Source of the DNA: Candidatus Latescibacterota bacterium
GTDB lineage: Bacteria; Latescibacterota; UBA2968; GCA-2709665
Assembly (NCBI GenBank): GCA_963662665.2
Contig: CAXXJS010000030.1
Coordinates: 74,008 to 138,007 of the forward strand
Direction of reading: 5' to 3'
DNA length: 64,000 bases
Shown here: positions 1 through 64,000 of the stretch, one piece after another
Layout: every line of letters begins with the position of its first letter
Numbering within the stretch: position 1 is the first letter of the stretch
Made by a program: the position numbers and the translations under genes
Notes under the pieces: generated by a model
What the model was told of the DNA's origin: nothing
Database searches by the model: none
Seen by the model: the letters and a program-made list of their open reading frames with translations, nothing else

Positions 1-410
1 TTAACGAACGCCGCGGTGAGATCGGAGAGCGTACCGCTGTTTCGGGCGCGCGTCAACACAAGTACCTGCGGGCCGATGGTTGAAATTGCCAGGCGGCCGA
101 TGCCCTTTTCGCCCAGCATTGGTCGTTTTTTCTTGCCTGGATCGTGCGGTATCGGTTCCAACCCATCAGCATTGAGTTTGCTCTCGGTCCCGATTGTAAG
201 CCAACGGGTAGAAAAATCGTCCCGACTCATCCCAATCCCATCGTCACGTAATACGAACAGACCGTCACTGCGGTAGTAGTCGATCTCTACGCGGTCGGCA
301 TACGCATCGTGAGCATTCTTGAACAATTCACTGATTGCTGTTGGGATTCCCGCAATCTGTTGTCGTCCAAGCATGTCAAGCGTTCGAGCTCGTGTCTTAA
401 ATGTAGCCAT
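1..410 (-). CDS. GHKL (HATPase_c, MORC/MutL-like) ATPase N-terminus, probably an RM-associated ATPase/histidine kinase; runs off the window edge
   Basis: Not in the ORF track. Manual translation from ATG at 410 gives MATFKTRARTLDMLGRQQIAGIPTAISELFKNAHDAYADRVEIDYYRSDGLFVLRDDGIGMSRDDFSTRWLTIGTESK, with GHKL motif I (ELFKNAHDA) and motif II (DDGIGM). Starts 1 bp after the dcm stop. Confidence 0.85.
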   Translation of the reverse strand, partial: MATFKTRARTLDMLGRQQIAGIPTAISELFKNAHDAYADRVEIDYYRSDGLFVLRDDGIGMSRDDFSTRWLTIGTESKLNADGLEPIPHDPGKKKRPMLGEKGIGRLAISTIGPQVLVLTRARNSGTLSDLTAAFV

Positions 411-411
411 C

Positions 412-1506
412 TTAGCGGAGTACTCCCACTTCCTTCAGATGTTTGTTGATTTGTCGTCCGATTGATGCTGCCAATTTAACTGGAACAGCATTGCCGATCT
501 GTCGTGCCATCGAGGCGAGGCTTCCTTCGAATTTGAAGTCACGCGGAAAAGTCTGCAGACAGGCTGCTTCACGGATGCTGATAGCTCGATCCTGATCCGG
601 GTGTCCGAAACGACCGTTGGAGTAACTGATGCATCTTGTCGTTAACGCCGTGGCCGGTCGGTCCCACGCCATACGGCCGTAGACGTCGCTATATCCCGTT
701 GTGTTATTGTGGCATTCTAGACGAAATCTTTCCGGCCAATCTTTACGGCCTCCGCCTTCCGGCGTCGCTCGAATACGCTCCAGATTTAGTTCTGACAGTC
801 TCGCGGCACGATGATTTAGAAAGGTCTCATGTTCGTCGCCTGCCTCGATCGGTGGAAGATTTCCGATCCAATTCCTGACCGTTTCGTAACTGGGGTTGTC
901 CGTTCCAGGCCCGTTTGTCTCCGATGGGAGTTCGATTGGACCGTGACGGCTTGCCAGAAGAACAAGGCGACAACGACACTGCGGGATTCCATATTTCATG
1001 GCCCGCACTTTGCTGTACTTGATATAATCGTAGCCGGCTGAGCGAAGACTTTGAAGGAATTCTCCGAACGGCCGAGTACTCGATTTCTCTTCCTCAAGAC
1101 CGGCCACATTCTCGATGAAGACGATGTCTGGTTTGCAGGCTTCGACAAACTCGGCGAACCGGGACAACAGTGTTTTCCGGTCGTCATCTTCTTTTTCGAT
1201 TTGCTTCCTGTTATGCCTTGTGAATGGCTGGCATGGCGCGCATCCGCAAAATAACAAGGGGTTAGGTCTTTGCGCATCAACAATTGAACGAACTTCAGAG
1301 ATTGGTGTCTTGCGAATATTCTTGAATACGTAATGAGTCGAAGGGAAATTCGTTTGATAGGTACGTCGAGAGTCAGGATCGAAATCGAGCGCAAAGACGA
1401 TCTCCATGCCAGCATCCCTGAACCCACAACTCGCCCCACCGCAACCCGAAAAAAAGTCGAATACTTTGACACTCACGCCATTACCTTTATATGGGAAATT
1501 AACCAT
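412..1506 (-). CDS. dcm: DNA (cytosine-5)-methyltransferase
   Basis: Motif I DFFSGCGG, catalytic PCQ, ENV, QCRCR, C-terminal IGNAVP. Likely start is ATG 1506, overlapping the vsr stop (ORF track extends to 1557). Confidence 0.93.
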   Translation of the reverse strand: MVNFPYKGNGVSVKVFDFFSGCGGASCGFRDAGMEIVFALDFDPDSRRTYQTNFPSTHYVFKNIRKTPISEVRSIVDAQRPNPLLFCGCAPCQPFTRHNRKQIEKEDDDRKTLLSRFAEFVEACKPDIVFIENVAGLEEEKSSTRPFGEFLQSLRSAGYDYIKYSKVRAMKYGIPQCRCRLVLLASRHGPIELPSETNGPGTDNPSYETVRNWIGNLPPIEAGDEHETFLNHRAARLSELNLERIRATPEGGGRKDWPERFRLECHNNTTGYSDVYGRMAWDRPATALTTRCISYSNGRFGHPDQDRAISIREAACLQTFPRDFKFEGSLASMARQIGNAVPVKLAASIGRQINKHLKEVGVLR

Positions 1507-1909
1507 CAAAATACCGGCGCATCGACTGCTCAACGAGATCCCGATCCGCTGTCTCACATTCCCATATAATTAAGGACTTCCAACCTGCTTCCTCCAGAGC
1601 AACTACATTTCGCCGATCACGTTCGATATTTCGTGACAGTTTCTCGTCCCAGAAGATTCTGTTTGTTGTAGGACGTCTCGCCTTCGGACAGTCGTTGTGT
1701 CCGTGCCAGAAGCAGCCGTGGACAAAGATCACTTTCCGGTGCCGGGGAAATACCAGATCAGGCTTTCCAGGCAGACCATCGTCGTATAAACGAAAGCGAT
1801 AGCCCAGATTATGGGCGATTTTTCGGATGCGATTTTCAGGCTTTGTGTCCTTGTCCCGGACTCGCCCCATAATTTCGCTTCGTTTCTTTTGGTTGTAAAT
1901 ATCTGCCAT
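1499..1909 (-). CDS. vsr: Very short patch repair endonuclease
   Basis: MAD...RSEIM...DTKPE, LPGKPDLVF, FVHGCFWHGH, IWECE. Confidence 0.95.
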   Translation of the reverse strand: MADIYNQKKRSEIMGRVRDKDTKPENRIRKIAHNLGYRFRLYDDGLPGKPDLVFPRHRKVIFVHGCFWHGHNDCPKARRPTTNRIFWDEKLSRNIERDRRNVVALEEAGWKSLIIWECETADRDLVEQSMRRYFDG

Positions 1910-2007
1910 GACGTAAACGGAAAACTGATTATATAGAATAGCGAAAATGTGTTGCCTCAGACAAGGCTGGGTCTCATTCGCATGATATTTTCGGTGATTG
2001 CCGCAGT

Positions 2008-3279
2008 TTAAGCGGATTCTGAGGAATTGATTGAGATCTGTCCGTTCACGGCAGCCGCGATAAGGGCAGAGCGGCGCTCCTTGAGGAGTGAAATGGTGCG
2101 TTCTGTAGATTTGCGGACGCTATCGATTTCGGCAGTGTGACGAGCGATGTGGTCAACGACGCGCTTCTGCTCTTGATCGGGTGGTGTGAGGAGCGGCATC
2201 TCACTCAGGTTCGATGCTGAAATCGACGCCAAATTAGTAGACTGCTTAGCGCGGCTTTCAAAATACGCCTTGGCTACTTCACTTGTAGTATAGGTGTTAA
2301 GCCAGTCAGGCGATACCCGCCGTGGTCGCACTGCGAATACGTGGTTTTGATGTAAGCAAGGGTTGATCTGACCAGTCCAGATTGCTCCGCGCCCCAGCTT
2401 GTCCGCGTCTCCGCCTTCATTCATTAAAACGTCTCCGGCCCGAAGGTGGCACAGAGAGGCCTCTTTGTTCGGCACGGAAATAGACTTCACTTCGGTAAGA
2501 TCAAAGTAGCCATCTTGAACATTCGCAACCCGCAGATAGGGAAACTCCCTCGTCGACTTGTTTCCAAAGCTTTTGCCCAAGGCAATCCCGGTCTGGACGG
2601 ACGCTACGAATTTGAGACGAGTCACCTTCCAATGCGCCGGGATCTTGCCTAGCCAAGAGATGCCCGAGTGGCGGAACGGGACGTTCGGGTCGAGACCACG
2701 GGTCACGGCGCGGGTGATGAGCGCACGGCGCTTCTCGGCAACCAGGTCCAGCAGCCGTACGTTCTCCTTTACAAGCTCATCCAGCCTCGATGTCTCGTGG
2801 TCGAGATAGTCGGCGATGGCGCGTTGCTGATTCGGACCCGGGATCTGAATACGTAGATTAGCAAGGAACTCTCCGTTCACATGCGGAATACCCATTCCAA
2901 CTGTCTCGGCTTTAATCGTATCTTCCTGTGATTTACATGCCCAAAACAAAAACCTCGGATCAACAAATTTAGGAATGACGAGCGCGGCTGTCGATGAGAC
3001 AATACCCCGCTTAGCCCTTAGAAATTCCCCCGCATTTGATCCATCCCACAAGAGTAAGGTGTCGTTTTCGGAAGCCACAAGGGCATTGGGACCGAGACTG
3101 ACGAGCGTCGGGTCATTAATCTCTCCGCGAAGAAACTCCATCGTGAGATAAGGTGCGACTTCGACATTGAGACCTGCCTGATCAACTGAAGTTGGTAAGT
3201 TTCCTTTGTGGACATCGGCCAGGTATCGAAATCGAACTTCCTTCCACATTTCCGTGGCTGTTTTCGTAGCGGCGTTCAC
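2008..3279 (-). CDS. hsdS: Type I restriction-modification specificity subunit
   Basis: Two TRDs with conserved helical spacers (PGPNQQRAIADYLD...EKRRALITRAVTRGL; PPDQEQ...ERRSALIAAAVNGQ). Likely GTG start at 3279 overlapping the hsdM stop (GTGA). Confidence 0.9.
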   Translation of the reverse strand: MNAATKTATEMWKEVRFRYLADVHKGNLPTSVDQAGLNVEVAPYLTMEFLRGEINDPTLVSLGPNALVASENDTLLLWDGSNAGEFLRAKRGIVSSTAALVIPKFVDPRFLFWACKSQEDTIKAETVGMGIPHVNGEFLANLRIQIPGPNQQRAIADYLDHETSRLDELVKENVRLLDLVAEKRRALITRAVTRGLDPNVPFRHSGISWLGKIPAHWKVTRLKFVASVQTGIALGKSFGNKSTREFPYLRVANVQDGYFDLTEVKSISVPNKEASLCHLRAGDVLMNEGGDADKLGRGAIWTGQINPCLHQNHVFAVRPRRVSPDWLNTYTTSEVAKAYFESRAKQSTNLASISASNLSEMPLLTPPDQEQKRVVDHIARHTAEIDSVRKSTERTISLLKERRSALIAAAVNGQISINSSESA

Positions 3280-5261
3280 GCCGTCACCTCGCGAAGCAAT
3301 CGGATGATCTTCTCTTCCGCCTTCTTCAGGTCCGCGTCGATTTCCTCCAGCGGTCGGGGTGGCGTGCATTTGTAGAAGTGCCGATTGAAGTTGATCTCGT
3401 AGCCGACCTTGTCCTTTCCGCGGTCCATCCAGGCGTCGGGGACGTGAGGGCGGACCTCACGTTCGAAGTAGGCGTCGACGTCGTCTTTAAGCGGCACATT
3501 CTCGAAATCGCGTAGCGCGGTGTCAGGCTCGTATCCTTTCTCTCGGCCATCCTTCCTGACGGGCTCGCCGTCTGGATCTTTCACGGTGAAGACGTCTCGG
3601 AAGAGCCTCTGTTCTACCTTCTTCCAGCGCGATTGGCGCTTATGCAGGAGAGCGCTGATATTTTCCCAGGTCGCGTTCCAGTCGCGCTGGGGCTCGCGCC
3701 CGAACACCTTATCTATGTCCTGGACGTCATCCAGCAAGTACGGACATGCATCCAGGAAACGCGCTTTGTCTTCAAAGGTCATCTGATAACGCAGGCGCAG
3801 AGGGCGCTCCACGGTGACACGGGAATAGCCGAAGTCATCGTTGTCGAAAATCTTTGAACGCTCGTCCTCCTGGAAGCGGCCATACAGTTGCACGATCTCC
3901 TCAACATGCTCTGCGGTTAAATGCCGGCGCTTGTCGCCCAGACTTCGCCTGTTGTCTTCGCTACCGCCCGCCATCCACATATCGCGGGCGTCGACCAGCT
4001 GAATCCGTCCTTTCCGGTGATCTTTTTTGCGGTTGGTGACAATCCAGATATACGTGGCGATGCCTGTATTGTAGAACATCTGCTCTGGTAAGGCAATGAT
4101 GGCTTCGAGCCAATCGTTTTCGATAATCCACTTGCGAATGTCGCTCTCGCCGGAACCGGCGCCGCCGGTGAAAAGCGGGGAACCACTGAACACAATGGCC
4201 AGACGCGAGCCGTGCTGGTGCTTTGCCGGCTGAACTGGTTCAAACTTATGTACCATGTGCTGCAGGAATAACATAGATCCATCGTTTACGCGGGGGAGTC
4301 CTGCGCCGAAACGGCCCGCGAAACCAAGCTTTTCGTGCTCATTGCGGACGTCGTTGCGTTGTTTTTTCCAGTCCACGCCGAAGGGGGGATTGGTAAGAAA
4401 ATAATCAAAGGTGTCGTCCTCGAATTGGTCCTCTGTAAGGCTGTCGCCGTATCGGACACTATCACCGACACCAATGTGGTCGACCTGCTTCATCAGCATG
4501 TCTGAGGCAGCAGTGGCAAAGGCGCGCTGGTTATAGTCCTGTCCATAAACGAAAAGACGCGCAACATTGTTATGCTCTCGCAGGTAGTTCTGCGCTTCGG
4601 CCAACATGCCACCGGTTCCGCAAGCGGGATCGAGAAGCTTGCGCACTGCACCGGGCGTAGCGAGGAGCTCATCGTCGCTAATGAATAGGATGTTTACCAT
4701 CAGCCGGATGACGTCCCGTGGCGTGAAGTGGTCGCCCGCGGTCTCGTTGGCCAATTCATTGAATCGACGAATCAGATTCTCGAAAATAAGTCCCATCTGG
4801 TCGTTTGGGACACGCTCCGGATGGAGATCCACGTCGCAGAACTTCGAGACAACGAGATAGAGGATGTTGGACTCCTGCATTTTCCCGATTTCTGTCTCAA
4901 ATTCGAAGTATTCGAAGATTTCGCGAACGTTCTTTGAAAAGCCATGGATGTAGCTGACAAGGTGTTGGGCGACGTGGTCCGGATCGCCTTTGAGCTTATC
5001 GAAGTCGAGGGGTGAGTGGTTATGGAAACGCTGGTCAGCAGCGCTGTTCAACTTGCGTTCGAGCGCACGACCTTCAAACTTGCCTCGGGAGCGTTCGTAC
5101 TCAGCAAGCACGCTGGACTTGGTCGGTGAGAGCACGCAGTCAAATCGTCGAAGTACGGTCATGGGCAACATCACACGTTCGTACTGTGGAGGACGGTACG
5201 GCCCACGTAGCAAGTCGGCGATTTGCCAGATCAGATTCGCGAAGTAGCTGTGGTCAGGCAT
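3276..5261 (-). CDS. hsdM: Type I restriction-modification methyltransferase subunit
   Basis: IWQIADLLRG, GDHFTPRDV, DPACGTGGML, NPPF catalytic motif, GYEINFNRHFY. Confidence 0.95.
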   Translation of the reverse strand: MPDHSYFANLIWQIADLLRGPYRPPQYERVMLPMTVLRRFDCVLSPTKSSVLAEYERSRGKFEGRALERKLNSAADQRFHNHSPLDFDKLKGDPDHVAQHLVSYIHGFSKNVREIFEYFEFETEIGKMQESNILYLVVSKFCDVDLHPERVPNDQMGLIFENLIRRFNELANETAGDHFTPRDVIRLMVNILFISDDELLATPGAVRKLLDPACGTGGMLAEAQNYLREHNNVARLFVYGQDYNQRAFATAASDMLMKQVDHIGVGDSVRYGDSLTEDQFEDDTFDYFLTNPPFGVDWKKQRNDVRNEHEKLGFAGRFGAGLPRVNDGSMLFLQHMVHKFEPVQPAKHQHGSRLAIVFSGSPLFTGGAGSGESDIRKWIIENDWLEAIIALPEQMFYNTGIATYIWIVTNRKKDHRKGRIQLVDARDMWMAGGSEDNRRSLGDKRRHLTAEHVEEIVQLYGRFQEDERSKIFDNDDFGYSRVTVERPLRLRYQMTFEDKARFLDACPYLLDDVQDIDKVFGREPQRDWNATWENISALLHKRQSRWKKVEQRLFRDVFTVKDPDGEPVRKDGREKGYEPDTALRDFENVPLKDDVDAYFEREVRPHVPDAWMDRGKDKVGYEINFNRHFYKCTPPRPLEEIDADLKKAEEKIIRLLREVTA

Positions 5262-5413
5262 GGCTGACTATTCTCAACCCGAAGAGTGCGAGAAAGACAA
5301 CGTCGGCAATCGATTGCTAAATGTCCGAACGTTTTGTTGGCCGTAATACCTGTAGGCTGTCGTGGCGCAGTGCTCTCTCCGTCAGTGACTGGCTACACCA
5401 GGTTATCGTACAT

Positions 5414-5450
5414 ATTTTCGCCGTATCGCCCAAATTTTCGCCGTATCGCC
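5414..5450. repeat. 17-bp direct repeat (ATTTTCGCCGTATCGCC x2, 20-bp period) upstream of hsdM
   Basis: Exact copies at 5414-5430 and 5434-5450. Confidence 0.7.
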
Positions 5451-5562
5451 GCCAATTTCTTGGGTAGCCAAGTCGTAATCGTCCGTGTGGGCCACTTGAC
5501 GGATCTCCAATAGAGTTCGGTCTCAGTCTATTGAAGTAAATGGGACGAATACGTCAACCCAT

Positions 5563-6861
5563 TCATAAACCTATCTTCAAGCCTGCCGCAGTTGCTTTCT
5601 TTACCGCAGAGCAGAACCTCTCGTAATCCCGTAGGGTTATCGGCCTATAGTGTGCCACTGCATTGCGGAGTTGTCGCGATTGACGCACCAGTGGAAGCCA
5701 TCGCTGTTCCACCTGTATATTGGGACACTTCTGCAGCAGATATTCCAGGTGTCCCCATTGACAGGCAAAGGGCGTCTCTCTCACTTCCTGGCATTCTATT
5801 ACTGTATCCGGCTCCTGCCATTTGTAAGGCCAATTCAATCCGTACGAGTGGTTAAGGTGGGTACATAAGCCCAATCGAATTTCGTCAATTTCCGCCAAAA
5901 GAAACCCTGCTTGTCCTCGCCACAATCGATGATCCAACGTTTCCCTTTGATCCAATAGAGCCAAGACTGCACTATGGCGTTCCAGCCCATATTCCGGCGT
6001 CCAATGAACCATTCCCCGAGCCCAAATCTTATACAATGTATTTGGTAACGCCCAATCCTCTTGCCAAAGTGTGGAATTTCGGGGATGGCTATGTAGAGGC
6101 CAATACTCCAATTCCGTTTGATCCCAGCCACGTCTCTGACCATAGGCCCGCAGTAGGTCCGCTAGTTCGGCGTTATCGCGATATTCCTGAGACCAAAGAA
6201 AATCCGCCAATCCTATATCAGAGCCCGCAATGGCTGGAATAGTGTGCTCTTTCCATCGGCTTGAGGGACCAGTATCCTGTTCGGATGCCAGTCGACACAA
6301 GAGTCGCATCTCCAATGTCGTGGGGATGCCTTTCCAAGGACGGATAGACAGGAATACATTCGTTTGGGGAAGCAGGCACGTCACTTGCGACGCTTGCGTT
6401 AGCAAACACAATGCCGGGGGGGTCTCTGAGCCACCTTCAGCGGTGGAGTCCCTACCTTGACATACCTGAGCCCACTGCACCATGAAATTTAGCCAATGCT
6501 CTCGATCTTCTTCAGTCAATTCATCGAAACCATCGAGAAACAAAATCTCAGGTAAGTCTGCTTGATTCAGGAGATTCTCTACTGTACGAGGCGCGTTGGA
6601 GGTACCCCAATCGACTTCGAGAATCAGACCTAATGCTCCAGCTGGCGTTTGGGCATCCAATTGGGATATCAAAACATCATGGATTTGTAACTGCCATTGT
6701 CCGAGTCCATCCCATAATTCAGATCGGAGCAGGCTTGATTCCACGCCTTCGGGAAACAAGGCCAAAACACTGCGGCCGTTCCGCAAGTCGTCCAGTATCA
6801 GGTCTAGCAAACGCCGAGCAGTTGGCATCTGCATTACGAATCTGGTCAGTTCCAAGCTCAT
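5563..6861 (-). CDS. Hypothetical protein with a possible degenerate P-loop N-terminal domain and a C-terminal HEPN-like motif
   Basis: 432-aa ORF with ATGA overlap with the upstream ATPase gene. Walker B-like ILFLDGFDE but no GKS/T. C-terminal RQLRNAVAH matches RxxxxH. Confidence 0.6.
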   Translation of the reverse strand: MSLELTRFVMQMPTARRLLDLILDDLRNGRSVLALFPEGVESSLLRSELWDGLGQWQLQIHDVLISQLDAQTPAGALGLILEVDWGTSNAPRTVENLLNQADLPEILFLDGFDELTEEDREHWLNFMVQWAQVCQGRDSTAEGGSETPPALCLLTQASQVTCLLPQTNVFLSIRPWKGIPTTLEMRLLCRLASEQDTGPSSRWKEHTIPAIAGSDIGLADFLWSQEYRDNAELADLLRAYGQRRGWDQTELEYWPLHSHPRNSTLWQEDWALPNTLYKIWARGMVHWTPEYGLERHSAVLALLDQRETLDHRLWRGQAGFLLAEIDEIRLGLCTHLNHSYGLNWPYKWQEPDTVIECQEVRETPFACQWGHLEYLLQKCPNIQVEQRWLPLVRQSRQLRNAVAHYRPITLRDYERFCSAVKKATAAGLKIGL

Positions 6862-9538
6862 AGATGTCCGATTATTCGGCCCAGGACTGGTTCAACACGG
6901 CACTCTCCATTTCTTATATCTAGGCAACCCAACCGACTCAAGAACTCCACAACCGACATACAGTCCTCGTGGGAAAGGTCGGGTGTTCCTTCAACCAAAT
7001 CGCGCAATGTATCTAAATCTTCGTACGAGAATCTTCCAAATTCCACTAAAGTCCGTAACACCGGTAACGACTCATCCTGAGAAACCAATCCAGTCTGCTG
7101 TAACAATTCGTCACCTAACTCTGATGAGGGACGGTCCAAATCCTCGATTAATGCGTTTGCGAACGAGCGGGGATCGTCATGGTCTTGGCACCGACGCAAA
7201 AGATCATCCAGCAAGAAAGACCATCCGCCGGTGGCTTTCATCACCATCTGGTAGACCTCGGGCGAATCTAGCTTACCCGCCTGGCTTAGTCGCTGTCTTA
7301 TCCCCACTTCGTCCCAGCGGCGGAGGTAGATGGGGTCAACCTTATCTTCCAGACCGGTTCGCCGGTCAGGGGGCACCTTTAGCCACGTCCAAGCAGCCTC
7401 TGGCTTAAGCAGAAAAACCACCTGAAGAGGCCGTCTACGCCTCTGGTTAAAGTCTCTGCACATTTCAGATACGTTCCAAACGCATCGCGCCATTTCCCCA
7501 CCGGTTCCGCGAAGCCGGCCATAGGTTAATGATTGCTCGACCCCTCGTTGCTTTCGGGCGTGGGAATTCAACCAGGCACAGGTTCTGTCGGCTTGGATCA
7601 ATTCTTGGGCAGGGATCTTAATGCCTCCCATACGGATTAAAGCGCGGTCCAACACGTCAAACCCTAATGCTTGCGAGCCGAAGACTAAACTCACGCCGGA
7701 CCGCCCTGTTTGTTGCAGACGGCCTTCCTCCACCAGCGTCAACGGACTGTATCTTCGGCCTCGGTCGTCTAATAGTCGGTGATGACTATCAGGTTGAAAC
7801 TGAGTCGGCTTAGGTTTATCCAATAGCTCCAGCAGTCGGTCTTCGATGTCCTCCTCGGTACCCATGAGACGGACTAAATTGGGACTGCGTAGCAAGTATT
7901 GATTTTCATCCAAGTTGTGTACCAATATGCCCAAGCCGACCATTTCTCCCAGCAATCCCCTCAATGCTTCAGTGTCGACCTGATCGAAACCCTGAGGCCA
8001 CCATTCTCGCGCCAGGCGGAGAAGCTCGTTCACACTGAATGAACGGACATAGCTGTCTCGTTTCTCTTTTTGCACATAAATCATGGCCCACGCGATGCAC
8101 TGATACCGTGAATCCAGTGCCAGAGTCCAATCGAGCCTTTCCCGAATGACCTGTCGAGCTTGAGACGATCGATATACCGCTTCGACATCCTCCGATAGTA
8201 TCTTGTAAGGCGGTCCAGTTGTGGACCTTTTGGCTTGCAGCCGACGTACGAGTTCATGACAGAAATACTGTATTAGACCCGGATGGTAGTTGGTGTATGA
8301 AAGGACTTTGAGCACCGTGGTCTCATCAACGAACCGATATCCCAGCGTTTCCAATGGCTCTCGAACCAATTGCCGGGCAGACGGGGCTTCGAGTGGTCCC
8401 ACTAGCAAGTTTTCCCCAAAATGCGCCAGCGGCTGGTTGGGGATATCGTTGAACCGCTGCACGTTATGTAGACCGGCAAAGACCACCTTGAAACGGGATT
8501 GCGTATTCTGCATAAGGGATCTGAGTCTTTCGACGACTTGAAAGCTATTCTGAGCATCTGCACCCAATAAGGAATCGGCTTCATCAAACAGGACGAGAAC
8601 ACGCCGTTGCGGAGATTCATCCATTGCGTTCTGCATGTGTTTGATGATATTGTCAGGCTGGTTCGCCGTTATGCTGTCCCTAATAAGTGAGTGTTTCTTA
8701 AAGCCATCGCGCAACTTGATCCATAACTGGTCGGGCTGTTCGCCCGCCAGGGCATCCCCCAATAGCTTGATGTCCTCGACCCAAGCAAATCGCTCCTGAT
8801 CTGGCTGGTGAAATGTGCGCTCCACTTGGCGCAATAGAGCGGACTTGCCCAACTGTCTCCCACCGAATACGATGCAGCTACCGGCGTTTTGTAGCTGACG
8901 GACCATCCTGTCGCGGCCGTAGTACATTTCGGGCGGTACATTTCCGGCCTGGAACGGTGTATAGGGATTGAGAGCAGCGTAGGGTAAGCTACAACGCAGG
9001 AATGCTGGAAGGCGGGTATCGTCAAACTTGGCCAAAAATACAAGTAGGACTTCATCTAGAACAACGAGAGCCAATTCCCGTTCTCCAGCGCGGGTGGCTA
9101 TGTCGCGTCGCCGCCGCTCAGTTAATCGCCCGAGAAAAAAGACGATGACCGTCTTGGTATCCAGTCCTATGTCACGCAAGAACGCTCCGATCGAGGCCGC
9201 CCCGGGCCGTTCCCACAGACATACTACATTGTAGCAGCCATTGGCTTGCGAGCCCAACTGAGGGATCGGTCGTGCGAGATCGCTGGCCGACGCATCTACC
9301 TCGCAGTGGAGCCAATCCCGGCCGCGACTCTTCACACTGACGGTCGACGCATTCCCCGGTAGATGAAAACCAAGATATGCCAACAAGACCGGGACATGCC
9401 GATCGGCAACTGTTGGTTGGTCCTGATGGCGTTTGAGTAGGTGCCAGGATTTAAGTGCCCTAGCGGCTTCATCTCGGCGGGTTTTGGGTAACTCACCGAA
9501 CGCCACCTTACCCCAAGTTTTGCCTTTCTCAATCACAC
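6858..9538 (-). pseudogene. 3' part of an IS630-interrupted giant STAND-type P-loop NTPase
   Basis: LNPY...MYYGR, Walker A GGRQLGKS, Walker B LVLFDEAD, VVFAG, TNYHPGLIQ. A second degenerate module follows (SLVFGSQALG...ATGGWSFLL). In frame with 10765-13382 after IS removal. Confidence 0.8.
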
Positions 9539-9540
9539 TA

Positions 9541-10762
9541 GTACCTATTGACTTCTAAGACTGGGCGTGCTTATAGTTCGATGTCTCCCCTGAAGACGAA
9601 GGAGCCATCGGCATGCCGAAGAAATACGTCGTACGTCTGAGTCCCGAAGAACGGGAACGGCTGCAGGATCTGGTAAGCAAAGGCAAGACGCAAGCGTACC
9701 GAATCAGGCACGCGCATGTGCTTCTCAAGGCCGATGCAGAGGGTCCGGCCTGGCTGGATCGGCAGATCACGGAGGCCTTTTCGTGCAATCGGTCTACGGT
9801 TGAGGGCATCCGGAAGCGTTTTGTGTTGGAGGGCCTGGATTCGGCCCTTGAGCGAAAGAAGCGCGCCCATCCTCCCACCGAAAGAAAGCTGGATGGTGCT
9901 AAGGAAGCCCGATTGATCGCGTTGGCTTGCAGTGAACCTCCAACGGGACGTAAGCGGTGGACGCTGAAGCTTTTGGCCGATGAGCTCGTAGCCCTGGAGA
10001 TCGTCGATAGCATCTCATACCGGACGGTGCAGCGAACGCTTAAAAAAACAAACTTAGGCCTCACCTGAGAACGTGCTGGGTGATTCCGCCCAAGCAAAAC
10101 GCCGCGTTTGTCGCCGCGATGGAGGATATCCTGGATGTCTATCAGCGGCCGTACGACGCCCTGAGGCCCGTTGTCAATATGGACGAACACCCGGTTCAGT
10201 TGGTCAAGGAGACGCGTGTTCCGGTCACTACACGTCCGGGCAAACCTGAACGCTACGACTACGAGTATGAACGTAACGGAACCGCCGTGAACTTCATGTT
10301 CACTGAACCGCTTTCGTGCTGGCGCAAGGTCCGTGTAAGACAACGCAAGACCGCACTGGACTGGGCCCAGGAGATCAAGGAGCTTCTGGATACGGACTAC
10401 CGTGAAGCCGAAACCGTCGTCCTGGTGTGTGATAACCTCAACACGCACACGCCCGCGGCACTCTACGAGGCGTTCTCACCCGAAGAAGCTCGCCGTCTGG
10501 CCAGGCGTCTCGAAATCCACTACACGCCCAAACACGGGAGTTGGCTCAACATCGCCGAGATCGAACTGAGTGTCTTGAGCAACCAATGCTTGAAGCAGCG
10601 CATCCCCGATATCGATTCACTCAAAGAGCAGACTTCCGCTTGGACGAATGATCGCAACAACAATAGCAAGGCCGTCCATTGGCGGTTCACGACCGACGAT
10701 GCTCGCATCAAACTGAGAAAGCTGTATCCAGACTACGCCGTGCTTTAGCCGTCAAAGGGTAC
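9541..10762 (+). mobile_element. IS630-family insertion sequence (1222 bp)
   Basis: Imperfect TIRs GTACCTATTGAC / GTCAAAGGGTAC. TA target duplication at 9539-9540 and 10763-10764. Confidence 0.92.
9613..10748 (+). CDS. IS630 transposase expressed via a -1 frameshift (HTH ORF 9613-10068, DDE ORF ending 10748)
   Basis: A7C slippery run at 10042-10049; the -1 frame gives LKKNKLRPHLRTCWVIPP. DDE motifs MDE, CDNLNTH, TPKHGSWLNIAEIE. Confidence 0.9.
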
Positions 10763-10764
10763 TA

Positions 10765-13382
10765 GCCAATTGATTGACATTCCCCAAACTAGTAAGCCCC
10801 GATTCGATAACAGGACTAGCAACTTGGAACTCCGTTAAGATGTCACGCTCGTACGGTGGGGCAAACCACGCGCTCTCCCATTCTCTCTCGCCTTGGAGGA
10901 CTTCGCGTAGGTGGGCTAAGCCTTCGTCTACGACTCTGGTGTCGCTCTGTTGAAAAGCTTTATCGAAAAATACCTCTACGGTTCTTAGCTGCTCAACTTG
11001 GATCTTTTGCTCTAGCACTTGCCGAATTTGTGCCCATTGACTCTCCAACTCTTGCAATCGGTCTGCGCGCTTTTGTTTCAATTGCTTCTCAATATCATCT
11101 AGCCGTCGGAACAGGGGCCCAAAGCGCAAGGGCTCTTCAATAGCCGCCGTTTCCATCGCGGCACTCATATTGGTACGTTCTTTTTCAACCAGCAGCCCGT
11201 CCACCATACCCTGTTCAATTTCGCTCCGCACTTTGGCGACCCCTTCCAATAAAGCCGTCCGGGATCCTTTGAGAGACTCTTCGTTTCGATCCACAAATAA
11301 CCTGCGCTCCTCGTCGTCCTTTAACGCGCTCTGTAATACATCGGTGAAGCGAAAATCCTGTCCTTCAATACGCATGCTACAGGCCGTACTTAATTCACGT
11401 TCCTCAGCCAAAGATTGGCGCAAGAACGTGGCGATCTCGGCTTTATTATCCTCTCCAGGATAGCCGTCGTCGTCAAGGGACACTTCAGGGAGCCATAATA
11501 GGCGTCGTGCCAACGCCTGCTGCAACGAGATGCTCTCTCGCCGCATCCACATGTGGGGTTCTTTCATATTTGATTGTTCCTCTAACCCTAACATACCTAC
11601 TACCTGGTCAAAAGCCCGACGAAGAACATAACCACAGGCGGCTTCCGGCTGGGCTTGATCATCTCGTTGCATTAGGTCCAGTTCGGATTTGATTTCCGGC
11701 CGGACGGTGTGTATATGATCATGCAACTCCTTCACTTGATCCGTCCACCAGTCACCCTTGTTTCTAACGAACTCTTGCTGCTCAATTAAGGAACACCAGT
11801 TGTCCGCCAATGTTACTGCTTCTTCGACACTTCGTACTAATTGATCTCGGAAAACCCCGGACAGTGGCTTGGACGGTCGAGAAGATGCCAACTCTTGGTC
11901 GATCTGGTGGATGCGGTCTACAATCTGGGCTCGCCTTTGGAAACGCAAAATGCGCTCCCGGACCTGAACTATTTGATCTACTTGGTTATCCTTTACGGGA
12001 GTGAGAATGAAACTTAAATCGCCCTCTCGCTCAACTAGATACCGCAATATGTGAGTCGCCCTCGGGATTATCAGTCTCCGGTTTTGATTATTTTCCAAGA
12101 GCCGGCCAGCGTCTTTTGCAGTCCCGTCGATTTTTTCATTGATAATTGCCTGGTTCTCGACTCCTCGTAGATCGTCGTTTCGGAGAGGAAAGCCCGCTCT
12201 GGCAAAAACCCGGATAGCGTCGGAGAGTGCACCAAAGGCGGGATTGACTTCATCTCTTTGAGGAAGCCACCCGACGAGCCCGGCATGCGGGGCAATCAAG
12301 CTGGGACGAAGTGCCGCAGCCAATCCCAGTAGTTTTTCCGTAGTAGTTTGAGGTGCCCAATCCGAAGCAATTTCCAAAATGTCGCGGACTAAACTGTCAG
12401 CATCGTCTTCCAACCAACGTGAACCCTGAAGCACGGTGAGCAGTTCAGGCGCAACAGGTACGTCACGACCGGATGCTCTTAGAGAACGAACCAGCCAATA
12501 AGCTCCGGCCGAATCACCTTCAGCTAATAGGCTCCAACTCAATGATTCCCAGTTTTCATCGGAGTCGTCTTTTTGTAAAAGTGCCGCTACATCCTGAACG
12601 GAGCGCAACGTTGGTGGCTTTTTTTCGGGGGGCTGGGGTGCGGACGTGGTCGGCTGGGTAGGCTTTGGTTCGGACTCTTCTCGCTTGTCTAAACGTTCGG
12701 CTTCGTCCTTTTGCCCTGTGGAACTGGTTTCCCTCTTGGATTCTTCTTCGGATGGATGAGTTTCTTTTTTTTCCTCAAGCTGTTCGTCAGAATCTGGGCG
12801 GTCGCCAGAAGTACCTTTTCCGGGCTTAGGGGGTTCCGTGCCGGGGTCGTCGTCGTCTTCAACTTCCTCATCTTGAGTCTGTTCCGGCTCCGGTTTGGTC
12901 GCCGCAAACCCCTGGTCGAGTTGCTTCGCCAGTGAATTTATCCGATCTTCCGTGTCGTTCAAGTCCGTCCGATGCTTGCGGGTTTCCTGGAAGTTTTCAG
13001 GCGATTGCTGCTTTAACAAGCGAAGCCCATTTAACTGCTCCAGCAGACTTCCCACCGTTTTCGCACGCTCCGAAACTTCGTCAGTAGGGCAATCAGCCGC
13101 AAGCCAGTTGGCTATGTCCAAGTTCTCGAATTCAAAAAACACGATCTCGCTGGCGTAGTCCGCTCGCAATTGGTCCAACGCCCGTTGAAGATGCATGCGT
13201 CCGGCCTTCTTCCGCTCGTCGGACTTCCGATCAGCAATGAGCCGTACCTGTTCGACGAATCCGCTGACCTGATCTGATTCCCATTCCGAAGCATCGGAAG
13301 GCCACTCTCGCAGTTCCTCAATAACATTGGCCCATCGCGTAACCTTCAGGCTCTCGTCATTGTGAATTTTGGCATCTCCCAT
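10765..13382 (-). pseudogene. 5' part (874 aa; helical with an acidic/Pro-rich linker) of the IS630-interrupted giant NTPase
   Basis: ORF runs into the IS end (...NQLAS|TL*). Removing the IS restores ...NQLASVIEKGKTW... Confidence 0.8.
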
Positions 13383-13447
13383 ATACGATCCTCAAAGTAG
13401 AATAAGCAGGATACGTTCCCGCATCATTTCGACCGTTGCCACCCCCC

Positions 13448-14746
13448 TCAATCCGCGGGGACCATTTCGGGGGCTTTGCGCGCGAAGGTATCGATGGGCG
13501 GGAGGTTGCGGTCCGGGCCGAGTTCGAGCTGGCGTGGGCCGACCAGGATGTCCAGGTTGTCGCGCGTTTCGGCCATGTCCAGGTAGGCGGTGGAGGCTTC
13601 GACTTCACCCAGGTCCAGCGTATTCCTGATCCAGAGCACTTTGGCGTCGCACGGCTCGATGAGTCCGATGGATTCCAATCCGATCTGCAGGGCGTCCTCG
13701 TCGGTGGGAAAGTGCATGGGGATGGAGGCGGCGGGTGGATGCTGCCCGGTAATGGCGTTGATGTTCGTCGCGTAATGGTCGATTTTCTCGACCAGCCGGT
13801 CCGTGGTGAATTCGGCCATACCCACGCCCACGGCGTTGCCGTGGGTTTTTTCCGTGAGATCCCGAACGAAGATCCGCAGCACGCGAGGCGTGTCGCCGTC
13901 CATCGCACGGCGTTCGTTGCGCTTGCGCCCCACCACGTTGGTATCGATTCCGGAGCCGCTGATATCTTTACCCATTTCATCGATAATCAGCAGGTCCACG
14001 TCGTCGAACGGCAGCCGGGGGCACCAGGCCTTGGCCTTGACCAGAAGTTCCTTCTCCGCGCTTTCGAAATCCCGCGCGGGAACCGCGGCAATTTGCGCGG
14101 TTTCGTCGTAGCCGTTTTCAAGCAGGGCAATACCGAACGAAATCGGCATCTTTTCCCGGACCGTCTTTCCTACAACGCGCACGATCTTGTCGAAAGAGTG
14201 GTGGATTATGGCCCGGTGGTAAATCGTTGCGCCCTTGTGCTTTCCCAGGCCGATGAGCATCATCTTCATCAGTCCGCTTTCGATTTCACCCACGAAGCCG
14301 GTGTGGGGTTTTACGCGGTTGACAACGACCACGTGGTCGGCCTCGGAGGCGCATTTGTCGAAATAGACCGGCATACCGAAATCGGTGACGCCAATTTCAA
14401 TCACGTCCATGGAGGACCTGACGGGGGCGCCAACCGCTGCTTCGGTAATGCCGTAATCGGCGAGGATCCCGGCCTGACCCTCCGCCGTGCCTCCGCCGTG
14501 GCTGCCCATTGCGGGAACGATAAAGGGCCTGGCGCCCAGCCCCACCATTTCGCTGACAATTGTCGCGATGACCGTGTCCAGGTTGGCGATGCCCCGTGAC
14601 CCTGCGGCGATTGCTACGGTGTGTCCGGGCTTGATGGTTTCACCTGGGTTGAGGTTCCGGATTTCGCGCCGCGTGGCGCCCGGAATATCGTCTACGCGCG
14701 GCGCGTCGAAATGTTGGCGAATCCGAAACATGCTGGGGTATTGCAT
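13448..14746 (-). CDS. LarA/DUF2088-like (lactate racemase superfamily) protein
   Basis: GSRGIAN, PAMGSHGGGT, NRVKPHT, ESGLMKM.IGLGKH, MGKDISGSG. Confidence 0.7.
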   Translation of the reverse strand: MQYPSMFRIRQHFDAPRVDDIPGATRREIRNLNPGETIKPGHTVAIAAGSRGIANLDTVIATIVSEMVGLGARPFIVPAMGSHGGGTAEGQAGILADYGITEAAVGAPVRSSMDVIEIGVTDFGMPVYFDKCASEADHVVVVNRVKPHTGFVGEIESGLMKMMLIGLGKHKGATIYHRAIIHHSFDKIVRVVGKTVREKMPISFGIALLENGYDETAQIAAVPARDFESAEKELLVKAKAWCPRLPFDDVDLLIIDEMGKDISGSGIDTNVVGRKRNERRAMDGDTPRVLRIFVRDLTEKTHGNAVGVGMAEFTTDRLVEKIDHYATNINAITGQHPPAASIPMHFPTDEDALQIGLESIGLIEPCDAKVLWIRNTLDLGEVEASTAYLDMAETRDNLDILVGPRQLELGPDRNLPPIDTFARKAPEMVPAD

Positions 14747-14833
14747 ATGGGGCCTCCGGTAGTCGAGGACGCTGGTCAGGTATCAAGCGGCAATTAAACG
14801 GGTTTGCCGTTAAGGATCGGATGCGATGGACCA

Positions 14834-16006
14834 TCACATCGCGGCTTCGTACAACGCAATAATGTCCTTGAGTGTGGTGTGGCGGGGGTTGATCCGGATA
14901 TTTCCGCTCTTCATCGCATCTTCCGCCAGTACGGAAATGCCTTCGGGCGGGACGCCGACTTCGGAAAGCGTTCCTGGTATACCCACTTCCGCCGCCAGGG
15001 CTTTCACGGCTTCCACGGCAACGTCGGCGGCCTCCACGTGGGACAGGCCATCGATATTCTCACCCAATGCAGCGGCGATATCGGCGAAACGTTCCGGACA
15101 GGCGACTTTATTGAAGTCCATCACCCGTGTGAGCAGGATGGCGTTGGCAACGCCGTGAGGGACGCCGTAGTGGCCGCCCACGGCGTGGGACATGGCGTGC
15201 ACGTTGCCAAGGCGCGTCTGCGAGAAGGCGATGCCCGCCATATTGCTTGCGAGAAGCATCTGTTCGGTGGCGCCGTAATTGTGGTGGCTTGACGCGGCCT
15301 GCCGGAGGTTGCGCGCAATAAGCCGGATCGCGTGCAGCGCCAGACCGTCGGAAATGGGGTTGGAGGCAAGGGCCACGTAGGATTCCACCGCGTGGGTAAG
15401 CGCGTCCATCCCGGTGGCGGCGGCGATTGGCATGGGCAGGGCAACGGCCGCATTGGTGTCGAGGATGCCGACGTCGGGAATGACGTGCGGGCCGCCAACA
15501 GTCGCCTTGAAGTGGTTCCTGTCCGTGACAACGGCGAACGGAGTGACTTCGCTGGCGGTGCCGTAGGTCGTGGGAACGCACAACAGGAAGGGTATTCGTT
15601 TCCGGTCTTGAAGCAGGCCGAAGTGGTCTTCGATTCGGCCCCCGTTGGCGGAAAGCACCCCGGCACACTTGGCGGTGTCCATAGAAGACCCGCCGCCGAT
15701 GGCCAGCAGCCAATCGCAGGCTTCTGACTCGTACAGATCGAAACAGGCCTGAACGACGTGAGCCGGAGGGTTTTCTTCCACGTCATTGTAAACCACAAAC
15801 GGGATACCCGCAGCCTCCAGGACTCTGGTGGTCTGCTGCGCCACGCCTGCCTTGACGAGGCCTTTGTCGGTAACGACGAGGGCCTTTTTTTCATGGCGTT
15901 CGGAGAGAAGCTTTGGTATTTCCGAAACACTGCCGCGGCCGACAATAAGGCGGGTGGGGGAATGGAAAGAAAAGATATTCTGATCGGACACGAAACGTGC
16001 TCCCAT
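14834..16006 (-). CDS. Iron-containing alcohol dehydrogenase
   Basis: GGGSSMDTAK, PTTYGTASE, GMDALTHAVE, HAMSH...PHG. Start uncertain (16006 or 16039). Confidence 0.92.
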   Translation of the reverse strand: MGARFVSDQNIFSFHSPTRLIVGRGSVSEIPKLLSERHEKKALVVTDKGLVKAGVAQQTTRVLEAAGIPFVVYNDVEENPPAHVVQACFDLYESEACDWLLAIGGGSSMDTAKCAGVLSANGGRIEDHFGLLQDRKRIPFLLCVPTTYGTASEVTPFAVVTDRNHFKATVGGPHVIPDVGILDTNAAVALPMPIAAATGMDALTHAVESYVALASNPISDGLALHAIRLIARNLRQAASSHHNYGATEQMLLASNMAGIAFSQTRLGNVHAMSHAVGGHYGVPHGVANAILLTRVMDFNKVACPERFADIAAALGENIDGLSHVEAADVAVEAVKALAAEVGIPGTLSEVGVPPEGISVLAEDAMKSGNIRINPRHTTLKDIIALYEAAM

Positions 16007-16039
16007 TAGTAAAGATAGAATCCGAAAATGCCGTTCCAT

Positions 16040-16068
16040 AATTTAGGCGTTACGTCACGTGCGGACAA
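16040..16068 (-). promoter_or_regulatory. Putative sigma70 promoter for the ADH/LarA-like genes
   Basis: TTGTCC-17 nt-TAAATT on the minus strand. Confidence 0.4.
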
Positions 16069-16210
16069 GCAGATTCAGCGGTAAAGGCGGTGAGACGTGA
16101 GAGGGGAGACGGGAGATGATGCCTCCGCGTCTACAGGATATCGCTATGGCCTGGCGATGTCTATCAGCGTTACGGGCGGGACCTCTCCCCGCGGCCGCTC
16201 ACCCCCGGGT

Positions 16211-16310
16211 GAGACGGAAGACGGGAGAGATTGCCTGCCCCGTGCGGTTTCATATCTTGCCAATGGCATTGAGGACGAACCAAACGGGCAAGGACATCTT
16301 CTACCGTCTC
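16211..16310. repeat. ~100-bp palindromic dispersed element, copy A (homologous to 46430-46530)
   Basis: Reverse complement aligns with 46430-46530 (AGACGGTAGAAGA..TCCTTGCCC...GGGCAGGCAATCTCTCC.GTCT). Ends are self-complementary. Confidence 0.65.
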
Positions 16311-16395
16311 ACCTCTACCCTCTTCCCGCTTTCAGGTTTTTCCTCTGCCGGCTTACGTCTTACGTCTCACCGGTTTTAGGGATTGATCCCGGTAG

Positions 16396-17409
16396 TCAGA
16401 AGATCTTGCCGATTTCATCCCGGTCGAATTCGGGGAGATCGGTCCAGCGGTTCTGAACGCGAACCCTGATTCCGAATTCCGGTGATTCCACGCGGCCGAT
16501 GATCTCACAAGGGATGCCCGCGGTTCGGATGGCATCGCGAACCCGTCCGGTGTCTTCCGGCGCCAGGCCGATGAGCAGCGCGCCGGAGGAGATAACGCCC
16601 AGCGGATCGAGTTGGAAGGCGTCACAGAGGAGGCGCGTTTCTTCCGAGGCGAAGAGTGCCTCCGAGTCCAGGGATAACCCGCAGTCCGAGGCCGCGGCGA
16701 GTTCGCGCAGCGCAGTGGCGACACCGCCTTCGGTGGGATCGTGCATCGCGTGTACAGAAGCGGTTTCGCAGGCGATGCGAGCCTCCTTAAGGATACTGAT
16801 TCCCGGTTCGCGAAGGTAGTCACGCGCGATCCTGAGCAGGGCCGGGTCGAATCCCCGTTCGCGCAGTTCGGTTTCTTTCTCCCTGGCCAGGATGGCGGTG
16901 GCCTCGACCCCCAACCCCCTGGTCAGCAGAATGCTGTCGCCCGCCTGCAGGCCACTCGACCGTACAAGTTTATCGCGCGAGACCTCGCCCAGCATCTGGC
17001 CGGCGACGATCGGCCGGTCCAGCCCCGCGGTGATTTCGGTATGGCCGCCGCAGAGGGAGACACCGATTTCACCCGCCGCGCGGCGGAGCGAGTCGAAGAT
17101 GGTCCGGACCAGCGTTCCGTTCGTCTGGCCTTCCGGCAGGAGCAGCGTGGCCAGGAACCAGCGGGGAACGGCCCCCATTGTCGCAACGTCGTTCGCGTTG
17201 ACGTGGACCGCATAGTGGCCGATTTCGTCCGTGGCGAAGGTGATGGGGTCGGTTTTCACCACGAGGCAGGTCTCGCCGAAATCGATGACGGCGGCGTCCT
17301 CGCCCACCTGGGGCCCCACCAGAACGCGCTTGTCTTCCACGACACAATCTCGAAGAAGACCGGAAAGCAAATCCAGCGGGAGTTTGCCGGTTGGCAGGAA
17401 GGTACACAT
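16396..17409 (-). CDS. AIR synthase-related (PurM/HypE/ThiL family) protein
   Basis: TGKLP, GEDAAV, KTDPIT, VNANDVATMGA, GGHTE, MHDPTEGG. Confidence 0.85.
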   Translation of the reverse strand: MCTFLPTGKLPLDLLSGLLRDCVVEDKRVLVGPQVGEDAAVIDFGETCLVVKTDPITFATDEIGHYAVHVNANDVATMGAVPRWFLATLLLPEGQTNGTLVRTIFDSLRRAAGEIGVSLCGGHTEITAGLDRPIVAGQMLGEVSRDKLVRSSGLQAGDSILLTRGLGVEATAILAREKETELRERGFDPALLRIARDYLREPGISILKEARIACETASVHAMHDPTEGGVATALRELAAASDCGLSLDSEALFASEETRLLCDAFQLDPLGVISSGALLIGLAPEDTGRVRDAIRTAGIPCEIIGRVESPEFGIRVRVQNRWTDLPEFDRDEIGKIF

Positions 17410-17468
17410 ATTCGCGGGTTGACTGAAAGGTCGACAGAAGCCTGGGGTGTTCACCGCCACTGGAATTT

Positions 17469-17497
17469 ACGATAGGCCAAATCCGGGGGGTTGTCAA
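17469..17497 (-). promoter_or_regulatory. Putative sigma70 promoter
   Basis: TTGACA-17 nt-TATCGT on the minus strand, upstream of the PurM-like gene. Confidence 0.5.
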
Positions 17498-17606
17498 TGG
17501 TTTTGCGGGGTCACATTGCGATCCATCCCGGGAAGGTCGGCAGAACCGTCGATTGGATGATTTTTCAATCCGTGCCGGTTGCCTGTTGACGGAACCCGTA
17601 GCGGGA

Positions 17607-18659
17607 TCAGGATTCGAAGCAGGATCTGAGCTCTGCTGTGCGGGGATCGGGGCTGAGGGGCGTTGCGAGAATTTGTCGAAGTTGCTCCAGCCGTGCTTTG
17701 GGGTTCCGCCAGCTATGCAGCAACGGATGATGGGGATCGGGCAGGGCACCCAGGAGAGATTGCGCGGCCAGCAGGTGGAAAACAAAGTGGTGTCCGTCCA
17801 GCAGGGCCGCAATCTCCGTTTCCGGCTCTGTTCGGTATTCGGCTGCAAGGGCGGCATATCGCGCGGCAAGCGCAGGCGTCAGCGCGCTGCAAGTCCTGCC
17901 CTCCGGTCGACCTGCGCCATGGGAGGTCGTGTACTGGGTCAACCGGCGCTCGGGCCAGTCCCAGCCGATTTTTGAGAATTCAATAAAACGCAGGGTTTGC
18001 GCGGCCGGGTTGATGACGATGTTGCGGGCCTGATAGTCGGTCGGGCCGGGCAGCGGCGTCGCCCGTTCGAGGAACTGAAGAAGCTCAGCGAGTACATTGC
18101 GGATTCTGGTGGAACGCTTGCGGATCGCAGTTTCCGAGAGCGCTTCAGCGAGACGCGGCAGGGCAAGAGGTCGGGTGGTTCGCCGCCAGGTCCGACGCAG
18201 TTCCTGCGGGCAGCAACCCGGAAAGGACCGCGGAGAGAAAACTTCGCGCTGTGCGTGAAAGGCGGATTGAATTTGGGAAAAACCCACCACGGCGAGACTG
18301 CCGTAGCCTTCCGCGGCGCCATCCTGGCAGACGTCGTCGAGGGTGTGGTCTCCGCACCATTCGTAAAAAACCAGGTCGTGTTCCAAATCGGCGGCATAGA
18401 GCCTGGGGATGGGTCCATCGGACAGGCACGCGTGGACAAGCTGTTCAACGGCGAGCAGGTCGTGGGGTCTGCCGCGTGTCAGGGGAGCGAATACGTGGTG
18501 TTTGGCCACGAGGAGTGAGCCGTCGCCGAGAGCGACTCTCCAGACGTTCGGGTGCCGTGGAACGGGCTGGATTTCCGTCACCGCGAAATCGCCGGGAACG
18601 GTGGTGGGAGCGATACGCCGGACGGCCGCGATCAACGGGTCGGTGGAAGGAACACGCAT
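17607..18659 (-). CDS. Aminoglycoside phosphotransferase/choline kinase-like protein
   Basis: LVAKH, IPRLY, YEWCG, Brenner-like TDYQARNI, FIEFSKIG. Confidence 0.55.
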   Translation of the reverse strand: MRVPSTDPLIAAVRRIAPTTVPGDFAVTEIQPVPRHPNVWRVALGDGSLLVAKHHVFAPLTRGRPHDLLAVEQLVHACLSDGPIPRLYAADLEHDLVFYEWCGDHTLDDVCQDGAAEGYGSLAVVGFSQIQSAFHAQREVFSPRSFPGCCPQELRRTWRRTTRPLALPRLAEALSETAIRKRSTRIRNVLAELLQFLERATPLPGPTDYQARNIVINPAAQTLRFIEFSKIGWDWPERRLTQYTTSHGAGRPEGRTCSALTPALAARYAALAAEYRTEPETEIAALLDGHHFVFHLLAAQSLLGALPDPHHPLLHSWRNPKARLEQLRQILATPLSPDPRTAELRSCFES

Positions 18660-18676
18660 GGATCGAGAAGGACGCC

Positions 18677-19948
18677 TTACTTCTGCCGGGTCTGCCTCTT
18701 TCGCAGGGTCAGAAATTCCGGTGCTTCACGAATGCAGGAGACAAGGATGCCCAGAGAACGACGGAATGCGCTGAACCCGGTGCGTTGGATCTCGGCGGCG
18801 GCGTCTCCCACGTTCTCAAAGCCGGCGTCCGTCGGGACCGCGACCTCCCAGTTTCTGAACAGCCGGCCCCAGGCGCTTTCCAGAACCTCCCGCATGCGTT
18901 TCCTGGCGAGAAAAGGGTACCAGAAGCTGTCGTGGTAGAGAACGCTGGCGAGATAGGACCAGGGCGCGAGGAACGTCTTGAGAGACCACTCGACGGGCCT
19001 CTTGAGAGGTCCCCAGTAGATCTTGTGCTGCATTCGGGAGGCAAAGGTCATTTTACGGAAGGGTCCCGAGAATTGCCAGTTTTCCCCGGCCGCGGCAATA
19101 TCACCAACAATCTGAATCCGGCGCGGGTCGCCGCAACCCAGGCCCCGGTCGTGGGCGAGCCGGATGTATTTGATGGAGAGCGGATCCATTCCCATCATTT
19201 TAGCGGCCACCGCATCGATGGCCACCTGGTCGGCGCCAGCCAGGATTACGTTCTTAACAAACGGAACCATGCACCGTGGGCCGGGTCCGTCTCCGGCAAA
19301 CGTGCCGTCCATCACGGCGAATACACCGGGATGGATCTTCTTCTGGATCATCAACAGGTCTACGAGGGTCTCGTGAATGACCGGATGGGTCCAGTGACGC
19401 CGTTCGTTGAGCAGACCGCCGAACGCGTTTTTCATGGCCCCGGTTGTGGTGGTAAATACGTGGGTCTTTACGGTGGGCAGATGGACGATGTTCTCCCCGA
19501 TCAGGCGTCTGGGAATGTGAAAGCCTTCCGGATAGACCTGGTTAAGGCATATGAACTCATCGGCGAGGCTGCCCACCGCATCCCGGACGTGGATCCATTC
19601 TTCGCCTTCATAGAGGTGGATATTGCGCAGGCCGTGGGTGTTTACCACGTTGACCTGTTTGTTCTCACGCTCGCCCAGGCGTGCGTCGATAACGACCGTT
19701 CGGTTATGGCAGGCGTGGATCAGGTCCTTGCGATAACCGTCCTTTGCCATGGCGCGGATCACGCCTTCGAGTTGCCACGGGGTCGTGGAACTTCCGGGGT
19801 AGAAGAAATGCCAGGAGATATTGACCTTGAGGGCGGTGTCCAGCCCCTTGTCCAGGACGTCCTGGTACCCGGCCAGGTTCATGAGCCTGTGATAGTCTCT
19901 CAAGACGGTTTCAGGTCTGGTTTTTAGAACGGCAACCTGGCTCTGCAT
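18677..19948 (-). CDS. DUF362-domain protein
   Basis: LKVNISWH, LPTVKTH..TTTTGAMKNAFG, MDG...GDGP, DQVAIDAVAAKMMG. Confidence 0.8.
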   Translation of the reverse strand: MQSQVAVLKTRPETVLRDYHRLMNLAGYQDVLDKGLDTALKVNISWHFFYPGSSTTPWQLEGVIRAMAKDGYRKDLIHACHNRTVVIDARLGERENKQVNVVNTHGLRNIHLYEGEEWIHVRDAVGSLADEFICLNQVYPEGFHIPRRLIGENIVHLPTVKTHVFTTTTGAMKNAFGGLLNERRHWTHPVIHETLVDLLMIQKKIHPGVFAVMDGTFAGDGPGPRCMVPFVKNVILAGADQVAIDAVAAKMMGMDPLSIKYIRLAHDRGLGCGDPRRIQIVGDIAAAGENWQFSGPFRKMTFASRMQHKIYWGPLKRPVEWSLKTFLAPWSYLASVLYHDSFWYPFLARKRMREVLESAWGRLFRNWEVAVPTDAGFENVGDAAAEIQRTGFSAFRRSLGILVSCIREAPEFLTLRKRQTRQK

Positions 19949-20010
19949 TTCGCGTGCTTTCGAGCGGAGGCGGGGAGGCGGTGGGGCCGGCAGAGGTCGA
20001 ACGACAACGG

Positions 20011-20880
20011 TTACTCGAAATAAAGGACGGCGACTACGGCAAGAAACCAGAGGCCGCCGTTAATCAGCAGCGATGGGTCGCCCAGAATGGTGGAAGACGG
20101 ATTACCTCCCTCGTTCCTGGCGTAGACCAGATAGAGGTAACGCAGAAGCCCGTAAATCACGAAGGGGATGGTGAGGTTGAGATGCGGTGTTCCGAGCTTC
20201 TGTACGACGTCGGGCGACATGGTGTACAGCGCGTATGAAACGAGAGCGCCGGCGGTTACAACGGCAATCATCTGGTCCAGAAACCGCGGCGTGTATTCAT
20301 CCAGAATACGTCGATGACCGGCAGCGCCGGATTCCAGGAGGATCAATTCCTGCCGACGTTTGACAAATCCCATAAAGAGCGCCAGCAACACCGTGCATAG
20401 AATGAGCCACGAGGAGATTTCCACGCTGATGACGAGGGCGCCGGCAATCGCCCGCAAAAGGTATCCGGAGGCAATGATCATCACGTCCAGAATGACGACG
20501 TGCTTGAGAAAGAGCGAATAGGCGACGTTCATCAGTCCGTACGCCAGCAGAATACAACCGAAGGGGACACTCAGCAGAAAAGCAAGCGGGAAGACCGAAA
20601 GCGCGATCACAATGGAAGCAATCCCCGCGGCGGCGGGGCTCAACCGCCCCGCCGCAACCGGCCGGTTACGCTTTTCGGGATGCCGACGGTCGGATTCGAC
20701 GTCTCGAATGTCGTTCAGAAGGTAAACGGAACTGGAGACAAGACAGAAGAGAAGGAATGCGCCGCCGCTACGCGTGAGATAGCGACCGTCGAGCAGGTGT
20801 TCCGAAAAAACAAGCGGCGCCAGTACGAACACGCTCTTTATCCACTGTTGCGGCCGCAGGGATTGAATGAGTGGACGCAT
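20011..20880 (-). CDS. UbiA-family prenyltransferase (decaprenyl-phosphate phosphoribosyltransferase-like)
   Basis: RPQQWIK, YLLNDIRDVESDRRHPEKRNRP, KRRQE; multi-TM. Confidence 0.88.
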   Translation of the reverse strand: MRPLIQSLRPQQWIKSVFVLAPLVFSEHLLDGRYLTRSGGAFLLFCLVSSSVYLLNDIRDVESDRRHPEKRNRPVAAGRLSPAAAGIASIVIALSVFPLAFLLSVPFGCILLAYGLMNVAYSLFLKHVVILDVMIIASGYLLRAIAGALVISVEISSWLILCTVLLALFMGFVKRRQELILLESGAAGHRRILDEYTPRFLDQMIAVVTAGALVSYALYTMSPDVVQKLGTPHLNLTIPFVIYGLLRYLYLVYARNEGGNPSSTILGDPSLLINGGLWFLAVVAVLYFE

Positions 20881-20965
20881 TTGGGTGGGGGCCCGGATGT
20901 CGGAATGCAGGGATTGAAGTCTGAACAGGTCGAACGCGCTTCTTGATTCGATCCAGCCACAATCG

Positions 20966-23900
20966 TCAGATTGTCAATCCGAAGTAGATGCGGCTCTTGT
21001 CTATGTCGACGCCCTGGATGCGCTGGCGGGTGGGAAAGGCAATCTGAAAATAACCGTACATCGGAAGTCTGTAGTTGGTGAACATCTGCATCCGGAGTTC
21101 GAAGCCCCAGTCGGTGAGGAACGCGGAGCGTTTGAACCTGTCGTCGGAGTCCAGCAGGGCGCGCAGGCTCTCGAAATTGCCCGTGGCGCCGGTTTCCACG
21201 AAGAGGGTGCCGTAGACTTTATCGAAATGGAATGGAGGCAGTTCTTTCGCCGCGTTCTTGAAGATGGGAAACGTCAGGCTGGCCCTCGCGAGCAGGGCTT
21301 TCCCGCCGGACGTGGAGAAATACGGGTATCCCCTGAGCGTGCCAATTCCGCCAAGATAGTACCGCAGTGGATAATAGAATACGCCTTCCGCAGACGAGGT
21401 GTTCTCCTGGACGTCTTTTATGGGTTTGTCTTTGTACGCAAGAAAAGCCTGGAGGGCAAACGTGGCTCGCCCGGGAAGGCCGATGAATTCATTCCACGAC
21501 ACAATGTATTCGTTGATACCCAACTTTGTCGGGTCGGACCGGTACGTCGTGGCGGCAACGCCGTCCTGGTTTAACTGGGTCTGAAATAGCGAGTCAGTAA
21601 CGGCGGCGTTGATCCGCCGGTATCTCAACGTGATTGCCCTGCCCCGGGAGGGGTTCACGAACATATCTTTTGAGGGCAGGAAATTGAGGTATCGCCATCC
21701 GACGGCAAGGTCGTTACTCTTGAAGAAGCTGAGGTCCCGGTAGAGGAAATCGTCGAATACAACCTCATCTTCTCCAAGTCCTGGAATCTGGTCGGTAATA
21801 TCGGTGATGACGCCGCTTCTGTTCTGAACCAGCCGCGTGCTGTCCAGTATGACCTGGTTCGTAAAGGTGCTCTCCTTGTACTGCCGGCGGCTGTACGTTA
21901 TCGAAAGCACCTGACGCCTGCCGATACTCGCTTCAACGCCCATCACAAAATCGTTAAACATGTTTTTGTACGTGTCTTCCTGGGAGAGCGAGAGATTGGT
22001 GAAACTGGTGACGCCCGGTACCAGCCGCAGTGTGTCGTCAATTACGATCTGCAGCGTGCCCGAAGTGGTGTCCCGGCGGGAGTCCACGATGCCCCGATCG
22101 ATGAGGCTGTTGATGGTCTGCTGGCTGGCGCCTATGAAGAACCTGGGGGCGTAGGTCCGGTCTTCCGTGTGAACGGCGGGCAGGCCCTTCGTGTAGAACG
22201 CGGAAAAATTGGAGTTGAGGTCCACACCCTTCTTCAGGTTCTTGCCGACCGTAAAGCCGGTGTAGATATTGTCGCTTCCCAGGAGGTCTCCCCACGTGGC
22301 TTCGGCGCCGACGCTGAGCTGATCCAGTCCGAACCGATTGCCGATGAAGGTCGGTCCCAGCACCAGAATGGGCACAACCCCTATAGAGGCCAGGCGGGGG
22401 GCGTACCGTCCGGTATTGAACAGGTCGCCGACTTTCTTGCCCTTGTAAATGCTGCTATAGTCCCGAACCAGGGAATCGGGCGCCGCGGCCGCAACGGCGC
22501 CCGATTTCCGTATGCGGTAGATGTTGTAATTGGCTGCGTGATAGCCGGAATAAAGGATCTCGTCGCCGCCCGGCGAGACCGAGGGCGAAAAGGCGCCGCC
22601 GATGACGTTCGTGAGCTGTTCCTGTCTGCCCGTCGCAAGGTCCAGGGCGTAAAGGTTGAAGATGCCCGTCCGGTCGGAGGCGAACACGATTCCGCCGCCG
22701 CCGGGCTGCCAGACCGCGTCGCGTTCATCGGCTTTGGTATTGATAATCACTTCGAAGCCCGCGTTGTTGGCGTAGGCAAGGCTGTCTGGAAAGGCGACCA
22801 TGCTGTCCCGGCTCGCGGCTTCAGCCAGCGCGAGGCTGTCCGCCTCCGCCTGGACGCTATCCACCCCGGTTTCGGCTTTCTTCCTTGCGGCGATGCGCTC
22901 GGCCAGTTCTTCTCTCCCGGTTTTCTTCTTGTCTGTTTTCTTCGGCCGCGGGGTGGCGTCCGCACGGATGACGGCAAGGTCCCGGTCTTCCCCTCGGAAG
23001 ATGCTGAAAAGGAGTCTGCCGCCGTCTTCCGACCACCGTGGCGTGTAATATTGTGTGCCGTTGTTGTTATTGGTCAGATAGCGGACCTCTGTGCCGTCGA
23101 CGTTAAGGATGCCCAGGTTGGAGGTCCCGTCCCGGTTGCCCACGAAGGCGATCTTCGTGCCGTCGGGAGACACCGCGGGGTCTCTTCCTCTCAGACCGAC
23201 CGTGAGCCGGCGTTCTTTTCTCGAGATGAGATCGTAGATGAAGATGTCCCAGTTGCCCCCTGTGGATCTGCTGTATACCAGGCTGTTTCCATCCGGTGTC
23301 CAGGAGAAAGGCAGGTTGACGTATTTCCCGTATTTTCGGCTTCTGGCCACCCTGGTTAATTTTCGCGTGGTCAGATCCATCACCAGCATTTCCATGAACG
23401 CGTAGTCGCTGCCCTCGTTGCTGATGAACGCCATTTTCGTGCCGTCGGGCGAGTAGGTGGGGAAGTGTTCCACGTTACCCCGGTCTGAGATCAGTTCGCC
23501 CTCCCGTTCTCCCGCAGCGCGGATGGAATCGGCCAGAGCGCCGTATTTACGGCTGAGATGCCCGGCCCATTCGTCGTACAACGTGGGAGCGGAGATCCCG
23601 GTGCTCTTCTTGACGGCGGATTTGAAGTTGAATATGGGCCGGTCGCGGGACATGGCGCGCACCGAGTCCGCACCGTAGGTGTCGGCCAGGTAGTTCAGGA
23701 ATGCATAGCCCTGGTTGTAGACCTGTTCCGACTTGAAGCCGTCTTTACCGAACACACCCATGTTCGTATAGGAAAGCAGGTCGTTTTCAAGCGTGGCCAT
23801 CCTGAGAAGCATATCCCGGTGGGTATCCCAGAAGTCTCCCCCGTACTTTTCGGATTCAAACTGGGCGATGCCTTCGGCGTACCAGTTGGGCATCGCGGAG

Positions 23901-24532
23901 TGGTAAAGAGGCAGAAAGAAACTGAAGTCAGGATTCTGGTTGGAGCGGCTGCTCCCGAGCAGGCCGAATACAAAGGGAAGGCTGTTGTGCGAGGATTTGA
24001 GCGTGATGTGGTGGGTGAGTTCGTGGGTGAAGACGTCGCGCACCCAATCGTGAGTGCCTCGCGAGTCCCAGTTGAGTGGCGAGGACCCGAACGAAATGAG
24101 ATTGCCCAGGTAGAATGAAGAAGCGTTGCCCAGTATGTCTATATCGGAAACGACCACGTGTATCGGGGCGTAGCGTTCTATGGAACCCGGATAGTGGCGT
24201 GAAATCTTCTCAAAGATGTCGTCCGCAATTTCTGCAATGCGGCGGGCCGTATTCTCGGCTTCCGCGTAATAGATGGCGAAGTACTTCGTGCGGATTGCCC
24301 GTGCGCCCGGGACATGAAGGCCGAGAAGAGCCGGGAAGAAATGACGCTCGTGTCTTTCCCAGGTGTAGTCGGGCATGGTGCGGTTTAAAGGCACATCGGC
24401 AATGTCGACGGTGGGACCCTGTTTGAACCTTTTGGGGAATTGCTGGGCGTTGGAAGGGGAAAGAACACCAAACGAAATGGCGATTAAAATCCCGCTGAAG
24501 AGGCTGATGGTAAGGATCGTGGATCGGTTCAC
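20966..24532 (-). CDS. Secreted/outer-membrane protein: gluzincin-like peptidase + TolB/PD40 beta-propeller + C-terminal beta-barrel-like region
   Basis: Signal-like N-terminus after a GTG start with AGGAG RBS. HELTH...AEGIAQ, repeated SPDG motifs, YLGG..TLRGY and terminal YFGLTI (BamA/TamA-like). Confidence 0.7.
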   Translation of the reverse strand: MNRSTILTISLFSGILIAISFGVLSPSNAQQFPKRFKQGPTVDIADVPLNRTMPDYTWERHERHFFPALLGLHVPGARAIRTKYFAIYYAEAENTARRIAEIADDIFEKISRHYPGSIERYAPIHVVVSDIDILGNASSFYLGNLISFGSSPLNWDSRGTHDWVRDVFTHELTHHITLKSSHNSLPFVFGLLGSSRSNQNPDFSFFLPLYHSAMPNWYAEGIAQFESEKYGGDFWDTHRDMLLRMATLENDLLSYTNMGVFGKDGFKSEQVYNQGYAFLNYLADTYGADSVRAMSRDRPIFNFKSAVKKSTGISAPTLYDEWAGHLSRKYGALADSIRAAGEREGELISDRGNVEHFPTYSPDGTKMAFISNEGSDYAFMEMLVMDLTTRKLTRVARSRKYGKYVNLPFSWTPDGNSLVYSRSTGGNWDIFIYDLISRKERRLTVGLRGRDPAVSPDGTKIAFVGNRDGTSNLGILNVDGTEVRYLTNNNNGTQYYTPRWSEDGGRLLFSIFRGEDRDLAVIRADATPRPKKTDKKKTGREELAERIAARKKAETGVDSVQAEADSLALAEAASRDSMVAFPDSLAYANNAGFEVIINTKADERDAVWQPGGGGIVFASDRTGIFNLYALDLATGRQEQLTNVIGGAFSPSVSPGGDEILYSGYHAANYNIYRIRKSGAVAAAAPDSLVRDYSSIYKGKKVGDLFNTGRYAPRLASIGVVPILVLGPTFIGNRFGLDQLSVGAEATWGDLLGSDNIYTGFTVGKNLKKGVDLNSNFSAFYTKGLPAVHTEDRTYAPRFFIGASQQTINSLIDRGIVDSRRDTTSGTLQIVIDDTLRLVPGVTSFTNLSLSQEDTYKNMFNDFVMGVEASIGRRQVLSITYSRRQYKESTFTNQVILDSTRLVQNRSGVITDITDQIPGLGEDEVVFDDFLYRDLSFFKSNDLAVGWRYLNFLPSKDMFVNPSRGRAITLRYRRINAAVTDSLFQTQLNQDGVAATTYRSDPTKLGINEYIVSWNEFIGLPGRATFALQAFLAYKDKPIKDVQENTSSAEGVFYYPLRYYLGGIGTLRGYPYFSTSGGKALLARASLTFPIFKNAAKELPPFHFDKVYGTLFVETGATGNFESLRALLDSDDRFKRSAFLTDWGFELRMQMFTNYRLPMYGYFQIAFPTRQRIQGVDIDKSRIYFGLTI

Positions 24533-24690
24533 GTGCTTCTCCTGGACTTCGGTGGTGGAATTGGACGGCCTTCGTGAAGTTGAACCGGCTGCCAGGGCCC
24601 GGGTCGACAGCCCTGTTTTGCCCGCGACGGTCACGGTCTGGCCGTAAAGTTACATTATTAGACCTCCAAAGACAACTAACGGTTCCAAGA

Positions 24691-25680
24691 TCATGGCATC
24701 GGGAGGTGTTGCCGGGTCCGCAGGATACAGGCGACGCTGCGGTTCCCGCCAATTTCAAGCAGTTCGGGCACGATTTTCGTGCAGGCGTCTTCGCGCTCCG
24801 GGCAGCGGGGATGGAAAGGGCAACCCTGAGGCACATTCGACGGGCTGGGTACGTCGCCGGTGAGTATCGTGCGTTGTTTCTTTACGCGCGGGTCCGGCAC
24901 GGGAACGGCCGAGAGCAGGGCGCGGGTATACGGGTGTTGTGGATCGCTGCAGAGGGTGTGGCTGTCCGCAATTTCCACGATTCGCCCCAGGTACATCACC
25001 GCGATGCGGTTGGAGATGTGTCTGACAACGCTCAGGTCGTGCGCGACGAACAGAAAGGTAAGGCCGAACCGTGCCTGAAGATCCTGGAGAAGATTGATGA
25101 TTTGCGCCTGAATGGATACATCCAGGGCGGAGACGGGTTCGTCCGCGACGATAAATTCCGGATTCACGGCAAGGGCCCGGGAAATGCCTATGCGCTGGCG
25201 CTGGCCGCCGCTGAATTCGTGGGGATACCGGCGCGCGTGGGCGGGACGGAGACCAACCGTGTCCAGAAGTTCGGCCACCCGCTCCCTCGTATCGTTGCCA
25301 TTGGTGAGTTTGTGGATTTTCAGCGCTTCGGCCAGCATCCCCCCCACGGTCATGCGGGGGTTCAGCGAACTGTAGGGGTCCTGGAAGATGATCTGCATAC
25401 GGCGCCTCAGGGCGCGAAGTTCGGAGCGGTTCAGGTTGAAGACGTCGAGCCCGTTGAACAGTACGCGACCCGCGGAGGCCTCGATGAGCCGAAGGATCGT
25501 TCTTCCGGCGGTGGTTTTGCCGCAACCGGATTCTCCCACCAATCCCAGGGTTTCTCCCCGTAGAACGCTGAACGAAACCCCGTCTACCGCCTTCACGTAA
25601 CCAACGGTCCGGGAGAAAACGCCGCGGGTGATGGGGAAGTGTTTCTTGAGGCCGTGTACTTCGAGCAATGGCTTGGACAT
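24691..25680 (-). CDS. oppF: Oligopeptide ABC transporter ATP-binding protein
   Basis: [26 protein letters not shown]-terminal CPFHPRC. Confidence 0.92.
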
Positions 25681-25690
25681 ATCGATCCGA

Positions 25691-26680
25691 TCACGTCGCG
25701 GGAGAGGGATTGTCTTCGACCATCCAGCACGCTGCGAGGCGGTTGCCGGCGGCCGGTTCCAGGCGAGGCTCGTCCGTTTCACATATGCCCTCGGCCAGCG
25801 TACACCGGGGAGCGAACCGGCACCCCGGCGGGAAGCGCGTGGCGTCCGGAACGGTCCCGGGAATAACGGAGAGCCGGTTTTTTTCTTCGTTGAGCGAGGG
25901 AATGGACTCCAGCAGCCCTTTCGTATACGGGTGCTGCGGGCTGGTGAAGATTTCATCCACGGTTCCGGTTTCCACGATCTTTCCGGCGTACATGACCGCC
26001 ACGCGGTCCGCGACCTCCGCGATGACGCCGAGATCGTGCGTAATCATCAGGACGGCCATCCCCAATTCTCTTTGCAGCCGGTCCAGAAGTTCCAGAATCT
26101 GGGCCTGAATGGTCACGTCCAGCGCCGTGGTGGGTTCGTCTGCGATGAGCAGTCCCGGATTGCAGCAGAGGGCCATGGCAATCATCACCCGCTGGCGCAT
26201 GCCGCCGGAAAGCTGGTGAGGATATACGTTTGCCCGTTCTCCGGGATCCGGTATACCCACCAGGTCAAGCATGTCCACGGTCCTGGCCCGGGCGGTGCCT
26301 TTACCAACTCGCTGATGGAGCATAACGGCTTCGTCAATCTGGTCTCCGCAGGTGAAGACCGGGTTGAGGCTTGTCATCGGCTCCTGGAAAATCATCGCGA
26401 TATCGTTGCCTCTTACACCCTGGAGTGCCGCCTCGTCCAGACGCAGAAGATTCCGTCCGTCGAACCGGATCTCCCCCGATACGATTTCACCCGGTGGTTC
26501 GGGAATCAGACGCATAACGGACAGAGACGTGACGCTCTTGCCGCAACCGGACTCTCCAACCAGACCCAGTGTCTCCCCCCTGTCGAGGGTGAAGGAGACC
26601 CCGTCTACGGCTTTGGCGATCCCGCCGTCCGTGTAAAAGTGTGTCTTCAGATCATCGACGGTTAATAGAGGTTCCGACAT
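25691..26680 (-). CDS. oppD: Oligopeptide ABC transporter ATP-binding protein
   Basis: [32 protein letters not shown]. Confidence 0.92.
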
Positions 26681-26789
26681 AAATCCGACCGTAAGTTGAA
26701 CGTGCGTTTATTTCAAATGCGCCGCGAAACGGATTACCCCGCGTGTCCGTCAGAAACACCGCCGATCGGCAGTCGACCACCTGGCCGGG

Positions 26790-27533
26790 TCAGAAAAGCG
26801 GCGGATTCAGATTCAGCCAGTCTTCCAGAAGGAAGTCCACCCGGCCGATCAGCAGGGAGATGCGTGCCATCACGGTATAACCGAATGAAGCGCCGAATGA
26901 AACCATGAGGAAATAGATGCCAACCCTGGAGATGCCGCCGACGACCCCCTTATGCTCGATGGAGAAATAAAAGTAAATGAGTACGCTCACCACGCCGATC
27001 AGGATGATCGCCGGGTTCAGCACAGCCCATCCGAAGTCCGTCGATGCCTGAGAAAACGGTCCGATTGTGGGTTCGATCTGCTCGATGATGAAGGAAGCAA
27101 CCCGCCGGGGGATGGCCAGGCCGGCGCCGAGCCCCACGAAAAAGGCAAAGGAGATGCGGCTTAGCCAGACTGCCCTGCCGAAAAATCGGGTCATCAGAAA
27201 GAGACCGAGGCAGGCCGGAACGACCACCCACCAATTGACGCCCGCGCCAGGCGGTGGACGGAAGAGGGGATTGACGACGTCCACGAGAATGCTCTGATAC
27301 CAGACCAGGGCCAGTTCGTAGGCGGCGACGACCCCCACGTAGAGGTGCTCGGCCAGCTTGAAGAGCGGATTGTCCCGGTACAGGAAGCTGTAAAGGGCGA
27401 GCGTGATTCCTGCCGCGAGGATAACTCCGAAACCGGACCAGCTTGCATCCAGGCTGCCGACGGCCAGCAGATATCCGTTTACGATGGCGAAGAGCAGAAT
27501 AAAGATCGGGAAGACGATGTGTTCTCTGGCCAT
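26790..27533 (-). CDS. Uncharacterised polytopic membrane protein (GlmL/DUF6754 cluster)
   Basis: 247 aa, ~7 hydrophobic segments, YSFLYRDNPLFKLAEH, FGASFGYTVMARISLL. Confidence 0.8.
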   Translation of the reverse strand: MAREHIVFPIFILLFAIVNGYLLAVGSLDASWSGFGVILAAGITLALYSFLYRDNPLFKLAEHLYVGVVAAYELALVWYQSILVDVVNPLFRPPPGAGVNWWVVVPACLGLFLMTRFFGRAVWLSRISFAFFVGLGAGLAIPRRVASFIIEQIEPTIGPFSQASTDFGWAVLNPAIILIGVVSVLIYFYFSIEHKGVVGGISRVGIYFLMVSFGASFGYTVMARISLLIGRVDFLLEDWLNLNPPLF

Positions 27534-27548
27534 GCAGGTGTCCCTTTG

Positions 27549-27759
27549 GAAGCTGTTTTATAATCCCCAGCGGTCTTCGCGCGGCTGCAAAAGCGCCGGT
27601 CAGCGTTGGTCAAACCCACCCGTATTGAGAGGTCGAGGCTGCGCTCGCTCGCCTCTCTTGGGCAGCTTCGCCCGTCGGCGCTGCGCGCCCCTCGCGCCTC
27701 ATAACCGACACCTTTTCGCTCGCGCTCGGGAACTCACCGGTAAATTTAAAACCAGCTTC
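27549..27759. mobile_element. MITE-like element (211 bp) with terminal inverted repeats
   Basis: GAAGCTGTTTTATAAT at the left versus reverse complement GAAGCTGGTTTTAAAT at the right. Non-coding, inside an otherwise compact operon. Confidence 0.55.
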
Positions 27760-28587
27760 TTACGAGCGTGAGGCGCCGCGGTGCAGAAAGTAGACGACGT
27801 TTCCCAGCAGGATGAATCCGATGATAACCATATGCGCAACAGACTGCGGGCGCATGCCGCTGACCGCCAGCGCCCGCTTGCCCACCAGAGCTTCGTATTC
27901 CGCAGCGCCCGCAAGCCCTCCGATAAGTCCGTTGAGCTGCCGGGACTGAAGGAAGGGAAAGAAATCGGGCGCCATCACGGCGGTACAACCGGCCCCAAGG
28001 GGAAACCGGTATCGTTCCTGCCCGTACGCGATCCATTCGTCGACGCCGGGATACCCGGCGGCCAGGTCGACCACGTAGTCGAAATCCTTCAGGGAGAAAA
28101 GTTCGCGGGTGAGGGACATTTCGGTGGTGGAAACTCCCCGGATGTCTTCGGGAAACGCGGCGTGCAGATCCTGCCCCATGTTCAGGATAAGGATCGGGCC
28201 GCCGGCCTTGAACCCGAGGAATGCATAGTCAGTACCGTTAACCCGTCCGTATTCTTCGGCCGCCGTATCAAACGCCTGCATCGCGAGCCCCACGGCCTCG
28301 GTGATGAGGGTCACGCCCACAACACGGATGTTCCGGCTGAAGCAGTGTCGCAGAATGGCGAGGGCCATGGGCTGAAGTTCCGGTTGCGAACTCGGGCCGT
28401 AGTCGAAGGAGATGAGTACGACGGCATCCGGCTTTCCGGCCAGGCTCTCCACGGTGTCGTAAACCGCGCGCACGTTGGGCGTGGCTTTGATGGGCAGTTC
28501 GAAGCCGATAAGCAGCGGAATACACACCGCCAGAAATACGGCCAGGTAGATGATGCGACGGTCGATGTTCAGAAGGCGCTCGATCAT
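27760..28587 (-). CDS. Uncharacterised membrane-anchored protein (GlmL/DUF6754 cluster)
   Basis: Likely start MIERLLNIDRR with ATGA overlap at 28584-28587. N- and C-terminal TMs flank an alpha/beta domain with GLIGGLAGAAEYE. Confidence 0.8.
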   Translation of the reverse strand: MIERLLNIDRRIIYLAVFLAVCIPLLIGFELPIKATPNVRAVYDTVESLAGKPDAVVLISFDYGPSSQPELQPMALAILRHCFSRNIRVVGVTLITEAVGLAMQAFDTAAEEYGRVNGTDYAFLGFKAGGPILILNMGQDLHAAFPEDIRGVSTTEMSLTRELFSLKDFDYVVDLAAGYPGVDEWIAYGQERYRFPLGAGCTAVMAPDFFPFLQSRQLNGLIGGLAGAAEYEALVGKRALAVSGMRPQSVAHMVIIGFILLGNVVYFLHRGASRS

Positions 28588-29240
28588 TGTCCTTCCTCTC
28601 CTAAATAGGACCTTTCGATGCCGAAGATGATGCGCAGGGCCGTGGCGATGGCGCCGAGGCTCACGCCCAGCAGGATGCCGCGGCGGGCGGCCAGGTTGGG
28701 TGTGGCCATCAGCCACTGGGAGATCGTGGGCAGGTGTTCCGAGATGAGGGCGCCGATGGGAACCCGGCCCAGCATGACGAGCAAGGCGGCAACAAGCAGC
28801 ACAACGGCCTCGACCGAACGCGCGCGAAAGGTGCGGTAGGCGGCCGAAGCGATAAAGAAGGCGAGGAGAGAGAACATGGTGGCCCCGCCAGCCACGTGGA
28901 TGTGTGTATACATCCAGTTCAGGTCCAGGCCGTCGCCCTGTGCCATTGCCTGAAGGGGTCCACGTCCGTGGTTGTAGACAGCCAGCAACGCCGTGACGAT
29001 AAATCCGACGAACACGACTGCGCTGAACGCCCACCCGGCCTGTTTGCGCTTCACCCGGTTCCAATGCATCTGCAACAGGCTGTGAATACCGAGGAACAGG
29101 GCGAAGGCGGCGATGATCCGGTACCAGGTGGAGGTTGTGATCTCAACCGGCTGGGCCACGGGAATATAGTAGGTGAAAATGCCGATGACACCGGCTGTAA
29201 AGGCCACGAGCAGCGGCAGGGAGCGTTGGAGGAAATACAT
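28584..29240 (-). CDS. Uncharacterised polytopic membrane protein (GlmL/DUF6754 cluster)
   Basis: 218 aa hydrophobic; FSLLAFFIASAAYRTFRAR, LRIIFGIERSYLG. Confidence 0.8.
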   Translation of the reverse strand: MYFLQRSLPLLVAFTAGVIGIFTYYIPVAQPVEITTSTWYRIIAAFALFLGIHSLLQMHWNRVKRKQAGWAFSAVVFVGFIVTALLAVYNHGRGPLQAMAQGDGLDLNWMYTHIHVAGGATMFSLLAFFIASAAYRTFRARSVEAVVLLVAALLVMLGRVPIGALISEHLPTISQWLMATPNLAARRGILLGVSLGAIATALRIIFGIERSYLGEEGQ

Positions 29241-29323
29241 TCGGGTTTCTCCGCACGAAATGGCTGATGAATGGTGACGTATTTCCGGGACGGGTCATTG
29301 AGATGGACGCTCTAACGACCTTG

Positions 29324-30505
29324 TCATCCCGGGATCGGCCAGAAACCGATTCCGGCCAGTACCGATCCCAGCGTCAGAATGAGGATCAGGATTCCCTTCC
29401 CCAGATCCTGCCCCTTCAGGCTTCCCAGAAGTTTGGGGTCTCTTGATAGATACGCGCTGGCGGCGTAGAGTTCCTCCCCCATCAACGTATAGTCACAGGT
29501 GGTGATAAAGAACGGAAGCTGTGTATAGGCGTCGGTCGCGGCGATCTGGATGGCGCCGGTCGTGGATCCGGTCTCTGCCAGGAGCAGGGCTTCCGCGTAG
29601 AAATATCCCATTAGTAGATTGGCTGCCGGCTTCTCCCGGACCATCAGGCCCTCCAGCGCGGCCGCGTAGCTGAACTGATCGGCGGCCGCCAGAAAGACGT
29701 TGTCCGGATTGAACGCGTCGGGTCGCCCGGCCTCGATGCAGGATTCCTTGACCACTTCCTGGCTCACGGACATGACAATCGGGTCCCGGTTGCCCACCTT
29801 GAGCAGCGTATCGTATTCGGCGGTTCTTTTCGCCACCTGGCCGAGAATATTCACGGCGGCAATGGTGGAGGGACTGCCCATGTCCTGCAGACCGTGGATG
29901 AAAAGCACTGGTTTTCCCATTTCGGTTGCCCGGCCGAGTGCTTCGTCCAGAGCGTCCAGACCGGCCAGCCGGCGGATATAGAGGTTCTTGCGTCGGGCAA
30001 TCCGGATATAGACGAGGATCATTATGGAAAAGAGTGCGGCCAGTGCGAAATTTGGGAGCTTGGTCCAGTTGAAAAAGTTGCCGCGAGCCTGCGTCTCGAC
30101 AACCGTGTGGCCCGCGCCGTGGACTCCGAGACGAATGAAATAGGGCCGGTTGTTCTCAATCCTGATGCGGTCCCGTTTGTCAGGAACGCGGTAGGACTCG
30201 ATGTGGACGAAGTGACGGTTGCGGCTTTCCTCCCCCCTTCCGAACGTAGCCGGTTCGTCGGCCATCGTGGGAGCCGTTTTCGGATCCAGTTCCGCGATGT
30301 TATAAAATACGCCGTCCGCCGATTGGGAGATGCCGATACGATAGCGGGCGCTGTCCGGCAGGAAGTCGTTTCGGCGCCAGGTGAGCGTGATGCTGTGACC
30401 CTGGTCGTTGGGCGTGTCGAACGCCCGAACGTCGGCGGGTACCTGATCCGCCGCGGCGGGCGCGGCGGCGATGACAAGAGCGTAGAGTAAGAATAGATGC
30501 GCCAT
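29324..30505 (-). CDS. DUF6754-like membrane protein with an N-terminal fibronectin-III-like extracytoplasmic domain
   Basis: Signal peptide, PADVRAFDTPNDQGHSITLTW, TM, then IRRLAGLDALDEALGRATEMGKP...QLPFFITTCDYTLMGEELYAASAYL. Confidence 0.7.
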   Translation of the reverse strand: MAHLFLLYALVIAAAPAAADQVPADVRAFDTPNDQGHSITLTWRRNDFLPDSARYRIGISQSADGVFYNIAELDPKTAPTMADEPATFGRGEESRNRHFVHIESYRVPDKRDRIRIENNRPYFIRLGVHGAGHTVVETQARGNFFNWTKLPNFALAALFSIMILVYIRIARRKNLYIRRLAGLDALDEALGRATEMGKPVLFIHGLQDMGSPSTIAAVNILGQVAKRTAEYDTLLKVGNRDPIVMSVSQEVVKESCIEAGRPDAFNPDNVFLAAADQFSYAAALEGLMVREKPAANLLMGYFYAEALLLAETGSTTGAIQIAATDAYTQLPFFITTCDYTLMGEELYAASAYLSRDPKLLGSLKGQDLGKGILILILTLGSVLAGIGFWPIPG

Positions 30506-30558
30506 TTCGGGTCTCCAGGCGGTCTTTTCAGGCCCGCCGGATTTAAGACTGCTTCTTA

Positions 30559-31680
30559 TCACGCTTCGATCCTTTCGGCGTTTGCGCGCGGTATCACCGC
30601 CTGTTGTCCGTTCTCGAACCTGACTTCCAGGACGCGTACCCGGATTTCCGATTCGACGGCTGCCAGTTCGGAAGGCAGAGCCGTGATCACGCCGGTCTTT
30701 CCAAAATAGGGCGCCCGGATCGTCCGGATCGGGTCTCCGATGGAAAGGCCTTCCAGATCGGCTGAATCCTCGGACACGGTGGAAACTCGCGGGTCCGGAA
30801 CGATGATTTCCGGACGAAGCACGCCGGCACGGATCTGGGTTGCGCCCGAGATCGAGGCCTCGTTGCCGTTCCTTTCGTTCAGGATGTCGAAGGTCTTCCG
30901 GGCCATCGCGATGTCGCCGAATCCTTCGGTGACCACGACGGTGAGGCCGATGTCCTCGGTGCCGGTAATGGCGACGCCGAGGTCGTAACCAAGCAGGTTC
31001 CGCAGGTCGTGGTCGCGAATGCCTCCGCCAATGAGGCCGGCCACGCCGATTTCCGCTGCGCGCCTGATGAGATCCAGGGTAACGAGGCCCCCGGCGACGA
31101 GAATCTTCCCTGCGCAGGACGCGTCGATCCGATCTTCCGGGAGCCGCTCGTCGGGGGTTGCGGCAAGCGTATGGATCGGACCCCAGCTTTCGCCGCCAAT
31201 GCCGAAAATACCCTGAAGAAAGGCGCCCGCGGTTTCAATTACGACCCCTTCGCCTGGTATGGTTTCCACGACGTCACCGTCCACGTATGCCCGTACCTGA
31301 ACGGGACGCGGTGGGCCGCGCAGGATGACCTGACCGGTCACGGGCGATACGCTTTCCACCGTGCCCGTGACGGGCGATTCCACCGTGGTTTTGAACCACC
31401 TGATGAACGGCCTGGTTTCGGCAATGGGTTCCCCGGCCCGGACCGGCTCTCCGTCTTTTTTGAGCATGAGGGTCGGAAGTTCGTTGGGGGTCACGCCCAG
31501 CCGGTTGACCAGGTTCAGCGGGGTCACGTCGCCCGGAAGATCCGTCCGGGCGACGACCCGGTCGCGCAATACGGATTCACCTTCCGAAACCAGCACCTCT
31601 CCGGCCAGCGGCAACTGGCGAAATTTACGTATGGTGGCCCTGCGGGTAACGCGCAGGCCCGGGGTGTATGTATGCGCCAT
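30559..31680 (-). CDS. Uncharacterised protein with a barrel-sandwich hybrid (biotinyl/lipoyl-like) motif and a C-terminal KOW-like motif
   Basis: KKDGEPVRAGEPIAE...ESPVTGTVESV; IGDPIRTIRAPYFGKTGVI. Confidence 0.65.
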   Translation of the reverse strand: MAHTYTPGLRVTRRATIRKFRQLPLAGEVLVSEGESVLRDRVVARTDLPGDVTPLNLVNRLGVTPNELPTLMLKKDGEPVRAGEPIAETRPFIRWFKTTVESPVTGTVESVSPVTGQVILRGPPRPVQVRAYVDGDVVETIPGEGVVIETAGAFLQGIFGIGGESWGPIHTLAATPDERLPEDRIDASCAGKILVAGGLVTLDLIRRAAEIGVAGLIGGGIRDHDLRNLLGYDLGVAITGTEDIGLTVVVTEGFGDIAMARKTFDILNERNGNEASISGATQIRAGVLRPEIIVPDPRVSTVSEDSADLEGLSIGDPIRTIRAPYFGKTGVITALPSELAAVESEIRVRVLEVRFENGQQAVIPRANAERIEA

Positions 31681-31746
31681 GGCTTCTATTTAACGTGGCC
31701 GGCATGTCGCGCCGGCGGCTGTTAGGACCTTCGGCGTGTCCCGTTC

Positions 31747-32817
31747 TTAGATTTTCATCTTCGGATCCAGGGCGTCCCTCAGGCCGTCGCCAAGCAGGTT
31801 GTAGAGGGTTACAGTAATAAAAATGGCAAAGCCCGGCACGATGACCAGCCACCAGGCCGCGGTATTGTTCCGGGCGCCCGCAAGGATCGCGCCCCAGGTG
31901 ATGGCCTCGGCTGGTACGCCGATGCCGAGAAAGCTGAGGCCGGATTCGGCCAGGATAGCGCCCGCAACCCCGAACGCCGCCGGTATGAGTACTGGCGCGA
32001 TGGCGTTGGGCAGAATGTGGATGAACATGATCCGGCCGCTGGAATATCCCAGGCTCTTCGCCGCCGAAACAAAGTCGTAGCTTCTCACCTGCAGGAATTG
32101 CGACCGCGTGAGCCGGGCAATTCCGACCCATCCTGTAAAGCCGAGGATAATCATCACGAAAAAAAGGCTGGGCGGGAAAAACGCGGCGACCGTGATGATC
32201 AGAAAGAGGGCGGGTATGGCGGCCCAGAGCTCAAACAAGCGGGAAAGAATCAGATCGGGCCAGCCCCCGAAATAGCCAGCCAACGCGCCAAGCGAGACGC
32301 CGATGATCATTGAAATCGCCACCGAAATCAGCCCGATCGTGAGCGCGTAACGGGTTCCGTGGATCAGCCCTGAAAGTACGTCGCGACCCAGGCGATCGGT
32401 GCCGAGAAAGTGGGTCGTGCCGGGCGGTTCGTATTTCTCGCCCAGATTTACGTCGCTGGGGCCATAGGGGACGGGCGGGAAAATGGCGTATTCGGACCTG
32501 AGGCGTTTGAAATTCCTCCGTCTCCTGAGTGGTTCCGGCCAATCTGCCACTCCGAGATAGACGGCGTACTGACGAAAAGCGGGGAAATAGGTCTTGCCCC
32601 TGTATTTCATATAGAAGGGCTTGTTGCCGGCCAGGAAATCCGCGAACATCGCCGTGAGCGCAAGAACGCCGATCGCCGCCAGGCTGAAGAGTGCGGGGCG
32701 GTTTTTTCTGAACTGCCGCCAGACAAGCTTCGAATAGGTCTGGCTCTCCTGGACTGCCTCGGATTCGGGCGTTCCAGCGTCCGCTTCAGTCAGGTCGCGC
32801 TTGGGAGTGGCGGCCAT
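31747..32817 (-). CDS. oppC: Oligopeptide ABC permease
   Basis: VWRQFRKN, HFLGTDRLGRDV, ESGLSFLGIG, GDGLRDALDP. Confidence 0.92.
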   Translation of the reverse strand: MAATPKRDLTEADAGTPESEAVQESQTYSKLVWRQFRKNRPALFSLAAIGVLALTAMFADFLAGNKPFYMKYRGKTYFPAFRQYAVYLGVADWPEPLRRRRNFKRLRSEYAIFPPVPYGPSDVNLGEKYEPPGTTHFLGTDRLGRDVLSGLIHGTRYALTIGLISVAISMIIGVSLGALAGYFGGWPDLILSRLFELWAAIPALFLIITVAAFFPPSLFFVMIILGFTGWVGIARLTRSQFLQVRSYDFVSAAKSLGYSSGRIMFIHILPNAIAPVLIPAAFGVAGAILAESGLSFLGIGVPAEAITWGAILAGARNNTAAWWLVIVPGFAIFITVTLYNLLGDGLRDALDPKMKI

Positions 32818-33016
32818 TAATTCACCTTGATGCGAAATTCTTCGAGGAAGTAAAACCGAATATATGCAAGTAGATAAAGGCGATTTGACTTCAGATTAGC
32901 AGGATACACCAGGTCGCTGGACGTGGACTGAAAAAACGTCCTTTTTGACGACCGTTACGCCCCGTTTCAGGGGTTTTCGTCGCGTCGCCGAGTTGCTGTT
33001 TTTCTCGAATTGGGGT

Positions 33017-34318
33017 TCATCCCTGCAGACGAGAAAATTCGATTCGCGGATCCACGACTTTCAGAAGGATGTCCGCCAGCAGAATGCCAAGCAACGAGAG
33101 AAACGACCCGATGGTCAGAATGGCCATAACCATGGGATAATCGCGTACGAGTACGGATTGAACGCCCAGAAAGCCCAGGCCCGGTATGGTGAAAATGGTT
33201 TCTATAAAGACCGAGCCGGCAATCATTGCCGGAAGCAGATTCGCCAGAATGGTGACGATGGGGATCAGGGAGTTGCGGAACACGTGCCTTAGAATTACGA
33301 CTTTTTCGGGCAGCCCCTTCGCCCGCGCGGTGCGCACGTAGTCCAGCCGGAGGTTCTCCAGCATGCTGGTGCGCATAAAACGTGACAGGCCCGCGAAGCT
33401 GGCATAGCTGGAGGCCAGTACCGGCATGGCCATGTGGTGGGCGTGATCGGTTAACAACCGCCAGAAGCTCCAGTCGGAGGAGGCGTTCAGGGACTGGATG
33501 CCGGAGGCTGGAAACCAGTATAGGAATTCCTTGTTGCAGAAAAACACGATGAGCAGCATGCCAACCCAGAACGATGGCATGGACCACAGGATGAAGGTTC
33601 CCGTGGTGAGCGTGCGATCGGTCCGGGTGTCCTGTTTGACGGCCAGCCAGATACCCAGCGGAAGTCCGATGACATAGGCGATGATCAGGCTGATGACGTT
33701 GATTTCAATGGTGATGGGCACCCGCGCCATGATATGGGAGATGACCGGCTGCTGATCTTTGAAGGATCGACCGAAATTGAGCGTGACAAAGCGCCGATCG
33801 AAGATATGGAAGAGCAGCAGACCGGCGCCGTTATACTCGTAGTTATTCCGGAGTTTGACTGTTTTGCTCTCCCAGAAAGAGGAAAGGACGAGCGCTTCCG
33901 CCTCGTCCGGGTGATATTTTTCGAAACTTCGAAGGAATCGGGCTTTCCGCGCCTCGTATTCCAGTGCTGCCAACTCTCTTCGCTCGTCCTGGTCCAGGTT
34001 CGCGAGAAAAAGGTCGACGCGCCGGCCCATACGTTCGAAATTGTTCAGCGGCTCCACGTGAAGAATCAGATTCGATAACCAGGTCAGGTACTGGACGTGC
34101 AGCGGCTTGTCCAGGCCGAGCTGACGACGAAGTTCCTCGCGTGTTTTCTCAAAGTCCGACTTCCGGTCCGTGGAGATGCCCTCCTCTCCCGCCATGCCGC
34201 CGAGGAAAAAGTCCACCGGGTCTCCCGGCGCGAGGTGCATGATAAGAAACGAGATGAGCGTGATGCCGATCATCGTCGGGATCATCAGCAGGCTGCGCTG
34301 CAGGATGTATTGAATCAT
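33017..34318 (-). CDS. oppB: Oligopeptide ABC permease
   Basis: YILQR, APGDP, GLDKP, DYVRTARAKGL, ETIFTIPGLG, VDPRI. Confidence 0.92.
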   Translation of the reverse strand: MIQYILQRSLLMIPTMIGITLISFLIMHLAPGDPVDFFLGGMAGEEGISTDRKSDFEKTREELRRQLGLDKPLHVQYLTWLSNLILHVEPLNNFERMGRRVDLFLANLDQDERRELAALEYEARKARFLRSFEKYHPDEAEALVLSSFWESKTVKLRNNYEYNGAGLLLFHIFDRRFVTLNFGRSFKDQQPVISHIMARVPITIEINVISLIIAYVIGLPLGIWLAVKQDTRTDRTLTTGTFILWSMPSFWVGMLLIVFFCNKEFLYWFPASGIQSLNASSDWSFWRLLTDHAHHMAMPVLASSYASFAGLSRFMRTSMLENLRLDYVRTARAKGLPEKVVILRHVFRNSLIPIVTILANLLPAMIAGSVFIETIFTIPGLGFLGVQSVLVRDYPMVMAILTIGSFLSLLGILLADILLKVVDPRIEFSRLQG

Positions 34319-34397
34319 CTGGCTTCAGGCCTCTGCGTACGGACGTCGCTTGATTGCGTATCGCGAAAAGGTCCGGTTTTTCCCTGCCGCCGTGGTT

Positions 34398-36239
34398 TCA
34401 TTGATACAACCGGTTGCCCGCGCCCACCCACCATTCCTGGGTGTCCGCGCCAATGGCATACCAGTTATCACCCACGAAACGCCTGTTGTAGGATATGGCG
34501 TTGCGGGACTTCCAGAGGAACGTATATGGCTGTTCGTCGTAAAGGATTTTCTGGAATCGCCGGTACAGTTGAACGCGCTTGTCCATATCGAATTCCCGGC
34601 GGTAGGTTTCCAGGATGCCGTCGACTTCCTCGTTCTTGAAACCGATGTAGTTCGAACCCTGGCCCTCGGCCTGTGACGAGTGCCAGATCTGGTACGAATC
34701 CGGCGGAAGGCGTAGGCTGCCCGTCCACCCGAGGGTACAGGCGGCGAAATCCTTTTTGCGTACCACCCGGTCCAGAAATATGGTCCAGTCGAGTTCGCGG
34801 ACCTCGCAGGCGATTCCGATGTCTTGAAGTTCGTACTGTAGTGCCAGGGCGATGTCTTTACGAAGCTGGTTGCCTGAATTGACCAGGAATTCAAACTTGA
34901 AGGGCATCTTCTCGCCGTCGACGTCCTTATCCAGGATGCCGTCGTTGTCGCTATCTGCCCAGCCGGCCTCCTCCAGAAGGACGAGCGCTCTGTCGGGATC
35001 GTACGGGTGGGGTTCGAGGCTGTGGTTGTATTCGGGCCGGAATTTGTGAATGGGCCCCTCAACGGTTTCCGCCAGACCGAACATGAGGTTCAATACCATG
35101 CTCTCGCGGTCGGTGAGGTACGTCATGGCTTTGCGGACGCGCTTGTCACGAAAGATGGGGTGCGCGTTATTCCAGCCTATATACACGTACCCCGAAGAAT
35201 ATACCACGCTCTTCTTGAATCGGTCCATAAAGTCCGGAGACCAGCTCTTGTCCTTGAATTGCAGGGGTCTGAGCCCGAAGTAGTCGATGTTCCCGTTCGT
35301 GAGTTCGATGAACGCGGCCTCCTGGTCGTTCACGATCTTGAAGACGACTTTTTCCACGTATCCCTTGTGCATCAGATCCGCGCGGTCCATTCCCCAGTAG
35401 TTGTGGTTCCGGGTAAGGATAACCTTCTGCCCCGTGACCACGTCGTCTTCCCACTTTTCTACGAGATAGGGGCCGGAACCGAGCATTTTTCGGTGGTATC
35501 CGGTGTTGAATTTCTCGGCAAACTGCTGAACGCGTTCGGCATGCGGCCCGGTTTCCCAGGTTCCGTCGATCAGGCTGCTTGCATCGACAGGATCAAGCAG
35601 GCCGTCCGGGTCGTAGAAATGTCTGGGGAGAATCTGCAGGCTGCCCAGGGAGATGTTGTTCCGGAAGTAGGGTTCCCGGCAGATGAAGCTGATTCTGTAT
35701 TTACCCTCCTGCCGGACGTCACTGATGGCCGAGTAATAATTGCGGAGCGACGCGGCAAGAACCTTCGGGTTCTTTATGACCTTTATGCTGAAGAGGACGT
35801 CGTTTGCCGACAGCGGCTTGCCGTCGGCGAAATAAACGTCGTCGCGCAGGTCGAAGGTATAGGTGAGCTTGTCTTCGGATACCGCGGGAGGTCCCTTTGC
35901 AATCAACCCTCTGAGTTTATAGGGTGACTCGTTCTCCAGGTCGAGGAGGGATTCGAAGACGTACTGATGAACCGCTGATGCGCCGGAGTCATTGGAGACG
36001 TAGGGGTTGAAATTCTCCGGATCCGACAGGAAGTGGCGGACCATCCAGTCGCCGTATTGCGGTTTGTCGTCGCCGGAGTACATGGCAGGCACCCTGTCGG
36101 TTCCATCCAGTACGATCGCAGGGGCTTCCCTTGTATCAATCAGCGTTCTCTGAACCTTCTGCCATGGGGTCTCGCCATTGCAGGCCGCCGTTAAGACACA
36201 AAACAGCCCCAGGACTGCAATTCCGCGCCCGTTACCCAT
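34398..36239 (-). CDS. oppA: Peptide ABC transporter substrate-binding lipoprotein (SBP family 5)
   Basis: Lipobox LTAAC, DPENFNP, YTFDLRDDVYFADG, GSGPY, DKRVRKAM. Start overlaps the glmL-like stop by 8 bp. Confidence 0.88.
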   Translation of the reverse strand: MGNGRGIAVLGLFCVLTAACNGETPWQKVQRTLIDTREAPAIVLDGTDRVPAMYSGDDKPQYGDWMVRHFLSDPENFNPYVSNDSGASAVHQYVFESLLDLENESPYKLRGLIAKGPPAVSEDKLTYTFDLRDDVYFADGKPLSANDVLFSIKVIKNPKVLAASLRNYYSAISDVRQEGKYRISFICREPYFRNNISLGSLQILPRHFYDPDGLLDPVDASSLIDGTWETGPHAERVQQFAEKFNTGYHRKMLGSGPYLVEKWEDDVVTGQKVILTRNHNYWGMDRADLMHKGYVEKVVFKIVNDQEAAFIELTNGNIDYFGLRPLQFKDKSWSPDFMDRFKKSVVYSSGYVYIGWNNAHPIFRDKRVRKAMTYLTDRESMVLNLMFGLAETVEGPIHKFRPEYNHSLEPHPYDPDRALVLLEEAGWADSDNDGILDKDVDGEKMPFKFEFLVNSGNQLRKDIALALQYELQDIGIACEVRELDWTIFLDRVVRKKDFAACTLGWTGSLRLPPDSYQIWHSSQAEGQGSNYIGFKNEEVDGILETYRREFDMDKRVQLYRRFQKILYDEQPYTFLWKSRNAISYNRRFVGDNWYAIGADTQEWWVGAGNRLYQ

Positions 36240-38034
36240 CGTTCGTCTCCTTGTGCCGGGGATAGAGGTCCAATGCCCTGTTCCAGGCGGCAATCCGCCC
36301 GGCCCGATCCGTGTCTGAAAATGGAATCGGTCGGCCGCGTCCGTCCAGAATCAGACCGGCCACGCCACCCTTCACGGTCTGGCGAATCGTCTGGCCCGGT
36401 CCGGCCCCGGCATTCCAGCCGGATTCGGGATGCAGCGTGACGGCGGCCTCCTGGTCAGGGTTTACGTTGAACAATTGAAGCGCCCCGACTTTCAGTTCCC
36501 CGGCCCTTGTGCTGCCGGCAAGGCCGATTTCATACGCTGCGCAGACTTCACCCGGTTTTCCCTGTCCGGCAGGGGCAACGCAGGTTCCCAGGTCGACCAG
36601 GCAGTCCCGTTCGAAAACTTCGGCGGCGGCCGGTTCGTTGACGCTTGTCAGGACACCCAGGTGGGGCATCATAAAGATGCTGTCAACGGCCAATCGCGTA
36701 AATCCCTGGGGCTGGAAAGCGTCGATGAGCATGGCAGCCGACTGCGCGCGCCGGGGCGCGTGGGAGAGAACGCCGCCGCTGCCCACCAGCAGGTCCAGGT
36801 CCGGCATATGAATGAGACTCTCGCCGGTACCGCTCTGGTCGAAAGCGTCGGAGAGGGTACGTTCCGTCTGCACGCCCTTGAGGCCCACGGCAAGGGCCCT
36901 GTGCTGCTCGAACGCGAGGCGCAATGCCTCGCGGGCGAGGGCCTGTTCGAGTTGGAGTTCCTCCAGCGTCTGAGGGACGGTCGTTGGACGGATCATCTTG
37001 TTCTTGACGCGGTCCCTGAGGTCGGCCTCTTCGATTTCGAAAGGTACCCAGCGCATCACGTTGGCCAGACCGGCCTCGGCCAGCACGTTGGAGACGCTGT
37101 ACGACATGCCCAGATTCGCGCTTACGGTACGGTTGAACAACTCGCCGAAGACGCTGAAGACGTCGGTGGTCGCCCCGCCGATATCCACACCCAAGACGTT
37201 GATGTTCCGGCGACGGGCCACGGTCTGAATGAGCAGGCCGACCGCGCCGGGGGTGGGCATAATGGGCGCGCCCGCCCATTCCATCAGTTTGGGGTACCCG
37301 GGCGCCTGCGCCATCACGTGTTCCAGAAAAAGGTCGTGGATGACCTGGCGCGCCGGTCCCAGGTTTTCGCGTTCGAGCTGGGGGCGGATATTGTCCGTGA
37401 GTTTCAGTGCGGTTTTTTCGCTCAGGACCTGCCGGACATTCTGGCGGGCGTCTTTGTTTCCTGCATAGATCACGGGCAGCCGGAAGCCGGCGCCGAACCT
37501 GGGTCTGGGGTCCGCCGCGGCGATGAACTCGGCGAGTTCCACCACGTGACTGACGGTTCCGCCGTCGGTTCCGCCGGAGAGAAGCACCATGTCCGGTCTC
37601 AAATGGCGGATGCGTTCGACCTTCTGGTGCGGCAGACGGCCGTCGTTGGATGCAAGCACGTCCATCACGATGGCCCCCGCGCCAAGGGCCGCTCGCTGGG
37701 CGCTTTCGCCGGTCATTGCCTGGACAACGCCGCCCACCATCATCTGGAGGCCGCCTCCGGCGCTGCTGGTGGACACGTAGATGTCAACACCGCGGCCTTC
37801 TGAGGCGGGCGTGATAATGCGTTCGCCGTCCAGGATGGCCCGTCCGGAGAGTTCTTCAACTTCCTGGATGGCGTTGAGCACGCCGCGAGTGACGTCTTCA
37901 AAAGGTGCTTCGACCGTGGTGGGCGCCTCGCCGCGAGAGGTTTGCCTGTAGCACGCCCCCTTTTTTTCAATAAGGATTGCCTTCGTTGTCGTGCTGCCGC
38001 AGTCCGTCGCGATAATGACGTCAGGTCTATCCAT
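36232..38034 (-). CDS. Glutamate mutase L (GlmL)-like ASKHA-fold ATPase
   Basis: TDCGSTTTK, APTTVE, STSSAGGGL, LSGGTDGG, PTPGAV, VDIGGATTDVFS, RTVSANLGMSYS, GSGGVLSH. Confidence 0.8.
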   Translation of the reverse strand: MDRPDVIIATDCGSTTTKAILIEKKGACYRQTSRGEAPTTVEAPFEDVTRGVLNAIQEVEELSGRAILDGERIITPASEGRGVDIYVSTSSAGGGLQMMVGGVVQAMTGESAQRAALGAGAIVMDVLASNDGRLPHQKVERIRHLRPDMVLLSGGTDGGTVSHVVELAEFIAAADPRPRFGAGFRLPVIYAGNKDARQNVRQVLSEKTALKLTDNIRPQLERENLGPARQVIHDLFLEHVMAQAPGYPKLMEWAGAPIMPTPGAVGLLIQTVARRRNINVLGVDIGGATTDVFSVFGELFNRTVSANLGMSYSVSNVLAEAGLANVMRWVPFEIEEADLRDRVKNKMIRPTTVPQTLEELQLEQALAREALRLAFEQHRALAVGLKGVQTERTLSDAFDQSGTGESLIHMPDLDLLVGSGGVLSHAPRRAQSAAMLIDAFQPQGFTRLAVDSIFMMPHLGVLTSVNEPAAAEVFERDCLVDLGTCVAPAGQGKPGEVCAAYEIGLAGSTRAGELKVGALQLFNVNPDQEAAVTLHPESGWNAGAGPGQTIRQTVKGGVAGLILDGRGRPIPFSDTDRAGRIAAWNRALDLYPRHKETNDG

Positions 38035-38380
38035 TAAGTTGGTTTTCCGACTCCACGAGGGAATCGATCAGCGTCTGCACACTCTGCCGTTTTTCCAGAA
38101 AACGCACAAATCGACCATATTCCACGCCCGTGAAGATAAGGGTGACAAAGGGTGAAAGAAAAGTCAAAAACTGACTGCCTATGAAGTTGAAGGGACGGCT
38201 GGCTTCCAGCACCATCAACGCAGGCGTGGTCATTTGCCTGCGTACCACGAATTCCGCCATTTTCGTCGCGAGAGCCCTCTCTTCCCGCGTGATGCGATCT
38301 TCCGGCGGATTGACGGCGAACGCGTGTTCGCACCAGGCTCTAAGACGCTGCATCCGTGAGTCGGGTCCGGACATAGGCAA
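38027..38380 (-). CDS. Hypothetical protein
   Basis: 117-aa ORF overlapping both neighbours; LEASRPFNFIGSQ. Confidence 0.7.
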   Translation of the reverse strand: MPMSGPDSRMQRLRAWCEHAFAVNPPEDRITREERALATKMAEFVVRRQMTTPALMVLEASRPFNFIGSQFLTFLSPFVTLIFTGVEYGRFVRFLEKRQSVQTLIDSLVESENQLNG

Positions 38381-38780
38381 TGACCTCGTCCCGATTGTCG
38401 TGAAGGCGCAAAAAACAGCCGCGAAACGGATCGAGCCGGTGCGGGCTGGCGAATGGGCTCAGGAAGACGCCGTCGGGGGCGACGGTATGACGTCGAATCC
38501 GGCTCCAGGGAATTCTCCGTCGCGTGCCTGCGTGTGCAATCAGGATATGACTCTCCTGAAGCGCGTATCGCGTGGGGAGGAAGTAGCGGGACATCGAGGC
38601 CGTGAGCAACACCGCAGACATGAAACCGAATGCCGGCGCTTCGAATGCGATGGCAACGAGAATCGAGAGCCCAAGCACACTGAGGATGAGCAGGACCGTT
38701 TTCACCGGCGGTTCATGCAGGAGAGGATGGACGGTCCAGCGGAGTTCGGAGGTCGTTCGGGGCGTCCCGGGCTTGTCCAT
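38340..38780 (-). CDS. Hypothetical two-TM protein with a PH-like C-terminal domain
   Basis: WTVHP, two TMs, YFLPTRY...RRIPWS...LSPF...RLDPFRG. Confidence 0.65.
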   Translation of the reverse strand: MDKPGTPRTTSELRWTVHPLLHEPPVKTVLLILSVLGLSILVAIAFEAPAFGFMSAVLLTASMSRYFLPTRYALQESHILIAHAGTRRRIPWSRIRRHTVAPDGVFLSPFASPHRLDPFRGCFLRLHDNRDEVIAYVRTRLTDAAS

Positions 38781-38861
38781 GCGTTTGGTGAATCGACGGC
38801 GTGGCAACGTGGGGAAGGCTTGCGGGACCTGCGCTCGCCGGTGGAAATGCGGGGTCGGCGT

Positions 38862-39770
38862 TCAGATGATGCGTCGGACAACCCGGGGTTTCTGCGGCCG
38901 GTCTCCAAAGTTCCAGGCGTCCGTACCGTATTTTGTCGCAATGAGGCGTTCGACGTCGGCCCTCTCGTCCGGAGTCAACGGCGCTTCTACCATTGCTATA
39001 TCGAGGGTTTTCTCAAAACCACCCCGGAGGGCGTGCGCAACCGTGTCGAAATCAGCGGGTCGACCTGCCTCCGTCAGGGAGATGGTGTGGCGGTCCAATT
39101 CCCGTCGAAAGCGCTCTTTCAGCGCCTTTCCCCTGTCAGGCATAAGATCGATCAGGCGTTTGTGTTCCGGGCCCAGAAGGAGCGAGCCGTGTTGAAGCAG
39201 CACGTCGCCGATGCGACGTTGGGCGCTTCCGATGATTTTCCTGCCGCCCAGCGTCACCTCGTACTGCGTGGTGCTCGAAAAACAGGGCGACGTCAGACCC
39301 TCGCCGCGCGGCGACGAAACAGGAGTGCGGCGAGGCTCGAACTCTACGTCCACGTCGAGCAGTCGAAGGCCCGCAACGAGGCATGCGCTGATGTTCCTGT
39401 AGGACGCCTGTATCGACCCGCCCAGCAGGGGGTCGTCGGCCCGGCACAGGACGCTGTAGGTCAGTTCGTTCCAGTGGAGAACGGCGCGTCCGCCGCTCGG
39501 CCGGCGGACAAGGTGAATACCGCGCTCCCGGCATCGACCCGCGTCGACCTCACGGCCGATCCTCTGGGCATAGCCGAAAGAGACGGCCGGCGGCGTCCAG
39601 CCGAAAGTTCGGACCGTGGGCGGTGCGGTCTCTTTCTCAACGCCGCGGACGACGGCTTCGTCCACGGCCATATTAGAAAAAGCGTTTCCTGACCGGGTGT
39701 TCAGGAAACGCCATTTACGCGATCTAGTGTCCTGTCCCAAAAATACCTCACCATTCTTCCGACGATTCAT
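38862..39770 (-). CDS. Lipoate-protein ligase A / octanoyltransferase (LipM-like)
   Basis: NMAVDEA, SFGYAQ, VRRPSGGRAVLH, ELTYS, RKIIGSAQRR, LQHGS. Confidence 0.88.
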   Translation of the reverse strand: MNRRKNGEVFLGQDTRSRKWRFLNTRSGNAFSNMAVDEAVVRGVEKETAPPTVRTFGWTPPAVSFGYAQRIGREVDAGRCRERGIHLVRRPSGGRAVLHWNELTYSVLCRADDPLLGGSIQASYRNISACLVAGLRLLDVDVEFEPRRTPVSSPRGEGLTSPCFSSTTQYEVTLGGRKIIGSAQRRIGDVLLQHGSLLLGPEHKRLIDLMPDRGKALKERFRRELDRHTISLTEAGRPADFDTVAHALRGGFEKTLDIAMVEAPLTPDERADVERLIATKYGTDAWNFGDRPQKPRVVRRII

Positions 39771-39905
39771 CCCGTCTCGCTACGTTGCCATCGCTCGCCG
39801 ACCTTGCCCAGGTCGCCTGCGCTCTGGCGCCTTGCGAGCCGGGCGACTCGACGGCCGAATTCAGGCAACTTATTTCCGGGACAGAACACTCGTTGCCTGC
39901 ATGGT

Positions 39906-40664
39906 TCAGGAAACCCCCAGCTTCTCCAGCGCCTCTTTCGCCGCCATCTGTTGTGCTTCTTTCTTGCTGCGGCCCTTTCCGAAGCCAATGCGTTCACCGC
40001 TGACAAGGACCTCAACACTGAACGTCTTATGGTGATCCGGTCCCTCTTCCGAACTGACCAGGTAGCGAGGATGTCCCCGTCCTTCGCCCTGCGTATGCTC
40101 CAGGAGGGCGCTTTTGAAGTTGAGGTAGCTGTCGTTGGCCACAATCGCCTCGATATTGCAGAGGAGGTGGCGCTGCACGAACGTGGCCGCGGCCTTGAGG
40201 CCGCCGTCGAGGTAAATCGCGCCGAGAATGGCCTCAAAAGCGTCGCCGATAATGGAAGTCCGATCTCGTCCACCGGCCAGATCCTCTTCCTTGCTGAGCA
40301 GCATGTGGTGTCCGAGCCCGATGGCGCGGCCCCTCTGGGCGAGAATGACTTTGCTGACGAGTACCGATTTGATCTGGGTGAGGTCGCCTTCCCGTTTGCT
40401 CTGAAATTTCCTATACAGGTTCTCGGTGACCAGCAGATCCAGTACGGCGTCCCCCAGAAATTCCAGCCGTTCGTTTGAGGCGATACTCGCTTCGTCCATT
40501 GAGTAGGCGTAGGAGCGGTGTTTAATCGCCTGGATCAGGAGTTGGGGATCCGAAAATCTATAGCCGAGTTCTTCCTGAAGTCGTTCCGGCGAAAACACTT
40601 CCCGGTCGCTCGCGAGCCAGCGTGAGACAGCATGTCGTATTCTGACGAGTCCGATCGGATGCAT
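39906..40664 (-). CDS. rnc: Ribonuclease III
   Basis: NERLEFLGDAVL, DAFEAILGAIYLD, dsRBD (GPDH...GRSKKEAQQ). Confidence 0.95.
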   Translation of the reverse strand: MHPIGLVRIRHAVSRWLASDREVFSPERLQEELGYRFSDPQLLIQAIKHRSYAYSMDEASIASNERLEFLGDAVLDLLVTENLYRKFQSKREGDLTQIKSVLVSKVILAQRGRAIGLGHHMLLSKEEDLAGGRDRTSIIGDAFEAILGAIYLDGGLKAAATFVQRHLLCNIEAIVANDSYLNFKSALLEHTQGEGRGHPRYLVSSEEGPDHHKTFSVEVLVSGERIGFGKGRSKKEAQQMAAKEALEKLGVS

Positions 40665-40728
40665 CCTCCCGATTTGGCGCCTGTACGGGACCGCAAAACA
40701 GCAAGAAAAACCCGGTCTCGTTTGTGTT

Positions 40729-41982
40729 TTACCGGCCGTCGTATTTTTGCAGGGCGAGGACCGCGTTGTGCCCGCCGAATCCGAAGGAGTTGTTCATCGC
40801 CACCCTCACAGGCATTTCACGGGCCGCGTTGGGCACGTAGTCGAGGTCGCACTCCGGGTCCGGATGTTCATAATTGATGGTAGGAGGTACCCGGCCGTGA
40901 TGGATGGCCAAGAGGCAGGCTATACTTTCAATTGCGCCGGAGGCGCCCAGCAGGTGGCCGGTCATGGATTTGGTGGAACTGACCGCGGCGTGTTTCGCGT
41001 GATCTCCCAGGACGGATTTTATGGCCGCGGTTTCGGTCCGGTCGCCAATCGGCGTTGAGGTACCGTGGGCATTGATATAGTCCACGTCCTCGGGGTTCAG
41101 GCCGGCCTGGTTCAGGGCGATTCTCATGGCGCGGGCGCCGCCCTCGCCGCCCGGGGCCATGTCGGTGACGTGATAAGCGTCGGCAGTGAACCCCACCCCC
41201 GAGATTTCGGCGTAAATTCGTGCGCCCCTCCGACGGGCGTGTTCCAGTTCTTCCAGTATAAGTGCGCCCGAGCCCTCACCGAGCACGAATCCGTCGCGTT
41301 CGACGTCGAACGGGCGACTGGCCCGCTGCGGGTCCTCGTTACGCGTGGACAGCGCCTTCATGGAAGCGAAGCCCCCCAACGACATCGCGCTCACGGCCGC
41401 TTCGGCGCCGCCGGTGACCATGACATCGGCTTCGTTGTGCCGGATTTCCCGAAAGGCGCTTCCGATAGCGTGCGCTGCCGAGGAGCAGGCGGACACGGTG
41501 GTGTAGTTCGGTCCCCGGGCGCCGAGCAGGATGGAAACCTGTCCCGACGTCATGTCCGGAATCATCATGGGGATGAAGAAGGGGCTGATCCGCCGGGCGC
41601 CTTTCTGCATGAGGACGGTGTGCTGCTCTTCAAAGGTCCAGATGCCGCCGATGCCCGAGCCGAAAACCACGCCCATCCGGTCGGGGTTCCCCGCGTCCAC
41701 GTCCAGTTCCGCGTCCGTTACGGCCATCTGCGCGCAGCAGATTGCATACTGGGTGCACAGATCGTTGCGCCTCGCCAGCCTGCGGTCGAGACCGAATCGT
41801 TCCGCGTCGAAGCCCTTCAGTTCGGCTCCAAACGTGACCCGGAAACCCGTGGGATCGAATCGTCTGATGCGATCGACCCCGCTTTCTCCGTTGAGCAGCG
41901 CATCCCAGTAAGCGTCGGTATTCAATCCATTGGGAGCGAGGACGCCGAGGCCCGTAACCACAACCCTTCGGTTTCCGTTCAA
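40729..41982 (-). CDS. fabF: 3-oxoacyl-ACP synthase II
   Basis: RRVVVTGLG, SACSS, NAHGTST, KSMTGHLLGA, NSFGFGGHN. Confidence 0.95.
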   Translation of the reverse strand: MNGNRRVVVTGLGVLAPNGLNTDAYWDALLNGESGVDRIRRFDPTGFRVTFGAELKGFDAERFGLDRRLARRNDLCTQYAICCAQMAVTDAELDVDAGNPDRMGVVFGSGIGGIWTFEEQHTVLMQKGARRISPFFIPMMIPDMTSGQVSILLGARGPNYTTVSACSSAAHAIGSAFREIRHNEADVMVTGGAEAAVSAMSLGGFASMKALSTRNEDPQRASRPFDVERDGFVLGEGSGALILEELEHARRRGARIYAEISGVGFTADAYHVTDMAPGGEGGARAMRIALNQAGLNPEDVDYINAHGTSTPIGDRTETAAIKSVLGDHAKHAAVSSTKSMTGHLLGASGAIESIACLLAIHHGRVPPTINYEHPDPECDLDYVPNAAREMPVRVAMNNSFGFGGHNAVLALQKYDGR

Positions 41983-42053
41983 AGGTACCTTCCCCCGGGT
42001 TTATTTTTTGCTGCGCCGCCGCGATGCGGCGCTGGGGTTATCCGAGCGGCAGG

Positions 42054-42296
42054 CTATTCATTCAGACGTTGTTTGAGATAGTCCGTGACGTCACTGACGG
42101 TTTCCAGCTTTTCGGCGTCTTCGTCGGGAACTTCCATATCGAATTCCTCTTCGAAGGCCATCACGAGTTCAACCGTGTCAAGCGAATCGGCACCGAGGTC
42201 ATCGATAAAATGGGCTTGCGGGGTGACGCTGTCAGCGTCCACACCCAACTGATCTACGATGAGATCGACGACTTTCTGCTGGATATTCTCAGCCAT
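42054..42296 (-). CDS. acpP: Acyl carrier protein
   Basis: [20 protein letters not shown]. Confidence 0.97.
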
Positions 42297-42382
42297 GGCA
42301 ACTATCTCCCTGTTTTATGGCGAACGGTGGGTCCCCACGTGCGAATGGGCGCGACCCACGTTCACGTCTGTCGCAAGACGGT

Positions 42383-43129
42383 TCACATTACCATCCCGCC
42401 GTCCACAACCAGGACCTGCCCGGTGATATAGGCAGCGTCGGTCGAGGCCAGGAACGCGACCGCTGCCGCGATATCTTCGGGTTTTCCAGGCGCGCCCAGC
42501 GGAACCTGTTGAAGTATCTTCTGTTTAAGGTTTTCCGGAAGGTTTTCCGTCATTTCGGTGGGTATATACCCTGGCGCGACCACGTTGGCGGTGATACCCC
42601 TGCCGGCCAGTTCTTTGGCGGCGGTCTTGGTAAGGCCGATGAGCCCGGACTTCGCCGCGGTGTATCCGGCCTGTCCGGGGTTTCCCATCAGGCCTGTTAC
42701 GGATGAAATATTGATGATCCGCCCGGTACGCGCCCTGATCATTGGCCGCACAGCCGCCTGCATGCACAGAAACGCGCCCTTCAGATTGACGTTGAGGACG
42801 GCGTCCCAGTCGTCGGGCTTAAGGCGCATGAGCAGTCCGTCGCGGGTAATACCGGCGTTGTTGACCAGAACGTCCAGCCCGCCCCAGCGGTCCAGAACGG
42901 TTTTGAAAAGGTCTTTGACGTCGGCCTCGCTCGAAACGTCGGCCTGGAGGGCAACCGCGCTGCCGCCGTTGCTTTCAATGGCTTCGGCGACCGCCTCTGC
43001 ACGGTCGAGGCTACGACTGGCGCACACCGCCACCTTCGCGCCTTCTTCCGCCAGGCGGTAGGCGATGGCCTCGCCAATGCCGCGGGATCCACCCGTGACG
43101 ATCGCGGTCCTGTCCTTGAGGCGATTCAT
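42383..43129 (-). CDS. fabG: 3-oxoacyl-ACP reductase
   Basis: TGGSRGIG, NNAGITRD, YTAAK. Start MNRLKDR overlaps the fabD stop. Confidence 0.95.
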   Translation of the reverse strand: MNRLKDRTAIVTGGSRGIGEAIAYRLAEEGAKVAVCASRSLDRAEAVAEAIESNGGSAVALQADVSSEADVKDLFKTVLDRWGGLDVLVNNAGITRDGLLMRLKPDDWDAVLNVNLKGAFLCMQAAVRPMIRARTGRIINISSVTGLMGNPGQAGYTAAKSGLIGLTKTAAKELAGRGITANVVAPGYIPTEMTENLPENLKQKILQQVPLGAPGKPEDIAAAVAFLASTDAAYITGQVLVVDGGMVM

Positions 43130-44040
43130 ACCGTAAGACTTTCCAGGTCGTCGAGGGTTCCTGCCGACGAGACGGCGACGCGCCTTTCGATTCTTCGCAT
43201 CAGTGCTTTCAACGTATTTCCCGGACCGGCTTCGATTGCGCGGTCCACGCCTTCGGAAACAAGCCGCGCCATCGAATCCGTCCATCGAACGGGCGAGACG
43301 ACCTGTTTGATAAGAAGATCCTTGAGCAGGTCCGGATCGGTCGTGGGTTCGGCCGTTGTGTTCGGCACCACCGGAACGCGAGCCGGCGAGAAGGGCACAT
43401 TTACAAGGGCCCCCGCTAACGTGCCCAGCGCGGTTTGCATGAGACCGGAGTGAAAGGCGCCGCTGACCTGGAGCTCCAGAACCCTCCTGGCGCCTTCATC
43501 CGATGCCTTGCGCATGGCCCGTTTCACGGCGGTGGGCTCGCCCGAAATGACGACCTGCCCCGGGCAGTTGAAATTGGCGGGCACGACGTTGGGTCCGAGC
43601 GACTCGCAGAGTTTTACGACCTCGCTGTCGCTCAGGCCGATGATGGCCGCCATAGTACCCGGGTGCATCTTCCCCGCGGCGTGCATCGCCCGTCCCCGGA
43701 TCCCCACGATCCGGACGCCGTCTGCCAGAGACATCACCCCGGCGGCGACAAGCGCCGCGAGTTCGCCCACGCTGTGTCCGGCCACGAAATCGGGGTGGAT
43801 GCCCCTGTCTTTGAGGATCTCGAATACCGAGATGCTGTGCGCGAAGATGGCCGGTTGCGTGATGGCCGTTTGCTTCAGGGACTCTTCCGGGCCGTCGAAA
43901 CAGAATGTCTTCAGGCCGGTCTCGGAAATCCGGTCGGTCAGATTGAATACGTACTGGGCGATCGGGGAGGAGCTGTAAAGATCGCTGGCCATCCCCACGT
44001 ATTGTGCGCCCTGGCCGGGGAACAAAAAGGCTAAGGACAT
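43126..44040 (-). CDS. fabD: Malonyl-CoA:ACP transacylase
   Basis: FPGQGAQ, GHSVGE, VSGAFHS. Confidence 0.95.
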   Translation of the reverse strand: MSLAFLFPGQGAQYVGMASDLYSSSPIAQYVFNLTDRISETGLKTFCFDGPEESLKQTAITQPAIFAHSISVFEILKDRGIHPDFVAGHSVGELAALVAAGVMSLADGVRIVGIRGRAMHAAGKMHPGTMAAIIGLSDSEVVKLCESLGPNVVPANFNCPGQVVISGEPTAVKRAMRKASDEGARRVLELQVSGAFHSGLMQTALGTLAGALVNVPFSPARVPVVPNTTAEPTTDPDLLKDLLIKQVVSPVRWTDSMARLVSEGVDRAIEAGPGNTLKALMRRIERRVAVSSAGTLDDLESLTV

Positions 44041-44098
44041 AGGTGTCCACGAACGTGATTGTTTGTGGATTCCGGCGACCGGCGCCGGAAGGACAGTT

Positions 44099-45094
44099 TC
44101 AGTACGCCCATTTCAGAAGGGCGCTTCCCCAGGTGTAACCCGCCCCCGCGCTGGCCACTACGATGTAATCGTCCCGTTTGACGCGGTTTTGTTCGACCGC
44201 TTCGGAAAGTGCGATGGGGATTGTCCCGCAGGTCGTGTTCGCGTATCGATCGATGTTGATCAGCACACGTTCCGGCGCCAGCTTCATTCTGCGAGCCGTG
44301 GCGTCGATGATGCGTTTATTCGCCTGGTGAGGCACAAGCAGGGTGATATCGTCGCCGCAAAGCCCGTTGCGTTCCAGCAGGTCGGCCGACACCGCGGCCA
44401 TGCTGCTGCTGGCGAACTTGAGGACACGGGCGCCGTCCTGGTGGACGTAGTGCATTTTCTTGTCTACGGTTTCGTGGCTGGCCGGATGCAGGCTGCCGCC
44501 GGCCGGCTGACAGAGGTACTGGCCGCCCGATCCGTCCACCTTCAGGATAAAATCCTGGATGCCGGCCCCCGAATCATCGGGTTCCAGAAGGACGGCCCCC
44601 GCGCCGTCTCCGAACAGGACGCAGGTATCCCGGTTGGTATAATCGACGACGGAACTCATTTTGTCTGAGCCGATGACCACCACTTTCCCGTGGGCTCCGC
44701 TCTCGACAAACTGGGCGCCAACGACCAGGGCGTACAGGAAACCGCAACAGGCGGCGGAAAGGTCGAACCCCCAGGCATTACCAGCCCCCACGTTGTGCTG
44801 CACGAGGCACGCCGTGGCGGGGTACATCATGTCAGGCGTTACGGTTGCGACAATTATCAGGTCGATTTCGCCGGCATCAAGGCCTTTTTGTTCAAGCAGG
44901 CACTGCATCGCCCGGGTGGCCATGTGGGAGGCACCCAGGCCGTCCTCCAGGATACGTCGTTCTACAATACCCGTTCGCGATCGAATCCAGTCGTCCGATG
45001 TATCCACCATCTGTTCCAGGTCGGCATTCGTCAGCCGGCGTTCGGGGAGAAAACGGGAGACGCCGGTGACGGAAGCATTGACTTTTTTATTCAT
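44099..45094 (-). CDS. fabH: 3-oxoacyl-ACP synthase III
   Basis: RTGIVERR, AACCGF, LFGDGAGA, PHQAN, ANT, GAGYTWG. Confidence 0.95.
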   Translation of the reverse strand: MNKKVNASVTGVSRFLPERRLTNADLEQMVDTSDDWIRSRTGIVERRILEDGLGASHMATRAMQCLLEQKGLDAGEIDLIIVATVTPDMMYPATACLVQHNVGAGNAWGFDLSAACCGFLYALVVGAQFVESGAHGKVVVIGSDKMSSVVDYTNRDTCVLFGDGAGAVLLEPDDSGAGIQDFILKVDGSGGQYLCQPAGGSLHPASHETVDKKMHYVHQDGARVLKFASSSMAAVSADLLERNGLCGDDITLLVPHQANKRIIDATARRMKLAPERVLINIDRYANTTCGTIPIALSEAVEQNRVKRDDYIVVASAGAGYTWGSALLKWAY

Positions 45095-45150
45095 AGGCAA
45101 GGGTAGCGATTCAGGGATAAACTAACGGGTTGCACCACCGGGTCGGGGGA

Positions 45151-45333
45151 TCAGACGCTTTCGCCTTCTGTCACTTCGCGGCCGTTGTATTGCCCGCAGT
45201 TGGCGCAGACCCGGTGCGGTCTGCGCGGCTGGCCGCAGTTTGGACAGTCGGAGAAAGCGGGTCTTGAAAGCTTCCAGTGGGTCCGCCGCTTGTTCCTTCT
45301 GGAATTGGAACTTCTGCGTTTCGGGTGTGCCAT
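45151..45333 (-). CDS. rpmF: 50S ribosomal protein L32
   Basis: MAHPKRR...RRTH, CPNCG...HRVCANCG.Y. Confidence 0.95.
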
Positions 45334-45347
45334 TTATTCATGCTCCT

Positions 45348-45860
45348 TCAGGATTGATCTTTGAGGGCCCTCAGGGCTTCCCAGCGGGGGTCTGTTTGTG
45401 TTGACGTACAGTCGCACTGCGTCTGGTTCAGGTTCTCCCCGCACGTTGGACAAAGACCTTCGCAGGACGCTTTGCACAGGGGATTCAGCGGCAATTCAAG
45501 CAGAATATAGTCCTTGATTTCCGCACCCAGATCCACCTTGTCTCCGGACTCGTCCAGCCAGATCAGCGTTTCGTCTTCATCGTCCTGCATGGATTCAGGA
45601 CGATTCTTCTGGAAGACGAACCTGAAATCGGACGAGAGGGAAAACGAGACGGGTTCCAGGCATCGCACGCACTCGAGCTTGAGGTCGGCGTGTGTCTCTC
45701 CGCTTGCCGAAATGGATTCGCCTAACTTGACGAACTCGATCCGCGTTTTGATAGGACCCACGAATTGCAGATCCTCGTCCTGGATGTACAACTCTTCGGG
45801 GGCTTCTTCCCAGTCCAGACTGACCGTACCCTGGTCGAGTTCGTTGAGTTTGACGATCAT
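45348..45860 (-). CDS. yceD: DUF177/YceD family protein
   Basis: CVRCL, LPLNPLC..SCEGLCPTCG, DPRW; directly upstream of rpmF. Confidence 0.9.
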   Translation of the reverse strand: MIVKLNELDQGTVSLDWEEAPEELYIQDEDLQFVGPIKTRIEFVKLGESISASGETHADLKLECVRCLEPVSFSLSSDFRFVFQKNRPESMQDDEDETLIWLDESGDKVDLGAEIKDYILLELPLNPLCKASCEGLCPTCGENLNQTQCDCTSTQTDPRWEALRALKDQS

Positions 45861-45875
45861 CCTGGCGTGTCCGTT

Positions 45876-46286
45876 TTAAACGCGTTCACCGAAGAAAAAG
45901 GCGATTTCCCCGGCCGCGGCCTCGGGTGAGTCCGATGCGTGTACGGCGTTGCGCTGTACGTTCGTCCCGAAATCCCTGCGAATGGTGCCCTCAGCGGCCT
46001 GGGACGAGTCGGTGACGCCCACAACTTCCCGCAGCAACGACACCGCGTTTTCCCGCTCCAGCGCGAGCGGCACCACCGGGCCCGTGGTCATGAAATCGAT
46101 CAGCCCGTCGAAAAACGGTCTGCCGTCGTGTTCCGCGTAAAACCGGACCGCGTCCTCCCGCGTGAATCGCGTCATTTTCAGGCGCCTGATCTTGAACCCT
46201 CTGTCTTCCACGCGTTGGATGATGGCGCCAATGGCGTTCCTGGAAACCGCGTCCGGTTTGATTATCAGCAATGTGGTTTCCGTCAT
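45876..46286 (-). CDS. ndk: Nucleoside diphosphate kinase
   Basis: TLLIIKPDAV, FYAEH, GTIRRDFG, NAVHASDS. Confidence 0.95.
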   Translation of the reverse strand: MTETTLLIIKPDAVSRNAIGAIIQRVEDRGFKIRRLKMTRFTREDAVRFYAEHDGRPFFDGLIDFMTTGPVVPLALERENAVSLLREVVGVTDSSQAAEGTIRRDFGTNVQRNAVHASDSPEAAAGEIAFFFGERV

Positions 46287-46348
46287 CAACCCCGCGCTTT
46301 CCTTCCGGGTTCGAGAAGTCAAGATTGCGTATCACGCTGAAGATGAAG

Positions 46349-46377
46349 AAGATAGATTTTCTCAATGGATTTGTCAA
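46349..46377 (-). promoter_or_regulatory. Putative sigma70 promoter of the ndk-yceD-rpmF-fab operon
   Basis: TTGACA-17 nt-TATCTT on the minus strand. Confidence 0.6.
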
Positions 46378-46429
46378 TATCAAACTTCGTTTTTGGGCGG
46401 TCAGCTATCAGCGGTGAGACGTGAGATGG

Positions 46430-46530
46430 TAGACGGTAGAAGAAATCCTTGCCCAATCTGCTCTTCCTCTATGCCTCCGGTCTGAACCGAAACCTCAAAG
46501 GGCAGGCAATCTCTCCGGTCTCCCGGCCTT
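46430..46530. repeat. ~100-bp palindromic dispersed element, copy B (homologous to 16211-16310)
   Basis: See copy A. Both copies lie near GTGAGAC-type heptamer runs. Confidence 0.65.
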
Positions 46531-46722
46531 TCGAAAAAGAGCAGGGGAATAGGGGACGTTAAGGGGTGGGGAGAATCCGAGTCGTTCCAAATACAAATAC
46601 CTCCTGGAACACAGTACCATTGGAATAGATGTCCGTCAACAGGCAACCTGTCAGATTCACCAGGCCAAACCGCAACTGGACAATAGCGGGTTGGACTCTC
46701 AAGTTGAAGTCCGCTTCCCGGG

Positions 46723-47067
46723 TCAGGATTTCTTAAGCAGCGTTTTCAGATGGTATCCCGCCACCGCGGCGAGCGCCCCCACAATGCCGCCGATCAATGC
46801 CGTAAGTGCGACCAGCGCGGAGGGATGCGAAAGGCCGGCGATCCCCGCGATCTTCACGGTGAGGATGCCACCGGATTTCACGTGGATGTAGCCTGCCGCG
46901 GCCAGCCACAGGATTCCCGCGCCCGCGAATCCGGATCCCAGCGCCTTCCAGGAGGAAGGTCCCTTCCAGAATCCTGCCACGAATCCCGCCACGCCGATTC
47001 CCCACCAGGGCAGCGTCAGTCCGGCAATCAGGCCGAATACGAGTACGTATAAAGCGGTTGAGATCAT
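46723..47067 (-). CDS. Small hydrophobic membrane protein
   Basis: 114 aa, ~4 TMs, LPWWG. Confidence 0.7.
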   Translation of the reverse strand: MISTALYVLVFGLIAGLTLPWWGIGVAGFVAGFWKGPSSWKALGSGFAGAGILWLAAAGYIHVKSGGILTVKIAGIAGLSHPSALVALTALIGGIVGALAAVAGYHLKTLLKKS

Positions 47068-47076
47068 ATAAAGAAA

Positions 47077-47204
47077 GCAGTCAGCAATCAGCTATCAGCT
47101 CTCAGCCGTCAGCTAAAACAGGTTAGCGATTTAGTATAGCAATACCAATAAGCGATATCCGCGCCGCCGAAGAACCCGTAGGGGCGACCCTTGTGGTCGC
47201 CCGC
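47077..47204. repeat. Composite repeat A: TCAGCNN heptamers plus GTAG-type REP hairpin
   Basis: GTAGGGGCGACCCTTGTGGTCGCCC at 47178. Diverged direct copy at 49639-49759. Confidence 0.7.
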
Positions 47205-47215
47205 GACCTTGTATC

Positions 47216-49636
47216 TCACGGTTTTCCCGCCAGTATCAACCGTTCCTCGATACGTCCCTCGCCGTCCTCCGGCGTTTTCATGAAGAGCAGTTCGTCAAGT
47301 TCACCCCGCACCCACGTGTCGACGAACGTGTCGTAGTGACGGCTTCCGGGGTTGCCGGATTGTCCGCCCGGATAGATTCCCCAGGCCTTTACGTCAGGAC
47401 CGAGGGAAACGACCATGCGCCAACTGGGACCGTGTCCCCGGTTCGTCGCATTGACGATGTCGCGGCCCCCGCCAACGAAAAGGTTCATGCGTGAGAATTC
47501 AGGTATCCTTAATAGATGTCTGATCTCTGCACCCTTGTAGCGTCCCCATTTCCAGGCCTCGCCGATTGGGCCCAGTCTGCCGGTTAACTGGCGACTCGTT
47601 GACTCAAACGTACTGCGGGCAAGATCGGGCAGAGTCTCAACCTGCTCCGTCCGTGTGTCGTCATACCATCTGGCGTTTGGCTCATCGAGAATCAACCTGA
47701 CGGTTCGATCGCTTGAAGGGAATTGAAGATTTGTCTCCACGCCGCCGAATTCGTCGTTCCAGATGGCTCTGTAGAGGTTTCGCCACCAACTGTCAAATGC
47801 TGTGGGGGCGGTCTTGCCGGCATTCGCGGAATAACCCCAGTCCCTCAGCGTCCGGTAGACGGCCGCCTGATCGGGACTGAGTGACCGCGGCTCGATAAAC
47901 GCCAGCAGGGCGGGCAGCACAAACTGCGCCCGGAGATGCTTCGTGTCGAGTTGCAGCGACCGGAAGTCGTCGGGTGTGATGTCCTTCATTTCCGCCAGGC
48001 GCTCGTTGATTCGCCGCGCGCGCATAGGGGAGGAATAGCCTGCTTTCAGCCAATACGGATAGGACGGATCCGCGGGGCGCTGATTGGCGGAACTCACGAA
48101 CCCGCGTTCGGGATTCTTGACATGGGGTTTGTGGGCGTGCGGTATCCAGTCCTGCCAGTCGTGCAGCGGGTCCGACCCATCGGCAATGAAGGCCCCCTGG
48201 CCCTCCCACCTTACCGGGAATCGGCCGTTGTGCCAGATTGCGATATTCCCTTCAACGTCCGCATAGGCGAAGTTCTGACCGGGAGCGGTGAGGTGGGGGA
48301 GCGCTTCGACGAAATCGTCGTAGCCGCGTGCACGATTGAGCCGGAGACAGGTCAGCCACGCGTTCCCGCCGTCATGAGCCGCCCACCGGAATGCATGGCG
48401 TTTCGGCACCCGCGAGTCGGACGGCGTGTAGCTTGAATCCCATACGACCGGTCCATGATGGGTGTACCGCACGGTGTCGCGGAAGGTCCCGCCGCCGCGC
48501 ACCCTGATTTCTTCGATTACCGTTTCCACGCGCCGCCACCTGTCGCCGTGGCGGTATTCCTGAAGCGTGTCGTCCTTGAATGTTATCTCGTACCAGTCCG
48601 TTACGTCCGTTCCCGCATTCGTGAAGCCCCAGGCGATATGGCGATTGAATCCGATGACCACGCCCGGACCTCCCGGAAGGGATACGCCGTACACGTTGAG
48701 CGTGGGACTGACGAGTTGAATCTCGTACCAGAGAGACGGCAGGGAAAGGCCCAGGTGCGGGTCGTTCGCCAATATGGGATACCCGCTGGCGGTCCTGGTT
48801 CCGGAAACCGCCCAGTTGTTGCTTCCGATTCCCGCGCTGTTTTCCGTGCCGGTCGACCCTTGGATAAGCGGCGTATCAGGCCGGATGACCTTACGGGGCT
48901 CGAAGTCCCACGGCGTTGCCCGGGGGATCACCGTGTCGTCGCTTCCGGATGGATACGAGAAGAGGTCCCGCACAACGTCCTCGCCGAATCGGTCGAGTGT
49001 ATTGTTCATCCTGAGGTCCGCGTTTTGCCCGCTGAGTACCCACGCCATGGATTTTATCAGGATTGCGCATTTCAACGGCGTCCAGGGCTCGGGGTCATAA
49101 CCCAGGAGTTTGTACTCGATGGGGTAATCTCTCTTGCGCAGGCCGCCGATGTACGCGTTGACGCCCTCGGTGTACGCCGTAACGGCAAGACGGGTTTCCG
49201 GCTCCGCCATGATCTCCCCGAGCGTGTTTTCGGCGCCGTATACGAGGCCTACGCGCCTCTGATACCGGTCGCGTTCCAGTGCGCCGGATCCCAGGATTTC
49301 CGCAAGGCGTCCACCGGCGGCGGCGGTCTGGAATTCCATCTGCCAGAGGCGGTCCCTGGCCGTTACGTATCCCTGTGCGAAAAACAGGTCCCGGTCGTTC
49401 TGCGCGAAGATATGCGGCACGCGGCGTTCGTCATAGTGGACCGTCACGCGTTCGAGCAGTCCCGCGAGCCGCGGTTCGCCGTCCGCGAACGAATCCCGCG
49501 TTTCGGCATTCTGCCAGAAACCGTGGAAGGGACTCAGGAACCTCCCCGCGGCGGGAAACCCGCCCATGCGCGTGTCCAGAGCCAGAACGACGATCACGGT
49601 AATGACAACGGCAGCGAGGGATTTGAATAAAGGCAT
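47216..49636 (-). CDS. Penicillin acylase family Ntn hydrolase (peptidase S45)
   Basis: VPHIFA, AQGYVTARDRLWQM, G/SNNW autoproteolytic Ser, ANDPHL, PGGQSGNP.S.HY. Confidence 0.92.
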   Translation of the reverse strand: MPLFKSLAAVVITVIVVLALDTRMGGFPAAGRFLSPFHGFWQNAETRDSFADGEPRLAGLLERVTVHYDERRVPHIFAQNDRDLFFAQGYVTARDRLWQMEFQTAAAGGRLAEILGSGALERDRYQRRVGLVYGAENTLGEIMAEPETRLAVTAYTEGVNAYIGGLRKRDYPIEYKLLGYDPEPWTPLKCAILIKSMAWVLSGQNADLRMNNTLDRFGEDVVRDLFSYPSGSDDTVIPRATPWDFEPRKVIRPDTPLIQGSTGTENSAGIGSNNWAVSGTRTASGYPILANDPHLGLSLPSLWYEIQLVSPTLNVYGVSLPGGPGVVIGFNRHIAWGFTNAGTDVTDWYEITFKDDTLQEYRHGDRWRRVETVIEEIRVRGGGTFRDTVRYTHHGPVVWDSSYTPSDSRVPKRHAFRWAAHDGGNAWLTCLRLNRARGYDDFVEALPHLTAPGQNFAYADVEGNIAIWHNGRFPVRWEGQGAFIADGSDPLHDWQDWIPHAHKPHVKNPERGFVSSANQRPADPSYPYWLKAGYSSPMRARRINERLAEMKDITPDDFRSLQLDTKHLRAQFVLPALLAFIEPRSLSPDQAAVYRTLRDWGYSANAGKTAPTAFDSWWRNLYRAIWNDEFGGVETNLQFPSSDRTVRLILDEPNARWYDDTRTEQVETLPDLARSTFESTSRQLTGRLGPIGEAWKWGRYKGAEIRHLLRIPEFSRMNLFVGGGRDIVNATNRGHGPSWRMVVSLGPDVKAWGIYPGGQSGNPGSRHYDTFVDTWVRGELDELLFMKTPEDGEGRIEERLILAGKP

Positions 49637-49638
49637 AG

Positions 49639-49759
49639 AGCTGTCAGCTCTCAGCAGTCAGCGATCAGCTTGAACCGGTGAGCGATACGGATACCCGATA
49701 TAAACCTGCGATATCAGCGCCGTCGTAGGATTTGTAGGGGCGACCCATGGGTCGCCCGC
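49639..49759. repeat. Composite repeat B: TCAGCNN heptamers plus GTAG-type REP hairpin
   Basis: GTAGGGGCGACCCATGGGTCGCCC at 49734. Confidence 0.7.
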
Positions 49760-49792
49760 CCGTCAGATATTTCCTTCGCGCATGTTGATCGC

Positions 49793-50248
49793 TCACCCTG
49801 AACGGCTGTCTCTAATGGTAATCCGCTTTGCCTCCGCGAATGCCATGACTGCCTCGATTATCTGTGGTTTGACGGTCTGGTTGTCGTTATAACTCATCGC
49901 GCTGAAGTCGATCTTTATGTTCCTGCCATTGGCGAGCACGAGTTCGAGTTTCATCAACTGAACGTCAATTTCGGAGATCGATTCCCAAGGAACCCTTCGG
50001 TGTCTGAATAGACTTCTTTCAATCTCCAGATTGGCATCGGAAACTGTGATTATGTATTTGTTTATGCGGTGTATTAGACCCATAAAGGGCAGCGTGATGA
50101 GACCCAACACCAGTTGAAGGGCGCCCTGGAACGGCTTATCCTCTATGTTCGAGATTCCGAGAACGATCAATGTCACACCGTATGAAACCCAAATTACCCG
50201 AAACAAACGCGTCACGGGCACAGTAAGATCAAAAGTCCGCTCTTCCAT
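49793..50248 (-). CDS. Two-TM protein with a PH-like domain (paralogue of 52454-52906)
   Basis: MEERTFDLTVPV...MSYNDNQTVKPQII; GGAGG RBS. Confidence 0.7.
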   Translation of the reverse strand: MEERTFDLTVPVTRLFRVIWVSYGVTLIVLGISNIEDKPFQGALQLVLGLITLPFMGLIHRINKYIITVSDANLEIERSLFRHRRVPWESISEIDVQLMKLELVLANGRNIKIDFSAMSYNDNQTVKPQIIEAVMAFAEAKRITIRDSRSG

Positions 50249-50623
50249 GGATCCGTCCTCCTTCTTTATACGAACAGTAGCGTATTGATCACGTGCGTCC
50301 GGGCGCAATACGATTTCGATCCCGCGACTGACCGGAGTTCAGGTTGATTCGGCCTGGACACATCGTCTACGAACTACGGATAATATAAGCCCGTAGGCTT
50401 CAAAGGGAGAACCAAAGATTCAGCGGCGGCCGTCCCAAATAGCCCGCGTTACACGAGTTGTCTTTCTCTTTTTTTCACTCGTAATTATATTGTGGAAATG
50501 AAAGGAGTCGTCTGCGGAACGGAAAGATCATATCCGTAGACGTGGGCGGCCCTGCGGTTTTGACCGCAACAGGTGAGATCGAGGTCGTCGACGACTGGCT
50601 TGAAGTCGAAAGGTGACTGGGAA

Positions 50624-51391
50624 ATGAGACTACTGATCGTCGACGGATGGACACGGGAAGGGAACGTTTCGCACACGAACGCGGGGGTAGAGGAGCAGGC
50701 CGATGTCTTCGAGTCGCTCGTTCGGGAATGCTCGCCCGATGCGGAAATTCGGATTGTCCACACGTTCGGCGACGGCGGACCGTCAGACCTGGACGTCAGC
50801 GAGTACGACGCGGCGATCTGGACTGGCGGGGGCGGTAATATCTACGAAGACAACCCATTTAACCGGCGCCAACTCGAGTTGGGCGAGCGCGTGCTTGCAA
50901 ACGTACCCCGCGTCTGGGGCAGTTGCTGGGGGTTTCAGGTCATCACGACCGTCTGCGGCGGGGAGGTGGCGCCGGCCCGAACGCCGGAAATCGGCATCGC
51001 GACCGGCATTTCGGTCCGATCCGCGGATTTCGCTGAGACTCTGTATCGCGGCAAGCCGCACACATTCGATGCCCCCGCTCATCACTTCGACGAGACCGCC
51101 CGGCTGCCTCGGAAGTTCGAGATTGTCGCAGAAAATGCGACAACGCTGCAGGCCGTCGTATCAAAGGACCGGCGCGTCACCTGCACCCAATACCATCCCG
51201 AACTGCCCTACGACTACATTGGAAAGCTGATGCAGCACTGGGCGCCGAATTACACGTCAATGTTCGCGAAGGATGACTTCCGGAATCTGCTGGCGGGTTT
51301 GAAGAAAAAAGAGAAGGAAGAAAACAGCCTGAGGAAAATCGAATTCAGAAACTGGCTGGAATTTGTAAGGAAGGGCACAGAGATTAGCTAA
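50624..51391 (+). CDS. Class I glutamine amidotransferase-like protein
   Basis: IWTGGG, nucleophile GSCWGFQ, QYHPE. Confidence 0.85.
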   Translation: MRLLIVDGWTREGNVSHTNAGVEEQADVFESLVRECSPDAEIRIVHTFGDGGPSDLDVSEYDAAIWTGGGGNIYEDNPFNRRQLELGERVLANVPRVWGSCWGFQVITTVCGGEVAPARTPEIGIATGISVRSADFAETLYRGKPHTFDAPAHHFDETARLPRKFEIVAENATTLQAVVSKDRRVTCTQYHPELPYDYIGKLMQHWAPNYTSMFAKDDFRNLLAGLKKKEKEENSLRKIEFRNWLEFVRKGTEIS

Positions 51392-51410
51392 TTCAGAAAC
51401 AGGTGATCCG

Positions 51411-52396
51411 CCCCTCTGTCATTCTGAGCGAAGTCAAAAATCGCGCACCGAAGCGTGGTCATTGCCTGCATTGAGCTTGTCGAAATGCCCGCGCTTCGCT
51501 ACCCCTCGACGGGTTCAGGGACCACCCTGCGCCGACCCGTCGACAACCCTTCGACAGGCTAAGGACAACGGCTCAGGGAGCGGCGCAGGATGCTCGCGCC
51601 CATCTGCGGATGCGGCCGCGTGACGTGGCAACGGCTGTGCCGCCTGGCAGGCACGGCCCCGTGACAGACCCCCAGTCATCAACCGATGCCGCAGTAGATC
51701 CTTCGTCAGCCGACCTGCCATTGATTCTCCGGCAGGCCGGACGTCTTCCTCAGGATGACAGTACGGGCTAACGAATGACGAATACATTTCGACGATGGCT
51801 ATTGCGAAGCATGTCATTCTGAGCGCAGCGAAGAATCTCCCGTCTGTTCGGCTGTCCTTGACACCAAAACCGCGCTAATCACATTTGCGCGGGGACTTAG
51901 CCGGCAGCGACGTGGGCAGACAGGAATGTCTGCCCCACCCTCACACACGCATACTCAGAGTATGGGCGCAAGTGTGACGGATGCATTTCTCGCATTACGA
52001 TCGGCCGCCCTGTCATTCTGAGCGGAGTCGAAAATCGTGCACCGAAGCGTGGTCATTGAGCTTGTCGAAATGCCCGTATATCGGGATCCCATCAACACAC
52101 GCGCCACTTCGGCCTGACCGTGTATGTGCAATCGTGCCGCCTGTCGCGTCAATTGAGTGCCAGGAAGCCTGGGGATCAACCGATGCCGCAGTAGATCCTT
52201 CGTCAGCCGGCCTGCCGATGATTCTCCGGCAGGCCGGACGTCTTCCTCAGGATGACAGTACGGGCTAACGAATGACGGATACATTTCGACGATGGCTATT
52301 GCGAAGCATGTCATTCTGAGCTCAGCCGAAGAATCTCCCGTCTGTTCGGCTGTCCTTAACGCCAAAAACGCGCGAATCACATTTGCGCGGGGACTT
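51411..52396. repeat. Tandem pair of REP/REPIN-like composite units (51411-51898 and 52006-52396)
   Basis: Shared ~75-bp left part and near-identical ~221-bp right part (51678-51898 vs 52175-52396). Built from GTCATTCTGAGCG..CGAAGAATC and GAGCTTGTCGAA motifs. Confidence 0.85.
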
Positions 52397-52453
52397 CGTC
52401 AGAGTGCGGGTGTGCGCGACTGGGATGGTGCGTCAATATCCGACGCGGTCTCA

Positions 52454-52906
52454 TCAGCTTGTATTGTCTATGACGGAAATCCCCTTCGCCTCCGCGAACT
52501 CGGTCAGCGCCGCGATGATTTGGGGTTTTACGATCTGGTTGTCAGTATAACTCATGTTGAAGTTCCACTTCATGTTCTTCCCCTCCATGAGCGCTATTTC
52601 GAATTTCATCCGTTGTACATCAATTTCAGAAACAGACGCCCAGGGAATTTTTCGCGCCCTGGAGAGACCTTTTTCCAATGTCAAATGCGAATCGTCAAAC
52701 GCGATGACATACCGGTTCGCGCGTGGCATAAGAACAATGAAGAGCAGGAAGAATAAACCGCAGGCCATCTGCGAGAAGCCCAGTACATCGTCATCCCGCT
52801 CGATGCTGAAAGCGCCGCTGGCAAGCTGGATCGCACCAAAAGCGCTCCAACCTGCTAATAACAGACGGGATACAGGTACGGATAGATCGAAAGTGCGCGA
52901 TTCCAT
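52454..52906 (-). CDS. Two-TM protein with a PH-like domain (paralogue of 49793-50248)
   Basis: MESRTFDLSVPV...MSYTDNQIVKPQII. Confidence 0.7.
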   Translation of the reverse strand: MESRTFDLSVPVSRLLLAGWSAFGAIQLASGAFSIERDDDVLGFSQMACGLFFLLFIVLMPRANRYVIAFDDSHLTLEKGLSRARKIPWASVSEIDVQRMKFEIALMEGKNMKWNFNMSYTDNQIVKPQIIAALTEFAEAKGISVIDNTS

Positions 52907-53128
52907 GGATCTGCTCTTATCTTCAATTCGATTGCAACTGTCAAGAGGCCGTCGCCGCCGAGAATATTGTTGACCTCGTACAAACTGAAGAGACTAATGG
53001 CTATCTGGAATACACTCAAAAGGAACAAAAACACGACGGACAACCATTCCTGAACGAAACCACGCGTTTATAATGTTGGAATCCATCCATAGCCTCGCTC
53101 GAGCTTCGACCTTTTAGGAAAACGAATT

Positions 53129-53910
53129 CTATAATGTCATGCGATTTACGATCTCCTTCAAATCCTCCTTTGTCATCCCCTCTGACAACCATCCCGCAGC
53201 AAAAGAAACATCATTCGAATCCGGCAACTGTGCCTTGCTCAATGTCCGCAACTTGATTTTGGCAGGAACTGCTGAGGCCTCGCCCACGAACAGTGCTTCC
53301 TGCCTCGGAAGCGATGATAGCATTTTAGTCATACCCGCGAGACTGTCGGGCAAGAATCGAGCGACGTGCTCTTGATCCAAGCTGTTGGTCAATCGCAAGA
53401 CAACCCACGAATTGCATTGGGAGATCACGGTACCCTCAATGTCCGCCGGACGCTGCGATACGAGCATCAACCCAAGACCATATTTTCTTCCTTCGCGCGC
53501 AAGCCTGCGGATAGCGCTTTGGGCGACTTCGTACTGCGCGTCGCCCCGATTAGGCACATACCTATGCGCTTCTTCGCATACGAAAAGTATGGGGTCGCGC
53601 TCTCTTTCGTCTCGATATTGGTGGAGTTTGTATTGAAAAAGCAAACGGGCAATCGCGCCAGTCAAGGGACCAGCCACTTCGTTAGGAAGTCCCGAAATGT
53701 CGACAATCTTTAGGTAGGCATCATCACTTCCCTGCACATTTAGGAATTGGTTTACGATCTGGACGAGGGTGGGTGCTCCTCCAACATGCTCACGCATCAG
53801 GAACTTGATGCGTGAATCAGTTGTAAGCAAACGAAATTTATTTAGTATGGACGCATAGTCTTTTTGGAAATCTGATGGGGTTACATCCTCCCAGCCACCA
53901 TTCTTTCTAG
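53129..53910 (-). pseudogene. herA: 3' part of the IS-interrupted HerA ATPase/helicase
   Basis: Walker B CEEAH, LAREGRKYG, VSQRP, RLTN..DQ. Confidence 0.85.
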
Positions 53911-55608
53911 CCTGACCTATTCATGAATCGTCAGGGATTGCAGATTCGTGCAGCAGAAGCAGCTTTCGAGTGAGTCTAAGAACGCAGGAGAAAGCTGGCT
54001 GTGCGGAACTGGCGTTTTCAAGCGATTTCAGGGTGTGTTTTTGTAGCAGGGTCGGGTGGAGGCGTCAGGATGACCCTGCTGTGACTGCCAAGAGCACAGA
54101 CTTCTCCATGGCTTTTGATGGTAGCAATCAAGACGTGAAGGCGGCCTGGTCCAGATGGAAACGTTATGGCATGGCGGTTCCCAGATTGTAGAGCATGGTT
54201 CGATAGAGGTGTTTGAGTGGAAACGCCGTTGGCAGATGGAACGTGATTTTGGTTTTCAGTTCACAAACGCGCCCGGCGACTTTCAAGATGCGGTTTTGCA
54301 GCGTATTAAACTGGGCGTTCGTCCACGTGGTGCCGCGCAACCCGATATGGGCCAGGGCGTGTACCAACACATAGGCGGCGCTGTGGAGAAAGAGCCGGAA
54401 GTGATTGGCATGGAAGGTGTGGCAAGAGGTGCGATCGGAATGCAGAAAGGTCTTGTGATTCTTGATGAAGTTTTCCATCCTGCCGCGTGAGCAATAAGCG
54501 GTTTTGTAGATGAATGACGGTTGTGCGCCGTTCAGGTTGGTGACCACGAATCGGACATTGTGACCTTGCGGGTTGACTTCTGCCTTGCAGATGATGCGGC
54601 GTGGGGAAGACCAGCTGCCGGCCTGATAGTCCCAACAGCGATACAGGCGCACAGGTTTTCCCCCATCGGCATACAGCGCTTTGGCCTGGTCCATCAAGGG
54701 CTGTGCCAACCGCAGCAGCACCGCGTTTCCGCTTTGTCCGAGGATAAAAAACACATCGTTTTCGTCACACATCGTGTGTACTTCCGGACACGAAAAGTGT
54801 GAATCGCCACGCAACAGGATCTTGACATCGGGCCATGCGTGACGCAGGTAGGCGATCACCCGTTTGAGAATCGACACGATCTCTTTGCCCGTGGGTCGGC
54901 GGCCCGGACGCAAGACCGTCGTGATCAACTTGCCGGTTTGCCCTTCATAGATATGCAGGGGTTGGTAGCAATAGCCCTTGAAATACGCATTGAATAACGA
55001 CAACTGCTGGGATCCATACACCTTGTCTTCCGTGTCATCGATATCCAACAGGATGGCTTCGGGGGGGTGCTTATACGAGGCGATAAACGCATCGGCAAAG
55101 GCCGTCGCGATCCGATATAAATCACCTCTGGTGATCCGGTTCTCGAACCGACTCATCGTGGGTTGACTGGCCAGGTTGGCACCGGTGACCGGCAACCGAT
55201 CGCAGGCCGCCTTGAAGCCGGGGTCGCTACGCAACGTATTGCAGTCGTTCGCATCTTCATACCCACACGCCATCTGAAAGACACGCTGACGGAGCAGGTC
55301 CACCGACGGGTGATCCACGTAACTTGGATGCCGACGATCTGTTATCGCCTCGACGATCCGACACAAAATGCCGATTTTGGATTCCACCTCTCGAAGCAGC
55401 ATCGCCCCGGTGTCGCTGGTCAGCATGCCCCCGTCGAAGGCGGCTTCTACCCGTTTGCCAGAAACACTTGCGAAAGACATCCTTTGTTGTTTATCTTGAC
55501 CTGCCACGGTAGTTTCCTCCCGGTTCATTGTTATCAGGTTATTCGCGTAACCATAATATAATACAATGACTTGGGTAAGGAAACTACCTTTTTTGTGAAT
55601 TATTCAGA
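53911..55608 (-). mobile_element. IS1380-family insertion sequence (1698 bp)
   Basis: Imperfect ~16-bp TIRs CCTGACCTATTCATGA / TCTGAATAATTCACAA. CTAG target duplication at 53907-53910 and 55609-55612. Confidence 0.88.
54164..55528 (-). CDS. IS1380-family DDE transposase
   Basis: FDGG.LTSD.G, GYEDAND, LASQPTMSRFEN, LDIDDT, RGDSHF, RGRMENFIK. Confidence 0.92.
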   Translation of the reverse strand: MNREETTVAGQDKQQRMSFASVSGKRVEAAFDGGMLTSDTGAMLLREVESKIGILCRIVEAITDRRHPSYVDHPSVDLLRQRVFQMACGYEDANDCNTLRSDPGFKAACDRLPVTGANLASQPTMSRFENRITRGDLYRIATAFADAFIASYKHPPEAILLDIDDTEDKVYGSQQLSLFNAYFKGYCYQPLHIYEGQTGKLITTVLRPGRRPTGKEIVSILKRVIAYLRHAWPDVKILLRGDSHFSCPEVHTMCDENDVFFILGQSGNAVLLRLAQPLMDQAKALYADGGKPVRLYRCWDYQAGSWSSPRRIICKAEVNPQGHNVRFVVTNLNGAQPSFIYKTAYCSRGRMENFIKNHKTFLHSDRTSCHTFHANHFRLFLHSAAYVLVHALAHIGLRGTTWTNAQFNTLQNRILKVAGRVCELKTKITFHLPTAFPLKHLYRTMLYNLGTAMP

Positions 55609-56681
55609 CTAGGTCGTTTGGCCTGGCGTCCGGTAATGTGTGCTCGAAACTCGGCCAACTTAAACGGCCGCGGGCGGTCACGGTCAAATGATAGAATTCG
55701 TTCCTCGGCGACTCCCTCACGCGGGATCGGTTCTTCCGGATGTTTCCCCTCTGGAAGGTCGTCTGGTATATCCCCGATTGCGGACACTGCCAGCCCGGCT
55801 TCAACTAATCTCGCGTGTGTTAGCGCTTTATAAACCGTATTAGCTTGAGACGTCGCTTCGATCTCCGTCTTACCTATTACCAGGGACCGGAATTCGTCAC
55901 TCGACATCAGCCAGTAAGGTAGATCAAGGTTCGTGGCTTCGTCGCTGTCCTGTCCCAATGCATCGTATGCACGGTAAACGACAGCCTTGTCTTTGAAGGC
56001 GCTTGAGTACTCGCCATGGGGATCCACCAAAATGATCGATGGACGTGTTTCGCTGTCATCCTCAGGTCGGTGCTCAAGAACCGAATGGATTATCGCCGCA
56101 ACGGCACTCGATTTTCCGGACCCTGTCGACCCCAAGACGGCGCAATGTTGGCCAAAAAGCTTATCAATATTTGCGCGACAATCTACCCGCGTTGCTCCAA
56201 CATAAGTCCCAATGGAAACATGTCTTCGAATGCCATCGTCTGTTGCTTCTTCTGCACTCTGAAAGAGCTGCTCTGTTTCTTCCTTCGTTATGAGGTGCAC
56301 AGGTTGCAAGGGCAGAGGATAGGTCGAAACTCCTCGCGTAAATGCCAGCGTCATTTCAGCGGAATTGTACCAGCCTTCTCCCAATAGATCGCCTTCCATC
56401 ACTCGTCGATCCTGACTGTCAATGGGATGGCCTCCAGACGCGGACAACGCGGCTGTTTCCTCGTCAGATTGCAGCCGCAGAAGTTTCACCGTCGCAAAGA
56501 TTATTCGGCGACCAAGATGGATCTTCAAAAAGCTACCTATCTGCCCAACATCGTAGACGCGACCGCTATGGCTTCTCGTAAGCTCCGTGATTTCTCGGCT
56601 CAGCGCTATCTTTATCGAGCCACTCGTCACCTCGAAGATCGTGCCTATTTCCAGGTCGGGATCGACTTGAAAGACGCTCAT
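55609..56681 (-). pseudogene. herA: 5' part of the IS-interrupted HerA (HAS barrel plus Walker A)
   Basis: GQIGSFLKI, F.RGVSTYP, HCAVLGSTGSGKS, VDPHGEY. IS removal restores ...AKRPRKNGGW..., giving 616 aa. Confidence 0.88.
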
Positions 56682-57901
56682 TGGATCTCCTCAAGTATAT
56701 CTGGAGGTAATCCTTCGATGATGAGGCGGGTGACCCCAGCGAATGTCCACCAATCTCTTGTACCGCAAGAATTTGAAAAAAACGGACCGGACGCGCCTTG
56801 GTACAAACCGACGGGACTAGCGACGAATATCTGCTTCCCCCACGGGCTCCGTGTGCGCCAATACTGCAATTTCGGTGGTAGCGCCTCGTCTGTCTCGCTG
56901 GAGAAAGCAACCAGTGTCAAGCGGCTTCTGGGAGCTGCTAATGCATGTTCGATTTCGTCGTTAATGTGCTCGTCACAGAATGAATAACCGCAGATCATAA
57001 GAACTTGGTCAGCACCGAGCACCAGCCTTTTCCGGAACCGCTGGAAGAGTCTCGAAAACGGATCTCTTTGTGTATTCAGATACTTGGTTGCTTGCGGATA
57101 GATCATAACCGCGCCACCATCACTGGGATAAGTGTCGCCTGAACGCACGCGAAACAATGGTGCCGTATCTTCGTCCTGACGGAACCAGTCAATAGAGCCG
57201 TGTAGTTTAGTGACTATCGCACGGGTTGTTTCACGTGGATTGTAATTTCGGATTTCCCAAAACCCGACACCACCTCCCGAAAAACCGTCCTGATAATCAA
57301 TCTGATGAAGTGCCAATGCGTCTTCGAGTAAAGTGTCATAATTGGTCGTGAAGAATTCGACCGGCGTTCGAAGTGTTTCCAGCCCTGCACGACCCGATTC
57401 GAAGATGGCTTGAACGAATTTCTTGTGTTCATCGATCTTGACAATACCCTCACCCCTTTTTCCTATTAGAGCTTCCTCTTCCACGTCCCCGTTCTTTCGA
57501 TGAGTTGCTACCCTGTATCCCCAACGAACGATCTCAGCTAGGATTTGCGGTAAGGTGAGATGTGCTAAAACTAGAGCTTCTTTAGCGACGTCTGTTCCAT
57601 TCATTGAAACGCAGTTAGTTCGAGATCGCCCAGCCATCGAAATTAAATCCGCGAGGTGCGTTAGAAATCCCTCGATGTTGGCATCCTCGACAACATCGTT
57701 TCTAATGAAACTAATGATCCTCAGAGCGTTCTTGTCATTGGATAACCTTTCTCTTTCCGCGACTTCTAACACCCTTTCAGTAAGTGGCCCCATCAGCGGT
57801 ATGTTAGAGGAAAAACTGACACCCGCCCCTAGTAACCATGTCTGCATTGGGCTATTTAAATGCCTCCCGAACTGTTCGGCGATGTCGCCCGCATCTGCCA
57901 T
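56678..57901 (-). CDS. SIR2-domain NADase (SIR2-HerA defence system)
   Basis: LLGAGVS, FTTNYD, KLHGS, ICGYSFCDEHIN; ATGA overlap with herA. Confidence 0.88.
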   Translation of the reverse strand: MADAGDIAEQFGRHLNSPMQTWLLGAGVSFSSNIPLMGPLTERVLEVAERERLSNDKNALRIISFIRNDVVEDANIEGFLTHLADLISMAGRSRTNCVSMNGTDVAKEALVLAHLTLPQILAEIVRWGYRVATHRKNGDVEEEALIGKRGEGIVKIDEHKKFVQAIFESGRAGLETLRTPVEFFTTNYDTLLEDALALHQIDYQDGFSGGGVGFWEIRNYNPRETTRAIVTKLHGSIDWFRQDEDTAPLFRVRSGDTYPSDGGAVMIYPQATKYLNTQRDPFSRLFQRFRKRLVLGADQVLMICGYSFCDEHINDEIEHALAAPRSRLTLVAFSSETDEALPPKLQYWRTRSPWGKQIFVASPVGLYQGASGPFFSNSCGTRDWWTFAGVTRLIIEGLPPDILEEIQ

Positions 57902-57903
57902 AG

Positions 57904-58485
57904 CTATTCCCCTAACGACTCCCTGGAGTTTCCCCTGGGGTTGTCCTCAATGAAATCGTCCAAACGAAACGTAGTCAAAACCGCCGCCTCCAAGGTGTTC
58001 TCCTTCTGATATTGCCATGGCCATATTCTACAGCGCGGATCTTCTGGGAACTCTACGATTGAAATGCTCCTCAGTTCAAAGTCTTTGGGTTCACTCACAC
58101 ATCGTTTTCCACCATATATCGCTCCAGCAATATGCTCGCATACCTTAATGTTAAGCTTACAGATACTACAAAGCTCGCTCTTGATGAGGATTTCAGGGCT
58201 CGAATAGAAACCGTGACCATACTCATCCATAAACCACGATTTCAAATCAAAGACCCTCCGCAATAACGAAGTCAATACCTCTGCATTCGTCAGATGACTA
58301 AGAGCGTATTCAATGCGTTCAATACAATCCCACATCTTGGTCCAAATCTTTTCGATTCGCTTTGTTTCAGATTCCCAATCTGTAAACGACGTTAATTCTG
58401 AAAGGTCACTATAATCCTCTAATCCACGAAAAGGATCCCGAGTATTAGTGCCTTTGAGCGAACGTCGTGGTTCAAGGGAATGTGC
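57904..58485 (-). pseudogene. Probably 5'-truncated protein with a CxxC-x6-CxH-x10-C metal-binding motif
   Basis: ORF 57904-58335 contains CSICKLNIKVCEHIAGAIYGGKRC. The frame stays open ~50 codons further upstream without an ATG/GTG/TTG start. Confidence 0.45.
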
Positions 58486-58585
58486 CTACCTTAGTTGAAA
58501 TAGAAGAGGCTCCGATGTAAATTGGATCCAATTCAGAGTGGGACAACAAGCGTCGATCTAAGGTCGCCCCGTGAGTCCGACGTTG

Positions 58586-58987
58586 TCACCCCAAGAATTC
58601 TCGAATCCGTTTGCGTAGCGTTTCAGTTTTCTTCAATTCGCATTCCCAGATTATCAGGATCTCCCAACCGAGTTCGCGAAGATGTTCTTGGTGTGATATA
58701 TCGCGTTTGACAGTGCGACGTAGTTTTGGGATCCAATAATTCCGGTTCGATTTCGGAAGCCGCGCTCCCCTGTGGCAGTCGTGTTGATGCCAAAAGCATC
58801 CGTGAACAAAGATCACTTTGCGCAGTGCCGGGAACACGAGATCGGGTTTTCCGGGAAGATCCTTGAGATGAAGACGATAGCGGTAGCCCATACCGTGCGC
58901 GAGACTACGGACCACCATCTCCGGCCGGGTATTTTTGCCCTTTACGGCTCGCATGACTCGGCTGCGTTCTTCCGGTGGTTGTGTCAT
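58586..58987 (-). CDS. vsr: Very short patch repair endonuclease (second copy)
   Basis: RSRVM...NTRPE, LPGKPDLVF, FVHGCFWHQH, IWECE. Confidence 0.95.
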   Translation of the reverse strand: MTQPPEERSRVMRAVKGKNTRPEMVVRSLAHGMGYRYRLHLKDLPGKPDLVFPALRKVIFVHGCFWHQHDCHRGARLPKSNRNYWIPKLRRTVKRDISHQEHLRELGWEILIIWECELKKTETLRKRIREFLG

Positions 58988-59919
58988 TTTCCAATTTCGA
59001 TCCTCAGACTCGGATCCGTTTCCACAGCCTCGATGATTTCGTTGTAACGATCTATCAGCGTATCAACGGCCACGCGCCGCCGGTCAGCCTGAAACTGTCC
59101 CATTTCGTACAGGTTAAGCGCTACGAACTGCTCGATCTCAAAAATGTCGATCCGCTCGGCCAAACCCATATTGCCCGCCAGCCCCTCGGCAACTGCCACA
59201 CCATTCTGTATAGTTATCAGAATCGGCCTATAGCCATCGTCTATATTTTCTCGGCACCTTTCAACGACGGCCTCGCTGGGTGCCATAGTAACGTGGATCG
59301 CTACGTCATCTACGCAAAAGTCGCCTACTCGGCCACCCGGCGCATCTGCAGTTGAAAAACTGTTGTGCTCACATTTTTCATTTCCAAGCGCACAATCTAA
59401 TTTGGCACCAACTAAATGCTGGAGTACAGCACCGGCGAAGTGCATGCCGGGAGCGTTCCATTGCCGTTCAGTAGCCTGGGCAAGAACATCACGAACGACG
59501 TGTCTGAGTCCGCGAGATGCATCAAGCCTTAGGTTAAACGGTTTACCAGAGAAGAAGGCGTGAACACGCTCAATCCAGTATTCCTCAATCCTGTCTATGT
59601 CTGCAATTCCCGCGTGATTCAGCTCATTCAATAGGGCGACGTATTTTCGCATATTGTTTAGACTACCTCGGCTGGTACGCCCCCCTTCCGCAGCTAAAAC
59701 CCGCTCAATCCCATGGCGTTTCAACACAGATTGGACGGAAGTCTTGCCGAGACCTAAGACTTGTCCTCCACCCTGCGTGACAAGCAAACTTGGTTCGAGA
59801 GGCAATCCTTTTTCGCGTGCATGCTGCGTGACTATAAGGGCGACGCTCAACGGACCTTTACCTTGGAATTTTTGGTCCGTAGCGAAAGTGTCTAATCGTT
59901 CCTGGAGTTCATTTCGCAT
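58984..59919 (-). CDS. DUF4928-like putative restriction endonuclease
   Basis: KGPLSVAL, LAAEGGRTSRGS, LQHLVGAKL, ADAPGGRVGDF..DDVAIHVT; lies between dcm and vsr. Confidence 0.7.
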   Translation of the reverse strand: MRNELQERLDTFATDQKFQGKGPLSVALIVTQHAREKGLPLEPSLLVTQGGGQVLGLGKTSVQSVLKRHGIERVLAAEGGRTSRGSLNNMRKYVALLNELNHAGIADIDRIEEYWIERVHAFFSGKPFNLRLDASRGLRHVVRDVLAQATERQWNAPGMHFAGAVLQHLVGAKLDCALGNEKCEHNSFSTADAPGGRVGDFCVDDVAIHVTMAPSEAVVERCRENIDDGYRPILITIQNGVAVAEGLAGNMGLAERIDIFEIEQFVALNLYEMGQFQADRRRVAVDTLIDRYNEIIEAVETDPSLRIEIGK

Positions 59920-61069
59920 AAATCTCGGCAACTTTCGTTTTTTCGTGTTCGGATGTGGCCAAAAATGGCTCAAGTATCCCTTTTGCGATATGTCGAATCA
60001 CGGGAACCACCACTCCGTCACCCGCCAAATGATAGGCTTCATTATAGTTTTCCGGTAATTCATAGTCTTCAGGCAATCCCATTAACCGAGCAGCTTCGCG
60101 GGGAGATAGCAGCCGTGAACGAACTTCGTCCCCGTCGACGATCATGATCGTCTGCCGGCTTGACCCACCCAAAGGCGTACGAAGGCAACCAGCGATATTA
60201 TCAAATCGTATTTCAGCTCTCTGTACTTTTTCTCCGTGTTCGTTGCTGCGTGTACGCTTATAAATCGTACCGACCACTTGCCGCCGCATCTTTTTCGCCA
60301 GACTAACCTTGTTTAGGTTGACTAAACTCATCATTCCAAGCAATTTTTCGGTCTGGCTGGATGTGTGCCACGTTACACCCTTCGGCTCATCCTCAATGAG
60401 GTCAGGAAGAACTGCGCTGCGAAGTGGCGGCGGCTCGAGGCGCCACCAAAGCCAGTGTTTACGATCCGACGGCGGAAGCCGGTTAAACGCGTCGGTTAGC
60501 GCCCGGGTGTGCCAAATCTGATCCGGATCTGAGGTTAACAGACTGCCTGGTACGCTTTGCTCTTCGTCTACAGCTATGACGAATAACCTGGGGCGTGATT
60601 GAGGGACGAAGTGTACCGAATCTATTATCAGCGCACCGAGACGAAAGCCGCCGCCAATTATCGCTCCTGCTAGAGTTGTGAAGTCCTTTCCGCGATGTGA
60701 AGTCAATGCGCCGCATACATTCTCTAGCACTATCATCTTTGGCGCGCGCCCTTCAATTGCTAATCCTTCTACCAAACTCCAGAATGGCCAAAATGTGCTC
60801 GAACGCTTGCCTCGGAGACCTGCTCCGCTGCCTGCTAAGGAGAGATCTTGACAGGGAAACGAAGCCCATGCCAGGTCTGCGACTCCTGGAAGATCCGCGG
60901 TCGTGAGTTCCGCTACGTCAACCACGCGTAAATTTAACGCGCCCCAATTTTCGGCATAACACGCACACTTTTTGGTGTCAATGTCGTTGGCGAACAAGCA
61001 CGACCATCGGTCGCCAAGACCCGCCCGCGCCATTCCTCCTCCACAGAAAAATTCATAGAAGCTGTGCAT
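59909..61069 (-). CDS. dcm: DNA (cytosine-5)-methyltransferase (second)
   Basis: EFFCGGG, SFPCQDLS, ENV, PQSRPR, LAGDGV. Confidence 0.93.
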   Translation of the reverse strand: MHSFYEFFCGGGMARAGLGDRWSCLFANDIDTKKCACYAENWGALNLRVVDVAELTTADLPGVADLAWASFPCQDLSLAGSGAGLRGKRSSTFWPFWSLVEGLAIEGRAPKMIVLENVCGALTSHRGKDFTTLAGAIIGGGFRLGALIIDSVHFVPQSRPRLFVIAVDEEQSVPGSLLTSDPDQIWHTRALTDAFNRLPPSDRKHWLWWRLEPPPLRSAVLPDLIEDEPKGVTWHTSSQTEKLLGMMSLVNLNKVSLAKKMRRQVVGTIYKRTRSNEHGEKVQRAEIRFDNIAGCLRTPLGGSSRQTIMIVDGDEVRSRLLSPREAARLMGLPEDYELPENYNEAYHLAGDGVVVPVIRHIAKGILEPFLATSEHEKTKVAEIYAK

Positions 61070-61118
61070 TCTTCAATCCCTATACGATCTGTAGAATCTG
61101 GGACCTTGATCCAGACGT

Positions 61119-61909
61119 CTAAAATGGCAAATCCTCATCGGCTTCACCAGAATTCTTTTCACCTTTATGGAGCACGAATAACGATTTATTGTCCTCAATC
61201 CACTTCCAACCAGACGCAGTGATTCGTGCGCCTTCGTAATTGGCAGTTTCTCCATATTCATTGTGGGCGGTGAAATCCACAATTTCGATAAACGATCTGT
61301 AGACGAGTCTCCTAAGCGAAACTCCGAAGCCAATTGAAGTCAGACCTGCTGAACGAATCACATCCTTCTGTAAAATGTACAGACTTGTGCCACTTTCGGG
61401 AATCGCGGTTTCGGCTGCCAGAATGTCAAGCATTTGTACTTCAAGTTGAGTTAGTGCGTCGTTAGGTGCATTCTGCTGAGTTGCTGCCGTCTGTTTCAAT
61501 TCGGCGGTCTTGGTGAGTAGCGCCAGGCTCTCTCAACAATCTCATCCTTCAGTTTCTCAAAATCACTTGGGGAGTCGGATTTATACAAAATTACCGTTCT
61601 ATGTTGTATGTCAAACGGAAACCCTGCTCCTCTCTCATCCGAACAAACCATTATAACGGGGCGTTTTGACGCGAATGCATATCCTAATTCATACCACACA
61701 TTTGGGTTGTCAGTGCTAATATCCGCGAGGCAAATATCAGCTCCCACGATTTTTTCTTCAATCGCCTTTATTGGTATTTCGACACCCGGATCTTGATCGA
61801 CGCGATATGGTTCAAGCCCAGCGCGCTTCAGCGCGGGTTTGAATATCTCATCGAATCTCTGGTCAAATTTCCCGGAATCAAAAGGTTGGATAATGAAACA
61901 GGTTGCCAT
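61119..61909 (-). pseudogene. Frameshifted nucleoside 2-deoxyribosyltransferase/TIR-like protein with a C-terminal wHTH-like domain
   Basis: CFIIQPF, ADISTDNPNVWYELGYA, PFDI. A frame change near 61525-61534 joins it to ...ALLTKTAELKQ...ITASGWKWI. Confidence 0.65.
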
Positions 61910-62168
61910 GATAAGACCTCCACCGACAACGGGTTCCCTTTAGAGTTCAGATTTGCCACGGACTCTGGAATCGAAGTGTTAATCTACTGTGGCTATTGGT
62001 ATCCGGCAATCCCAGATTGGAACCAAACGGGTTCTTTTGGTCTGCGGATTTAGACTACCACCCGCATTCACGCTTAATTGAAGTAGGAGTAGATTTCCAC
62101 GAAAGAATAGCGCCTCTATGATTGCTGAATAGCGATTCGTGGCAGAGATAGTCACTCCTCCCAAATAG

Positions 62169-63462
62169 TCAATCGCCGGGCCATTCCAGGTTTACGACCT
62201 CTTCTCTGAGTTGTTCACCGGTTACCGTGGAAAGTCTGGTCCGAAACAGGTCGATGCCGTTTACATTGTATCCCAATTCCTTCGCGATACCGGCCAGTAG
62301 TTCCCCAGTTCTGATCATCACCCGCAGATATGACGCCTGGTCGCCCACCACGTAGGCGAGTTTGGCTCCCGGTTTGAGGGCTGGTCGAAGCGACGCGAGA
62401 TGTTTTGCCATACCCCCGAAATAGAGGAGGGTGACGCGTGCGTACTGGCGTTCGAAACCCGATGTCTTTCCCATCGAGATTCGGCGGTATTCGATTTCAT
62501 CCGCGACGTTGCGTATTGCAGGATTGTCCGCAATTTCCCGGTCGTCTGTGTCGGCTTTGTACACGCCGCGTGTGTTGGACCTGACCAGGTTCTGTTTCAG
62601 CATCCTTAATTCATGCCTGTTCCTGATCAGACCAAGGATAACGGACTCCAGGCGGGTGGTCCTCGTGTAATCCTTCTCGTTGGGATACGGCGGGGACGTG
62701 ATTACAAAATCCACCGAACCACGTTTCAGGATGTCTTCGACGCTTCGAGCGTCTGCGTTGATAATTCGGCTGCCGACTCGTGCCCGGTCACCATATCGGT
62801 TAATGTCGCGTACAGTCGTCCGAATGCATTCGAGCCACGCGTCCACGACCGGCGCATCATTCTTGATTTTCCCGACGCCGACCTCCGGCCCGAATTTCAG
62901 GTTGCTGATGCGGTGTACCAGTGCGTTGGCGAAGCAGAGGCGGCCGTAACCCTGCAACTGATGATTTCCGTGCCGGTCGATTGCATCCAGCAGCACGAGT
63001 GCCTTGTGTAGGGGACGGGGGCTGATGGAGTTCTTCAATAGGATTTTAGACCGTTCATCTGGAAGTTGCTTCAGGGCAATTTTCGGATTTCCATTTTCCG
63101 CGAAAAGAGGAAGATCGATCCATTCACCAAAGCCACTTTTCTCCAGTGTTTCCTTCGCTGATAGCGCTACTTCCTCGGCGTAATCAAGCAGCGCCTTGTG
63201 ATTTACACTCCAGTCGACCCTTAACCGAACTCGCGAAATACGCCATCGGGTTCGGCTCGATCCCGATGCTGCCAAATCCGAGTTTCTTGCACTCAACGGT
63301 GGTGGTCCCCGTACCGCAGAATGGGTCCAGTACGGTATGGGAAGATTGAACATTGAACCGGTCAAGATACTCGCGGACCAGGTGTGGAGGAAATGACAGG
63401 ACGAATCGGTACCAATCATGAACCGCTCGATCCTCCGGCCGCAGTTTGTTCAAATCCTTCAT
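62169..63462 (-). pseudogene. Frameshifted amino-methyltransferase (SPPY, N4-cytosine-like; FxGxG motif precedes SPPY)
   Basis: HDWYRFVLSFPP, DPFCGTGTT in 63184-63462; TSPPY in the other frame. Deleting one G from AAGGGTC (63218-63220) yields a continuous 430-aa ORF. Confidence 0.8.
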
Positions 63463-63741
63463 TTCAGTTCGCCGGAGTTACCAATGGTGTAGATATAACT
63501 TATTATATTTAAGTAATATAGAACGATCATATGTCTGCAATTCGGTATTGTAGTTCAGCCTTGTTTCCCGGTTCTGCTGCTAATATAGTCAGTATCAATC
63601 ACGATTGCAAGATCGCGACGTGAGCGTCTGGAGGTTTGGAGTCTTACATTAAGCCTTCAACGTAAGATGCGTGCATGTTTCATCACGTTGGATGCATATG
63701 TTAAGGAGTTGGAATCCCCCCACCGCATCAGCCGTCGCCGG

Positions 63742-63799
63742 CCCTTCGACAAGCTCAGGGACGGGCTCGGCTTCTGCGACTCCCCCTCAAGGGGGGAGT
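63742..63799. repeat. REP-like motif (CCCTTCGACAAGCTCAGGG) plus GC-rich hairpin ACTCCCCCTCAAGGGGGGAGT
   Basis: Same motif family as in 51470-51580. Confidence 0.5.
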
Positions 63800-64000
63800 G
63801 ATTGAACCGTCAAACGGGCTCGCTCGATCATTGCCACCTGTTTGGTTGCGGCTGAGCAAAGCGAAGCCGCGCCAGGTCCATGTCCATATGTCAGACAGAT
63901 TTCGCTTGACTCAAAGCGGATCTTGGATTTCCTTCTTTGTCTGGTAAACGAACACCGGTGGTGCGGTTTGCGGTTGGTGTTGCGCAATACGAATTCGCGA

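Follow-up and report, generated by a model that had tools for sequence, protein, structure and literature searches.

The window is a 64,000-nucleotide stretch of DNA from a Candidatus Latescibacterota bacterium. It contains a pair of adjacent genes, both on the minus strand. The large gene is present as two open reading frames (ORFs). The first covers its 5' part (10752-13382) and encodes 876 aa; the true coding part stops at 10763, and the final codons and stop of the ORF are derived from an IS element. The second covers the 3' part (6858-9536) and encodes 892 aa. An IS630-family element of 1222 bp is located between them (9541-10762, plus strand). The partner gene, which encodes 432 aa, follows the large gene directly. 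The large-gene stop and the partner start overlap by ATGA (6858-6861), as the original prediction had described. It had also placed the pair upstream of restriction-modification genes, and three such genes are found downstream on the minus strand: HsdM (3276-5261; N6_Mtase, E 1.2e-56), HsdS (2008-3369; Methylase_S, E 1.7e-18) and a C5 DNA methylase (412-1557; E 1.1e-54). The island extends past the start of the window, with HsdR at its end.

Interruption of the large gene

The element between the two ORFs carries orfA (9613-10068, plus strand), which encodes an HTH protein (HTH_32, E 1e-17), and orfB (10080-10748, plus strand), which encodes the transposase (DDE_3, E 2.4e-22). Its terminal inverted repeats are imperfect. 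The target is CTAG, and the TA within it is duplicated. An HTH protein with a DDE_3 transposase, terminal inverted repeats and a TA target duplication are the features that place it in the IS630 family. Four full-length copies, about 100% identical, are found in the genome.

Excision of 9541-10762 together with one TA restores a single 1766-aa frame with no internal stops, in agreement with the reconstruction first proposed. The junction, NQLAS|VIEKGK, is identical in an intact orthologue from the same genus (L015). Boundaries at 9544-10759 would give a frame of 1768 aa and disagree with the orthologue, and were rejected. The allele with the element is found in all four public sequencing runs, which come from two studies; contigs from the flanks enter the element ends from both sides. 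No contig spanning the site without the element was found in these runs, in which a rare IS-free allele could escape the contigs. The large gene is thus cut into two ORFs by the element, and the switch it encodes is most likely dead in this copy. The partner gene is intact although the large gene is broken. The copy of the pair in the window was probably inactivated by a recent IS630 insertion and is probably non-functional.

Three STAND-fold modules on two proteins

The large protein begins with a helical region of about 870 aa (within 10752-13382, minus strand), with a variable linker rich in E, P, K and D at residues 150-260 or so. This part matched no Pfam, PADLOC or NCBIfam family, and a sequence search of the PDB returned no matches. 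An alpha/beta domain follows in the AlphaFold model (8979-9540, minus strand; residues 1-186 of the 892-aa part). This domain and the ATPase are the best-conserved stretches of the large protein. Fold searches barely covered the alpha/beta domain, and among its invariant columns no PD-(D/E)xK-type acidic/lysine triad is conserved.

The ATPase that follows (7812-8978, minus strand) has the nucleotide-binding, helical and winged-helix fold of the STAND/ORC-Cdc6 clade of AAA+ NTPases. Its Walker A motif, GGRQLGKS (8841-8864, minus strand), and Walker B motif, DEAD (8574-8585, minus strand), are unchanged in all 32 aligned relatives. This supports the earlier description of an intact STAND-type ATPase. 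The motifs named for both proteins were all located at the expected residues. In the 892-aa part, NPYTPF is at 190, YYGR at 205, GGRQLGKS at 225, DEAD at 318 and TNYHP at 415. In the partner, ILFLDGFDE is at 106 and LRNAVAH at 398. Between phyla, identity in the ATPase half is still 43-49%.

The top Pfam match of this module is AAA_22, a transposase-type ATPase family. A role linked to transposition was considered and rejected; no conserved transposase is found beside the pair. Pfam nSTAND1 (PF20703) matches the 892-aa part with 30.3 bits (E 4.3e-7; curated cut-off 27.1 bits). It is absent from the intact orthologue at E 0.01, and is precomputed in 9 of the 120 relatives listed. Other matches in PADLOC and NCBIfam are at the level of the P-loop only: Sll1717 (E 0.0019), BrxC (E 0.028), mad8 (E 0.03), PDC-S01 (E 0.038) and DS41_1 (E 0.074). 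A PDB search with the large-protein profile gave a single chance match (E 0.62), and no TPR-type repeats were detected.

A second module in the large protein (6861-7781, minus strand; residues 586-892 of the 892-aa part) is an inactive STAND module, with the fold of STAND proteins and with both Walker motifs eroded. It has lost the lysine of Walker A and retains TGGW(S/P)xLL, as expected from the original prediction of a degenerate P-loop. Its segments SLVFGSQALG and TGGWSFLL are located at residues 616 and 769.

The N-terminal half of the partner (5974-6861, minus strand; residues 1-296) is a third module, with a STAND/ORC-like fold and eroded Walker A and B motifs. Its degenerate character had also been anticipated. 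The Walker B position, residue 110, is D in just 31 of 98 sequences. Within residues 1-300, none of the positions is Arg or Lys in 80% or more of these sequences. Three STAND-fold modules are thus distributed over two proteins, and the Walker A and B motifs are invariant in just one of them. Profile-profile comparison did not relate the partner to the large protein (probability 0.3%), so homology between the partner module and the second large-protein module is without support. Complex prediction for residues 186-892 of the large protein with residues 5-297 of the partner gave a score of 0.00 without controls, which speaks neither for nor against binding.

The C-terminal domain of the partner (5563-5973, minus strand; residues 297-432) is all-helical; residues 297-425 are helical throughout in the predicted model, with pLDDT above 90. 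It contains the RNAVAH motif (5650-5667, minus strand). R399 and H404 occur in every one of 98 sequences, with N400 after R399 in 88 of them. The same two residues are the sole invariant columns among 61 sequences with identity down to 16%, and are kept in 55 of 55 sequences that include forms from viral contigs. Rx4-6H, with R followed by a polar residue, is characteristic of HEPN domains. Among Pfam families, HEPN_Swt1 (PF18731) alone is both plausible for this domain and recurrent, with weak matches in 7 of 61 members at E ≤0.05 (best E 1.7e-4). Leads from a protein atlas point weakly in the HEPN direction as well. The partner in the window itself matched no Pfam family even at E 10. Foldseek and VIA-align matches of the whole partner model all fall on the ATPase domain (residues 1-307). 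Against the PDB, the whole-partner profile had no matches, and the C-domain profile had only chance matches to fluorescent proteins (E 1.2-1.6). The invariant RxxxxH, the all-helical fold and the weak HEPN_Swt1 matches agree with the role first suggested for this domain and make it a candidate Swt1-like HEPN RNase.

Conservation and surroundings of the pair

The two genes are conserved as a unit and travel together across many phyla. The partner is directly downstream of the large gene at 12 of 12 loci in the phylum, at 64 of the 71 loci across many phyla that have room for it, and on 5 of 5 predicted viral contigs, which carry distant pairs. These counts bear out the co-occurrence that the original prediction depended on. 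The exact 4-nt overlap is present in 28 pairs. No third conserved gene is found beside the pair at 80 loci. At one locus, L101, the partner is replaced: the overlapping downstream gene encodes an 810-aa metallo-beta-lactamase/beta-CASP/RMMBL nuclease, and it adjoins a gene for a DrmE_C-like protein.

Relatives of the large protein are found in at least 563 stretches of species-representative genomes, and the partner family comprises 2551 clusters at 50% identity. Partner lengths range from 343 to 460 aa, nearly all about 405-445 aa, in the best 150 of these clusters. Such uniformity of partner length and of ATPase-half identity is unusual for an immune system and was counted against an immune reading. 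Within the phylum, the pair is present in 13 of 168 genomes, with visible decay in 3 of the 13, and within the genus in 2 of 14 other genomes. G+C content is lower in the island (0.48-0.56) than in the flanks (0.58-0.63). The site of the pair is a variable hotspot beside a gene that is present in 15 of 15 genomes of the genus. In sister genomes the hotspot contains type I restriction-modification, DEAD+UvrD double helicase, AAA_21 and DUF4062 genes. The patchy occurrence, the lower G+C content and the variable hotspot suggest that the pair is accessory.

A functional link with the neighboring HsdM and HsdS was rejected, because the association is shared by two loci of the same genus only and the pair is missing from two sister genomes that carry the type I genes. 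At other loci, neighbors include BrxC/D-like ATPases, PIN, SNF2-NOV_C, Eco57I, HerA, NACHT, BrxL and DarT. Of the families among the 116 nearest neighbors at diverse loci, those of defence type recur most, each 1-4 times in raw counts without a background control, and many housekeeping genes are also present. PADLOC matches among 78 neighbors are mostly cross-matches of ABC-transporter genes (mad3, AriA) and were not taken as evidence, with the exception of strong single matches to PtuA (E 4.7e-112) and to a type II enzyme (E 3.9e-104). One clade of the phylum has the pair amid ABC-transporter genes with stable synteny, and not amid defence genes. This location was also counted against an immune reading.

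Possible function and comparison with known systems

We consider it fairly probable that the pair is a self-contained two-gene conflict module, directed against phages or mobile elements, which is broken here by a recent IS630 insertion. Its function in defence is inferred. In the proposed mechanism, the large protein would sense a cue from the invader through the N-terminal 870 aa or the conserved alpha/beta domain. Binding of ATP by the single active module would allow large and small subunits to assemble through their STAND modules. HEPN RNases require two domains brought together. The assembly would juxtapose two partner C-domains and create a composite Rx4-6H active site. RNA cleavage would then arrest the infected cell. 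No experiments on any family member were found in the literature searched.

This architecture differs from those of several well-known systems. An Avs protein is one polypeptide chain that has its effector at the N-terminus and a repeat sensor at the C-terminus; the structures named for comparison are those of Avs3 (8dgc) and Avs5 (9jap). In the pair, by contrast, a second protein carries the effector, preceded by a dead STAND module of its own, and the STAND modules number three. At E 1, the PADLOC Avs models matched none of the three ORFs. In BREX, BrxC is an ORC/Cdc6-like ATPase and BrxB an inactive STAND protein. However, PglZ, the PglX methylase and other BREX genes are not conserved at the present loci, the BrxC match is weak (see above), and the effector here is a HEPN-like domain. 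RNase L and Ire1, which contain KEN-type HEPN domains, are silent until an upstream nucleotide-binding module pairs two copies. They provide a working analogy for a HEPN RNase gated by a dimerizing upstream module; being eukaryotic, driven by a kinase or pseudokinase and without STAND modules, they serve as an analogy only.

Closer designs have been published, and the original statement that the layout matches no recognized system is not supported in that form. In the outline given by Kaur et al. 2021 (eLife 10:e70394; PMC8195603), an in silico "nSTAND2" counter-invader system consists of a mobile two-gene operon that encodes an active STAND protein and an inactive STAND protein fused to GT4 or HEPN, and both proteins keep an arginine finger. 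Table 1 of Anantharaman et al. 2013 (PMC3710099) lists Swt1-family HEPN domains fused to STAND ATPases; the Swt1/Abi2-family fusions given there include DUF499/Hma ATPase and STAND-TPR-S1 proteins. These share with the pair the HEPN_Swt1 lead and the theme of HEPN with an AAA+/STAND ATPase in conflict systems. In the fusions as listed, HEPN is N-terminal to an active ATPase in one polypeptide, whereas in the pair the HEPN-like domain is C-terminal to an inactive module, in the partner of a giant ATPase. The intact ATPase, the degenerate partner, the RxxxxH motif, the co-occurrence and the lack of a name for the pair are supported from the earlier reading; the claim of an unmatched design is not.

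The pair could be a plain member of the nSTAND2 system, and so just another copy, which we judge unlikely. The written outline of that system fits, including the Fig. 6C legend (PMC8195603). As outlined, both are mobile two-gene operons with STAND modules in both products, one of them active, and with the eroded module fused to an effector, often a HEPN RNase; both are computational predictions without a bench test. The effectors seen here are the HEPN-like form and one beta-CASP replacement. AAA_22 as the top match would also suit a basal STAND protein, as nSTAND2 is described in that paper. However, the genome of the window has no match to Pfam nSTAND2 (PF20702) at E 1, and none of five other genomes with relatives of the large gene has one at E 0.001. 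The arginine finger described for both nSTAND2 proteins has no conserved counterpart in the inactive module of the partner, and no GT4 partner is found in the loci examined. Compared by text description and Pfam model, the pair also has an additional degenerate STAND module and about 1060 aa before the ATPase. In Myxococcales, 2 of 151 genomes have weak nSTAND2 matches, which yielded no usable example of the published system, and HMMs of the present family had no match at E 10 in three loci with such matches. The models of PADLOC, NCBIfam and Pfam contain no name for the pair. An nSTAND2-like design has already been predicted; as judged from sequence models, the pair itself is unnamed and fails the nSTAND2 model.

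A selfish addiction module similar to toxin-antitoxin systems, in which the large ATPase restrains a HEPN toxin and persistence depends on post-segregational killing, is quite improbable. The tight linkage with translational coupling, the patchy occurrence in a hotspot and the pairs on predicted viral contigs are consistent with it, and HEPN toxins are frequent in toxin-antitoxin pairs according to the published survey (PMC3710099). However, a 1766-aa three-domain ATPase would be a very costly antitoxin, and its invariant Walker A and B motifs indicate a regulated switch. In addition, all four runs show the large gene broken and its partner intact, a state that would kill the cell if the large protein served only as an antitoxin, unless its fragments still work.

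It is highly improbable that the pair is a machine that handles RNA in a housekeeping or regulatory role, in environmental bacteria with complex lifestyles. Its high conservation and uniform architecture, the very large family and the stable transporter-gene flanks in one clade would fit such a role. Against it are the few genomes that carry the pair in phylum and genus, the variable hotspot, the repeated inactivation, the partner swapped for another type of nuclease at L101 and the distant pairs on viral contigs. Least probable of all is that the C-domain, with its HEPN-like motif, serves as a sensor that binds RNA or nucleotides and that the output lies elsewhere, for example in the well-conserved alpha/beta domain: some HEPN domains are non-catalytic binders and eukaryotic Swt1 is inferred to be inactive in the published account (PMC3710099), whereas inactive HEPN domains lose Rx4-6H and here R and H are the sole invariant partner residues, the alpha/beta domain has no PD-(D/E)xK-type triad among its invariant columns, and the one clear partner replacement belongs to another RNA-nuclease family.

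A self-contained conflict module is the reading that we prefer. A bolder form of it is speculative and rather unlikely: one active and two dead STAND modules on two coupled proteins would form an ORC-like pseudo-hexamer of two large and two small subunits, which would join two Swt1-like HEPN domains and switch the RNase on. The 870-aa helical N-terminus would then be a kind of sensor unseen in Avs or NLR proteins, and the family a widespread unnamed immune machine. The copy in the window is of lesser weight, as an example of recent inactivation by an IS element. The family spans soil, sediment and multicellular-type bacteria, which are poorly covered by bench screens. If it is an immune system, it would be among the larger ones that defence catalogues do not yet include, and would provide a tractable case of dead STAND modules acting as adaptors. 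It would also show the gating of a HEPN RNase by an ORC-like ATPase, a question common to BREX (BrxC, BrxB) and eukaryotic NLRs.

An insertion sequence in the large gene

The pair is encoded on the minus strand, in the order 876-aa ORF (10752-13382), insertion sequence, 892-aa ORF (6858-9536) and 432-aa ORF (5563-6861). The first two ORFs are the 5' and 3' parts of the gene for a giant STAND ATPase, here the large protein, and the third encodes its partner. The insertion measures 1222 bp (9541-10762). Its two plus-strand ORFs encode HTH_32 (E 1e-17) and DDE_3 (E 2.4e-22) domains, and imperfect inverted repeats lie at both ends; it is therefore an IS630-family element. It targets CTAG, with duplication of the TA. 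Two excision models are compatible with the ends of the element. Excising 9541-10762 and one TA, a TA duplication within CTAG, gives a frame of 1766 aa with zero stops. Its junction, NQLAS followed by VIEKGK, recurs unchanged in L015, a same-genus genome whose orthologue is intact and 1763 aa long. The alternative model gives 1768 aa and does not match this orthologue.

Four full-length copies of the element with ~100% identity are present in the window's genome, in the window and on contigs C5, C10 and C40. In all four public runs, from two studies, contigs enter the ends of the element from both flanks, and the element is covered 4-7 times as deeply as the flanks. No contig bridging the site without the element was found in any of these runs. 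The nearly identical copies and the flank contigs ending in the element in every run therefore indicate that the insertion is real and recent, and that these samples show the inserted form. The window's copy of the pair is broken by this recent insertion. The original prediction, a large gene split by an insertion sequence and followed by a partner gene, is confirmed. In a position check all the motifs it quoted were found, and the ATGA overlap of the 892-aa and 432-aa ORFs proved real.

Of the 13 phylum genomes with the pair, three have visibly damaged copies. In addition to the window, genome G129 carries a frameshift in the large gene (locus L019, about 5520-5565), for which an assembly error could account. 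In genome G144 the large gene is interrupted by an in-frame stop and the partner gene by an insertion (locus L025, about 7085-7111 and 9211-10329, respectively). The latter consists of a 372-aa ORF whose N-terminus is rich in Cys.

One live and two dead STAND modules

AlphaFold models the 892-aa part (pLDDT 79.8) as an alpha/beta domain (residues 1-186), an ATPase that includes helical and winged-helix domains (about 206-574), and a second such module (588-892). In Pfam this part matches AAA_22 (E 1.1e-10), and its nSTAND1 match is barely over the cut-off (30.3 vs 27.1 bits). The Walker A (GGRQLGKS) and Walker B (DEAD) motifs are invariant in an alignment of 32 sequences. In a profile built from 31 full-length relatives, conservation is 0.62-0.82 across the alpha/beta domain and the active module (positions 951-1500) and 0.4-0.55 in the N-terminal region (about 1-950), which includes a variable stretch rich in E, P, K and D (about 150-250). 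The N-terminal 876 residues have no family match in Pfam, PADLOC or NCBIfam and no sequence match in the PDB. Among 8000 proteins scored, 2001 are relatives of the large protein at E 0.001 or better, and the best 120 of these are 43-88% identical to the 892-aa part. Full-length relatives are abundant and range from 1573 to 3003 aa.

Searches of Pfam, PADLOC and NCBIfam assigned the partner to no family, also when thresholds were relaxed. AlphaFold modelled it with confidence (pLDDT 88.4, pTM 0.86), and a fold search with the model matched residues 1-307 to STAND and ORC-type proteins. LFPEGVES occupies the place of the Walker A motif, only 31 of 98 sequences retain the Walker B-like aspartate 110, and no Arg or Lys in residues 1-300 is conserved at 80% or more. 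The N-terminal module is a dead STAND without a conserved arginine finger. In all, the pair has a single live STAND module and two dead ones.

Residues 297-425 of the partner are helical throughout in the model. R399 and H404 (RNAVAH) are invariant in all 98 sequences, and they are the sole invariant columns among 61 sequences with identities down to 16%. The Rx4H motif is also kept in all 55 C-domains compared, some of which come from viral contigs. The residue following the arginine is asparagine in 88 of the 98. In a Pfam scan of the 61 members, HEPN_Swt1 was matched by seven (best E 1.7e-4), the only other recurring family was a single DUF (three members), and the window's own partner matched none. 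A protein atlas leads from the partner to Swt1-like HEPN clusters, with scores that serve as leads only. At E 0.001 or better the partner family includes 2551 clusters at 50% identity, and 809 of them remain at 1e-30. Lengths among the best 150 of the 2551 run from 343 to 460 aa, with nearly all at about 405-445 aa.

Linkage of the two genes and their genomic context

The partner is found in 13 of 168 genomes of the phylum and in two of the 14 other members of the genus, an accessory distribution. It is directly downstream in 12 of 12 phylum loci, where the large gene is in one frame or visibly broken. We also analyzed the best 80 of 563 confirmed stretches from species-representative genomes, which span Latescibacterota, Chloroflexota, Acidobacteriota, Bacillota, Myxococcota, Actinomycetota, Pseudomonadota, Planctomycetota and others. 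Nine end too soon past the large gene. The partner is directly downstream in 64 of the remaining 71 loci (one, L069, counted by hand); 59 are full length and five are divergent, frameshifted or interrupted. The exact 4-nt overlap is found in 28 pairs. Linkage of the two genes is obligate and translationally coupled.

Among the seven exceptions, L064 has transposases downstream of the large gene, L085 has two BrxC/D-like ATPases, L086 has a PIN protein and an SNF2-NOV_C helicase, and L082, L102 and L103 have no partner call. In the seventh, an Acidimicrobiia relative (L101, 12562-17348), an overlapping 810-aa metallo-beta-lactamase/beta-CASP/RMMBL protein replaces the partner and is followed by a 784-aa protein with a DrmE_C-like domain.

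The partner is also directly downstream in five of five IMG/VR contigs classed as viral (L111-L115), which may be prophages, phages or misclassified islands. These versions are distant: the large protein has 24-29% identity, and the shorter partner (332-363 aa) keeps RNxLAH or RNxLSH. The 4-nt overlap is visible in four of the five. No conserved third gene was found beside the pair in the 80 loci. A protein cluster with a median length of about 1144 aa recurs near it in seven of them (L045, L048, L052 and four more).

In the window's genus, the pair is located between a nickel-pincer isomerase gene, found in 15 of 15 genus genomes, and a core flank ~28 kb away. In the window's genome this interval contains, in order, the pair, HsdM, HsdS, a C5 methylase, a 991-aa GHKL/HEF_HK protein, Response_reg_2, DUF6575 and a 1178-aa HsdR. 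Its G+C content is 0.48-0.56, compared to 0.58-0.63 beyond. Between HsdS and the distant HsdR (L110, G000:C30:60000-74500, at 4247-14418) lie the C5 methylase (window 412-1557), the 991-aa protein (HATPase_c_3, HEF_HK and HATPase_c domains), Response_reg_2 and DUF6575. This stretch looks like a two-component-like module nested in a type I restriction-modification system. The HsdR has a Peptidase_S24-like C-terminus.

At the same site, ten sister genomes that lack the pair have other cargo (L116-L125, beside the orthologue of window 13448-14746). An unrelated 1753-aa DEAD/Helicase_C and UvrD double helicase is present in eight, as three ORFs in one of them. Further cargo includes AAA_21, DUF4062 and a 2071-aa LRR protein, and two of the ten have type I genes and no pair. 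This variety of cargo makes the site a variable hotspot, and shows that the pair can be separated from the restriction genes. ABC-transporter genes flank the pair in one clade of the phylum. The most recurrent of the 116 nearest neighbours at about 35 diverse loci are helicases, restriction/modification enzymes, HerA, SNF2, NACHT and PDDEXK_9; single BrxL, type ISP and DarT genes are found alongside housekeeping genes. These raw neighbour counts suggest enrichment of defence genes near the pair.

Precedents and a proposed mechanism

The original prediction interpreted the pair as a candidate new defence system. That interpretation was right in its parts, but the design has a precedent. In the available text of Kaur et al., 2021 (PMC8195603), a mobile two-gene operon is predicted in which both proteins have nSTAND2-family STAND modules with an arginine finger, and one, inactive, is fused to GT4 or HEPN. 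The pair has the same design, whereas its partner has no conserved arginine finger. Pfam nSTAND2 (PF20702) had no match at E 1 in the window's genome, and none at E 0.001 in five of five other genomes holding relatives. The nSTAND1 and nSTAND2 accession numbers are swapped in one later paper, as far as its available text indicates (PMC13449251); we follow the Pfam copy used for the searches. Available excerpts of two other sources list Swt1-family HEPN fusions to STAND and DUF499 ATPases (Anantharaman et al., 2013; PMC3710099) and describe BrxC with an inactive STAND protein, BrxB (2026 BREX survey; PMC12839542). Avs proteins share the fold but not the layout. A literature search found neither a bench test nor a name for the pair.

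We propose that the ATPase is a switch that, on assembling, would recruit the partner through STAND-STAND contacts. This may juxtapose two partner C-domains to form a HEPN active site, and the resulting RNA cleavage would halt the infected cell. In one branch a beta-CASP nuclease stands in for the partner, which is consistent with an effector position. The pair represents a large, unnamed family of a STAND and a dead STAND fused to a candidate HEPN domain, with an unusual three-module build, and we lean towards reading it as a defence or conflict module whose effector is a HEPN RNase.
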